The position numbers were made by a program, and so were the translations under genes. Positions 1 through 42,079 of a stretch of DNA of 42,079 nt are shown one piece after another; positions within the stretch are counted from its first letter, which is position 1, and each line of letters starts with the position of its first letter. The notes beneath the pieces were generated by a model that was not told where the DNA came from, did not search any database, and saw nothing but the letters and a program-made list of their open reading frames with translations. Origin of the DNA: Abditibacteriaceae bacterium (GTDB lineage Bacteria > Armatimonadota > Abditibacteriia > Abditibacteriales > Abditibacteriaceae); assembly GCA_031425655.1 (NCBI GenBank), contig JANPJS010000093.1, positions 1 to 42,079 of the forward strand. Reading direction: 5' to 3'.

Positions 1-101
1 CAGCGACAGCGTTGTTTGCCATGACGGGAATAGCCGTGACGAATGACTTTGGTGCCGCCGCAATGGGAGCACGAGGAAAGTTGGGGAGTATCTTCTGGCA
101 C
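1..101 (-). CDS. IS1-family transposase InsA-like N-terminus (partial, runs off the window)
   Basis: Manual translation from GTG at 101 gives VPEDTPQLSSCSHCGGTKVIRHGYSRHGKQRCRC..., the CxxC-x(n)-GKQRxxC zinc ribbon typical of InsA. Not in the ORF track. Confidence 0.7.
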   Translation of the reverse strand, partial: MPEDTPQLSSCSHCGGTKVIRHGYSRHGKQRCR

Positions 102-127
102 ATCTTCAGCTTACTCTAACAACTACC
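1..127 (-). mobile_element. Left end of an IS1-family-like insertion sequence, truncated by the window edge
   Basis: On the minus strand, GGTAGTTGTTAGAGTAA (127-111) resembles IS1-family termini (GGTARTG...). It is followed by an ORF with an InsA-type zinc ribbon. Confidence 0.65.
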
Positions 128-219
128 CTCAGCCCAACACCCAAACTTTTATGTGAATTTCTTGAGACCGATTAGGCCTTACCGGACTTTGACCATCCAC
201 AAGCGGCATAAAAGGATTT

Positions 220-1569
220 TTAAGGGGCGGTGGTTGTGGCGGGCCGTTTCAGGCTGTGAATGACATCGGCCATGAGCGCGGTGCGGCGCGAATAGCTGCA
301 TTCATCGAGCAAGGCGTCATTGGAAGTTTGTGCGGGCCGGGCGTCGGCGAATTGCTGCCAGAATTTTTCGAGGGCGTTGACGACATCGTCATCGGAGGCC
401 GCTAAAACTACGCCCTCGGCGCCGCGCACCAAGTCGGCAGTGGCGCCGTCGGACTCGGCGGAGATTAAAATGCGGCGGCGCGCGGCTAAATATTCGTAAA
501 GCTTGCCGGGAATCTGCAACGGCTGTTTGTTGGCGATGAGCAGCAAAACGTAGTCTTCCTGCATGAATTCGAGCGCGCGTTCGCGGGCCACGGGCGGGCA
601 CAAACTGACAATGGAAGACAAGCCCAGCGCCTCGATATGTTCCGGCGCGGTGCCGAATTCAGGGCCGATAAAACGCACGCGAACCGGCGCATCGGTCTCG
701 CTGCGACGGTCGAGCCAGCGGCGCAAACCGCGCAGAAACGGGCCGGGATCGCGTTTGCTGTAAACGCTGCCATAATGGCCGATAGTGAACTCTGTCGAGG
801 TCGCAGCAGCGGGCGCGAACTTTTTGGGCGTATTGCAGCCGTTGGGAATGGCGATGGTTTTTCCCGCGACTTCGGGCCATTCGGCGTTGACATCCTGACA
901 TAATCGCCCGGTATTAAGCACGATTTTGTCGGCGCGGCGCAGGCATGGCACAAATAAGCGGTTGTAGGCCGCCTGCAGCACCTTCGAGCCGACTTCGTCA
1001 ATGTCCTTATACCAGGGGTCGCGTAAATCCATGACCCACGGCAAATTGTGGCGATTGGCCAATTCGAGCGCGATGAGATGCACCACGCGCGGCGGCGACG
1101 TGGAAAGAATTAAATCGAAACGCTGCTCAGCGAGCAGCTTATCTGCCGCTGCCAACGCCGGGAGGCGCCAGCCGCCCATCGCGTCGGGATAACGCAGCCA
1201 TTCAAGTAGCCACCGACGGCGTGGTGTCGCGCGCAGCCAGCCCTCGCTGCCTAAGCCCGAACTCGCAATGTTATCTTTGTTTTCGGTCGGGGAAGCAGCG
1301 AAAGCGCACAGCAGCTTATTTTTGAAAGATGAAGCTTGCCGCACCATTTCCATCCGCTTGGTGACTCCGACCGGCGTGCGAATAATATGCTCTGCGGGAA
1401 CGCCCTCAATAGTGAAACTGTCGTCGCGCCGCTCCATCACTTCGGGTAAAACCGTGACAATCCACGGCTCGATGCCGTGTTCGGGTAACAGGCGCGCGAA
1501 TTGATAAGGACGCATCGCGCCGACTTCGGCATCCGGCGGAAAATGGTAAGAAAGTAAAAGAACGCGCAT
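220..1569 (-). CDS. Glycosyltransferase family 4 protein
   Basis: MRVLLLSYHFPP..GAMR N-terminus, TSPP, DLRDPW, IPNG and PGKLYEYLA motifs of the GT4 (GT-B) fold. Confidence 0.9.
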   Translation of the reverse strand: MRVLLLSYHFPPDAEVGAMRPYQFARLLPEHGIEPWIVTVLPEVMERRDDSFTIEGVPAEHIIRTPVGVTKRMEMVRQASSFKNKLLCAFAASPTENKDNIASSGLGSEGWLRATPRRRWLLEWLRYPDAMGGWRLPALAAADKLLAEQRFDLILSTSPPRVVHLIALELANRHNLPWVMDLRDPWYKDIDEVGSKVLQAAYNRLFVPCLRRADKIVLNTGRLCQDVNAEWPEVAGKTIAIPNGCNTPKKFAPAAATSTEFTIGHYGSVYSKRDPGPFLRGLRRWLDRRSETDAPVRVRFIGPEFGTAPEHIEALGLSSIVSLCPPVARERALEFMQEDYVLLLIANKQPLQIPGKLYEYLAARRRILISAESDGATADLVRGAEGVVLAASDDDVVNALEKFWQQFADARPAQTSNDALLDECSYSRRTALMADVIHSLKRPATTTAP

Positions 1570-1639
1570 GGAAAAGGCGCATTGCGCGCCGGGATTTACA
1601 ATAGCAACATTTTAACCGAGAGCAAAACGATTCTTTTCA

Positions 1640-2839
1640 ATGATGACACAAAGTGACCAAATAAAACTGCTGGCGGTCGTTGAAGCGGCGACAGTTACGG
1701 GGCCGGCGCGCAATCTTCTCGACTTTTTTGCAAGCGCCGATGCGCCCCGCGAAAAGGGCGAGCCGTATCTCAGTCCAACGCTGACTACATATCATCGTTC
1801 CCGCATCGCGCTTGATCCAAACGAAGTGCCCAACGAGTTCGTGCGACGGGCACGCGCGCAAAATATCCCCGTAGACGTTATCGCCGAGCGGTTTCCCTTC
1901 GATTTGCGTGTCGTCAACGGCTTGCGCGATGCCGTGCTGCGACGGGCGCCGGACATTGTGGAAACGCATCACGTCAAGTCGCATTTTTTGTTTCGACTTT
2001 CCGGCGCGTGGCAACGCCGTCCGTGGATCGCTTTTCATCATGGCTACACTTCGACCGATGCTAAAGTGCGGCTTTATAACCATTTAGATCGCTGGTCGCT
2101 GCGCGCCGCGCATCGCGTGATAACCGTGAGCCAGGCTTTCGCGCGCGACTTGAAAGCGATTGGCGTGCCGGAACAGCGCATTCTTGTTTTGCATAACTCC
2201 ATCGCGCCGAGCTGGTTCGATTCGGTTCGCGCTCACGATAAAAAATTCTGGCGCGAGCAGCTTAAAATAAGCGATGGCGAGCGCGTGATTCTCGCCGTCG
2301 GGCGCTTTTCCAAAGAAAAAGCGCTGGCCGATTTGGTCACGGCCTTCGCGCAATTAAGCCGCGCCCAACCGCAACTCAAAGCGCGCCTGATTTTGGTCGG
2401 CGACGGCCTGGAACGCGGCCCGGTGCAACAATTGGCCGCAGAATTGGGCGCCACGCAACACATTCTTTTCGCGGGGCAGGTCAGCGACCCACGACCTTAT
2501 TACGCGGCGGCGGACATTTTGGCCATGCCTTCGCTGAGCGAAGGTTCGCCGCTGGCCTTGCTGGAAGCGATGGCCGCCGGTTTGCCTATCGTAGCAACGA
2601 GAGTCGGCGGCGTGCCGGAAATCGTGCGGCACGAACAGGACGCGCTCTTAGTCGCGCCGAGCCAGCCTGATGCGTTGGCTCAAGCGATAAATCTATTGCT
2701 CGCTGACGAAAATCTGGCGCGGCGATTGGGCGAAGCCGCGCAAAATACCGTTTCGACGCGCTTTACACCGGACGCGCATCGCACAACGCGCCTCGAATTC
2801 TATCGTGAATTATTGGCTGAAAATGTCCGGACTCCCTGA
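1640..2839 (+). CDS. Glycosyltransferase family 4 protein
   Basis: VGRFSKEK, LVGDG, PSLSEGSPLALLEAMAAGLPIVATRVGGVPE (EX7E motif). Confidence 0.93.
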   Translation: MMTQSDQIKLLAVVEAATVTGPARNLLDFFASADAPREKGEPYLSPTLTTYHRSRIALDPNEVPNEFVRRARAQNIPVDVIAERFPFDLRVVNGLRDAVLRRAPDIVETHHVKSHFLFRLSGAWQRRPWIAFHHGYTSTDAKVRLYNHLDRWSLRAAHRVITVSQAFARDLKAIGVPEQRILVLHNSIAPSWFDSVRAHDKKFWREQLKISDGERVILAVGRFSKEKALADLVTAFAQLSRAQPQLKARLILVGDGLERGPVQQLAAELGATQHILFAGQVSDPRPYYAAADILAMPSLSEGSPLALLEAMAAGLPIVATRVGGVPEIVRHEQDALLVAPSQPDALAQAINLLLADENLARRLGEAAQNTVSTRFTPDAHRTTRLEFYRELLAENVRTP

Positions 2840-2844
2840 TTTTT

Positions 2845-3675
2845 ATGTCTTTGAAAGACACGCTTTTTTCGCTTTATCTGCGCTCCGGTTATTTGCCGCT
2901 GCGCAATGCTTTTCGAGCTGCAACGGGCCGCGCGCACGCGGTTGTGCTGTGCTATCATCGCGTCGGCGAACGCGACGTGCTAACCACGACGCCGGAGGAT
3001 TTTCGGCGCGATATGAAGTATTTGCAGTCGCATTACGAATGCCTCGCATTGCATCAACTCTGCGAACATTTGCGTTCGGGCCGGCCCTTACGCCGTCCGA
3101 CAGTGGCCATCACGTTCGACGACGGTTACCGCGACAATTTCACGCACGCCGTGCCGATATTGCTGGAACTGGGAATCCCGGCCACATTTTTCGTGGCGAC
3201 CGAATTTATGAGCACCCAACGCATTTTCGCGCACGATGAAGGCGAAGCGAAAAGCTTTCCCAACATGACCTGGGACGATTTGCGCGCTATGCAGTCGGAT
3301 GGCTTTGAAATCGGCTCCCACACCCTTAATCACGCCGATTTGGGCCGCGTGGACGAAGCGCAGTTGCGCCGCGAAATATGCGATTCGCTGGCGACTCTGA
3401 ATCGGGAATTGGGCGCGAAACCGCGCGCTTTTGCTTTTCCGTATGGCAAGCCGCAGAACATGACGCGGCGCGCCGTCGAACTGGCGCACGAGGCCGGTTA
3501 TTACGCCGTGATGTCGGCTTATGGCGGCGATAATGCGCGCGGCGCGCACGGTTTTCCGCTGCAACGCGTGGACGCCGGCAACGGATTGCTGGGTTGGACG
3601 GCGTGGCGAGCGCGCGTTTCCGGCCTCGACCCGGATTACCTGAGGTTGAAACTCCAACGCCGCATCAATGTTTAA
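2845..3675 (+). CDS. Polysaccharide deacetylase (CE4/NodB-like)
   Basis: LCYHRV, ITFDDGY, PATFF, GSHTLNH and FAFPYG motifs. Confidence 0.92.
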   Translation: MSLKDTLFSLYLRSGYLPLRNAFRAATGRAHAVVLCYHRVGERDVLTTTPEDFRRDMKYLQSHYECLALHQLCEHLRSGRPLRRPTVAITFDDGYRDNFTHAVPILLELGIPATFFVATEFMSTQRIFAHDEGEAKSFPNMTWDDLRAMQSDGFEIGSHTLNHADLGRVDEAQLRREICDSLATLNRELGAKPRAFAFPYGKPQNMTRRAVELAHEAGYYAVMSAYGGDNARGAHGFPLQRVDAGNGLLGWTAWRARVSGLDPDYLRLKLQRRINV

Positions 3676-4819
3676 CGAAGTTTGGAAAGATTTGAATATG
3701 CTGTCTGTCGAAAAAGTGGACTGCCGCGAAGGCTTCGTGAACCTCGAATCAGAGTGGAATTCTTTGCTGCAACGTAGCGAAAGCGACACCATCGCGCTTA
3801 CGCACCAATGGCTTCTGACGTGGTGGGATATTTTCGGGGAAGGCCGCGAATTGCACATTCTCATCGTGCGCGATGCGGCGGAAATCATCGGCATCGCGCC
3901 GCTGCTCAAGCGGCGCGTGCTGAATTTGGGATTGCCGTTTCAACGCCTCGAATTTCTCGCATCGGGCGAAAACGAGGCCGACGAAATTTGCTCCGATTAT
4001 CTCGATTTCATCTTGCTGCGTGGGCGCGAAAATGAAGTTTTGCAGGCAATTTTCGATTTTCTCCAAGATGAAAACGGCTGGGACGAGATGCTGCTGAGGG
4101 AACTTTCGTCATCGTCTCCAAGCGCGTTGTGGCTGGAAAAACTGGACGCCAAAACGGGTCTAAAATGCGAATTTACGCCCGACGGCGAAGCGGTTTATTT
4201 GCCGCTTCCCGATAAATGGGACACATTGCTGGCCAGTTTCGACCGGCGGGTTCGCAGCAAACTCCGTCAGGATTGCGAACGATTGAACCAGCTTGACAGT
4301 GACTTACAAATCTTCGATGCCCCGCTTGGCTTCGCCACAGGTTTCGATTTTTTTGTGCAATTGCATCAACAATTGTGGATTTCACGCGGCGAGTCGGGCG
4401 TTTTTGCCAGCGAAAAATTTACGCGCTTTCATCGTGAACTCACCCGCAAGCTGTTGCCGCTTAAACAAGTCAGGCTTTTCGTTTTGAGTTTTGAAGGCAA
4501 GCCGCTGACCGCACTTTACGCCTTCTTTTACAACCAAAAAGCGTTTTTTTATCAAAGCGGGCAGGCGCCGGGCGGGCCGTTTCAAAGCCCCGGCACACTC
4601 CTTCAAAACCTGGCCATCCAGCACGCTATTAGCGAGGGTTTGCGCGAATGGGATTTCCTGAAAGCCGAGCCGGGCAGCTATAAATACCGCTGGAGCAAAC
4701 AAACTCGTGCCATTGTGCAGGCGCGTGTGGCGAAGACTCAGCTCAAGGAAGCGGTTCTCACGTCAACCAACCGCGTCGTGAACAGGCTGCGACAAGTCAA
4801 ACGTTCGCTGAAACGATGA
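3668..4819 (+). CDS. GNAT-family acetyltransferase, CelD/BcsL-like (EPS-associated)
   Basis: EWNSLL..WLLTWW, GIAPL, SDYLDF, YQSG, SPGTLL and WDFLK..YKYRW pattern. The start could be 3698. Confidence 0.85.
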   Translation: MFNEVWKDLNMLSVEKVDCREGFVNLESEWNSLLQRSESDTIALTHQWLLTWWDIFGEGRELHILIVRDAAEIIGIAPLLKRRVLNLGLPFQRLEFLASGENEADEICSDYLDFILLRGRENEVLQAIFDFLQDENGWDEMLLRELSSSSPSALWLEKLDAKTGLKCEFTPDGEAVYLPLPDKWDTLLASFDRRVRSKLRQDCERLNQLDSDLQIFDAPLGFATGFDFFVQLHQQLWISRGESGVFASEKFTRFHRELTRKLLPLKQVRLFVLSFEGKPLTALYAFFYNQKAFFYQSGQAPGGPFQSPGTLLQNLAIQHAISEGLREWDFLKAEPGSYKYRWSKQTRAIVQARVAKTQLKEAVLTSTNRVVNRLRQVKRSLKR

Positions 4820-4909
4820 TATTTTGGTAGTTTCTTTATTGGACAGGCCAAAGGAAAGAATCGTGATGATACAGCAAAGCCAACTGCCGAACGAATTTAA
4901 AGGCGAGGC

Positions 4910-5941
4910 GTGAGAAAACGCGAATTGGCGGCACGCACGCTGGGTTACGGCGCGGTGCGCTGGCTGTGGCGAACGGCGGGCGGTGGCAAGGGCGGCCTGC
5001 GCATTTTAGCCTATCATCGCGTGCTGGACGACGCCCCCGCCTCTTTTGCCTTCGACGAGGATTTAATTAGCGCCACCAGCGCGTCGTTTCGACGCCAAAT
5101 GGAGTTCGTGCGGCGTCATTTTCAGATCGTTTCGTTCGCAGATTTGCAGCGCTGTGCGCAAGAAAACAAGCCGTGGCCCGCGCGGGCGCTCATCGTGACC
5201 TTCGACGACGGCTACGCCGATAATTACAGCCACGCTTTCCCCATTCTCAAAGAGAAAAATGTGCCGGCGACGATTTTTTTAGCAACTGACTTCATGGAAT
5301 CGGGCCGGCTTTTCTGGTGGGATTTGGTCGCCTATTGCTTCAAGCAGAGCGCGCTCGGCAGCGTCCATTTTCCTGAAATCGCCTCGGAGCCGCTGCTTTT
5401 GACCACTGCCGCCGCACGCCGCAAAGCGATCAATCGCGTTTTGCAATGGATGAAAAACATTCCTGAAGCCACGAAAAACGAATTTCTGCAAAATTTGCCG
5501 CGAGTTTTGGAAGTGACACTGCGCGATAATTTGGGACAGGGAATGCACCTTTCGTGGTCTCAAATCGGCGAAATGGCGCAGCACGGCATCGAATTCGGCG
5601 CGCATTCGATTTCGCATCCGATTCTCACGAATGTCGCGCCGGAGCAGTTGGAAGTAGAAATCAACGGCTCAAAGCGGGCCATCGAAGAGCATTTGCAGCG
5701 CGAACCCGTCGCGTTTTGTTATCCCGCCGGACAATTCAACTTTGAGGTGCAAAACGCGGTGCGGCGCGCCGGTTTTCACTTCGCAACAGCGTTCCACGAA
5801 GCGGTTTCGCATGGCGCCCTCGACTGTTTTGCCCTGCCGCGCATTCACGCCGAGCGCGACGATTCTTTTGCGCTTTTTCAAAGCAATCTTATGTTTCCCG
5901 GCGTGATGTTGCGAGGCGGTTCTTCATGCGAAATTTCCTAA
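4910..5941 (+). CDS. Polysaccharide deacetylase (CE4)
   Basis: ILAYHRV, VTFDDGYADN, PATIF, FWWD, GAHSISHP, FCYPAG, LPRI. Confidence 0.92.
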   Translation: MRKRELAARTLGYGAVRWLWRTAGGGKGGLRILAYHRVLDDAPASFAFDEDLISATSASFRRQMEFVRRHFQIVSFADLQRCAQENKPWPARALIVTFDDGYADNYSHAFPILKEKNVPATIFLATDFMESGRLFWWDLVAYCFKQSALGSVHFPEIASEPLLLTTAAARRKAINRVLQWMKNIPEATKNEFLQNLPRVLEVTLRDNLGQGMHLSWSQIGEMAQHGIEFGAHSISHPILTNVAPEQLEVEINGSKRAIEEHLQREPVAFCYPAGQFNFEVQNAVRRAGFHFATAFHEAVSHGALDCFALPRIHAERDDSFALFQSNLMFPGVMLRGGSSCEIS

Positions 5942-7065
5942 ATAAATCCGGCCCCTGCCGCATGATGCAAGTCACATGGTCGCTGGTGGCGGGCGGCGCC
6001 GAAATCTACGCTTTGACCATCGCATCGCGTTTGGACAAGTGCAAATTTGTGCCTTTTATGTGCGCCATGGATCAAGGCGGCGCGCTGGAACCGGAAATCG
6101 CGCGGCAAAGTTTGCCGTTTTTCATCATGCACCGGCGTCCAGGCATTGATTGGCGCCTGATGCTGCGCCTGCATCGCTTGTTTCGCCGTCAGCGCGTGGA
6201 CGTTTTGCAAACGCATCACTTTAATCAGCTTTTTTACAGCGTGTTGGGCGCGAAATTGGTCGGAGCGCGCATTTTTCACACGGAGCACGACACCGAACTG
6301 GCGAAAAAGCCTCGTCTTCGCATCGCGTTACGCATTCTGTCGCTGTTCTGCGAAAAAATGATCGCCATCGGCGACGACATCGCGGTCATGTTCCGCGAAA
6401 TCGGCATTCCTGACAGCAAAATCGAAATCGTTCTCGCCGGCGTCGAGCTTTCGATGGTTGAGGTTTCACGCGACGAAGTGCGGCGCGAATTGGAATTAGC
6501 CGACGACGAGCGCGTGGCGATTATCGTGGCGCGCTTGTTTCCCGAAAAAAATCATAAATTGCTGCTCGCCGCGTTTGACGGCGCAGCGCGACAAAACGCA
6601 AACGCGCGTTTGCTCATCGTCGGCGAAGGCGTCGAAGGCGAGGCGATTCGCGCCGAAATTGCGCGTTTGGGCTTAGAAAAACAAGTGCGAATGCTTGGCG
6701 TGCGGCGCGATGTGCCACGCTTGCTGGCCGCTGCCGATGTTTTCGTTCTCACTTCCGACCGCGAAGGCTTGCCGATTGCCGTTTTAGAAGCGATGGCGGC
6801 GGGGAAACCCGTCATCGCTACGGCTGTCGGCAACCTGCCGGACGTCGTGCGCGACGGCGAAAATGGCCGACTGGTGCCGCCCGGCGACCGCGAAGCATTG
6901 GAAGTCGCATTGATCGAATTGCTCGGCGATGCCTCGCGCGCTTCACAAATGGGCGCAGCCGCACGCGAAACCGCGCGCGGCTACGACGTGCGCACCACCA
7001 TTGAGCGTTACGAACAATTGTTCGGCGAAAACTCAAAGCAGAGTAAGGCCAAAAATGGCCGGTAA
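5926..7065 (+). CDS. Glycosyltransferase family 4 protein
   Basis: GGAE, HTEH, VARLFPEKNH, SDREGLPIAVLEAMAAGKPVIAT. Confidence 0.93.
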   Translation: MRNFLNKSGPCRMMQVTWSLVAGGAEIYALTIASRLDKCKFVPFMCAMDQGGALEPEIARQSLPFFIMHRRPGIDWRLMLRLHRLFRRQRVDVLQTHHFNQLFYSVLGAKLVGARIFHTEHDTELAKKPRLRIALRILSLFCEKMIAIGDDIAVMFREIGIPDSKIEIVLAGVELSMVEVSRDEVRRELELADDERVAIIVARLFPEKNHKLLLAAFDGAARQNANARLLIVGEGVEGEAIRAEIARLGLEKQVRMLGVRRDVPRLLAAADVFVLTSDREGLPIAVLEAMAAGKPVIATAVGNLPDVVRDGENGRLVPPGDREALEVALIELLGDASRASQMGAAARETARGYDVRTTIERYEQLFGENSKQSKAKNGR

Positions 7066-8599
7066 ATCGGGCGCCAACACGATGCAGATCATCCACAACG
7101 TGTTGGTGAACTGGATGGCCTACGCGATCACCATCGTCATCGGCTTCTTTTTGTCGCCGTTTTTGGTGCGTGAACTCGGCGACCCGGTTTACGGCATATG
7201 GACGCTTTTAGGCGCGCTGACCGGCTATCTGGGGCTGTTGGATTTTGGAATTACGCCCTCCATCGTCAAGTCCGTGGCCCAATATCGCGCTAAAGAAGAT
7301 TTCGCGGGAATGAACCGCCTGCTGACCGGCGCGATTTCGATTTTTCTGGGACTGGCTTTCTTTTCCTTTGCCGTCAGTTGCGTGCTGGCGATTTATTTCA
7401 ACGATATTTTCGATAATCCTCTCAGTCGCAGCACGACTGCCGTGCTGGTTTTGCTGACCGGTCTCAATCTGGCGCTGACGTTTCCCGGCTCGGTTTTCAT
7501 CGGCTTTTTGCGTGGCTATCAACGCTATGATCTTGACGCCACGGTTTCGACTATCGCGTTGCTGGCGCGCACCGCGCTGATTGTGTTTTTGCTGCGCGCC
7601 GGCTACGACATCATCGCTTTGGCGGCGGCGACTTTCGTTTTCGACATGGCGCGATTGGCGTATCTGATTCGCTGCGTTTATCGGCTGAATCCGGCCCTGA
7701 AAATTAGCCGCGAGCATTTCGATAAGGGCGAACTCAAACAGCTTTTCAGTTACAGCTCCCATTTTTTCTTAATCGCGGTTGGCACGCGCCTGAACTTTTT
7801 CACCGATTCGATTGTGATCGGTTTTTTTCTGTCCGCCGCCGCCGTGACGCTGTATTCGATTCCCAACCGCTTAATTTCCTACCTGCGCGAACTTGTCATT
7901 GAAATGACCGGCGTTTTGATGCCGGCCATCACGCATTTGCACACCACCGAAGCCACCGAAGGCGTGCGCGAACTGCATCGGCGCTGCACCAAATACGTGG
8001 CGCTTTTGACCTTGCCGGCGGCGGCGATTTTCTGGATTTTAGGCGACCGTTTCATCCGATTATGGATGGGGCCGGGCTACGAAAACGGCTTTGAGTTGCT
8101 GCAAATCCTGACAATCGGCATTGTGGCGCATCTTATCGGCACACCGACGGGCAGCGTGCTCACGGGAATGGGGCGCCACGATATTGTCGCGCGCTTTGTC
8201 ATTTTACAGGCCGTTACCAATCAAGTGCTAAGCCTGCTCTTCGTGAAATCTCTGGGTCTGACCGGCATCGCGCTGGGCACCACGATTTCGATGGTTTGCT
8301 TCTTCGTGTGGGCGCAGCCGGTTTATTTTCGGCATTATTTGAAGCAGCCTTTGGGCGTTTTCGTGCGCAGCGCGCTGTTGCTGCCGATAATCGCACAACT
8401 GCCGTTTATCGGAATTCTTTTCGCCATTAAAATCTGGTGGCCGCTCAATTCTTTAATAGCATTTTTCTTATCAATCACATTAGCTTTGGTGCCTTACTCA
8501 CTCATCGCCGCACTTTTTTGTCTCGGCCCAGACGAACGCCGCGCTTTTTCGCGTATCGCAGGAAAGTTTGGCATTAAGTTAGCAGTTCGTTCTTCATAA
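7055..8599 (+). CDS. Oligosaccharide flippase (Wzx/MATE-like polysaccharide biosynthesis protein)
   Basis: Highly hydrophobic multi-pass protein with LG..YGIW..LLDFGI and TDSIVIG motifs. Likely start is ATG 7055 (overlapping the upstream stop) or 7082, not 6929. Confidence 0.88.
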   Translation: MAGKSGANTMQIIHNVLVNWMAYAITIVIGFFLSPFLVRELGDPVYGIWTLLGALTGYLGLLDFGITPSIVKSVAQYRAKEDFAGMNRLLTGAISIFLGLAFFSFAVSCVLAIYFNDIFDNPLSRSTTAVLVLLTGLNLALTFPGSVFIGFLRGYQRYDLDATVSTIALLARTALIVFLLRAGYDIIALAAATFVFDMARLAYLIRCVYRLNPALKISREHFDKGELKQLFSYSSHFFLIAVGTRLNFFTDSIVIGFFLSAAAVTLYSIPNRLISYLRELVIEMTGVLMPAITHLHTTEATEGVRELHRRCTKYVALLTLPAAAIFWILGDRFIRLWMGPGYENGFELLQILTIGIVAHLIGTPTGSVLTGMGRHDIVARFVILQAVTNQVLSLLFVKSLGLTGIALGTTISMVCFFVWAQPVYFRHYLKQPLGVFVRSALLLPIIAQLPFIGILFAIKIWWPLNSLIAFFLSITLALVPYSLIAALFCLGPDERRAFSRIAGKFGIKLAVRSS

Positions 8600-8774
8600 C
8601 TGTCTATATTTTTAAACGTAGCCGTCCTAATTTTAAATTTGGCAAATTCGTTTCCTATACAAGATTTCGGCTGCACATTGAGAAGCCTCCGACATACGAT
8701 TAAAACCATAGCGGTTATAATTTGCCGGACGGCTCATAAGCAGCTCAATGCTCTGAAAGCCGAGATGAAATACC

Positions 8775-9923
8775 ATGAACCGCGCTGAAAACTTTTCTCC
8801 AGTAAGAACACATCACTCCAATGGCAATTCCCCGATGTCGTCGGGAGCAACGCAGGGCATCCGCACACTGGGCAAATCAGTGTCGGGCCAGACCAAAGCT
8901 TTTTATCGGCTGCGCGCCGGCAAACAGGCACAGCCTCAGCAAATTGTGCCGCGCCGCGCTTTGATCGTGGGCGATAGCCACGCGAGCTGCCGTTTGGCTC
9001 ACGAGTTGAAGCGTCATTTTCCGGAACATTACAAAGTTGTCGGAATCGTCACGCCAACGCCCGGACAGGTTTCGCCCAACGGCGTGCCGGTTGTAGGCAG
9101 CCTGCGCGACATCGCCGGATTGGCTCACCAGCATCAAGTGGACGAAGTGTTAGTCGCCGACTTTTTTGATCCCGAATTCAAAACCACCGAAGACCAAATT
9201 ATCGCTCAGACCCGACATAACGCCGATGCCGTATCCAACGCGCTGACGCTGGCTAAAGCGAGCCGTTATAAAGCTGTGAAGCGCACGTTAGACATTGCGT
9301 TTTCCTTGACAGCGCTGGTCGTGACGGCTCCACTGATGGCGGTGATGGGCGTTATCAACAAAATCACTGCGCCCGGCCCGATTCTGTTCACTCAAGAGCG
9401 CGTCGGCCTCAACGGGCGCCGCTTCCAGATTTACAAGCTGCGGACTATGCGCGTGGATGCCGAAGTTCAAAGCGGGCCAGTATTGGCCCAGCACCGTGAT
9501 ACGCGCTGCACGCCGGTGGGCGCTATCATGCGCGCCACCAAAATTGATGAACTGCCGCAGCTTTTCAACGTGCTGCGCGGCGATATGAGCATCGTCGGCC
9601 CGCGCCCGGAGCGTCCGGTTTTCACAGACATTTACGAGCGTCACGTTCCCAATTATGCGCAGCGCCACGCCGTGCTGCCCGGATTGACCGGAATCGCGCA
9701 AACCAACGGTGACCAGCTCACGCACGTCAGCGTCAAGCTGCACTACGACCTGACCTATGTTCACAATTGCTCTCTGTGGCTGGACATTGTGCTGTTGGCA
9801 CGCACGCCTTTCACCATTCTCAGCGCGCTGACCAGGAAGCCGGAAGCGCCTCTGGCATGGGAAGCCAACGCTACAACTGACGCCCTTGAAACCGCACAAA
9901 GTTACAGTGTCACGGCGCAGTAA
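8775..9923 (+). CDS. Priming sugar transferase (polyprenyl-phosphate glycosylphosphotransferase, WcaJ/ExoY family)
   Basis: [54 protein letters not shown]. Start codon uncertain. Confidence 0.93.
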
Positions 9924-9976
9924 CCAAGTGCAGCCGCTCATCCGGCTTCGTTAAACTAACTCGCAGAAAATACAAA

Positions 9977-10007
9977 CGCCGCCCGGCATTACTTTCGCCG
10001 GGCGGCG
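9977..10007. promoter_or_regulatory. GC-rich hairpin upstream of the exporter RBS
   Basis: CGCCGCCCGGC-attactttc-GCCGGGCGGCG (11-bp stem), followed by GGAGG and ATG 10023. Possible terminator or mRNA-stabilising stem. Confidence 0.45.
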
Positions 10008-10022
10008 CGTTGTTGGAGGGCC

Positions 10023-11753
10023 ATGTTTAAAACCATTTCGTCACACAAACTTCTTTTGCTTTGGGCTTTGAGTTTTCTCGCCTTCGCTGTGCCGTCGCAG
10101 GCGCAAACCGGTGACGCGCGGCTGAATCCCGAAGACGTAATCGCCATCATCGTGCAAAACCACCCGGAAATGAGCATTGACCCGGTGACGGTCGGCGCCA
10201 ATGGCGCCGTTCAAGCGCCGATAATCGGCCAGCTTTACGTTGCCGGCCAGACTCTCAATGAAGTCGCCGCTACCATTACGCAGAAGCTGCGCGTGCAACT
10301 GCGGAATCCGCGCGTCAACGTCATTTTGCGCCAGGCGCGTGCGGAACGCGTTTTCGTGCTGGGCGCGGTGCAAAAGCCGGGCGTTTACGATTTGCCCAAA
10401 GGCGGCGGAGTCGCCGAAGCGCTGGCCATCGCCGGAGGCGGCGCGGCCAACGGCGCTTTAGCCAGAGCGACTATCAAGCGCGCCGACGGCACGGTCGTTC
10501 CAGTTGATCTCATCAAGGCGGCGCGCCTGCCGGAAAACAACCTCGCGCTTCAAGCCGGCGATGTGCTGCTGATTCCCGAAATAACGCCGACACGCATCAC
10601 GATTCGCGGCGCGGTTGGCAAACCGGGCGTTTACGATATTGCCGACGGCGCTTCGATTCCCGTCAGCGAAGCGTTGGCTCTCGCGGGCGGTTCGGCTCCC
10701 AAAGCCGCGCTCAGCCGCGCGCAAGTCACGCGCGCCGATGGCACCACGGTTCCGGTTGACCTTTTCAAAGCGATTTCGCTGGGCCAGCCGGAAGCGAATA
10801 TCCTGCTGCAAAGCGGCGATATTTTAACGTTACCGACTGCCGCCAGCATTACAATCTTGGGCGCTGTGCAAAGGCCGGGCGTTCTCGATGTCGCCGACGG
10901 CGGTATGTCGTTAGCCGAAGCTCTGGGCTTAGCCGGCGGCTTAAATGTGCCGCCAACACAAGCGCGCATCAGCATTTCGCGCACCGGCGCCGATGGCCAA
11001 ACCCAGATTTCCAGCGTTGATCCGGTGAAGCTGCTCAGCCTGCGCGAAGCCGGGCAAAACCTGCGTTTGCAGGAAGGCGATTTGGTCAGCGTGTCCTCGA
11101 AAGAAGTGCAAACAGTGTTTGTCAGCGGCGAAGTCAGAACACCCGGCGCTTACGAAGTGCGCGAGGGCGAGAGCGTGGCCGAACTTATCGTGCGCGCCGG
11201 CGGCCCGACGCCTCTGGCTTCGCTCGCGCGAATTTCTGTTGTCAAGCGCGACGGCACGCCGCAAACCCTGAATCTCGCCGCGCCGCTCATCGAAGGCAGT
11301 GCCAAAGCGCCCCAATTTCCCTTGCAGCAGGGCGATTTCGTTGTCGTGCCGAAAAACAACTCCGTCGTGCTGGTGCTGGGCGCGGTGCAGCAACCCGGAC
11401 GCTATCCGATTCCCGAAACCGGCCCGTTCACTTTAGGCGATGCCCTTGCCGCAGCGGGCGGTGCCAGAGATCGCGCCAAAGTCAAGGAAATCATGCTGCT
11501 TCGCCAAGACGCGAGCATTCCCAGCACACCGGCAGTCACCACAAAAGGCTCGACAAATAAATCTTTCGTGCCGGGACAACCCGGATTGCAGCGCCAAATT
11601 GTCTCGGTGGAAGGCACGCAAAACGGCCAACTGGCGCTGAATCAGCCGCTGCTACCCGGCACTATCGTTTATGTGCCCGAAGGCAAGCCCACCGGCAGCG
11701 GCTGGAGCAACATTCTCAGCTCCATTTCTATCATATCCCGATTGTTTTTTTAA
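10023..11753 (+). CDS. Polysaccharide export protein (Wza/Poly_export domain plus multiple SLBB repeats)
   Basis: Signal peptide, L.PED.I..V..HPE Poly_export N-terminus, and repeated V.V.GAV..PG.Y...AL..AGG units (about 5). GGAGG RBS. Confidence 0.9.
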   Translation: MFKTISSHKLLLLWALSFLAFAVPSQAQTGDARLNPEDVIAIIVQNHPEMSIDPVTVGANGAVQAPIIGQLYVAGQTLNEVAATITQKLRVQLRNPRVNVILRQARAERVFVLGAVQKPGVYDLPKGGGVAEALAIAGGGAANGALARATIKRADGTVVPVDLIKAARLPENNLALQAGDVLLIPEITPTRITIRGAVGKPGVYDIADGASIPVSEALALAGGSAPKAALSRAQVTRADGTTVPVDLFKAISLGQPEANILLQSGDILTLPTAASITILGAVQRPGVLDVADGGMSLAEALGLAGGLNVPPTQARISISRTGADGQTQISSVDPVKLLSLREAGQNLRLQEGDLVSVSSKEVQTVFVSGEVRTPGAYEVREGESVAELIVRAGGPTPLASLARISVVKRDGTPQTLNLAAPLIEGSAKAPQFPLQQGDFVVVPKNNSVVLVLGAVQQPGRYPIPETGPFTLGDALAAAGGARDRAKVKEIMLLRQDASIPSTPAVTTKGSTNKSFVPGQPGLQRQIVSVEGTQNGQLALNQPLLPGTIVYVPEGKPTGSGWSNILSSISIISRLFF

Positions 11754-11781
11754 CCTGATTTGCATTGAGCAATCTCAAAAC

Positions 11782-11814
11782 AAACAACCCGCGCTATTCA
11801 GCGTGGGTTGTTTT
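11782..11814. terminator. Probable bidirectional intrinsic terminator
   Basis: AAACAACCCGCGCT-attc-AGCGTGGGTTGTTTT between convergent genes. Confidence 0.7.
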
Positions 11815-11869
11815 CATTTGGCGAATCTGGAAGGCAATTAACTCGGCTTGCTACCTACGGGAGTGCGAA

Positions 11870-12005
11870 GAGCGACTTCGTCGCTCCCGCCCCCACCACC
11901 TGCCCAGAGGGCGCCCGTCCCCCGGAGGGGGAGGAGCCGCGTTTTCTCAAGGATTTTTGCCCTGAAGAGCGCACTCCTCCCCTCCGGGGGAGGTTGGGTG
12001 GGGGC
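11870..12005. repeat. REP-like palindrome with a 20-nt cassette inserted in its left arm
   Basis: TTCG-loop hairpin at 11870-11886, then arms 11889-11936 and 11974-12005. The left arm has ACCTGCCCAGAGGGCGCCCG (11898-11917) where the right arm predicts CAACC. Confidence 0.85.
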
Positions 12006-12053
12006 AAAATGCGGCTCCATTATCTATCTTCAATAGACAGCAACTTGGATTAA

Positions 12054-12989
12054 TTACGCTCCGCCTTCGCGCAAAAATTCCTTGAGCGCAGCCAGAGCGC
12101 GGCGTTGGGCGCGCGAAACATACATTTGCGATACCTTCAGCTCGCGGGCGATATCGGCCTGGCTACGGCCTTGAAAATAAATCTCCTGCACCACGAGGCG
12201 CTGGCGTTGGGGCAGCATTTCGAGCGCGGCCTGAAGCGGCGCATAGTCGTGCCAACGCTGCAAATCAGGATCAGAAGCGCCAATGCTGTCGGCCAGTGAA
12301 CTGAGAGGGCCGCCTTCCTCCGAGGAACCCTGGTCGTCCAACGAGACCGGCTCAACGGTCTGGATCATTTCTAAAACTTCGATGACATCTTCGACCGGCA
12401 CGTTCAACGCGCTGGCGATTTCAGCGTAAGTCGGCGGGCGGTCGTATTGCTGCGTGAGTTGCTCGACGCGGCGACTGAGAACTTGATGCAATTCCTGCAT
12501 CCGGCGCGGCACGCGCATACCCCAACTTTTATCACGAAAATAACGGCGAATTTCGCCTAAGATCGAAGGCGTGGCGAAGGTCGTAAAACGCACGCCGCGA
12601 CCGGCATCGAAGTGGTCTACGGCGTAAATCAAGCCGATCATGCCCTGCTGCACAATGTCCTCGAACATTTCGCCCCGGTCGAGAAATCGTCGCGCCAATG
12701 ACACCACAAGGTTGCGATACATCAAAATGAGCTGCTCGCGGAGCGCCGGGTCGCCCGTAGCCCGCCAGCGCGCGAAAAGCGCATCGAACTCGGCGTGTGA
12801 GGCCGAAACAACGACGACGGCCTCACTGAATGGCGCTTCAGACGCCTCTACCGCCTCAACTTCAAGCGCCTGCGGCTTCACAATTGGCGAATCTTCGTCG
12901 CTTTCGGGCACTGCCGGAGGCGTGGCGCCGCGCTTACGGGAGGCCGGGGCCGGTTTGCGAAGTGGAATTTGGCGAGGAGAGCGAGTCAC
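12054..12989 (-). CDS. RNA polymerase sigma factor, SigB/SigF/SigG family
   Basis: LV.SLARRF, D..Q.G.IGLI.AVD.FD..RG.RFTTFATP.I.GEIRRYFRD.SW..RVPRR, and a C-terminal SQADIARELKVSQMYVSR helix-turn-helix. Confidence 0.93.
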   Translation of the reverse strand: MTRSPRQIPLRKPAPASRKRGATPPAVPESDEDSPIVKPQALEVEAVEASEAPFSEAVVVVSASHAEFDALFARWRATGDPALREQLILMYRNLVVSLARRFLDRGEMFEDIVQQGMIGLIYAVDHFDAGRGVRFTTFATPSILGEIRRYFRDKSWGMRVPRRMQELHQVLSRRVEQLTQQYDRPPTYAEIASALNVPVEDVIEVLEMIQTVEPVSLDDQGSSEEGGPLSSLADSIGASDPDLQRWHDYAPLQAALEMLPQRQRLVVQEIYFQGRSQADIARELKVSQMYVSRAQRRALAALKEFLREGGA

Positions 12990-13023
12990 AGCAATTTAAT
13001 TTGCGACAAACGACTGCAGAATT

Positions 13024-13584
13024 TCACACGGCGCGCAGGTATTTCACCATGAGCAGCGTGGTGTTGGATTTCATCCCGGTGAGATGCTGAACCTCGTCCA
13101 TCAAGGATTCTATGATGAGCAGACCGAGGCCGCCTTCGGGCAAAGCACCTTCGTCTGAGGCCTCCGTCGTTTTGCGACGCGGCACACCCGACGACGGCAG
13201 GCGCCCTTCGTCTTCGACGCGCATTTCAAGGCGATCCGCTAAGGGCAAAAGCGTGATCGTTACCATCGGCAAGCGACCGCTTTTCGGCGGCGGCGCGTGC
13301 AAAATAGCGTTATTACAAGCCTCGGCAACCGCGAGTTTGATGTCTTCAACGTCTTCGATGGAAAAATTCAAGCCGCTGGCGACACCGGCAGCCGCCAAAC
13401 GCACCACGCGCACATAACGCGGATGCGCGGGAATCTGGATGACGACTTTTTCGTCGCTGCCATCGAATCGCGGCTTCGGTTTGGGCGCGGTAGCACGCGA
13501 AATGGGCAAAGACGCGGCGTGTGTTTTTTGGGTGCGGGAATTCACCATATTGCGGCTCCTTTCGTGGCTTTGAGCCATGCTCAC
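13024..13584 (-). CDS. Anti-sigma factor Ser/Thr kinase (RsbW/SpoIIAB-like)
   Basis: VRL..AG.A...F..E..EDIKLAV.EAC.NA..H, VEDEG, EGGLGL.II..LMDEV (HATPase_c_2 pattern). Confidence 0.92.
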   Translation of the reverse strand: MSMAQSHERSRNMVNSRTQKTHAASLPISRATAPKPKPRFDGSDEKVVIQIPAHPRYVRVVRLAAAGVASGLNFSIEDVEDIKLAVAEACNNAILHAPPPKSGRLPMVTITLLPLADRLEMRVEDEGRLPSSGVPRRKTTEASDEGALPEGGLGLLIIESLMDEVQHLTGMKSNTTLLMVKYLRAV

Positions 13585-13964
13585 GCCGTCGCCTCCGAGG
13601 TTTGTGGTGGCGCATGAAACGAAGATTCCAACGCCGTTAATGCCGCTTCGCGCGTTTCATAAAGCGGCAGTTTCGTCAGCAAGCCGGAGATTTGCAAAAC
13701 GCGATGCACACGCGGCGTCGGAGTGCAAAACGCGATGGCGCCCTGCTTTTCGCGCACACGATTGAAAGCGTTGACGATAATGCCCACGCCCGTTGAATCC
13801 ATGAAATTCACGCCCGATAAATCAATCAACAGACGCGGATTATCGCTTTCGAGAATCGGCGACAGAATAGCGCGCAGTTCCGGCGCGCCGCCTAAATCCA
13901 CGTCGCCGCGCAGCGACATTATCGTTTTATCGTCCACAGTTTCCGATTGAATTTGCAAATTCAT
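13581..13964 (-). CDS. Anti-sigma factor antagonist (STAS, RsbV/SpoIIAA-like)
   Basis: GDVD...AP.LR, IDLSGVNFMDSTGVG with the phosphoacceptor Ser. The ATG at 13964 overlaps the rarA stop (ATGA). Confidence 0.92.
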   Translation of the reverse strand: MNLQIQSETVDDKTIMSLRGDVDLGGAPELRAILSPILESDNPRLLIDLSGVNFMDSTGVGIIVNAFNRVREKQGAIAFCTPTPRVHRVLQISGLLTKLPLYETREAALTALESSFHAPPQTSEATA

Positions 13965-15292
13965 AGTTCCTCCGGCGCATCGCCCATTTCTTCGGTTTCG
14001 CCCCACCACGATTGCAGGCGCCGTGCGATGTGCGCTTCATAGCCTAAATCGGTCGGCTCATAAAACGGCTCGCTTTTAAAATCCGGCGGCAAATAGTCTT
14101 GTCGCGCAAAGTGTCCCGGATGATCGTGCGGATAAACGTAGCCAACGCCTTCGCCCAAACGGTCGCGCGCTCCACGCAGCGATGCCGCCCGTAAGTGCAT
14201 CGGCACTTTAGCCGGCGGCTGGTTTTTCACGGCGTCCTGCGCGCGGTGCAACGCGACGTAACTGGCGTTGCTTTTTGGCGCCGTCGCCACATAAACCGTC
14301 GCCTGCGCGAGAGGAATCGCCGCTTCGGGCAAGCCGATTTTCTCGACGGCATTTAAAGCCGCCATCGCTATTAACAGCGCACGCGGATCGGCGTTGCCCA
14401 CGTCTTCGGACGATTGAATCGCCAATCGCCGCGCGATAAACATCGGGTCTTCGCCGCCATCCAGCATCCTCACCATCCAGTAAAGCGCCGCGTCCGGGTC
14501 GCCGCCGCGCAATGATTTAATATACGCCGAAATGATGTGATAGTGGTTGTCGCCGTTTTTATCATAATCCAAAGCACGGCGCCCGACGGCTTCTTCAGCT
14601 AACACCAGCGTCAACTTCGTGCTTTCCCGCGCCAAATCGGCGGCCATTTCCAAAGCGCCCAACGCCGTCCGCGCGTCGCCAAGCGCCATGCGCGCGATGT
14701 GTTCCAGCGCCGCATCTTCGACTTGCAAATGGAGCGAAGCCAAGCCGCGCTCATCGCTCAGCGCGCTTTTCAACAACGCAATAACATCGTCGTCGCTCAG
14801 CGATTCAAAGCGAAAAAGGCGGCAGCGCGAAAGCAGCGGCGTGTTGAGCGTAGCAAGTGGATTTTCGGTCGTAGCGCCGATGAGCGTGAGCGTTCCGTCT
14901 TCGACGTGCGGCAAAAAGGCGTCTTGCTGGCTGCGATTGAAGCGATGAATTTCGTCCACGAACAAGATCGTGCGCTGTTTTAAGCCTTTGCGCTCTTTGG
15001 AAGCCGCGACGATTTTCCGCACGTCGGCCACGCCACCGGTGATGGCCGAAAAGTTTTCAAAATGCGCCTGTGAAATCGTGGAAATCAGGCGCGCCAGCGT
15101 GGTTTTGCCGGTTCCGGCAGGGCCGAAAAAAATGCCCGAAGGCACGCGGTCGGCCTCGACGCTGCGACGCAGCGGCGCATCTTGTGCCACAAGATGCTTT
15201 TGCCCGGCGAACTCATCGAAGCTGCGAGGCCGCATCCGCGCCGCTAAAGGCAGCGACAAATCGAGAGGCGCGTCGGCGTTGAAAAGTGTCAT
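13961..15292 (-). CDS. rarA: Replication-associated recombination protein A (AAA+ ATPase)
   Basis: PLAARMRP, GPAGTGKTT, LFVDEIHRFNRSQQD, IGATTENP, ISA.IKS.RG.D.DAALYW, SEDVGNADP, APKSNA. Start placed at ATG 15292; the upstream extension is repeat-derived. Confidence 0.95.
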   Translation of the reverse strand: MTLFNADAPLDLSLPLAARMRPRSFDEFAGQKHLVAQDAPLRRSVEADRVPSGIFFGPAGTGKTTLARLISTISQAHFENFSAITGGVADVRKIVAASKERKGLKQRTILFVDEIHRFNRSQQDAFLPHVEDGTLTLIGATTENPLATLNTPLLSRCRLFRFESLSDDDVIALLKSALSDERGLASLHLQVEDAALEHIARMALGDARTALGALEMAADLARESTKLTLVLAEEAVGRRALDYDKNGDNHYHIISAYIKSLRGGDPDAALYWMVRMLDGGEDPMFIARRLAIQSSEDVGNADPRALLIAMAALNAVEKIGLPEAAIPLAQATVYVATAPKSNASYVALHRAQDAVKNQPPAKVPMHLRAASLRGARDRLGEGVGYVYPHDHPGHFARQDYLPPDFKSEPFYEPTDLGYEAHIARRLQSWWGETEEMGDAPEEL

Positions 15293-15305
15293 GGCGGCTG
15301 GATTC

Positions 15306-15460
15306 TCGATGCTGGATGCTTGATGTTCGATGCTCAAGTTTGCCCGAAAAGAGGGGGATGCTAAACCACAAAAACAAAAATAGCGGAAAGCACAATTGGC
15401 TTTCCGCACTTCAGAGGTTTCTAAAATCCAGCATCCAGTATCAAGTTTCCAGCATCAAGA
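15306..15460. repeat. Inverted pair of heptamer tandem arrays (STRR-like)
   Basis: TCGATGC TGGATGC TTGATGT TCGATGC (15306-15333) and the complementary ATCCAGC ATCCAGT ATCAAGT TTCCAGC ATCAAGA (15426-15460). Confidence 0.8.
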
Positions 15461-15463
15461 ATA

Positions 15464-15689
15464 GCGCAGAGCACCGCAACGCCGTGCATCCTCAAGCTTT
15501 CGAACCCGCGTTTAAGCAGGTGGGCGCCGCTTTCCACCCTCGCGTCGCTACCGTTATCCCTCATGCGAGGGAAAAGCCGGTTAAGGCATCGGCAACGAAC
15601 GTCCCGGCAAAAAAGTTGGACTCCCCTAATGGTTAGTGTCGGCTCGAAGCAGTAATCAGACGTCACGAACGCCGCAGAAATCTCTGCGC
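15464..15689 (-). ncRNA. ssrS: 6S RNA (SsrS)
   Basis: The minus strand has a closing stem GCGCAGAG/CTCTGCGC and the segments GCGGCGTTCGTG, GAGCCGACAC..ATTAGGGGAGT and CGGCGCCCACCTG..GCGGGTTCG..CACGGCGTTGCGG, which resemble 6S RNA consensus blocks. A sigma70-like promoter lies upstream and rarA downstream. No covariance model was run. Confidence 0.8.
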
Positions 15690-15697
15690 CAACCGAT

Positions 15698-15727
15698 ATT
15701 TTACCGCGTTTTACGGCGTAGCAGCAA
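15698..15727 (-). promoter_or_regulatory. Putative sigma70 promoter of 6S RNA
   Basis: Minus strand TTGCTG-N18-TAAAAT, ending 8 nt before the predicted 6S 5' stem. Confidence 0.5.
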
Positions 15728-15741
15728 GCAAGGCGCAGGCT

Positions 15742-15918
15742 AATTTAACCCCCTGCCCAGAAACCCCATCCCCGGCCCTTCCCCTTGATACGGCAAAGGG
15801 GAAGGGAGATCGACCGTTTTGGATTTGTGAAAAAGCGATAATTTTCCCAGAGTAGAAGAGTCTGAACTCCCTTCCCCTTTGCCGTATCAAGGGGAAGGGC
15901 CGGGGATGGGGTTAAATT
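15742..15918. repeat. Long REP-like palindrome (47-bp perfect arms)
   Basis: 15762-15808 is the exact reverse complement of 15867-15913. It overlaps the glcE-like stop, and the left arm extension is interrupted by 15 extra nt (15753-15767). Confidence 0.9.
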
Positions 15919-17102
15919 CCGCCGACAAAGCGTCCCGGCGCACACACATTGGCGGCATCGAACGATTGTTTCAGCTTCTGCATCAGCGCGAAATCGCCGC
16001 GCGGCCTGCCCCACACTAAATCCGGCGTTTTCACTTCATGCGGCGCTTTTTCTACGATGAGAAAGCCGCCGAGCTTTTCGGCTTCGGCGCGGAGCGATGC
16101 CACATCGCAAGCTCCAGAAAATCCGATTCGCACTGTTCCCAAAGCGCAGTCCCAAATCAATTCGGCTCCCGCCCGCCACGCCTGCGATGCCCAAAAGGGC
16201 GCGGCTTGCAGCGGCAACTGGGCGCGGACGAACCATGCATAGGACTCCATTGCAAAACCGCAATCGGATTTCGGTTCCGGCAGTTGTGCCAATTGGTTTT
16301 CCACCGACAGCATTTCGCCTTCAAACGAGGCTCGCACAGAGCAACCCTCATCGCTCCTGAAAACGCGCACCAACGTTGGCTCGAAGGCCCCGCTCGTTAT
16401 TGTGCCGGCCAGCCCCACGGCCTCTTCCCAGGAAGCAGCGTCGCACATCCAAAATCCAGTTTGCGCCGGCTCTGGGCGCAAACGCACCGTCACCTGCGTA
16501 ATCAAGCCCAACGTGCCGAACGAGCCAACAAACAATTTATTCAAGTCATAGCCAGCCACGTTTTTCACGACTTTGGCACCGGCTTTGACGAGTCGCCCAT
16601 CGCTGAGAACCGCGCTGAGTCCGGTCACTAAATCACGAGGCGCGCCATATTTCAACTTGGTGCCGTCGCAATCATTGGTGGCAATCACCCCGCCCAAGGT
16701 CGGCGCCGATTCGTCTGACGATTCCCCGCTCAAGGGCACGAGCGGCACGAATTGCCCGCACACACTCATTGCCAAACCCAAATCTTCAATCGTGATTCCC
16801 GCGCCCGCTTGCACCGTCGCGTTGCCTTCGTCGTGATCGAAAATCTGCGTCAGTTTTTCCGTCGAGATGATTAAATCGCAGCGCGACGGCGGCGCGCCAA
16901 TATATAATTTGGTGCCGCCGCCGCGCGGCACGAACGCGATATTTTCGCGCCCGCACCACGCCACCAATGCCTGCGCCGCTTCTTCGTCGCGCGGCGCGGC
17001 GACGGCCTGCGGCACCGCGCCGTCCACCGCATCGCTTTCGGCAGTTCGCGTCAGGAAAACGGCATCGCCAAATTCAGATTCAAGCTGCGAAAAAATATCC
17101 AT
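15912..17102 (-). CDS. FAD-binding oxidoreductase, glycolate oxidase GlcE-like subunit
   Basis: PRGGGTK, TLGG.IA.N, YGAPRDLV.G, GAKVVKNVAGYDL.KL..GS.GTLG.I, and C-terminal K..FD....APGRF. Confidence 0.85.
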   Translation of the reverse strand: MDIFSQLESEFGDAVFLTRTAESDAVDGAVPQAVAAPRDEEAAQALVAWCGRENIAFVPRGGGTKLYIGAPPSRCDLIISTEKLTQIFDHDEGNATVQAGAGITIEDLGLAMSVCGQFVPLVPLSGESSDESAPTLGGVIATNDCDGTKLKYGAPRDLVTGLSAVLSDGRLVKAGAKVVKNVAGYDLNKLFVGSFGTLGLITQVTVRLRPEPAQTGFWMCDAASWEEAVGLAGTITSGAFEPTLVRVFRSDEGCSVRASFEGEMLSVENQLAQLPEPKSDCGFAMESYAWFVRAQLPLQAAPFWASQAWRAGAELIWDCALGTVRIGFSGACDVASLRAEAEKLGGFLIVEKAPHEVKTPDLVWGRPRGDFALMQKLKQSFDAANVCAPGRFVGGI

Positions 17103-17110
17103 AATTTTTA

Positions 17111-17177
17111 ACCGCAGAGAACGCAGAGGACGCGGAGGTAAAAGAAAAATCTCTGCGTCCTCTGCGTTCTCTGCGGT
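17111..17177. repeat. Nonamer-based palindromic repeat (CGCAGAGRA units)
   Basis: ACCGCAGAGAACGCAGAGGACGCGGAG (17111-17137) / CTCTGCGTCCTCTGCGTTCTCTGCGGT (17151-17177): 27-bp arms with one mismatch. Confidence 0.88.
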
Positions 17178-17181
17178 GAAA

Positions 17182-17934
17182 TTATTTCCCTAAAGCCCGC
17201 AGTTTTTGCAGGCATTTGTCAATGCATTCCAACGGCGAAAAAGCATAGTTTTCCTGCTCGACGATATACCATTGGGTGCCGCCGCTGTTTTCGCACAAAT
17301 CGAAAATCTGGTTCCAGCGCACGTCACCTTCGCCGATAAGAGCTTTGTCGTTGCCTGCTGCGTATTCCTTCAAATGCACCGTCAAAGCGCGGCCCGGATA
17401 GCGTTCGAGAAACGGCACGATGTCGGCGCCGCCTTGCAGGGCGTTACCCGAATCGAGCTGCATGACCACATCTTTGTCGGTATTGCCGAAGAAGGTATCC
17501 CACGGCATTTCGCCGTCTAACGGCGTGAATTCGGTGTGGTGGTTATGGTAGCCGACGTAGCTGCCCTGTTCGCGCACTTTGGCCGAGATTTCGTTAAAAA
17601 TCTTCGCGGTTTCCAGCCACGCCGCACGCGAATTGGTGCGCTCACCGGGCAAGCCGGGCACAATCAGAAACGGGTTGTTCAGCGTCTTGTTGAAATCAAT
17701 CGTCTTTTGCAATTCGTCGCCGAGCAGCGTTTGCAGGCCGGTATGCGTGCCGCAGCATTGAAGGCCGTTATCGTCGAGCAGCTTTTTGAGTTCGTCGGCG
17801 CCGTAGCCGTAATAGCCGGCGAATTCGACGCCGTCGTAACCCATTTTGCCGATGGCTTCGAGCACGCCCGGCAAGTCGTTTTGCGCGTCCTGGCGCACCG
17901 AGTAAAGCTGCACGCCGATGGGAAGTTGTGCCAT
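17182..17934 (-). CDS. Sugar phosphate isomerase/epimerase (xylose isomerase-like TIM barrel)
   Basis: GVQLYSVR, GYDGVEFAG, YHNH..EF, LD, HLKE, G.G.V.W, IVEQE. AGGAG RBS. Confidence 0.9.
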   Translation of the reverse strand: MAQLPIGVQLYSVRQDAQNDLPGVLEAIGKMGYDGVEFAGYYGYGADELKKLLDDNGLQCCGTHTGLQTLLGDELQKTIDFNKTLNNPFLIVPGLPGERTNSRAAWLETAKIFNEISAKVREQGSYVGYHNHHTEFTPLDGEMPWDTFFGNTDKDVVMQLDSGNALQGGADIVPFLERYPGRALTVHLKEYAAGNDKALIGEGDVRWNQIFDLCENSGGTQWYIVEQENYAFSPLECIDKCLQKLRALGK

Positions 17935-18017
17935 GAAATTTTCTCCTAAAATTGGAACGTCCCCGCTTGTTTACAAAAACCGGCGCGCAAGCACATTCTT
18001 TTTTTCAGGAGAATTTG

Positions 18018-19565
18018 TCAGGCGCCGGCTTTGCCGTCTAATTTATCCATTTTCGATTGCGCGATTTTGGCGTCGTCATAGTTTTTTCGCAGTTCAATCA
18101 CGCGCTGATATTTGGCTTTGGCTTCGTCTTTTTTGCCCTGCGCCGCCAAAATATCGCCCATCGCCATGTTGGCCTCGCCTTTGTTGAATTCGTAGGGATA
18201 AAACTTCTCCCACGCCTCGTAAAGGCCCAGCGCGGCGTCCATCGAGGCCTTGTCTTTCGCCATTTCATCGGCGACGGCTTTATATTGTTTGCGCGCCTCG
18301 TAATAATACGAAGGATCACCGGCACCAATCGGCACCGCAGCCAGAATTTCTTTCAACGTGGCGGCGGCCTGCACGAAATCACCTTCCTGCCGAAACACTT
18401 GCACTACGCCGACTTTCTGGCGCAGATTCAATTGCGCTTTATCGTGAGGATTCGGTAGAGTGATGCCCAATTTACCGATGTTGGCCAGCGCATCACGCGC
18501 CCCGGCGTAGTTTTTCTCTTCCAAAAACGTCGAGGCGATGGTTTCCCACGCTGAGACTTTGGTGGGAATATTCGTGGTGGCATCGCGCCATTTGCCGCCG
18601 GCCTCGCGCGCAGCAACGTAGTTTTTTTCGTGCGCGTAGGCAACGCCCGTAAATTGCCAGACATCGGCGGTGGACTCCTGACCGCCGCGCATATCGAGAA
18701 CAGCAGCCCAGATTTCGCGCGCTTTGCCGAAATTCTTTTCATCGAAATACGTCAGGCCGATTTTCATCAAAGCTTCGATGTTCGCCTTGATGGAAGCATC
18801 AGCCAAGGGCGGAATCATTTCATAGGCGGCGCGCGATAAAGCGGGTTGTTTTTGCTCGCGGAAAAAGTCGCCGGTGGTGCGATAAATGACGGCGATTTGC
18901 TCGTCTTTTAGGCTGGGAACGGCGGCCAGCTTTTTCATTACGACCTGCGCCGCCGTGCCATTATTCTGGCCCAAATAGGAAAGCGCGATGAGCCGATGCG
19001 CGACGGTATTTTGCGCTGGCGAGCCGGTATTGGCTTTCAAAAAAGCCTCAAGGCGCGTTCGTGCGTCGTCGAAGCGTTTGAGCGCTAACAGCGTTTCGCC
19101 GCCGCCGATTTGCGCCGTATTTTTCTGCGCCGGTGTCGCTTCCGCGCTATCCACCAAGCTTTGATAATTGCTCAGCGCCGTTTCGTATTGCTCGGTTTGA
19201 AACTGCGTCAGCGCCAGTCCAAGCCGCGCCGCGTTTTTCTGCACCGTCGTGGCGCCGGTTAAATCGAGCACAGCTTGAAAAGCACTCAGGCGCGCGGCGT
19301 TTTCGTTTTTCGGATCGTCGCTTTTAGCTCGCAGCGGCGTGCTATTGCCGAGGCCGAGTTGCGCTTCGGCTTTTTGCTCATCGCTTTGCGCTTTTTCCAG
19401 CGCCTTTTTGTAATAACCCTGCGCGGCGCCCGGATTCTTGGTGTCAAATGAGCGCGCCTGATTGATGAAATTTTTAAATTCCGCGTCCGGCGCGGGAGCC
19501 GGGTTTTGCGCGAAAACCGTGTTAGCGCCGAAAAAGAGCGCGCTCAAAAATAGGATTCTGTTCAT
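18018..19565 (-). CDS. Exported tetratricopeptide repeat protein
   Basis: Signal peptide and degenerate TPR units (A...LG..Y......A...Y). Confidence 0.8.
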   Translation of the reverse strand: MNRILFLSALFFGANTVFAQNPAPAPDAEFKNFINQARSFDTKNPGAAQGYYKKALEKAQSDEQKAEAQLGLGNSTPLRAKSDDPKNENAARLSAFQAVLDLTGATTVQKNAARLGLALTQFQTEQYETALSNYQSLVDSAEATPAQKNTAQIGGGETLLALKRFDDARTRLEAFLKANTGSPAQNTVAHRLIALSYLGQNNGTAAQVVMKKLAAVPSLKDEQIAVIYRTTGDFFREQKQPALSRAAYEMIPPLADASIKANIEALMKIGLTYFDEKNFGKAREIWAAVLDMRGGQESTADVWQFTGVAYAHEKNYVAAREAGGKWRDATTNIPTKVSAWETIASTFLEEKNYAGARDALANIGKLGITLPNPHDKAQLNLRQKVGVVQVFRQEGDFVQAAATLKEILAAVPIGAGDPSYYYEARKQYKAVADEMAKDKASMDAALGLYEAWEKFYPYEFNKGEANMAMGDILAAQGKKDEAKAKYQRVIELRKNYDDAKIAQSKMDKLDGKAGA

Positions 19566-19591
19566 GGTATCTCCGCTGCAAAGCCTCCAAG

Positions 19592-21157
19592 CTAAAAATC
19601 CCCGTCGTCATCGTCGAACGGGACTGGAACACGAACAGTAGTTGGCGCCGGCGTCGGTGCGGTTTTCTGTTCCAGTTCCTTCGCTTTTTTGTCGTCGGCC
19701 TCGGCCAAATCGTTTTTGTTTTGCTTGCGAAAAGCAATAGCCCGATTGCGATAGGCTCTGGCGTAATCCGCTTGCAAAGCAATCGCCTGCCTGTAGTCCG
19801 CGATGGCTTTGTCCCAGTCTTCTTTGTTGGCGAAGATCACACCGCGATTGTTATAAGCGTTGGCGTCTTTAGGATCAATTTTGATCGCTTGTTCGTAGTC
19901 CGCCATCGCCTTATCCCATTCTTTTTTGTTGTTGTAAGCGTTGCCGCGATTGACGAAAAACGTGTTGTATTTGGGATTAATTTCAATGGCTTTGGTGTAA
20001 TATGCAATCGCCTTGTCGTTGTCGCCGTTGTTCAAATGGGTCAGCGCGCGATTGGCATACGGCCACACGTATTTTGCATCCAAAGCGATAGCCTTGTCGT
20101 AGTTGCCAATCGCCTGAGCAGTTTGCTTCAATGCGCGATAAGCGTTACCCCGCGCGTTGTAGGCAGAAGTATGTTTTTCGTTAAGAACGAGAGCATAATC
20201 GTAATCACGAAGGGCTTTTTCGTAGTCTTGTTTGTTCGCCGACATGGTGCCTCGGTCGTAATAAGCTTCGGCGTCTTTCGGATTGAGTTTCAAGGCTCCG
20301 GTGTAATCGGCGATAGCTTTGTCGTAATCCCGCTTGTCGCTGTAAATCCCGGCGCGGCCCAGCAACGCCTGACGCAACGGTTCGGGTTCCCATTGAAAAG
20401 CGTCGGCGTGCTTGATGATCTCGCTGTAATCACGAAGAAGCTCTTCGGAATAGTTTTTATTCAGCAAAATCTCGGCAGTTTCTAATAATTCAGCCCGTTT
20501 ATTAAAGGCCACGACGCGCTGCGGCTGCAATTCGATAAAGCGATTGTAATCGGCAATCGCTTCGTCGTATTTGCCGGTAAGTCCGTAAATATCGCCGCGT
20601 TTTTCATAAGCCAACGCACTTTGCGGATCGAGTTTGATCGCTTGCGAATAATCGCCGATGGCATCGCCGTAAAAGCCGCGCACATCGAAATAGAGGCCGC
20701 GTTCGTAAAACTCTTTGGCGGTGTTCGGCTTGGCTTTTTCCAGAAAACGCTTGGCGCCGGCCTTCTTTTCGGCTTCGGCCTGCGTTTTATTGCCCTGCGA
20801 TTCATAAATCATCGCGCGGCGAAAATAAACCAGATATTCCCACGCATCGAGTTGCAAAGCTTTGTTAAAATCGGCCAACGCGGCCTCGTAATTTTTCTTG
20901 GCCGCTTGCGCCGTGCCGCGCATCAGATAAGCGGTCGCGTTCTCCGCGCGCTTATTGATGGATTCGCTGAAATCGGCGATGGCTTTATCGTAGTTTTTGG
21001 CGCGCAAAAACTCGTTACCGCGCTGGAAAAATTCGTCCGATGTTTGCGGCGTCGTGCCCTGCGCGCTGGTTGCAACCGACATTCCTGCCAGCAAAATCGC
21101 TACGAAAAACCAATGCGCCGCCACACGGCAGCATTCTTTAAAATGAGTGTTCCGCAC
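19592..21157 (-). CDS. Exported tetratricopeptide repeat protein
   Basis: About 12 canonical repeats of AY.NRG.....YDKAIADY..AI.L.P, with a signal-like N-terminus. Confidence 0.92.
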   Translation of the reverse strand: MRNTHFKECCRVAAHWFFVAILLAGMSVATSAQGTTPQTSDEFFQRGNEFLRAKNYDKAIADFSESINKRAENATAYLMRGTAQAAKKNYEAALADFNKALQLDAWEYLVYFRRAMIYESQGNKTQAEAEKKAGAKRFLEKAKPNTAKEFYERGLYFDVRGFYGDAIGDYSQAIKLDPQSALAYEKRGDIYGLTGKYDEAIADYNRFIELQPQRVVAFNKRAELLETAEILLNKNYSEELLRDYSEIIKHADAFQWEPEPLRQALLGRAGIYSDKRDYDKAIADYTGALKLNPKDAEAYYDRGTMSANKQDYEKALRDYDYALVLNEKHTSAYNARGNAYRALKQTAQAIGNYDKAIALDAKYVWPYANRALTHLNNGDNDKAIAYYTKAIEINPKYNTFFVNRGNAYNNKKEWDKAMADYEQAIKIDPKDANAYNNRGVIFANKEDWDKAIADYRQAIALQADYARAYRNRAIAFRKQNKNDLAEADDKKAKELEQKTAPTPAPTTVRVPVPFDDDDGDF

Positions 21158-21221
21158 TTTGTCACCTGTTCGCTGAAGTTTTACCCGTGGTGAAACAGCC
21201 GTTCATCAATCATTCAGGGTT

Positions 21222-22835
21222 TCAGTCCGTTTTGCGAATTTCCACGCCCGAATAATAATGCTGCAAGATGCGTTGGGCGTTCCAGCCTTCCAGCGCGTGA
21301 TTTTGCGCGCCGCGTTGGCACATTCCTACTCCGTGTCCCCAGCCGGCGCCTTTGAGAATCCAGCCGGCTACGGCGCCGTTTTCGTCTTTTTGCGCCAACG
21401 CCACAAACGTCGAGGACGGCAGCGCGGTCGTCGAACCCAAACGGCCCGTAAGCATTCCGCGAATTTGCGAATCGCCTTGAAGAACGACGGAGACTGGGGG
21501 CTGGGGGCTGGGGGCTGGAAGTTGATTGGTAGCCGCTGATTGTTGACCAAAAATCGCCAACTTCTTAATATGCCCCGATATTGAACGGTCAAGCACGCGA
21601 ATTTCCGTTACGGTGTCCATTTTGACTTTGAGCGCGGCTTGTGAGGAAAGCGCTTGCGCCAAATTTTTTGGCTCGACAAAGCGGCTCCAGCGGTAGAATT
21701 CCGGCAAATCGTCGGATTGAAAAAGCTGAGCGGTGCGGCGTGACGTCGCGCGGCGCGAGGCGAGTTGTTGTCTCTGTCCGGTGTTCGGCTGCGCGTAGGC
21801 CGGCAGATTTTGCGAGCAATAGGCCGCCCAATCGTCCTCGCTCATGGCCGATTTTACGAGCGCGGCCATCGTGGTGTGCAATTTGGGCGAAAAATCGCGC
21901 ACGCCGCGCAAATACGGCGTCGGTTTGCCTTTCCAAACGTCGTCGTCCGAGGCTGTAATTCCGCCGCTGTTAGTGCCGTAAACCGCGTCGGCCACGCGGC
22001 CTTTGTAAAGCAAAACCATGCCTGCCGTTTGCTCGACGGCGCGCGATGAAGCCGGCTTTTCGTTGGCCGCGCCGGGATAACCCTGGCAATGATCGAAGTC
22101 GCAAACATCGAAGCCTTCGGCGCTGTGACGACGCCCGGCCATCTTCGCCAGCAGGTTGGAGCGAGCGCAAATCGCCTGCGCTTTGAGGGCTTCAATCGGT
22201 GCCGTTGGAGACATCTCCCACGGCACCACGCCGCGCAGGTAATCTTCGAGCGCCACCACATTCACGGCGCGGCGCGGCATGATTTCCAGCGCGCCGCGAT
22301 ATGGCCGGCCCCAACGCGGATTGGCGCCGTCATTCGTCAGGCGCACGAATTCCTCGCTGTTGCCGGCACGCTGCACCAGAGCGCATTGCCACGCACCGGA
22401 CGCGCCGGACGAAGTGCGAATTTGCAGCGGCCCGCTCCAGAATTGCCCAACTTGTCCCGGAATGGCAAGGCGCGCCACGGCGCCGGATGCGAAAGTCACT
22501 TTGTCTTCGGCTTTTACATTTAATACGCGGCCCGGCTGCCCGGCGTCGGTGATAATAAGCGGCTGCTTCGACCAAATGGCGAAAGCTCCACTTTTCGCCG
22601 TCAGCCCAACGCGAATGGCATTTTCCGCCGGTTTGGGCAGCGTCGGCGAAGGCGGCGGCGTGGCTTTTTGCAATTCCGGCAACAGCGCGATTTGAGGTGT
22701 TGCGGGCGCGGACGGCGGCTGCGACGGCGCGAGCAAAGCCAACGCTGAAAACAGCACGACCGGCACTAACCACAAAGGAGAAACCCGAATTTGCGACGAT
22801 AACGGGCGCGCACAGGGCTGCGAGGAAAACGTCAT
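21222..22835 (-). CDS. SpoIID/LytB domain protein (peptidoglycan lytic transglycosylase-like)
   Basis: YRG.LE, VN.V.LEDYL.GVVP.EM, EALKAQA..AR, CD..HCQ.Y, and G.GWGHGVGMCQ.GA...A..GW....IL.HYY. Confidence 0.92.
   Translation of the reverse strand: MTFSSQPCARPLSSQIRVSPLWLVPVVLFSALALLAPSQPPSAPATPQIALLPELQKATPPPSPTLPKPAENAIRVGLTAKSGAFAIWSKQPLIITDAGQPGRVLNVKAEDKVTFASGAVARLAIPGQVGQFWSGPLQIRTSSGASGAWQCALVQRAGNSEEFVRLTNDGANPRWGRPYRGALEIMPRRAVNVVALEDYLRGVVPWEMSPTAPIEALKAQAICARSNLLAKMAGRRHSAEGFDVCDFDHCQGYPGAANEKPASSRAVEQTAGMVLLYKGRVADAVYGTNSGGITASDDDVWKGKPTPYLRGVRDFSPKLHTTMAALVKSAMSEDDWAAYCSQNLPAYAQPNTGQRQQLASRRATSRRTAQLFQSDDLPEFYRWSRFVEPKNLAQALSSQAALKVKMDTVTEIRVLDRSISGHIKKLAIFGQQSAATNQLPAPSPQPPVSVVLQGDSQIRGMLTGRLGSTTALPSSTFVALAQKDENGAVAGWILKGAGWGHGVGMCQRGAQNHALEGWNAQRILQHYYSGVEIRKTD
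21492..21548. repeat. In-frame heptamer array inside the SpoIID gene
   Basis: (G)CTGGGGG repeated 3 times plus degenerate units, encoding QQSAATNQLPAPSPQPPV. Confidence 0.7.
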
Positions 22836-22939
22836 GGTGTGGTGGCTCCGTTGAATTGGCTTTCAACTCAATACGCAGAGAAAGCGTTGCGATTATTTTA
22901 TCACGCAGGCAGAGCGCGGCGCGATTTCACTGATTTTGA

Positions 22940-23169
22940 CTCACGGCGCGGTTAGGCTGTAGTAAGCAGTGTAAAGAGCGGCTTCGCCGCTCGAAGGAAC
23001 CCCCAACCCCCTTGGTAAGGGGGCTTATGGCCTTACGGGTTGGAAAAGGAATAGCGCTTTTCTTCTCCAACCAGGCACGCGATAGCCCCCTTACCAAGGG
23101 GGTTGGGGGTTCCTTCGAGCGGCGAAGCCGCTCTTGTCCCCATCTACCATAAGGACGCCGCGTAACATG
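22940..23169. mobile_element. MITE-like element A (52-bp perfect inner palindrome, degenerate outer termini)
   Basis: 22974-23025 is the exact reverse complement of 23084-23135. On both sides CGCGG lies exactly 22 nt outside the inner arm, with TRTRGTAR in between. Confidence 0.75.
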
Positions 23170-23171
23170 GC

Positions 23172-23597
23172 TTACGGCGAAACCGGGCCGAAAAGTTTGA
23201 AGGCTAATGCGCGGCCCAATAAAATCGCGCCGAAACCGAGCAGCAGGTTGCCGCCGATGTAAGTCGCCGCCGCTAATCCGTTGCCGGATGACAGCAGTTT
23301 TTCGGATTCAAATTCAAAGGTTGAAAACGTGGTAAAGGCGCCTAAAAAGCCGGTGCCCAGCACTAATTGCCATTCGGGTTTAAGCACCTGCTGCGCCACT
23401 AAAGTCACTAAAAAGGCCAGAAAAAACGTGCCCAGCACGTTGATGACAAGCGTGCCCAGCGGAAATTCCGGCCCCAACCGCACGCCGATAAAGCCGCGCC
23501 CATCGCGTCCGGCCACCCAATTTTGGATGGCCAACGTGAGGCCGTAGCGCGCCAAAGCGCCGAAGGCGCCGGCTAACATTAATCCGAAGATTTTCAT
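23172..23597 (-). CDS. crcB: Fluoride efflux channel CrcB/FluC
   Basis: GA.GALARY, FP.GTL..NV.G.F, TGFLGAFTTFSTF..E. Confidence 0.95.
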   Translation of the reverse strand: MKIFGLMLAGAFGALARYGLTLAIQNWVAGRDGRGFIGVRLGPEFPLGTLVINVLGTFFLAFLVTLVAQQVLKPEWQLVLGTGFLGAFTTFSTFEFESEKLLSSGNGLAAATYIGGNLLLGFGAILLGRALAFKLFGPVSP

Positions 23598-23599
23598 GC

Positions 23600-24694
23600 T
23601 TATTTGCGTTTCGCGGGCGTTTTCGGGAGAGTTTTAGCGGGCGTTTTTGCGGGTGTTTTCGGCGCGGCTTTGGCGAAGCTCGAATACACGATTTTTTCGT
23701 TATCGAGGACGAATTCCATGCTGGCAAAAGGAATCGTGAAGCGCCCCGAATCTATTGGCGCGTTCATGGAAACAGACGCCGGCTCAACGATTATCAAGCC
23801 TGTGCCCGCGATTTTCCCGGTCTTGCCTTGATTGCCGTTTCCAGAAATCTCGACACGCAGAGGCAGGGCCGGCCCGCCGTTTTCTCCGGCGCGCAGTTGC
23901 GTAATTTTGATTTCGCCGATGATCTCCTGCGTCTTGTTGTTGATGTTCCGCACGCGCAGCGGCAGGCTGCTCACCTCGTCCAAGAAAACTTCTATGCGCT
24001 CGTCGCCGTTTGTGCCCGCAGCGTCCGTTTTAGGAGTAATCGTGACGGCGAAACCGCTGTGGCCTTCCCAGTTGTCCGCCGTCACTTTGGTGATGCGCTG
24101 CTGCGCATCGGCCCAGAATTCGGCTTTTTGCAGCGTTGGAAATGGGACCGAAGTCACTTCGTCCGAAACGAAGATGAAAGGCATGGCTAACGTCAGGTGA
24201 AAGTTGGTGCGCGTGGTCGGGTCGTCGGAGAAGGGTTTGGCCGCGAGAAGCATCAGTTTGCGCGCCGGATGGCCGTCAACCATTTCAGGCTTGGGATTTT
24301 GCACTGCCATTTGATACTTTTTGCCGTCGTAAGCCATCGCGACCACTTGAAACGCTTCTTTTTCCGATTCGCGCACTTGCATTTCGCGGTAAAACCACGG
24401 CGAGGCGTTGGCAAAACGAATTTTGATGTCGCTGACCAAACGCGGCGCGGCGCGCGGCAGTTTCGCGTCCTTTTCCCACAACTGCATTTGCGCGTTGTAT
24501 GTCCACAATCGCAGGTTTTGCAGAGACTGAAAATAAGCACGCCAGCGTTCGGTGATTTGCGCCGCGTCGGGCACCGCGCTTTGCACAGCCGGAGCCGTGG
24601 CGGGTGTCGCGGCGGGCGTTTCATCGGCACACAGCGGCGCGGCGCAAAGCAACGCGGGAATGAGACAAATGCGGAAAGAAAGGCGGATGGTCAT
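23600..24694 (-). CDS. Hypothetical exported protein (possible LolA-like fold) with C-terminal PAKT repeats
   Basis: Signal peptide, AAGGAG RBS, beta-rich body ending ..NAPIDSGRFTIP, and tail PKTPAKTPAKTLPKTPAKRK. Confidence 0.7.
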   Translation of the reverse strand: MTIRLSFRICLIPALLCAAPLCADETPAATPATAPAVQSAVPDAAQITERWRAYFQSLQNLRLWTYNAQMQLWEKDAKLPRAAPRLVSDIKIRFANASPWFYREMQVRESEKEAFQVVAMAYDGKKYQMAVQNPKPEMVDGHPARKLMLLAAKPFSDDPTTRTNFHLTLAMPFIFVSDEVTSVPFPTLQKAEFWADAQQRITKVTADNWEGHSGFAVTITPKTDAAGTNGDERIEVFLDEVSSLPLRVRNINNKTQEIIGEIKITQLRAGENGGPALPLRVEISGNGNQGKTGKIAGTGLIIVEPASVSMNAPIDSGRFTIPFASMEFVLDNEKIVYSSFAKAAPKTPAKTPAKTLPKTPAKRK

Positions 24695-24715
24695 CGAATC
24701 TCCTTAACAACGGAG

Positions 24716-24745
24716 ATTATACCCCTCGCACCGTTGCGCTATAAT
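24716..24745. promoter_or_regulatory. Back-to-back divergent -10 boxes
   Basis: TATAAT on minus (24716-24721) and TATAAT on plus (24740-24745), each upstream of an AAGGAG RBS. Confidence 0.5.
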
Positions 24746-24767
24746 GGCTTTTACGAAGGAGTAAGTC

Positions 24768-26369
24768 ATGCACATACACATTTTCGTCCTCATTTTGGCG
24801 GCCATTTTATGCAACACGCCGCTGCGCGCGGCAGACGGCGGCAATCTCAGCGGCACTTACTCAATGGCGGGTGCCAAAGGCGCGATTACCTTGATTTTGC
24901 AGGCCGGCGCGGATGGCACTCTAACCGGCAGCCTCAACGGTGGCGCACTGCAAGCGACTTTGAAAGGATTTCCTGCTGAAACCGGCGCCATTTTAGGCAC
25001 GCTGACCGGCGCGGACGGCAAATTTCTCTCGTATTTTCAAGTCGCGCGCGAAGGCGACAAAGTGCAATTCGATTTGGTGCAAGCCAACGCCGACGGCGAC
25101 CCGGATTTCACCAAGAAATCGCGTCTGACCTTCCCCGCCGGCGGCGCGAAAATCGAAGCGCCCAAGTCGGAAACGCCAAAACCAGCGCCTGCTTCCGCCA
25201 ATTTTGCCGGCACTTTCAAAGACGACACGCTGACCTTAGAAAGCAAAGCCGAAGGCGCCGGATACAGCGGCGCGATTAAGTTGGCGGGGCAGAATTTCAA
25301 ATTCACCGCTGTAGCAAAAGAAGGCACACTGCGCGGCGATTTTGAGTCGCCGGACGGCAAGTTTCCCTTCGAGGCCAGCTTAGAGGGCCGCGTCCTGAAA
25401 TTCGTCACCGAAGGCACGACTTATACGCTGACCAAACAAGGAAATCCGTTGGCCAAGCCAACGAACACAGCGCCAAATCCGCTCTCGAAACCCGTTGGCG
25501 CGCAGCCCGATACAACGCCGGTCGTGGCGCTGCCCGGCAAAAGCAACGACGGCAAAACGGCATGGAAAATTTACAAGCACGCGACGGGTTTGAGCGTGCG
25601 CTATCCGCCCGATTGGAAAGTGATCGTGCAAAGCGGCATCGGCGTGCTGACGCCGCCTAATCCGGCGCAAAACGCCAACGGCCCAATGGAGATTTATCTT
25701 CTGATGGCGGAAGCGGCCAACGGCGTGACCAGCATAGACGACCCGCGCGTGACGCCTTATATCGAAGGCCAGATGCAGCAACTCGCGCCGTTTTTGCAGC
25801 GCGTAGGCGAAACGCAAAAGGTATCGGACGGCGCCACTCCGGGCCTGTTGTTCTCGTGGGATGGCACCAATCCTCTGGGCCTGAAAGTGCGCGCCAATGT
25901 GATGGCGACGGTTCTCAAAGGCTTTTCGGTCGCGCTGTTGGCGATGGGCGACAAAGACAAAATCGCGGCGCGCCAAACCGTGCTGAACGACGTGTTTTCC
26001 AGCCTCGCGGCGGGCGCCGGCGAACGCGATGCGCAGCTTGTTGGTCAATGGAAATTCTGGAGTTACATCAGCAGCGCGGGCGGCAAATCCGGCACGGAAA
26101 CTACGCGCCGTTTTCGCTTTTTGGCGGACGGCACTTGTCTCTGGCAAAGCACCGGCGAAAGCAGTCGCAGTGTGGAATCGGGCAGTTTGACCAGTCAGAG
26201 CAGCAACGGCGACACGGGCCAGTGGACTGCCGCGAACGGTCAGCTTTTCGTGCTGTGGGCCGATGGCAGCGCCGGCACTTGGCAATATGAGTTACGCACT
26301 ACGGAAAACGGCAAGCGCCTATTCCTCAAAAGCGACAACAAAGCCGACGAATGGGTGCCGGAAGATTGA
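24768..26369 (+). CDS. Hypothetical exported multidomain protein (PsbP-like middle, lipocalin-like C-terminus)
   Basis: AAGGAG RBS, signal peptide, WKIYKH..GLSVRYPPDW and LVGQW motifs. Domain calls are by eye. Confidence 0.7.
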   Translation: MHIHIFVLILAAILCNTPLRAADGGNLSGTYSMAGAKGAITLILQAGADGTLTGSLNGGALQATLKGFPAETGAILGTLTGADGKFLSYFQVAREGDKVQFDLVQANADGDPDFTKKSRLTFPAGGAKIEAPKSETPKPAPASANFAGTFKDDTLTLESKAEGAGYSGAIKLAGQNFKFTAVAKEGTLRGDFESPDGKFPFEASLEGRVLKFVTEGTTYTLTKQGNPLAKPTNTAPNPLSKPVGAQPDTTPVVALPGKSNDGKTAWKIYKHATGLSVRYPPDWKVIVQSGIGVLTPPNPAQNANGPMEIYLLMAEAANGVTSIDDPRVTPYIEGQMQQLAPFLQRVGETQKVSDGATPGLLFSWDGTNPLGLKVRANVMATVLKGFSVALLAMGDKDKIAARQTVLNDVFSSLAAGAGERDAQLVGQWKFWSYISSAGGKSGTETTRRFRFLADGTCLWQSTGESSRSVESGSLTSQSSNGDTGQWTAANGQLFVLWADGSAGTWQYELRTTENGKRLFLKSDNKADEWVPED

Positions 26370-26394
26370 GTCATTAGGCTGACGCAGCCGCAGC

Positions 26395-26472
26395 AGAGCG
26401 GGGCTATCGCCCTCTTCCAAGCGAGAAAGATTCCCCTTGATGAAGTTTGGAAGAAGGCGTCAGCCCCGCTCT
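26395..26472. repeat. REP-like palindrome (same family as 34403-34474)
   Basis: AGAGCGGGGCTATCGCCCTCTTCCAA ... TTGGAAGAAGGCGTCAGCCCCGCTCT between convergent genes. Confidence 0.85.
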
Positions 26473-26480
26473 AAACGACT

Positions 26481-27182
26481 TTAAAACAAACTGCCTTGCT
26501 CATTCAATCGCTCAACGGCTTCAAGACAGGTTTCGTCGTCGTGTTGAGGCGCGTTGACGTAGCGCGAAACGGCATACGCTTCCATCGCTTCGGATGGATA
26601 TGCTTGCAGCATCGCCAATATCGCGTCGGTGTCCTTCAGTTCGGGGTCGAGCCACGCGGCTTCGTCTTCAGCGCGCAAAATCGCCGGCATTCGATTGTGA
26701 ATCGGAGCCATTAATTCGTTGGGTGGCACGGTGATAATCGCGCAGGTGCGCAGCGGGCTGCCATCGGGCGCTTCCCATTCTTCCCACAAGCCCGCGAAGC
26801 CAAAAAGTTCGCCGTCGCGCCGCCGAATGTGATGCGGAACGCGCCCGCCGGATTCCGCTTTCCATTCGTAAAAGCCGTCGCCCGGCAAAATGCAGCGGCG
26901 GCGTTTGAGTGCCTGCTTATAAGACGGCTTTTCCGCGATGGTTTCGGCTCGCGCGTTGATTAAACGATTGCCGATTTCGGGGTCCTTGGCCCAAAAAGGC
27001 ACCAAACCCCATTTCATGGCTTCCATCCAGCGCACGCCCGGCGTCGGGCTGTTGGCTACCACCGGAACGGCCTGCGCCGGCGCGACATTATAGCGCGCTT
27101 CAAGTGGAAACAGCACTTGCTGAACCGCGAATCGCTCGGCGACCTGCTCGGTGGAATGATGAAGCGTAAATCGTCCGCACAT
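26481..27182 (-). CDS. SOS response-associated peptidase (SRAP/YedK/HMCES family, abasic-site protection)
   Basis: N-terminal MCGRF, YNVAP, WGLVPFW, INARAET, RRC.....GFYEW, IHNRMP.IL. Confidence 0.95.
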   Translation of the reverse strand: MCGRFTLHHSTEQVAERFAVQQVLFPLEARYNVAPAQAVPVVANSPTPGVRWMEAMKWGLVPFWAKDPEIGNRLINARAETIAEKPSYKQALKRRRCILPGDGFYEWKAESGGRVPHHIRRRDGELFGFAGLWEEWEAPDGSPLRTCAIITVPPNELMAPIHNRMPAILRAEDEAAWLDPELKDTDAILAMLQAYPSEAMEAYAVSRYVNAPQHDDETCLEAVERLNEQGSLF

Positions 27183-27221
27183 GATGAGAATTTAGAAGTT
27201 AGAATGAAGAAAATCGAAGCC

Positions 27222-27463
27222 TCCCCTTACGCAGTCTGGCCGGTTTAAACGGGAAGACGGAAAGAACGGGAAGACGGAAAGTGTTGGGAGTTGACGAGGC
27301 GAAAAAGCGGCTTAAACACAGCGCTCATCCAATATCCAAGCGCAAACCCAACAGATAATGTGGATTTCCGCCCCTCCAATGCACTCAAATTTCTTCCCGC
27401 CTTCCCGTTCTTTCCGCCTCCCCGTTGAAAAACCACGGATGCATAGCACGCTGCGTAAGGTGA
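27222..27463. mobile_element. MITE-like element B (TCMCCTTACGCAG termini, 17-nt repeat core)
   Basis: Ends are TCCCCTTACGCAG / CTGCGTAAGGTGA. The core is (AACGGGAAGACGGAAAG)x2 at 27248-27281 with a near-complementary copy at 27393-27426. Confidence 0.8.
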
Positions 27464-27468
27464 CTTAC

Positions 27469-28512
27469 TCATTTCCCATGGAGTATTTGTTCAATGGCAA
27501 TGGGCATTTCGGGCGCGTTGATGTCTCTGGTTGGCAGTTTATGGATGCTCCAGCGCATTGTGTGCCGCCAGCGCGAGCCTTTTTTGTAAAGGCGCAGCGG
27601 CGATAATAATTCCAGTTCGTTGTAGTGAATATCACGCGGCCCCATGTTCCAAAATTCGACGGGAAAGCCGGCTCTTTCGGCGCCGTCGGGATAATTGCCG
27701 TCGGGCTTGGCAGCGCGCACTACGAACGCCCAGCCGCTTTGCACTGCGACCGCCGCCGAAATCAGCGCGTCGGTGCCGATTTTGAAATTATTGTCGTCGT
27801 TGCCTGCGCTGGGCATCACGCGCAGCAAAGTCGGCGAGACGTTGGAGGTCACGTTGATCGCAATTTTCGGCTTGGCAATCCAGTGAAAATTGTTTTTGTA
27901 GGCGCTGTCCGGATTTACCGGCAGGAAAATCGCGTCTGGCGGCACGATTTGCGTGACGCTCCACAAAGAAAGAAAAAGCGGATCACCTTCGACCTTTTCC
28001 GCCGCCTGTTCGATGACGAAATCGCCGTTGGCGTCGAACCAAAATTGTCGCACCACACGCGTTCCAAAACCGCGCGCGACGCGGCTGACCATCCACAATT
28101 TGCCGTCTTTGACTACCGCTTTATGCCCCATACCGTCCCATTCGGGCGGAGGAGGCCAACCTCTTCCATTGATGGCCACCCACTGGCTTTGTGGCGCCAG
28201 CCATGTTTTGTCGCCGCCGACGTTATTCCAGCCGCCCATCAAAGACTTGCCGGCAGGCGCGCGCCACAGCCAATTCGGCGCCCCAACGCGGCTGAAACTC
28301 ATCACGCGGCCCCATTCGGGCACGATAACGGCCTCGTTCTGGCCGTCCGATAGCTTCCAAGCCTCGCGTCCATCGAACAGCGTTTTCTCGATTTTTGCGA
28401 TGCTTGTCGCTTTCGTCGGCACGATGGCGCCGCGCGTCGCGGGCGTGACATCTTCTGCGGCGTGCCCTACTCCGCTCAACACAATTACGCTTGCCAGCCA
28501 AGCTTTTTTCAT
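27469..28512 (-). CDS. Exported protein, DUF4380-like (galactose mutarotase-like fold)
   Basis: Signal peptide, VP.WGRVM, N.GGDKTW.APQ..W, and ELELLSPL. Confidence 0.65.
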   Translation of the reverse strand: MKKAWLASVIVLSGVGHAAEDVTPATRGAIVPTKATSIAKIEKTLFDGREAWKLSDGQNEAVIVPEWGRVMSFSRVGAPNWLWRAPAGKSLMGGWNNVGGDKTWLAPQSQWVAINGRGWPPPPEWDGMGHKAVVKDGKLWMVSRVARGFGTRVVRQFWFDANGDFVIEQAAEKVEGDPLFLSLWSVTQIVPPDAIFLPVNPDSAYKNNFHWIAKPKIAINVTSNVSPTLLRVMPSAGNDDNNFKIGTDALISAAVAVQSGWAFVVRAAKPDGNYPDGAERAGFPVEFWNMGPRDIHYNELELLSPLRLYKKGSRWRHTMRWSIHKLPTRDINAPEMPIAIEQILHGK

Positions 28513-29213
28513 GCGTTTCTCCTCACAGATGGCCCAATTTCCGGCTCAATATTTTTCCAGTTAAAAAGCAGTCCCGGCGCCACGCCATCGGAGCCAATAT
28601 CGAAGAATTGCACGTCCCCCGCATCGAAATCGGCACGCACAAAAACCGGCCCATGAGCGTGCTTCAACTGCCCGATGTTAATGACGGTTAGCGGTTGTCC
28701 GCTCACCCGCGCAAAGCGGCGCACCATCGGCTTGTGCGTGTGCCCGGCCACCACGAACGCGATGTCCGGCTGTAGATGAATCTTCAATAAATCGAGATTA
28801 TTAGCCAGCCCGTAGCCGTAGTCACCCGGCTCCAATCGGCCCCAATCGTTGTCGCCCATGCCGTGGCAGAGCAAGAGCTTTCCAGCCACGGTTTCAACGG
28901 GCCGCGAAGCCGGCAGTGAGCGCAGATAGTCCCAGGTTCGCGCCTCGACAGTTTCGGGCTGCACGGCTTCGGGCCAGTCGCGTGCTTCGTTGTTAAGCAG
29001 CCAGCGGTCGTGGTTGCCACGCACCGTTAAGACCTCGTTTTCGCGCAGCAAATCACAAACGCGATTCAAATCGCCGCGCCCGTCGGCCAAATCGCCGACG
29101 CAAAGCAGCGCCTCCACGTTTTCGTTCTTGAGAAAATCAATGGCCACGGCGAGGTATTCATCCTCGCAATGCACATCGGGAATCAGTCCAAAACGATGGA
29201 AAGTCTGGCTCAT
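28509..29213 (-). CDS. Metallophosphoesterase (calcineurin-like)
   Basis: DVH, GDL.D, RGNHD, CHG, GHTH motifs. Confidence 0.9.
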   Translation of the reverse strand: MSQTFHRFGLIPDVHCEDEYLAVAIDFLKNENVEALLCVGDLADGRGDLNRVCDLLRENEVLTVRGNHDRWLLNNEARDWPEAVQPETVEARTWDYLRSLPASRPVETVAGKLLLCHGMGDNDWGRLEPGDYGYGLANNLDLLKIHLQPDIAFVVAGHTHKPMVRRFARVSGQPLTVINIGQLKHAHGPVFVRADFDAGDVQFFDIGSDGVAPGLLFNWKNIEPEIGPSVRRNA

Positions 29214-29363
29214 AGTGCATTTCAGTGAAACTCGCGCATAACGCCATTATTCAACAAAGCCACGCCGCGCGGCCTTTCAACGCTTCGGAAAAGCGCGGCG
29301 GCAGCCATGCTTTAGCAGCATTCGCACGTCGCTTTTTCGCTGACGATTCCGGTTTCAAATTCA

Positions 29364-29584
29364 CTCACCTTAAGCGGTGGAGTGTGTTAGGCAGGCAAAT
29401 TCAAGAAGCGCTGTCATTCTGAGCTTGCGAAGAATCTCGGCCTATGCGGTGTTTTTGCTCATGCTGAGTGTGGAGCCGCTTACGCAGAGATTCTTCGCAA
29501 GCTCAGAATGACCAAACTCCTTTGCCTTCCCGTGATTCGCAGGCTAATAGCTGCGCCTACCATAACCCGACCGCGTCAGGGGAG
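29364..29584. mobile_element. MITE-like element C (26-bp perfect GTCATTCTGAG..GAAGAATCTC core)
   Basis: Inner arms at 29413-29438 and 29487-29512. Outer termini are CTCACCTTAAGCGGT..TGTTAGGC and GCCTACCATA..ACCGCGTCAGGGGAG. A second copy is at 41914. Confidence 0.82.
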
Positions 29585-29588
29585 AAAT

Positions 29589-30401
29589 TCAGTTGCGCAG
29601 ACTTTTTTCGCGCAGCAGAGCATCGGCCCAAACCGCGTCTTCAGGGCGCAGCGGCAGCGGCGGCTCGTTCTGATAATTGATGCGCCGCGCGAAATTTCCG
29701 GCTGCGTAACAGTGATCGAAAAGCGCTTGCAAATCCACTACGATGTCGCTGTCTTCGGGCAACAAAGGCACAGCGAAACGCGGCAGCCGCTGGCGCACGC
29801 TGCGCGCCCATACATCGTAAAGATAAGCGGTTGAGGCACGGTGCAAACACACGCAGTAATCGAAATTGCCGCGCGCGAGCAGCGACTCTCGCTCGACGGC
29901 GACGCTGTGCAATCCGCCGCGCAGCAGGTCTATTTCCAGTAAATGGGTGTCGCTGTCCAGCACTTGCTGCTGCTTTTTCACGTAAGAGTCGTGTCCGCGA
30001 TTGCCGCGTGTTTTATTGGCCGGACTAAGCACTTCGATGACGGTCACAACGCGACCTTCGTCGGCCACGGGCACAATTTCAATGAAAACTTCGCGCCGTT
30101 CTGCCGAATAACTCACACGATAAGGCTCATCACTGACGAGCGGCGGCGCTTCGGCCACGGCAACGCCGCCTTCGCTTTCGCCGCGCAGAGGATGCTGCAC
30201 AATCAGCACATCGGGATAAATCGTGCGCTCACGGTCGCCAATATCGGCCACAAAAAGCCGCTCGCCGATATTAGCGACGTAGTGAGAGGGCAGTTTCGCG
30301 TTGAGTTCATCGCCCAAATAGGTGATGAGACGCTGATGAACCGCTGGAAACCAGGCCGAGTGTTCGAGATAAGGATCCATTCCGGGAAACGGGCTGAGCA
30401 T
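29589..30401 (-). CDS. DUF4058 family protein (putative PD-(D/E)XK nuclease-like)
   Basis: M.SPFPGMDPYLE signature, PDV, IEVLSPANK, HLLEIDLLRGG, LP...VPL. Confidence 0.85.
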   Translation of the reverse strand: MLSPFPGMDPYLEHSAWFPAVHQRLITYLGDELNAKLPSHYVANIGERLFVADIGDRERTIYPDVLIVQHPLRGESEGGVAVAEAPPLVSDEPYRVSYSAERREVFIEIVPVADEGRVVTVIEVLSPANKTRGNRGHDSYVKKQQQVLDSDTHLLEIDLLRGGLHSVAVERESLLARGNFDYCVCLHRASTAYLYDVWARSVRQRLPRFAVPLLPEDSDIVVDLQALFDHCYAAGNFARRINYQNEPPLPLRPEDAVWADALLREKSLRN

Positions 30402-30419
30402 AAAAGACCTCCACGCATT

Positions 30420-31182
30420 TCACAGTTTAGTGCGCGCCGCAAAACAGGTCACGCCGCCAAAGTTGTAATCGAAAGCGCGCACGTCGCTAAAGCCGCATTC
30501 GCGTAATAAATGGATGAATTCCGCACGCGAATAAAAGCCGTCAACCGAAGCCGGCAAATACGAATAAGCCGAATTATGCTTGGATATTATGCGTCCCACG
30601 CACGGCAAAATACCTTTGAAGAATAAAGCAAAAATATGGCGCAGAAAAAACGAAGTCGGGCGCATAAATTCTAAAATTAAAACGCGCCCGCCCGGTTTCA
30701 AAACGCGATCTATTTCGCGCAAACCGGCCTGCGTATTTTCAAAATTACGCACGCCAAAACCCACGGTTACGGCATCGAAAAATGCGTCGTCAAACGGCAA
30801 AGCCAGCGCGTCGGCGAAGACGAAGTGGGGCTGGAGGCCGGGTGCCCTCTGGGCAGGTGCTGGAGGCTGGGAAGATTCCGCCTCCCGCCGTCCGCCTCCC
30901 GCCTCCCGCCTTCCGTCTCGCAATTTCCAGCATCGGCTCGGCGAAATCGGCGCCGGTGACGTGGCAGCGCGGCTGGCGGCGCGATATTTCAAAGGCCAAA
31001 TCGCCGGTGCCGCAGCATAAATCGAGAATATTTTCGCCGGCGCGCGGCGTTAATAAACGCACGGCGCGACGGCGCCAGCGCACATCCTGATTGGCCGATA
31101 ATAAATGATTTAACAGGTCGTAGCGTCCGGCGATGGAAGAAAACATCGCCTGCACGCTTTGCGAGGATTTATCAACGGGCAT
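30420..31182 (-). pseudogene. menG: Ubiquinone/menaquinone C-methyltransferase (UbiE/MenG) frameshifted within a repeat insertion
   Basis: 5' frame: VQAMFSSIA.RYDLLN.LLS...D.RWRR, LDLCCGTGD, DF...ML..ARRK. 3' frame: FVFADALALPFDD..FDAVTVGFGVRN, RVLKPGG, AYSYLPAS. The frames switch in the repeat tract at 30826-30915. Confidence 0.88.
30826..30915. repeat. Inverted heptamer arrays plus 20-nt cassette inside menG
   Basis: Minus strand: GGAAGGC GGGAGGC GGGAGGC GGACGGC GGGAGGC ... GCCTCCA GC[ACCTGCCCAGAGGGCACCCG]GCCTCCA GCCCCAC. The cassette is at 30839-30858. Confidence 0.9.
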
Positions 31183-31191
31183 GGCGGCGCT

Positions 31192-31743
31192 TTAAAGATT
31201 TGCGAAGAGGCGCTGAAAAATCTCGTCCATTTCCTGTGGCTGCACCGGCTTCGATTGCGCCGGAGTATATTCAGCAACCAGCGTCACAAGTTCACTGTTC
31301 ATGGAACTGAGGCGACCCGCCAAAGTTTGCGCCATCAAAAACACGAATTGGTTGGCCCAGCGCTCGTTCCACTTCACCGATTCCTCGAAGCGGGCACGGC
31401 TGACCTGCCAGAGTTCGGCATCGCTGGCCGCAACAATGGTGGCAGTGCGCGGCTCGTTCAACAGCAGGCACATTTCGCCTAAAATACTGTTTTCGCCCAC
31501 CCTGCTGACCACACGGTGAGCGCCACCCGGCACGTCGAGTCGCACTTCAAGTTCGCCGTTAATCACCAGAAACATGGTGTCACCGGCGTCGCCCTGCCGA
31601 AACAAAAATTCGCCCTCCTTCAGCTTGATCAATTGCATCCCATCCGATGCTACGGTAGCCTCGGCAGGCGTTAAGTCGCTGAACAATTCGGTCTTTTGCA
31701 AAGCCTGCAATTCGGACTGACTCGTGTTGATTTCTTCGCTCAT
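31192..31743 (-). CDS. Cyclic nucleotide-binding domain protein (no obvious HTH)
   Basis: LFSDL, GE.LFRQGD.GD.MF.V..G.LEV, GEM.LL...PRTAT..A. Confidence 0.88.
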   Translation of the reverse strand: MSEEINTSQSELQALQKTELFSDLTPAEATVASDGMQLIKLKEGEFLFRQGDAGDTMFLVINGELEVRLDVPGGAHRVVSRVGENSILGEMCLLLNEPRTATIVAASDAELWQVSRARFEESVKWNERWANQFVFLMAQTLAGRLSSMNSELVTLVAEYTPAQSKPVQPQEMDEIFQRLFANL

Positions 31744-31784
31744 AATTGCTCCCGCGCTCCTTTGCCGACATCTTGAGAGTTAGC

Positions 31785-33287
31785 TTACGGCATCGGCACG
31801 ATAATGTGTCCATTCACCGAAGGGCTGGGCAGCTTCGCGCCCAATCCCAGTTGCTCCCAGATCTCATCTATTTTTTGCACCGTCGCGCTGTCCATTTTGA
31901 CAACTTCGGGCCATTCGCGCGCGTGGCCTTCGCTCGGCCATTTGCGCGTGGCGTCGAGGCCCATTTTCGAGCCGAATCCCACCATCGGCGCCGCGTGATT
32001 GAGAGAATCCACCGGCCCTTTGACGATTTGCACGTCGCGCGCCGGATCAATGTTATTCGTCACGCGCCAGATAACTTCGCTTAAATTATGCACGTCCACA
32101 TCGTCGTCCACCACGATAATGACCTTCGAGAACATAAGCTGGCCCAAACCCCACAAAGCGTGCATCACTTTGTAGGCGTGGTTGGGATAACGCTTTTTAA
32201 TCGAAACGATAGCCAGATTGTGAAAACACGCTTCAACCGGCAAGTGCATATCCACCAATTCGGGAATCTGCGTTTTAACCAGTGGCTTAAAAATCGTGCC
32301 GACGGCGCCGCCCAAATACGCATCTTCCATCGGGGGAATGCCGACAATCGTGGCCGGATAAATCGGTTTTTTACGCTGCGTGATGCACTTCACGCGGAAA
32401 ACTGGATAATTCTCAATCGGCGTGTAGTAGCCGGTGTGATCGCCAAATGGGCCTTCGGCACGCGATTCGGACGGGTCAATCGTGCCTTCGATGACGTATT
32501 CGCAATCGGCGGGCACTTGAACGTCAATGGTTTCGCACGACACCATTTCCATCGGCTTGCCGCGCAAAAAGCCGGCGAACATCATTTCATCAATTTCTTC
32601 GGGCAGCGGCGCGATGGCGCAAAACGGCAAACACGGGTCGCCGCCCAGGCAAACCGCGGCCTCAATCGGCTGCTGCTTTTCCTGCGCTTCGCGGTAATGC
32701 TGCGCGCCGACTTTGTGAATTTGCCAGTGCATTCCCGCCGTGTTGCGGTCGTAAATCTGAACGCGATACATCCCGACATTGCGCCGCCCGGTGTTCGGAT
32801 TGTGCGTGAAAACCATCGGCAGCGTGATGAACGGCCCGCCGTCGTCCGGCCAGCAGGTGAGAATCGGCAGACGGGACAAATTCACGTCGTCGCCACGCCA
32901 AATAACTTCCTTGCAAGGCCCGCTTTTTACGGATTTAGTGCCCAGACTTTGCAGCGTCGGCAACAATTTGAGGCCGGTTTGCATTTTGGCCAGCAAACCG
33001 GCGGGCGGCGTGGTTTTAATTAAATCTTCGATGCGCGCCGCGATATTTTCGGGCGAATCGTGCAGCGCCAGCGCCATGCGCTCGTGCGAGCCGAAAAGCC
33101 CGATGGCGACGGGCACATCGGGCGCTTCTTTGACGTTTTCAAACAAAAGCGCCGGCCCCGCCTGTTTCACAACGCGGTCGGCGATTTCGGTGATTTCCAA
33201 TTTGGCTGAAAGCGGATGGCGAACGCGCTTTAATTGGTTATGGCGTTCGAGTTCTTGAACAAAAGCGGGCAAATCGTAGGCAGGCAT
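31785..33287 (-). CDS. UbiD-family decarboxylase (menaquinone/futalosine pathway MqnL-like)
   Basis: GPALLFEN, LPIL.CWP.DGGPFITLP, RN.GMYR.Q, EGPFGDHTGYY, G.PPMED, GLGQ.MFSK, SKMG.DAT.KWP.EG. Confidence 0.92.
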   Translation of the reverse strand: MPAYDLPAFVQELERHNQLKRVRHPLSAKLEITEIADRVVKQAGPALLFENVKEAPDVPVAIGLFGSHERMALALHDSPENIAARIEDLIKTTPPAGLLAKMQTGLKLLPTLQSLGTKSVKSGPCKEVIWRGDDVNLSRLPILTCWPDDGGPFITLPMVFTHNPNTGRRNVGMYRVQIYDRNTAGMHWQIHKVGAQHYREAQEKQQPIEAAVCLGGDPCLPFCAIAPLPEEIDEMMFAGFLRGKPMEMVSCETIDVQVPADCEYVIEGTIDPSESRAEGPFGDHTGYYTPIENYPVFRVKCITQRKKPIYPATIVGIPPMEDAYLGGAVGTIFKPLVKTQIPELVDMHLPVEACFHNLAIVSIKKRYPNHAYKVMHALWGLGQLMFSKVIIVVDDDVDVHNLSEVIWRVTNNIDPARDVQIVKGPVDSLNHAAPMVGFGSKMGLDATRKWPSEGHAREWPEVVKMDSATVQKIDEIWEQLGLGAKLPSPSVNGHIIVPMP

Positions 33288-33376
33288 AAGATGAAGGAAA
33301 GTATAGCGGCGTTGGAGCTTTTGCGGCTTCGCGCCCGCACTGCGTTAAACTCGCTGCCACCAAGGAGAACACTTTC

Positions 33377-34333
33377 ATGGAGCGAAAAATTGCCGGTATC
33401 GCACTGGCGTGGAGCCTGGTTTTTTGTCTGCCTGCGTTGGCGGCGCCGAAGAATCAAGCCATAACAATTTTGCCGGAAGGATGCACGGCCACGCTGCGCT
33501 TTTTGCAGCCGAAAGTGGCGGCGGGCGCTATCAATAATGGCGCGCATCAGGCGCCCTTTGAGGTGCGGGTCATCAACGACAAGGGCAAGGGCAAAGGCGG
33601 CGTGGAAGTGGCGCTGCCCATCATCATTAAAGGCGGACGCGGGCCTGAAGACGGCGACCCGCTCTCGGCGCGCCTGCGGTGGTTCAGCAGCGCTGCCGGC
33701 GCCGGAGACGCCCAACCGTCCGCCGCGCCCGACGGCATGGCGCTGACCGACGAAAAGGGCATCGCGCGCGGCCTCTTCACTTCGGGCAACCGCACCGAAA
33801 AAACCGTCATTCAACTGCGCGTCGGCGACAAAGGCGGCCCGACGGCGGAGATTCGGCAGGTGTGGAACGAATACACCGACGAGAAGCGATGGGACGAGGA
33901 AACTCTCGAACAGGGAACGGGCAGTCGCATCCTCTACAAGCTCCGCTATCACCGTGAGGAAGCCGTGCCGCAAGCAGACAACGAGCCGGACGAAGAAAAC
34001 TGGGTTCCCATCAGCGGACACAAAATGTCCATCGCAGTCTCGAAACTGACCATCAACATTGAGCATCCCGACGAAGGCCCGGACGAAGATGGCGATGGCA
34101 AGCCCGATGGCCGCACCGAGGAAAAGATAGTCAGCGAAGAAGACGCCGATAAAACCGAGTGGAATTGGTTTTCTAAATATGCCAAGTTCGACCCCATTAG
34201 CGAGGCCGAAGAAGGCAACTACGTCACGATTTTACGGTTCGAGATTCCTAAAACCCCCGACGGCACAGAACCGTTCAGCGTAAGTTCTTGGGATTACAGC
34301 ATCACCGACGACAACGTCCATGACGAGGATTGA
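33377..34333 (+). CDS. Hypothetical exported protein with Ig-like segment and acidic DxDxDG motif
   Basis: AAGGAG RBS, signal peptide, TDEKG.A...FTSG (Big_1-like), DEDGDGKPD. Confidence 0.7.
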   Translation: MERKIAGIALAWSLVFCLPALAAPKNQAITILPEGCTATLRFLQPKVAAGAINNGAHQAPFEVRVINDKGKGKGGVEVALPIIIKGGRGPEDGDPLSARLRWFSSAAGAGDAQPSAAPDGMALTDEKGIARGLFTSGNRTEKTVIQLRVGDKGGPTAEIRQVWNEYTDEKRWDEETLEQGTGSRILYKLRYHREEAVPQADNEPDEENWVPISGHKMSIAVSKLTINIEHPDEGPDEDGDGKPDGRTEEKIVSEEDADKTEWNWFSKYAKFDPISEAEEGNYVTILRFEIPKTPDGTEPFSVSSWDYSITDDNVHDED

Positions 34334-34402
34334 TGCGCGCCCGGTTGCCGCGCATGAAATCCGCGCTTTGTTTTAGCCCTCATCCGCGACGTTTTCGGTA
34401 AA

Positions 34403-34474
34403 AAAGCGGGGCTGCGCCCTCTTCCAAACGGCGTTGTTCCATTCCGCGTTTGGAAGAGGGCGTAGCCCCGCTTT
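34403..34474. repeat. REP-like palindrome (same family as 26395-26472)
   Basis: AAAGCGGGGCTGCGCCCTCTTCCAAACG ... CGTTTGGAAGAGGGCGTAGCCCCGCTTT, overlapping the PqaA-like stop. Confidence 0.85.
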
Positions 34475-35936
34475 ATTTCGCCCCGGCGTCGGGCTGCGCC
34501 TTCCAGATTATTACATCGGAAGACAGGCGCAGCGGCACTAAAGCGCCCGGCTGCGGCACGTCAATTTCGGCGAAGACGGCGGCGTATGGTAACTCGGCGG
34601 TGCCTGCCGGAACTGCGATTTGCGCTGCGGTTTGTTTGCCGTCGTGCTGCAATTCTTTGAGGCCCGACGACTGCCAGCGCGAAGCGCGAAAATCGCGCGT
34701 AGCCGAACGCGCCGTCCATAAACGCGCGGTATTAATCTTCTCGGTCGCAATCACGCGCAGCGAAACTTTCGCGGCGCCGTTGGCCGCGTCTATCTGCGAA
34801 GTCAGTTCGACTTTGGGTGCGGCTTTTCCGGCGAGCAGGCGCGAAAACCAATTGCTCAGCGAGCCGAAAACGCGAATCTCCTCGCCGCTCATGCTGTGTT
34901 TGGCATTTGGGACATGAAGTACGTCGGTTTGGCCCGGCAAACCGGCGCGATAAAGGTCGAGCGCGTCCAAAGGCCAGTAGGAATCATTGGCCGCGTTGAC
35001 GATGAATTTCGGCATGGTGAAGCGTTGGCGATACGTCCACGGGTCAACCATTGCGCCCAATTGCTGGCCGCGCGGAGTGGCCAACGCGGCGGGCAAATTC
35101 AATTCGGTGTAATCGGAAATGCTTTTGGAAAAACTGCCCCACACTTCGATTTGATGCGGCATCTGGAGCGGCAAATTGAGGTTGTTGTAAACCATCGGCA
35201 TGATGCCGACGACGCGCTTATCGGCGGCGGCGCTCAGCCACGAAGTCCAGCCGCGTTTGCTGGCGCCGGTCACGACAAATTTCTTAATGGGTGCTTTCCA
35301 TTCTTTCGTCGAAAATTCGCTGATGGCATCCATCGATTTGACGGCGCTTTTAGTCATCGGAAAAAGCAGCGGCCAATTCGCATCGCCGGTTTCGAGATAT
35401 TTGGCGAAGGTGTGCGCGATGAGAGCATCTTCGCTGAGTCCGAAAAGCGGCTGATTGGGCACATCGCCCAAAACCGCCACCGGCGCGCCCGTTAAGTTGG
35501 CCACCACTTTGGCCAAGGCCAGTTCTTCGGCGCTGCCCGAACCGTAGGTGATGAGCAGCAAAGCCGTGTCGGGATGCGTCACTTTGGCCGGTCGAATGAC
35601 GCTGAGATGATGCGTCCACGGCTTGCCCTGCCATTCCTGCGAAGTGAGGGTCAATTGCGTGGTTTGCGCGCCGCTGCCGAGCGTTTGCACCATCATGTCA
35701 ACCATGGCGTCGCCGCTTTCCACGACAACTGCAGGAATCGGATTAGCGGTTTTCACCCATTTGTAAAGCGGTTCGGGCCGCGCGATGAAATCGTCTAATT
35801 CGCGCGGAATTGTCGGAATGGCAGCCGGCGAAGTCGGCGCGACTTTCGATGTTTCCTGCGCGCCGCAGCCGGAGGCCAGCAGGCTGGCAGTAGCAAAAAT
35901 AAGTGTCGTTAAACGATATTCGGTGCGATAAATCAT
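34473..35936 (-). CDS. PhoPQ-activated pathogenicity-related (PqaA) family lipoprotein, alpha/beta hydrolase
   Basis: Lipobox LASGC, LTSQ.WQG..W.H, VPNQP, ED..IA.T, FPM.KS...MD, GASKRGWT.W, VDP..Y, PNA.H. Confidence 0.88.
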   Translation of the reverse strand: MIYRTEYRLTTLIFATASLLASGCGAQETSKVAPTSPAAIPTIPRELDDFIARPEPLYKWVKTANPIPAVVVESGDAMVDMMVQTLGSGAQTTQLTLTSQEWQGKPWTHHLSVIRPAKVTHPDTALLLITYGSGSAEELALAKVVANLTGAPVAVLGDVPNQPLFGLSEDALIAHTFAKYLETGDANWPLLFPMTKSAVKSMDAISEFSTKEWKAPIKKFVVTGASKRGWTSWLSAAADKRVVGIMPMVYNNLNLPLQMPHQIEVWGSFSKSISDYTELNLPAALATPRGQQLGAMVDPWTYRQRFTMPKFIVNAANDSYWPLDALDLYRAGLPGQTDVLHVPNAKHSMSGEEIRVFGSLSNWFSRLLAGKAAPKVELTSQIDAANGAAKVSLRVIATEKINTARLWTARSATRDFRASRWQSSGLKELQHDGKQTAAQIAVPAGTAELPYAAVFAEIDVPQPGALVPLRLSSDVIIWKAQPDAGAK

Positions 35937-35974
35937 AATATTTCACCTGTCAGCAAATCGGTTTCCATTGCAAT

Positions 35975-36913
35975 TCAAACCTCGTCCGCCTCAAAACCGC
36001 GCGGCACGATGACGCGGAGCGCATTGGGCACGAGTTCGATGGATAACGGCGTGCGCTCGCAGATTTCGCCGTCAACATTGGCGCGCAGAGGGTGACGCAA
36101 TGCTTCGACGCGCAACGATTGCGTAGAGAAAAACTGTGCTTCCGGCGCCTCGACATGACGGCCTGTAAGCCATAACAGCGTGGTTTTCGCCAAGCTGCGG
36201 CGGCGCGCGTCGCCGAGAATGAAAACGTGCAGGCTGCTGTCCTGAATCGAAGCCTCCGGAGCGGCGGCAACCGGCCCGGCGATGTAGCGCCCATTGGCGA
36301 CCACGAGTTGATGCGTTCTCGCGCGAAACGTCTTTTCTTTCGCCGTGACTTTCAAACGCAGCGCCCGATGCCGCAGCAGCATTTTGGCACCCACGACAAA
36401 CCACGACAGCCCGCCCAATCGCTTTTTAGTGTCGCCGTCCAGCGCGTGCGCGATGCTGGCCGACAAGCCCAGCGTCACGCTGTTGAGAAACACGCGCCCG
36501 TTGACACGCCCCACGTCCATTTTTTCAACGTGGCCGTTGGCGATGGTTTGCGCGGCGCTTTCGAGATCGAGTGGAATGCCCAGACTGCGCGCCAAAGTGT
36601 TGCCCGTTCCCAGCGGCAAAACGGCCATCGCCACGTTTGTGCCGACTAATTCTCCGGCGCATTGCGACAGCGTGCCGTCGCCGCCGCCGATTATCACCGT
36701 CGCGGCGCCCGCTTTAATTTCACGACGCAGCGCACGCACCGTTTCTTCTTGGTGGTGCGATAAAATCGCTTCGCCTAATGTTACGCCCGCCGCACGCAAC
36801 GCTTCCTGCGCGAGCGGGAAGGCTTCGCGCCCGCGCCGCGAATTGCCGTTGATAATCAAAGTAACGGGATTCGGCAACAATGGCTTTGCCAGAGTTTCAG
36901 GTTCGTTTTGCAT
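35975..36913 (-). CDS. Diacylglycerol/lipid kinase family protein (YegS/Rv2252/BmrU)
   Basis: IIN..SRRG, GGGDGT, LPLGTGN.LAR.LGIP, ANGRY, DGE. Confidence 0.92.
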
Positions 36914-37006
36914 TGGATGAGTGGTGAATCAATTCGCCGGCGGGTTCGGACGCCTGAAGTCCGCAAAAAGCCCCGCTTAACCCTTGATAGTTATACTGCC
37001 AGAGCT

Positions 37007-38857
37007 ATGAGTTTGAACAAACAGAACATTCCGACCCGAAACGATATTCGCAATCTCGCCATTATCGCCCACGTTGACCACGGCAAAACCACGCTCGTGG
37101 ACACGATGCTTCAGCAAGCCAACACCTTCCGCGCTAACCAAGAAGTGCGCGAACGCGTCATGGATTCTATGGATTTAGAACGCGAGCGCGGCATCACGAT
37201 TATGGCGAAAAACGCCGCGTTGCGCCTGCCCGAAGAATTCTCCGATCACGGCACGCCGATCAAAATCAACATCATTGACACGCCCGGACACAGCGACTTC
37301 GGTGGCGAAGTCGAGCGCGTTTTGAAAATGGCTGACGGCGTGCTTTTGCTGGTTGACGCTGCCGAAGGCTGCCTGCCCCAGACCCGCTTTGTGCTTTCCA
37401 AAGCACTCGAATCCAACCTCGCGCCGATCATCGTAGTCAACAAAATTGACCGCAGCGACGCGCGCCCGCAAGCCGTGTTGAACGAAATCTACGACCTTTT
37501 CATTGACTTGGACGCCAATGAAGACCAACTCGATTTCCCCGTCATTTACGCCGTCGGACGCGATGGCATCGCCAAAAACGAATTGGACGACGAATCCACC
37601 GACCTTGCGCCGCTTTTCCGCGCCATTATTGACCACGTCCCGCCGCCGCGCGCCGACCCGAACGCGCCGCTGCAAATGCTGGTTACCAACATTGATTACA
37701 ACGATTATGTGGGCCGTTTAGCGATTGGCCGCCTGATTCGCGGCGAAATTCGCATCGGACAGGACGCCGTCGTCTGCAAGCTCGACGGCACGCAGCAAAA
37801 GTTCCGCGTCACGCAGTTGTTCGGTTTCGAGGGATTGAAGCGCGAGCCGATTGAAGCTGCTCAAGCCGGCGACATTGTGGGCATCGCGGGCATCGAAGGC
37901 ATCAACATCGGCGAAACCATCGCCGACGCCGAACATCCGCAGGCTCTACCGCCGATTGTCGTGGACGAGCCGACTATCGCCATGCTGTTTTCGTCCAATA
38001 CCAGCCCGTTCGCCGGGCGCGATGGCAAGTTCGTCACGGGCCGCCACATCCGCGACCGTCTGGCCAAAGAAGCCTTAGCCAACGTGGCGATTCGCATCGA
38101 GCCGACCGATGACCCCGACGCTTTTCGCGTGGCCGGACGCGGCGAATTGCAACTCGCCATCATCATCGAAACCATGCGGCGCGAAGGCTACGAATTGCAA
38201 ATTTCCAAGCCCGAAGTCGTGACGCGCCATGACGAAAACGGCCAACTGCTCGAACCGATTGAACAAGTCTTCGTGGACTGCCCGGAGCAATTTATCGGCG
38301 TGGTTACCGAAGCTCTGGGCCGGCGCAAAGGCACCATGATGAGAATGTCCAATCATGGCAGCGGGCGCGTGCGCTTGGAGTTTGAAGTGCCTTCGCGCGG
38401 TTTGATCGGCTTTCGCGGCGAGTTTCTGACCGACACCAAAGGCATGGGTCTGCTGAACACGCTTTTCGCGCGTTTCCAGCCGTGGATGGGGCCGATTCCG
38501 CAGCGTCCGAACGGCGCTCTTGTCGCCGACCGTGCGGGCGCCGTCACGGCTTACGCCATCGGCAACTTGCAGGAGCGCGGCGTGATTTTCGTCGAGCCGA
38601 CTTTGGCGGTTTACGAAGGCATGATTATCGGCGAAAACTCGCGCGAAAATGACCTCAACGTCAACATCGTCAAGGAAAAGCACCTGACCAACATTCGCTC
38701 GTCCACTTCCGACATCGCCACGCGTTTAGTTCCGCCTTTGGTTATGTCGCTTGAGCAGTCGCTGGAATTCCTCAACGACGACGAACTCGTCGAAGCCACG
38801 CCCAAAGCGATTCGCATTCGCAAAAAGATTTTGCAAGCTGGCAAACGCCCGAAGTAA
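37007..38857 (+). CDS. typA: Translational GTPase TypA/BipA
   Basis: [69 protein letters not shown]. Start placed at ATG 37007. Confidence 0.97.
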
Positions 38858-38872
38858 GTGTTGTTCGACCAC

Positions 38873-38910
38873 ACAAAAGCGCCGCTCTTTTTCAAGAGCG
38901 GCGCTTTTGT
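38873..38910 (+). terminator. Intrinsic terminator after typA
   Basis: ACAAAAGCGCCGCTCTT-tttc-AAGAGCGGCGCTTTTGT. Confidence 0.85.
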
Positions 38911-39203
38911 CTTGCTGTGCCCGGCGGCTTGTTCGGCGCGTGCGGTGAAACCCGACAAGCCACTTTATCAGCACGAAATAAAACACCGCTATTGAGGGTC
39001 GCGTTGGCTATAAATGCTCCGCCAAACTGAACAGTTCAAAGGAGCCACAAAAATGCCTTAATTTTCTCTACGCCACCTCTTTATCCCGACCACCCGACGC
39101 GGCAATAGATTATACGCCGACCTTTGCATTTACGACGGAAGTTGAGGTTCACGCGCCCGACAAAGGCGTGCTTGCCGCACTGTTAAGGCGTTTCATGAAA
39201 TAG

Positions 39204-39231
39204 GGCGCTGCCAGTTGGCAGCGCCTTTTTT
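39204..39231 (+). terminator. Intrinsic terminator with no annotated upstream gene
   Basis: GGCGCTGCCA-gt-TGGCAGCGCC followed by TTTTTT. Confidence 0.75.
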
Positions 39232-39321
39232 GCTGCGCCAATTCGACAAAAACCGAGCGCGCGGCGATAATCTTAATGCATTCCAATTCCCAGAACCCTC
39301 CTGTTTTATCGGCTTACCTTT

Positions 39322-41412
39322 ATGAAACAGCCTTCTTTGCAAAGCGAATTTCCCGCTCCTGTTGCCCCGAAGCTCGAAGCTGATGCGCCGCAAAATGCCG
39401 GCACGCGCGGCGTGACGCGGCGTGTTGTGATTCTCTCGCTGGTGTTGGCGGCGCTTTTCGGCTATTGCAGTCCGATTATAGATTACAAGTTCAGCAACAC
39501 CTTTCTTGGCGCGGCGCATCTGCCGGCGGGCGCGGTCGCCGTGCTGCTGGCGTTGGTTTTGGTCGTCAATCCTTTGCTGGGTTTTCTCGCTTCGCGCGCG
39601 AAACAGAGTTGGCTGGCGTTTTCGCGCAACGAAGTGCTCACGGTTTACATAACCTGCCTGTTTTCGGCGCTGGTGCCGGGGCGCGGCGGCGAAAACTTCT
39701 TCATTCCCAACATCTTGGCGCCGTTTTATTTCGCCACGCCCGAAAATAAATGGCTCACTTACTTCGTGACGAATGTGACGTGGTGGTTTACTCCGGCGCG
39801 GGCGCCCAGCGGCGAATATAATCGGCCTTTAGTCGAAAGTTGGTATACCGGCCTGCGCGCCGGAGAAAGCATTCCGTGGGGCTTGTGGCTGGTGCCTTTG
39901 GTGGCGTGGAGCGCGCTGATTTTAGCGGTTTACGCCATGCTTGGCTGTCTGGCCGTGATGCTGCGAGCGCAATGGGCCGAGCGCGAAGCTTTGGCTTTTC
40001 CTCTTCTGCGCTTGCCGCTGGAAATGACCGAAGACATGGACGAAGATGCTTCTCGTGGCCGCGTCACCGGCTTTTTTCGCAATTCGATTATGTGGGTTGG
40101 CTTCGGCATCGCGGTTTTCATCGAGATGCTGAACGGCTTGAATTTTTACTTTCCCGAAGTGCCGCTTTTTCCGCTTAGCATTCCTGCCGGGCCTCTTTTT
40201 TCCGAGCCGCCGTGGAATCAAATCGGCGGCATGGATTTGCGCGTTTATCCGGCCATTGTCGGCATTTCGTATCTGCTGACCAGCGAAGTTTCGTTTTCGC
40301 TGTGGTTTCTCTATTTGTTCACCAAAGTGCAGATGATTATCGCCTATGTCAGCGGTTTTCCGCCCAACGCGATGCCGACTCCGCTGTGGACGCGCGGCTG
40401 GGCCAAAGGCTTTATCGGCTATCAGCAAATTGGCGCTTACTTCGCTTATGTGGCCTTGCTTCTCTGGCTCGGACGGCGGCACTGGGCGCATATTTTCCGC
40501 CGCGCCATCGGCAAGGAAAAAGCCACGCCTGCCGAAGCGGGCGAAGCTTTGTCGTATCCGGCGGCGTTCTGGGGCTTTGCCGGCACGCTGACTTTCGTCA
40601 TTCTCTGGACGGCGGCTGCCGGCGTTGGTCTGCCGGTTTCGATTCTGCTGTGGGCCAGCTATCTCGTGGTGGCGATGGGCCTGACGCGCATCGTGGCCGA
40701 AGGCGGACTGATGTTCGTCCACACCGGCTGGCTGACCGTTGGGCCTCTGGCGTTTTTGTTTGGCGGCGGCCCCGATAAGCTCATCAACAGCGCCAACATC
40801 GCGCCAGCTTCAATGATCAGCGGCAGCCTGATGTTCGAGATGCGCGGCTTTTTGATGCCTTCGTTCGTGCAGGGCATGAAGCTGGCGCACGACCGCAAAA
40901 TCGCCATGCGACCGCTGATGGCGCTCATCGCGGCGGTGATTGTGGTCTCGTTTTTCATCAGCATCGTGATGATCGTGCGCCTGGGCTACGACAACGGCGG
41001 CTTGCAACTGCAAAAATGGTGGGCCAGCGCGGCCACACCGCAATCGGCGGTTCATACGGTCGCCATCACCAAAGGGCTGGACGAAAACCTGTTCGCCAAC
41101 TGGGGCTGGGTGTCGGTCGGCGCCTTCATGACGTGGGGCATGATGGCCGCGCGCAGCCGCTTTTTGTGGTTCCCTCTTCATCCCATCGGCCTGCTGATGT
41201 GCGTGCCGTTCGCCATGTATACGATGTGGGTTTCGATTATGATCGGCTGGCTCGCCAAAACCATGATTTCGCGCTACGGCGGCACCGACACTTATCGCAA
41301 GCTGGTGCCGGGCTTTCTGGGGTTGGCTTTGGGCGATATTGTGATGGTCGTCTTCTGGGTCATTATTGATGCGTGGCAAGGCCGCACCAACCACTCGCTG
41401 CTGCCGTTCTAA
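39322..41412 (+). CDS. Large polytopic membrane protein, DUF6785/DUF6784-like (putative transporter)
   Basis: About 15 hydrophobic segments. QW..RE.L.FPL..LP, G..YL...EV.FSLW, TRIVAEGG, W.PLHPIG, and YGG...YR...P.FLGL..GD. Confidence 0.75.
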   Translation: MKQPSLQSEFPAPVAPKLEADAPQNAGTRGVTRRVVILSLVLAALFGYCSPIIDYKFSNTFLGAAHLPAGAVAVLLALVLVVNPLLGFLASRAKQSWLAFSRNEVLTVYITCLFSALVPGRGGENFFIPNILAPFYFATPENKWLTYFVTNVTWWFTPARAPSGEYNRPLVESWYTGLRAGESIPWGLWLVPLVAWSALILAVYAMLGCLAVMLRAQWAEREALAFPLLRLPLEMTEDMDEDASRGRVTGFFRNSIMWVGFGIAVFIEMLNGLNFYFPEVPLFPLSIPAGPLFSEPPWNQIGGMDLRVYPAIVGISYLLTSEVSFSLWFLYLFTKVQMIIAYVSGFPPNAMPTPLWTRGWAKGFIGYQQIGAYFAYVALLLWLGRRHWAHIFRRAIGKEKATPAEAGEALSYPAAFWGFAGTLTFVILWTAAAGVGLPVSILLWASYLVVAMGLTRIVAEGGLMFVHTGWLTVGPLAFLFGGGPDKLINSANIAPASMISGSLMFEMRGFLMPSFVQGMKLAHDRKIAMRPLMALIAAVIVVSFFISIVMIVRLGYDNGGLQLQKWWASAATPQSAVHTVAITKGLDENLFANWGWVSVGAFMTWGMMAARSRFLWFPLHPIGLLMCVPFAMYTMWVSIMIGWLAKTMISRYGGTDTYRKLVPGFLGLALGDIVMVVFWVIIDAWQGRTNHSLLPF

Positions 41413-41413
41413 C

Positions 41414-41890
41414 ATGAATCCGAGCATCTCCATTCGCCCCGCCGCGCCGGACGATTGCGCCTTCATTTTGTCGCTGATTCAGCAATTAGCCGCATACGAA
41501 AAGCTGTCGCAAATGGTCGTGGCCAACGAAGAAATGCTGCGCGAGTCGCTTTTCGGCGCGCGACCGGCGGCGGAAGTCGTTTTAGGCTGCTGGAACGGCA
41601 CTCCTGTCGGCTTCGCGCTGTTTTTTCCGACATTTTCCACCTTTTTAGGCCGTCCCGGTTTGTATCTCGAAGACCTTTTCGTGCAGCCAGAATATCGTGG
41701 GCGCGGCATCGGCAAAGCGTTGCTCGCACATCTGGCAAAGCTGGCCGTCGAACGCAATTACGGGCGCGTCGAATGGGCCGTGCTGAACTGGAACACGCCG
41801 GCCATTGATTTCTACCAAAGCGTCGGCGCCGCGCCGTTAGACGAATGGACGACCTACCGTTTAACCGGCGCCGCGCTTGAAGAATTTTGA
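41414..41890 (+). CDS. GNAT family N-acetyltransferase (SSAT/diamine acetyltransferase-like)
   Basis: IRPA...D, LA.YEK, FSTFLGRPGLYLEDLFV.PEYRGRGIGK, RVEWAVL.WN.PAIDFY. Start at ATG 41414. Confidence 0.92.
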   Translation: MNPSISIRPAAPDDCAFILSLIQQLAAYEKLSQMVVANEEMLRESLFGARPAAEVVLGCWNGTPVGFALFFPTFSTFLGRPGLYLEDLFVQPEYRGRGIGKALLAHLAKLAVERNYGRVEWAVLNWNTPAIDFYQSVGAAPLDEWTTYRLTGAALEEF

Positions 41891-41907
41891 ATTTTGAATT
41901 TTGAATT
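41882..41907. repeat. Heptamer array (GAATTTT)x3.7 overlapping the GNAT stop
   Basis: GAATTTT GAATTTT GAATTTT GAATT. Confidence 0.8.
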
Positions 41908-41913
41908 AAAGGT

Positions 41914-42079
41914 TCACCTTACGCAGTGGGATGTGGTAGGCAGGCAAATTCAAGAAGCGCTGTCATTCTGAGTCCTGGGCCGTGGGCACCCGGACGGAGC
42001 TCGGGCACTGGGGTGGGGTTGGTGAGGGTGTGTGTGGAGGGTGTTACGGAGGGATTGTGGCGGGTGCCCACTGGGGAGG
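41914..42079. mobile_element. MITE-like element D (copy of element C, truncated, with cassette in both arms)
   Basis: TCACCTTACGCAGTGGGATGTGGTAGGCAGGCAAATTCAAGAAGCGCTGTCATTCTGAG matches 29365-29423. The rest aligns without gaps to the element C loop, with mostly N-to-G substitutions. Confidence 0.8.

What the first reader, a model, noticed from the sequence alone, without database searches (positions are those of the whole stretch)
11889..12005. A 20-nt mini-hairpin cassette that replaces exactly 5 nt in unrelated repeats (net +15 nt): footprint of an unknown insertion or editing system
Seen in sequence: ACCTGCCCAGAGGGC(A/G)CCCG, with an internal TGCCC-AGA-GGGCA hairpin, occurs at 11898-11917 (+), 30839-30858 (-), 41973-41992 (+, 15/20 match) and 42061-42079 (-, 17/19 match), plus a half copy at about 15751-15761. 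Because the hosts are palindromes or tandem arrays, the pre-insertion state can be read from the partner arm or a sister copy. Here the right arm predicts GCCCCCACC-CAACC-TCCCCCGG, while the left arm reads GCCCCCACC-[20 nt]-TCCCCCGG. In menG it replaces CTCCA of a (GCCTCCA)3 array, and in element D it replaces CTTGC. The three host repeats are unrelated in sequence, show no target-site duplication, and share the same 5-out/20-in arithmetic. Inference: a structure-targeted (hairpin or ssDNA) strand-transfer or templated-replacement reaction, for example by a HUH/RAYT-type, IS110-like or RT-linked enzyme, or the excision scar of a larger element. The +15 change preserves frame, so it would add a (T)CPEG(T/A)R or RVPSGQV peptide to proteins.
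Basis: partly seen in the sequence, partly recalled or inferred. Interest (0 to 1): 0.88.

Follow-up and report, generated by a model that had tools for sequence, protein, structure and literature searches.

The report
Tiny mobile hairpin replacing five bases
A 20-base DNA hairpin has been pasted about 300 times into this bacterium's genome, and into bacteria of several other groups, nearly always replacing five bases. This looks like a very small mobile element whose moving enzyme is still unknown.

Summary
Real and larger than reported. The cassette has 316 copies in the genome (0 in a reversed control). Where an empty allele exists, five bases are replaced (152 of 183 copies), and they start with C (53 of 55 distinct sites). 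The right junction is exact. The left carries a variable extra base plus the first target base kept, changed or lost. The same core occurs at 17-146 copies in a Thermomicrobiales clade, and also in Herpetosiphonaceae, a Peptococcaceae genome, other Armatimonadota and phage genes. Sister cassettes show compensatory stem changes. An IS110 element with matching bridge-RNA guides sits inside the cassette loop at 10 sites; it is a parasite of the cassette, not its mover. No reverse transcriptase was found and no mover was identified. Targets are mostly, not only, repeats. The two window-end copies lie in unreliable sequence, and menG is out of frame regardless of the cassette. Closest known: Nostoc SDR elements (paper not readable here). 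The scan noted other SDR-like families on other DNA, not this one. Best mechanism, inferred only (about 0.4): single-strand cut-and-join with an untemplated base.

The parts
11898..11917 (+). Cassette: one variable base, the kept first target base, and an 18-base core (4-bp stem, 3-base loop, 4-base 3' bulge, terminal G)
11889..11936 (+). Left arm of the host palindromic repeat, filled; sister copies of this same site carry the cassette with IS110 inside it (C97, C101)
11974..12005 (-). Right arm of the host repeat, empty; shows the five replaced bases
30839..30858 (-). Cassette in the C-rich 7-mer array inside menG
30420..31182 (-). menG/ubiE methyltransferase, out of frame across the inserted 7-mer arrays (independent of the cassette's 15 bases); the only close copy found in G000
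15751..15761 (+). Left half of a cassette, truncated, in a second palindromic repeat family
41973..41992 (+). Probable cassette at a commonly filled host site, in the unreliable contig tail (15/20)
42061..42079 (-). Possible partner-arm copy in the unreliable contig tail (17/19)

Best explanation
Shown: a non-autonomous, very small mobile element (19-24 bases across its types). It has inserted many times independently, replacing five target bases, with an exact right junction and an error-prone left junction. That much I hold at about 0.9. Inferred: it moves as a single-stranded hairpin handled in trans by a strand-transfer enzyme, most plausibly of HUH type. On the strand complementary to the written cassette, the enzyme cuts twice, five bases apart, choosing the left cut by one or two bases (after G in Abditibacteriaceae; also at C|T in Chloroflexota). 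The right flank joins the cassette exactly. The cassette's free 3' end gains the base opposite the first target position, then one untemplated base, before joining the left flank. Copies inside other repeats are then multiplied along with their hosts.
For: Arithmetic: 152 of 183 copies replace 5 bases; net +15 in 131 and +14 in 21 of 161. First replaced base C in 53 of 55 distinct sites, with no other consensus. The extra base varies even at one host site. On the complementary strand it runs A71, G51, T30, C4 over 126 sites, the order recalled for untemplated or abasic-site insertion (PMC4167244 abstract gives A preference plus one-base deletions). It depends on the preceding host base (p 0.002, 54 sites, 10 positions tested), which argues against inheritance from a donor. 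In Chloroflexota the second base tracks the target, and 58 of 61 TG/TA-type contexts follow an A, which puts C|T on the other strand at the left junction (read by eye). TnpA-REP cuts at C|T and is redirected to GA/GT by guide changes (PMC8266576 passages). The stem-base pair is G-C in 474, A-T in 35 and other in 14 of 523 contexts. There is no transcription-strand bias (64 vs 57) and no RVT_1 in three cassette-rich genomes.
Against: No enzyme was identified. Two RAYT-like proteins of G000 do not follow the cassette across 27 genomes; four other Y1 proteins were not profiled. As I recall, known HUH insertion neither deletes target bases nor adds a base. The replication-strand bias expected of a single-strand target is inconsistent: G047:C8 singles 18 vs 4 by eye, G000 82 vs 63, p 0.13, G011 about even by eye. 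The hairpin alone is not unusually stable (z -0.7 and -2.0). Sites within a host family are not independent.
Confidence: 0.4

Rival explanations
1. Lesion-bypass (branch) model: the oligonucleotide is linked chemically at or next to a target base, a repair nuclease cuts four bases downstream, and a translesion polymerase copies across a non-coding link. This would give the extra base and the kept, changed or lost first base.
For: One host site shows four different left junctions (first base kept with A or T before it, changed by transition, or lost). The extra base depends on the neighbouring base. Abasic bypass gives A insertion and one-base deletions (PMC4167244 abstract).
Against: No such chemistry is known to me. 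No enzyme candidate was found. No alleles with only the extra base were evident.
Confidence: 0.2
2. Retro-insertion: a tiny RNA is copied into a staggered cut by a reverse transcriptase, giving an exact 3' junction and an untemplated base at the 5' junction.
For: The exact right and variable left junction is the pattern recalled for target-primed reverse transcription. The base pair closing the stem below the four invariant pairs tolerates G-T.
Against: No RVT_1 match in G000, G001 or G002, only a weak stop-containing one in G003, while 21 of 27 family genomes have one (MAGs are 79-97% complete). No bias to the transcribed strand.
Confidence: 0.15
3. The IS110 recombinase with its bridge RNA makes or moves the cassette, or the cassette is its excision scar.
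For: 10 left and 8 right junctions of an IS110 lie in the cassette loop, and its left end carries guides matching the cassette.
Against: The junction was found only in G000 among 27 family genomes. A close homolog occurs only in G047 among 5 cassette-rich genomes; Chloroflexota matches are 27-48% identical. Close relatives with other guides sit in other repeats. IS110 excision is scarless (PMC11208160 passage) and cannot explain 5 bases lost outside the cassette.
Confidence: 0.04
4. Few ancient events spread by host-repeat amplification and gene conversion, or a library or assembly artefact.
For: 263 of 316 copies have a repeated flank. G166, G009 and G018 hold essentially one to a few host sites.
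Against: At least 55 distinct reconstructed sites in G000. Copies occur in a tRNA, Calx-beta genes, transposases and phage genes. Variants are lineage-specific with compensatory changes, and an IS has evolved to target the cassette.
Confidence: 0.03

Closest known systems
Small dispersed repeats (SDR1-8) of Nostocaceae (Elhai et al. 2008, Genome Res 18:1484; not held; known from passages in PMC5861425, PMC4390886 and PMC3116915, and from recall)
   Same: Very short dispersed mobile repeats of unknown mechanism. Recalled: 21-27 bases, inside heptamer arrays, mini-transposons and themselves, with a conserved fold.
   Different: Different sequence and phyla. PMC4390886 describes SDR5 as a precise insertion into HIP1; whether any SDR replaces target bases or has a variable left base I could not read. 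No similar repeated cassette was found in 200 kb of plasmid pNPUN01, which is a weak test.
REP/REPIN with TnpA-REP (RAYT) (PMC8266576, PMC3116915; passages)
   Same: Short single-strand hairpin with a bulge, non-autonomous, and targeted by IS110.
   Different: No GTAG tag, not arranged as doublets of its own, no adjacent RAYT found, and it inserts into other repeats with loss of five bases.
IS621-type IS110 elements that target REPs (PMC11208160; passages)
   Same: The IS110 found here has a CT core, short subterminal inverted repeats, a long left end with target guides, and PF02371.
   Different: This applies to the hitch-hiker only. Its target is a 20-base mobile cassette that is itself inserted in other repeats.
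Ssn nucleases with SRM/NTS repeats (PMC11893778; passages)
   Same: One major host repeat flanks Ssn-like GIY-YIG genes in G000.
   Different: These are hosts, not the cassette; several positions per host and many unrelated hosts are used.

Membership tests
SDR (Nostocaceae) | Under 30 bases, dispersed, many unrelated contexts, nested in itself | tested here: met
   the feature list is partly recalled
SDR (Nostocaceae) | Conserved fold with compensatory changes | tested here: met
   474 G-C, 35 A-T, 14 other of 523 contexts; the feature is recalled
SDR (Nostocaceae) | Sequence homology to SDR1-8 and the same insertion rule | not testable with these tools
   Paper not held; no Nostoc chromosome reachable; plasmid sample blank
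REP/REPIN with RAYT | GTAG or CGTC tag at the foot of the hairpin | tested here: not met
   position table of 316 copies
REP/REPIN with RAYT | Cognate Y1 transposase flanked by the repeat and co-distributed | tested here: inconclusive
   6 Y1 matches, none with the cassette seen in the printed flanks; 2 of 6 profiled, neither tracks
MITE | Terminal inverted repeats and target-site duplication | tested here: not met
   five bases lost, none duplicated
Retroelement | Reverse transcriptase in the genome | tested here: not met
   PF00078 not found in G000, G001, G002; other RT families not searched; MAGs incomplete
IS110 with bridge RNA (the hitch-hiker) | C-terminal PF02371 domain, duplicated two-base core, guides matching the target in the non-coding end | tested here: met
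IS110 with bridge RNA (the hitch-hiker) | N-terminal DEDD domain, donor-binding loop, expressed RNA | not tested
   The element body is collapsed in the G000 assembly

The most novel reading that the evidence does not exclude
An undescribed enzyme system writes a roughly 18-base structured oligonucleotide into almost any C (or AG) site of repeats, transposons, tRNA genes and phage DNA. It does so by a reaction that removes a fixed four to five bases and leaves an untemplated base. This would be a new chemistry of DNA mobility, shared across at least three phyla, and possibly the long-missing mechanism behind SDR-type elements.
Probability: 0.35. Interest if true: 0.92.

Novelty: new variant of a known kind. 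Interest (0 to 1): 0.76.

Why it matters
How mobile elements under 30 bases move has, to my knowledge, stayed open since the Nostoc SDRs. This family supplies hundreds of reconstructable events with a fixed rule (five bases out, one- or two-base target choice, exact right end, error-prone left end), carriers and close non-carriers in several phyla, and a bridge-RNA IS110 that hunts it. That makes the mover findable by comparative genomics and the chemistry testable with short oligonucleotides. An enzyme that replaces five bases with a short designed hairpin would also be of interest as a tagging tool.

Tried and rejected
Reverse transcriptase: not found in three cassette-rich genomes. RAYT-like proteins C37 and C12: found in 11 and 18 of 27 genomes, including non-carriers, and missing from several carriers. 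IS110 as mover: rejected. Autonomous long form: 189 non-cassette matches to the right end were listed (output cut in the middle); only the IS110 recurred among those seen. Genes flanked by cassettes: 6, all apparently ordinary apart from one GxxExxY gene. Shared-protein searches against about 1 Mb of Chloroflexota and phage loci and about 0.4 Mb of G451 plus other loci: housekeeping genes, GxxExxY, another IS110 and one BREX-like Lon protease, no candidate; coverage was only a small part of each genome. Excision scars or +1 alleles: none clear. Transcription-strand bias: none (crude gene calls). Replication-strand bias: inconsistent. Target motif beyond C: none. Nostoc plasmid: blank. No RNA holder listed. 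Runs X2, X3 and X6 do not hold this organism usefully. Rfam: only tRNAs and weak chance hits in L357 and L364. Literature searches listed no description of this family; subscription papers, including Elhai 2008, are not covered, and no supplements were read. A stricter repeat-background and an automatic tally of Chloroflexota junctions were not obtained, so those figures are crude or read by eye.

Full report
Observation. Two exact copies lie at 11898-11917 (+) and 30839-30858 (-), with 0.01 expected by chance. The focal left arm matches the right arm except for 20 bases in place of 5. A Logan contig of run X1 covers 30000-30907 with no difference, bridging the menG copy; X1 may be the source sample, and I did not lay the focal copy. 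The two window-end copies lie in a tail that is 54% G, beyond the end of the long X1 contig at 41966. The half copy at 15751 is real and truncated. menG is split in two frames. Orthologs are intact in G001 and G002 and broken by a different repeat at the same spot in G003, so the frameshift is not the cassette's doing.

Genome-wide rule. G000 holds 316 copies within 3 mismatches of the 19-base core, against 0 in the reversed genome. Of 313 testable copies, 183 had an empty allele: 152 replace 5 bases, 22 appear to replace 6 (mostly a one-base-shorter cassette, again 5 out), and 9 other lengths. A second method gave net +15 in 131, +14 in 21 and other values in 9 of 161 (363 tested). In 55 non-redundant rebuilt targets the first replaced base is C in 53, with no other consensus. 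The right junction is exact. The first cassette base varies: T71, C51, A30, G4 over 126 sites, also within one host site; A follows a pyrimidine in 27 of 89 cases and a purine in 3 of 67. The dependence on the preceding host base holds on 54 rebuilt sites (p 0.002, 10 positions tested). I read this base as made at each insertion, not inherited; that is inference.

Targets. 263 of 316 copies have a repeated flank, against 31% of non-coding C positions (a crude 12-mer measure). Hosts include several unrelated palindrome families, 7-mer arrays and the cassette itself, with several positions used in one host. Unique or coding targets include a tRNA-Arg gene now 87 bases long, two Calx-beta genes in frame, IS630- and IS5-like transposase frames (read by eye) and phage genes in both orientations (12 loci on 8 viral contigs). 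Repeats are therefore preferred or tolerated, not required. There is no bias to the transcribed strand (64 vs 57). Replication bias is inconsistent: 82 vs 63 in G000 (p 0.13), 18 vs 4 on G047:C8 and about even in G011 (both by eye).

Distribution. Matches were found in 13 of 24 family genomes and 0 of 16 more distant ones. The family is probably Abditibacteriaceae: titled records share the same host junctions, and note e1-4024890 says so. Nine of ten genomes followed up carry 69-146 copies and one carries 3, with controls 0 (G051 is unpublished). A looser pattern gave 27 in a Peptococcaceae genome, 26 in another Armatimonadota genome, 100 in a Herpetosiphonaceae genome and 3-4 in two Verrucomicrobiota genomes. 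The spread is patchy: 2 of 351 sampled genomes of G043's phylum and 15 of 61 of its relatives, the first 11 listed having 17-89 copies (G404 and G051 are unpublished). In Chloroflexota (162 contexts, 89 with a candidate allele, G051 left out) the same five-base replacement is the common case. Read by eye: forms starting TC or AC replace C-first 5-mers in about 20 of 20 clean rows; TG forms replace G-first ones in 8 of 10; TA forms mostly G-first; and 58 of 61 TG/TA contexts follow an A. So the second base is the first target base, kept, changed by a transition, or lost.

Structure. G000 also has sister cassettes of 20-24 bases at the same kinds of site (11, 9, 7, 6 and 3 exact copies), with the stem-base pair swapped and a longer loop. 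Over 523 distinct contexts that pair is G-C in 474, A-T in 35 and other in 14. From these types I infer a short stem, a four-base 3' bulge and a closing pair. The hairpin's stability is not exceptional.

A hitch-hiker. Ten contig ends show the cassette's left half running into one conserved element, and eight show that element running into the right half, with a duplicated two-base core and short subterminal inverted repeats. It encodes PF02371. Its left end folds into a long hairpin (z -2.1) carrying stretches that match the cassette's two strands, as described for bridge RNAs (PMC11208160, passages). It is not the mover. The junction occurs only in G000 of 27 family genomes, and a close homolog only in G047 of 5 cassette-rich genomes. 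Of 80 metagenome relatives, 7 sit in cassette-like right flanks, while others with different guides sit in other repeats. That an IS lineage has been retargeted to the cassette is separate evidence that it is real and common.

Mechanism. No mover was found. PF00078 was not found in G000, G001 or G002 but was in 21 of 27 family genomes. Six Y1 and four GIY-YIG matches exist; the two Y1 proteins profiled do not track. Partial shared-protein searches gave nothing. My best model is single-strand cut-and-join by an HUH-type enzyme: two cuts five bases apart, exact joining on the right, and one templated plus one untemplated base on the left. It rests on the fixed loss, the A-first order on the complementary strand (A preference at abasic sites: PMC4167244, abstract; the full order is recalled), and the C|T position in Chloroflexota, which matches TnpA-REP cleavage (PMC8266576, passages). 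Against it: no enzyme, no clear strand bias, and, as I recall, known HUH insertion loses and adds nothing. I give it 0.4, a lesion-bypass route 0.2 and retro-insertion 0.15.

Known relatives and novelty. The closest kind is the Nostoc SDR. The paper is not held; I saw passages citing it in PMC5861425, PMC4390886 and PMC3116915, and the rest is recalled. PMC3184786, PMC3733652 and PMC2884548 (passages) and PMC11893778 (passages) added nothing on this family. Searches listed no description of it. The scan's notes list other SDR-like families on other DNA, two replacing two bases (unchecked); none was returned for this sequence. I file it as a new variant of a known kind, interest 0.76. It would be categorically new if the chemistry proves distinct.

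Noticed in passing
G000 C15, C23, C58, C71, C97, C101, C154, C205, C248, C302 (contig ends); L371: Multi-copy IS110 with bridge-RNA guides aimed at the cassette; it belongs to a clade that retargets among attC-like and palindromic repeats.
   Followed up: yes
window 30420-31182: The only close menG/ubiE copy in G000 is out of frame at a site where G003 has a different frame-breaking repeat and G001 a short in-frame one: a repeat hotspot in a quinone gene.
   Followed up: partly
G000:C61:85-845, also C217, C249, C317: Arrays of atypical tRNA genes, probably mobile; the C61 tRNA-Arg is broken by the cassette.
   Followed up: partly
window 41967-42079: G-rich contig tail beyond the long X1 contig; probably misread sequence.
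   Followed up: yes
window 26481-27182: SRAP/HMCES-like gene, recognised by eye from its N-terminus; no link to the cassette tested.
   Followed up: no
G000 C253 (about 240-400) and C256:25891-26106: Ssn-like small GIY-YIG genes beside their hairpin repeat; the C253 gene is interrupted by a stop, and its repeat carries fused cassette halves.
   Followed up: partly
G000, genome-wide: Very repeat-rich genome: 152 kb masked by 16-mers of 6 or more copies, many 7-mer arrays, 9 GxxExxY genes, attC-like repeats.
   Followed up: no
L056, L062, L090, L120, L168: Cassette inserted into its own loop in Chloroflexota.
   Followed up: partly
G000 contig ends C63, C126, C133, C134, C135, C144, C213, C248 and C148: Another collapsed multi-copy insertion sequence (IS3-like by eye).
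   Followed up: no

Follow-up and report, generated by a model that had tools for sequence, protein, structure and literature searches.

A 19-nt hairpin cassette that replaces C-NNNN and lies at mirror positions in the arms of a palindromic MITE

Copies of a MITE family in the genome examined here exist in empty and filled forms, the filled ones carrying a 19-nt hairpin cassette in one arm of an inner palindrome or, at mirror-image positions, in both. The cassette is an independent unit that replaces C-NNNN by a variable base N and itself, leaving no target duplication, and the mirror symmetry is best explained by the known process of arm-to-arm copying. To this three-layer account as a whole (MITE host, 19-nt cassette, mirror copying) we assign a probability of roughly 70%. 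The pattern was noticed in a window of 42,079 nt, which is the whole of contig C93 of the source genome (G000; 5.98 Mb, 327 contigs, 97% complete), by comparison of an empty copy, C, with a copy at the contig end, D, both of which the first-pass annotation placed correctly (Table 1). The empty/filled pattern is real, and the letters that drew attention to it, the final 166 bases of the contig, are partly an artefact.

Table 1. Features of the MITE copies C and D, the intact cassettes of the window, and IS110-family sites in the source genome
Feature	Position	Strand	Remark
Target duplication (7 bp), left side of MITE copy C	29357..29363	+	repeated at 29585-29591
Complete MITE copy, empty, comprising inner palindrome, outer flanks and terminal inverted repeats	29364..29584	.	
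Element C: inner palindrome formed by a REP doublet, empty in both arms	29413..29512	.	
Empty target C-TTGC, left arm of C	29424..29428	+	mirror at 29497-29501
Right 7-bp target duplication of C	29585..29591	+	
Outer flank and left terminal repeat of MITE copy D	41913..41961	+	reliable sequence
Outer portion of D left arm	41962..41972	+	
Variable base (T) and 19-nt cassette, D left arm	41973..41992	+	first 5 bases clean, remainder degraded
D inner arms and 52-nt spacer	41993..42060	+	letters corrupted towards G
Mirror cassette, D right arm, at contig end	42061..42079	-	17/19 identical
Intact cassette within another family of hairpin repeats	11899..11917	+	
Intact cassette in heptamer-type tandem repeat	30839..30857	-	
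IS110-family element in the cassette loop (about ten copies over this row and the next)	G000 C15, C23, C58, C71, C97, C101, C154, C205, C248, C302		
IS110-family element, contigs continued	G000 C64-C66, C70, C88, C170, C189, C212, C220		both rows mostly contig ends

The 100-nt palindrome of C (z=-10.1) lies where it was first described, but it is the core of a larger unit, which ends in terminal inverted repeats and is flanked by an exact target duplication of 7 bp, and it is to this larger unit that the label MITE applies. Terminal inverted repeats of ~17 nt are present in 26 copies of the family, and 20 complete copies have a target duplication of exactly 7 bp (12 copies), 6 bp (one) or 5 bp (one), or none (six). 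Members of this multicopy family are about 190-280 bp long with no called gene inside, and in the fragmented G000 assembly no transposase-like gene that could mark an autonomous partner was found between such ends within 3.5 kb. The inner palindrome is an inverted REP doublet forming a hairpin, its arms being TGTC-type REP hairpins. The host is a ~200-230-bp MITE carrying a doublet of the kind that flanks small GIY-YIG genes: arm-like repeats adjoin such a gene in G000 and in 6/6 fetched homologue loci. A RAYT flanked by the same REP was not found, as the flanks of 6/6 Y1 genes held neither such an arm (judged by eye) nor the cassette. The empty arm occurs in 14/19 genomes of the family, cassette-free ones among them, and the empty state is therefore ancestral. 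Elsewhere in the window, positions 27221-27464 are a MITE with the terminal repeats of C and D and a different hairpin cargo, of which the genome holds at least 18 copies. Other long intergenic palindromes lie at 22974-23135 and 15762-15913, which belong to families whose other copies bear the cassette, and at 17107-17181 and 34400-34477. A 521-aa ORF at 19592-21157 contains 102-nt periodic repeats which, by their period, are typical of TPR motifs.

Copy D repeats the left flank and arm of C (92% over 59 nt), has cassette-like stretches in both arms, of which the left matches a clean copy at 16/20 positions, and aligns to C without gaps between them (44/68 identical), all as originally claimed. 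C and D stand at different loci, and so represent paralogous empty and filled alleles rather than two states of one site. Compared with a clean double-filled copy on contig C228, the inner part of D (41962-42079, the last 118 nt) differs at 28 positions; across the family D has 28-32 mismatches of 118 to double-filled and 46-47 to single-filled copies. It retains all 37 reference G, while 22 of the 28 changes are to G, as the caveat about a low-quality read end had anticipated, and four more are from A to C or T. In two-colour sequencing chemistry lost signal is called as G, and 26/28 differences run in the direction of such loss. The D tail nonetheless agrees with the clean double-filled copy at 74/102 positions, far above the maximum of 48 reached by shuffles (mean 28.8), so the likeness is not due to chance. 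The letters of D from 41978 onward are wrong and not real sequence, and, given the direction of the changes, the tail match and the better fit to double-filled copies, D is very likely the degraded read-out of a double-filled copy.

The probable source sequencing run is identical to the D contig over 41200-41966, without a single difference, and contains both empty and filled continuations as loose ends of family copies, so that it cannot phase the D locus; the four runs compared are contigs, none of which spans 41980-42079, an absence to which no weight was given. Matching of target duplications across G000 found no continuation of D, and its true sequence was not recovered. The sequence that had been predicted for it is nevertheless present as clean copies elsewhere in the genome (e.g. 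on C228, C296 and C1), beyond which D itself contributes nothing. The clean double-filled copy is predicted to fold into one long stem (-59.6 kcal/mol, vs -38.1 for C), and this stem is a plausible cause of the read failure at D. Other G-rich, low-complexity contig tails in G000 (C160, C226, C268, C14, C136, C21) resemble the same read-end artefact.

The cassette, CCTGCCC-ARA-GGGCRCCCG, emerged as the dominant context-independent insert from an unbiased scan of G000 intergenic DNA, with 211 exact and 320 near matches in the genome, and has relatives of 18, 22 and 23 nt. An empty counterpart was identified for 208/309 sites, and at 179 of these 208 exactly five bases are replaced, C-NNNN becoming N plus the 19-nt cassette, without target duplication. 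What had been read as an insertion is in fact a 5-to-20 replacement. Departures from five bases account for the other 29/208 sites. The first target base is C in 50/51 site clusters and no other position is conserved; as these clusters are kin by descent, p-values overstate. The 22- and 23-nt relatives, which keep the CC and CCCG tails, fit the rule in all eight contexts with an empty allele (of 12 contexts). The cassette lies in repeated flanks in 243/320 cases, vs 828/4000 intergenic and 73/4000 coding controls, a bias that survival in dispensable DNA and amplification by the host may explain in part. It also adds five in-frame residues to two domains that look by eye like Calx-beta. A further cassette interrupts a tRNA-Arg(TCG) gene (L088:403-489, on contig C61), which belongs to an array with no fewer than five tRNA genes. 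Whole repeats with nested cassettes are translated in frame in long genes (C13:7314, C109:8205, C114:5742, C128:17693, C150:9387, C202:1428, C267:5874), resembling Rickettsia palindromic elements.

The same 19-mer is present in 9/41 relatives searched, 7/201 genomes of the phylum and 2/251 genomes of the phylum of G041, and four Chloroflexota genomes carry 10-16 copies each. This patchy distribution suggests horizontal spread. Outside G000, 32/124 contexts have an empty counterpart; the replaced stretch is 5 nt in 24 of these 32, beginning with C in 21 of the 24, and departs from that length in the other eight. The rule is seen too in Chloroflexota repeats and in a phage portal-like gene, where a direct empty/filled pair exists, and is broken by one family in G328, in which 8 nt are replaced. 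The cassette is also found in frame in fragments of Tn3 and IS256-family transposases. Pfam gave no name for L028, L081, L060, L006 or L091, which resemble transposases by eye. Five phage-like contigs (L144-L148) bear at most two cassettes apiece, located next to structural-looking genes or in frame within them. All three cassettes of the single-contig genome G011 (L124-L126) occupy one position of a ~200-nt inverted-repeat element, in which Rfam identified nothing relevant.

The base in front of the cassette varies in a non-random manner. Among 85 events in G000 N is T in 48, C in 19, A in 16 and G in two, and it is sometimes missing. In G000 N is A in 2/33 events after a purine and in 12/28 after a pyrimidine (p=0.0015), and the other genomes give 0/27 and 16/39 (p=6e-5). 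This comparison left out single hits in several genomes that resemble chance coding matches (e.g. L012, L013, L032, L035, L046, L054), along with L024, L040 and L132-L134. Between N and the cassette allele there is no association (p=0.81 and 0.37), and with the 18-nt form N is always T. Since A nearly always follows an upstream pyrimidine and N is independent of the allele, N is more likely to have been written at the target than carried in.

A genome-wide count of paired copies of the C/D family, which the first-pass annotation had proposed, gave 45 empty, nine single-filled and seven double-filled copies (n=61, four of 65 paired rows having been dropped as contig-end duplicates, and D standing outside the counts). 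Seven double-filled copies compare with 2.1 expected (p=3e-4). The excess is evident in the 52-nt-spacer class (14 empty, five single-filled, five double-filled, p=0.015), absent from the 43-nt class, and borderline among the 37 copies away from contig ends (27 empty, seven single-filled, three double-filled vs 1.1 expected, p=0.056). Double-filled copies are present in three spacer classes, their spacers do not form a clade (P=0.46, in a comparison where one row, C83, is out of register), and for most of them an empty copy is one of the closest relatives. Within the family the spacer is found in both orientations against one fixed flank.

Two variable positions inside the cassette, together with N, provide a tag for each event, and the tags preserve, across the genome, a natural trace of how palindromic repeats copy one arm to the other. 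One tag is present in 23/25 filled arms of the C/D family (92% of the pool), so most filled arms descend from one insertion; this allele uniformity leads us to infer a single founder insertion for nearly all of them in G000. With a pool so uniform the comparison of partners is uninformative in this family, and rests on the others. Across G000 the tag is shared in 17/18 same-site mirror pairs, and non-mirror neighbouring cassettes match in 3/14. Among pairs outside the C/D family that have a comparison pool, partners match in 9/10, vs 2.7 expected from each family's own allele pool, a level reached in 0 of 200,000 simulations. On contigs C186, C290 and C168 the two partners, and they only, share a private allele. 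Mirror partners are likewise identical in 14/14 pairs of other genomes; G003 (=G045) contributes eight of these, which make up every close opposite-strand pair in its listing; their contigs measure 62 kb to 2.2 Mb, and tags vary from pair to pair. The equivalent arm position carries three different alleles in G000, G001 (same genus) and G003, indicating that the site was re-hit between lineages and copied within the element.

Partners therefore share allele and N far above the pool expectation, and this bears on the two options originally offered for the mirror arrangement: targeting of the same site twice is unsupported within an element, and copying of one insertion to the other arm is supported. 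We conclude that one mirror cassette is a copy of the other and that the two did not arrive independently. The pattern itself is plain, and would follow from template switching between the inverted arms, by which a filled arm would be copied to its partner and spacers would also be flipped.

Four other explanations were weighed. Both arms might have been hit in one event, for example on an extruded cruciform, by one donor, a 20-nt unit that already includes N; the dependence of N on the upstream base would then reflect one-base pairing between donor flank and target. This would give identical partners without conversion, and accords with arms that often differ right next to identical cassettes and with the constant T of the 18-nt form. 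It is nevertheless unlikely, as the single-filled state is no rarer than the double-filled one (nine vs seven), N is unlinked from both allele sites, which are only 8 and 14 bases away, and the constant target C is left unexplained. Partner-templated correction would also be unnecessary if family copies recombined, or if a filled arm was duplicated in inverted orientation at the element's birth, followed by spread of the MITE. The dominance of one founder allele in the C/D family, the shuffling of flanks and spacers among copies, and a filled unit in G328 amplified 11 times by its host are all compatible with this. We consider it quite improbable, since the private alleles confined to partners are not predicted by recombination within the pool, though birth by duplication could accommodate them.

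Short-read assemblers can symmetrise or duplicate palindromic repeats, which would make D a chimera, and it is true that 48/654 contig ends stop at the C/D family, that three loci at contig ends had been counted in duplicate, with C185 and C218 sharing a flank, and that the tail of D is corrupt. An assembly artefact is very improbable as the source of the pattern, however, given three double-filled copies within contigs, two of them with exact target duplications, the identity of 8/8 pairs in the long contigs of G003, whose alleles differ from pair to pair, and single-filled copies assembled as such. Independent targeting of a hotspot, which different alleles at the same arm position in three genomes and two or three N values at several sites might suggest, is hardly credible, as N and allele would coincide in ~9% of pairs if the events were independent, and not in the observed 17/18. 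Copying between arms is thus retained as the explanation of the mirror symmetry.

How the cassette itself enters is a separate matter. A fixed loss of four bases without duplication does not fit DDE, IS200/IS605 or IS110 signatures; the five-base replacement at 179/208 sites is neither the duplication nor the clean insertion of a MITE or IS. Movement by IS200/IS605 or RAYT enzymes, which insert beside a 2-5-nt target and remove no bases, was rejected because bases are lost, and Y1 (PF01797) was not found in 3/4 cassette-bearing Chloroflexota, genomes whose completeness is not established. A type IA topoisomerase has C at -4 of its cut and was rejected since here C is at -5. Our tentative preference is for a patch made in one strand at a modified cytosine. 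The cassette would join by its 5' end at the target C, the strand would be cut another four bases along in the 3' direction, at the fifth bond from C, the cassette 3' end would be ligated at that cut, and copying across the damaged or modified C would write N. UvrC-type 3' incision falls at the fourth or fifth bond, and N3/N4-modified cytosine miscodes as T/A. No structure or pairing preference was detected at the target C, and replication and transcription strand bias were not significant (82/147 and 59/115); these null results might count against a single-strand model, which could have shown such effects.

Searches for an enzyme gave no candidate among multi-copy genes near cassettes in G000, or among genes shared near cassettes across genomes. 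Five loci on viral contigs have structural-looking genes only, and a comparison of 1.39 Mb of the ~1.5-Mb G328 with G000 proteins gave top hits that were housekeeping-like by eye. In RT, Y1 and GIY-YIG profile searches no gene tracks the cassette. The RT profile (PF00078) was not found in G000 (97% complete), G001 or G002, the three richest short-contig cassette genomes, and was found in 12/12 cassette-free relatives and in 4/4 cassette-bearing Chloroflexota. In genus g1 the RVT_1 gene is absent or broken, and it is present in 16/16 other family genomes searched.

The cassette is also the target of another element. An IS110-family element lies in the cassette loop at 10/11 of the sites that match one of its ends and at 9/10 of those that match the other, one of these ten being a chance match, and has an AG/CT core; PF02371 adjoins the element end at C101. 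Its non-coding end contains a 9-nt match to the left target half and, for the right half, a match in reverse, a layout of left and right target matches described for bridge RNAs in passages of PMC11208160, and so a bridge-RNA-like, putative guide may direct the element to the cassette. The minimum-energy fold of this guide-like end did not show the canonical loop. In its CT core and in the 9-nt left and reverse right guide-like matches the element is like the IS621-type IS110 of those passages (Durrant et al. 2024, PMC11208160), and unlike it in that the target is the 19-nt cassette itself. The IS110 element uses the cassette and does not explain its origin.

The exact footprint seen here bears on how very small bacterial repeats move: a C becomes N, four bases are lost and no target is duplicated, at dozens of sites hit independently in two phyla. 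It excludes the standard signatures and points to an unrecognised insertion reaction. A 19-nt gene-free replicator with new chemistry, in which an oligonucleotide is joined at a cytosine, a 3' incision is made at the fifth bond, ligation follows and the modified base miscodes, is a speculative and somewhat doubtful reading. If it were true the cassette would be among the smallest known mobile elements, a replicator that had passed from one phylum to another, that breaks up transposases, phage genes and tRNA arrays, and that had acquired an RNA-guided parasite. A reaction that writes a defined 20-mer at almost any C would be of interest as DNA chemistry.

The Nostoc SDRs are reportedly 21-27 nt long. 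At 18-23 nt, and with 243/320 copies in repeated flanks, the cassette is similarly a structured repeat inserted in other repeats. A literature search found no description of the cassette or its replacement rule, the closest paper (Elhai et al. 2008, Genome Res 18:1484) being represented by passages that cite it. As far as such passages go, the cassette is like Nostoc SDR1-8, very small hairpin repeats that insert precisely in other repeats by an enzyme that is not known (PMC4390886, PMC5861425). SDR5 enters the HIP1 octamer directly after its third base (same sources); unlike this, the target word of the cassette is one C only, with four bases lost and one randomised.

The core of the host resembles, in the corresponding passages, the CGTC/TGTC-tagged REP doublets (PMC3733652) and REPINs (PMC3116915), as an intergenic inverted doublet of short tagged hairpins. 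It differs from them in being the cargo of a MITE with terminal inverted repeats and target duplication. Di Nocera et al. 2013 (PMC3733652) noted TGTC variants with no dedicated transposase in passages where GIY-YIG is unmentioned, whereas relatives of our doublet flank GIY-YIG genes; and unlike REPINs as presented in passages of Bertels and Rainey 2011 (PMC3116915), neither doublet nor cassette was found here to flank a RAYT. Homogenisation of arms and inversion of spacers between inverted repeats are, according to passages of the quasipalindrome studies (PMC5941160, PMC8604942), a known signature of template switching. The block copied here is 20 for five bases over a 40-70-nt spacer, larger than the substitutions analysed in those passages, and PMC8604942 left out indels. 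Arm-to-arm template switching is known biology, and the surprise is the rule by which the cassette replaces its target.
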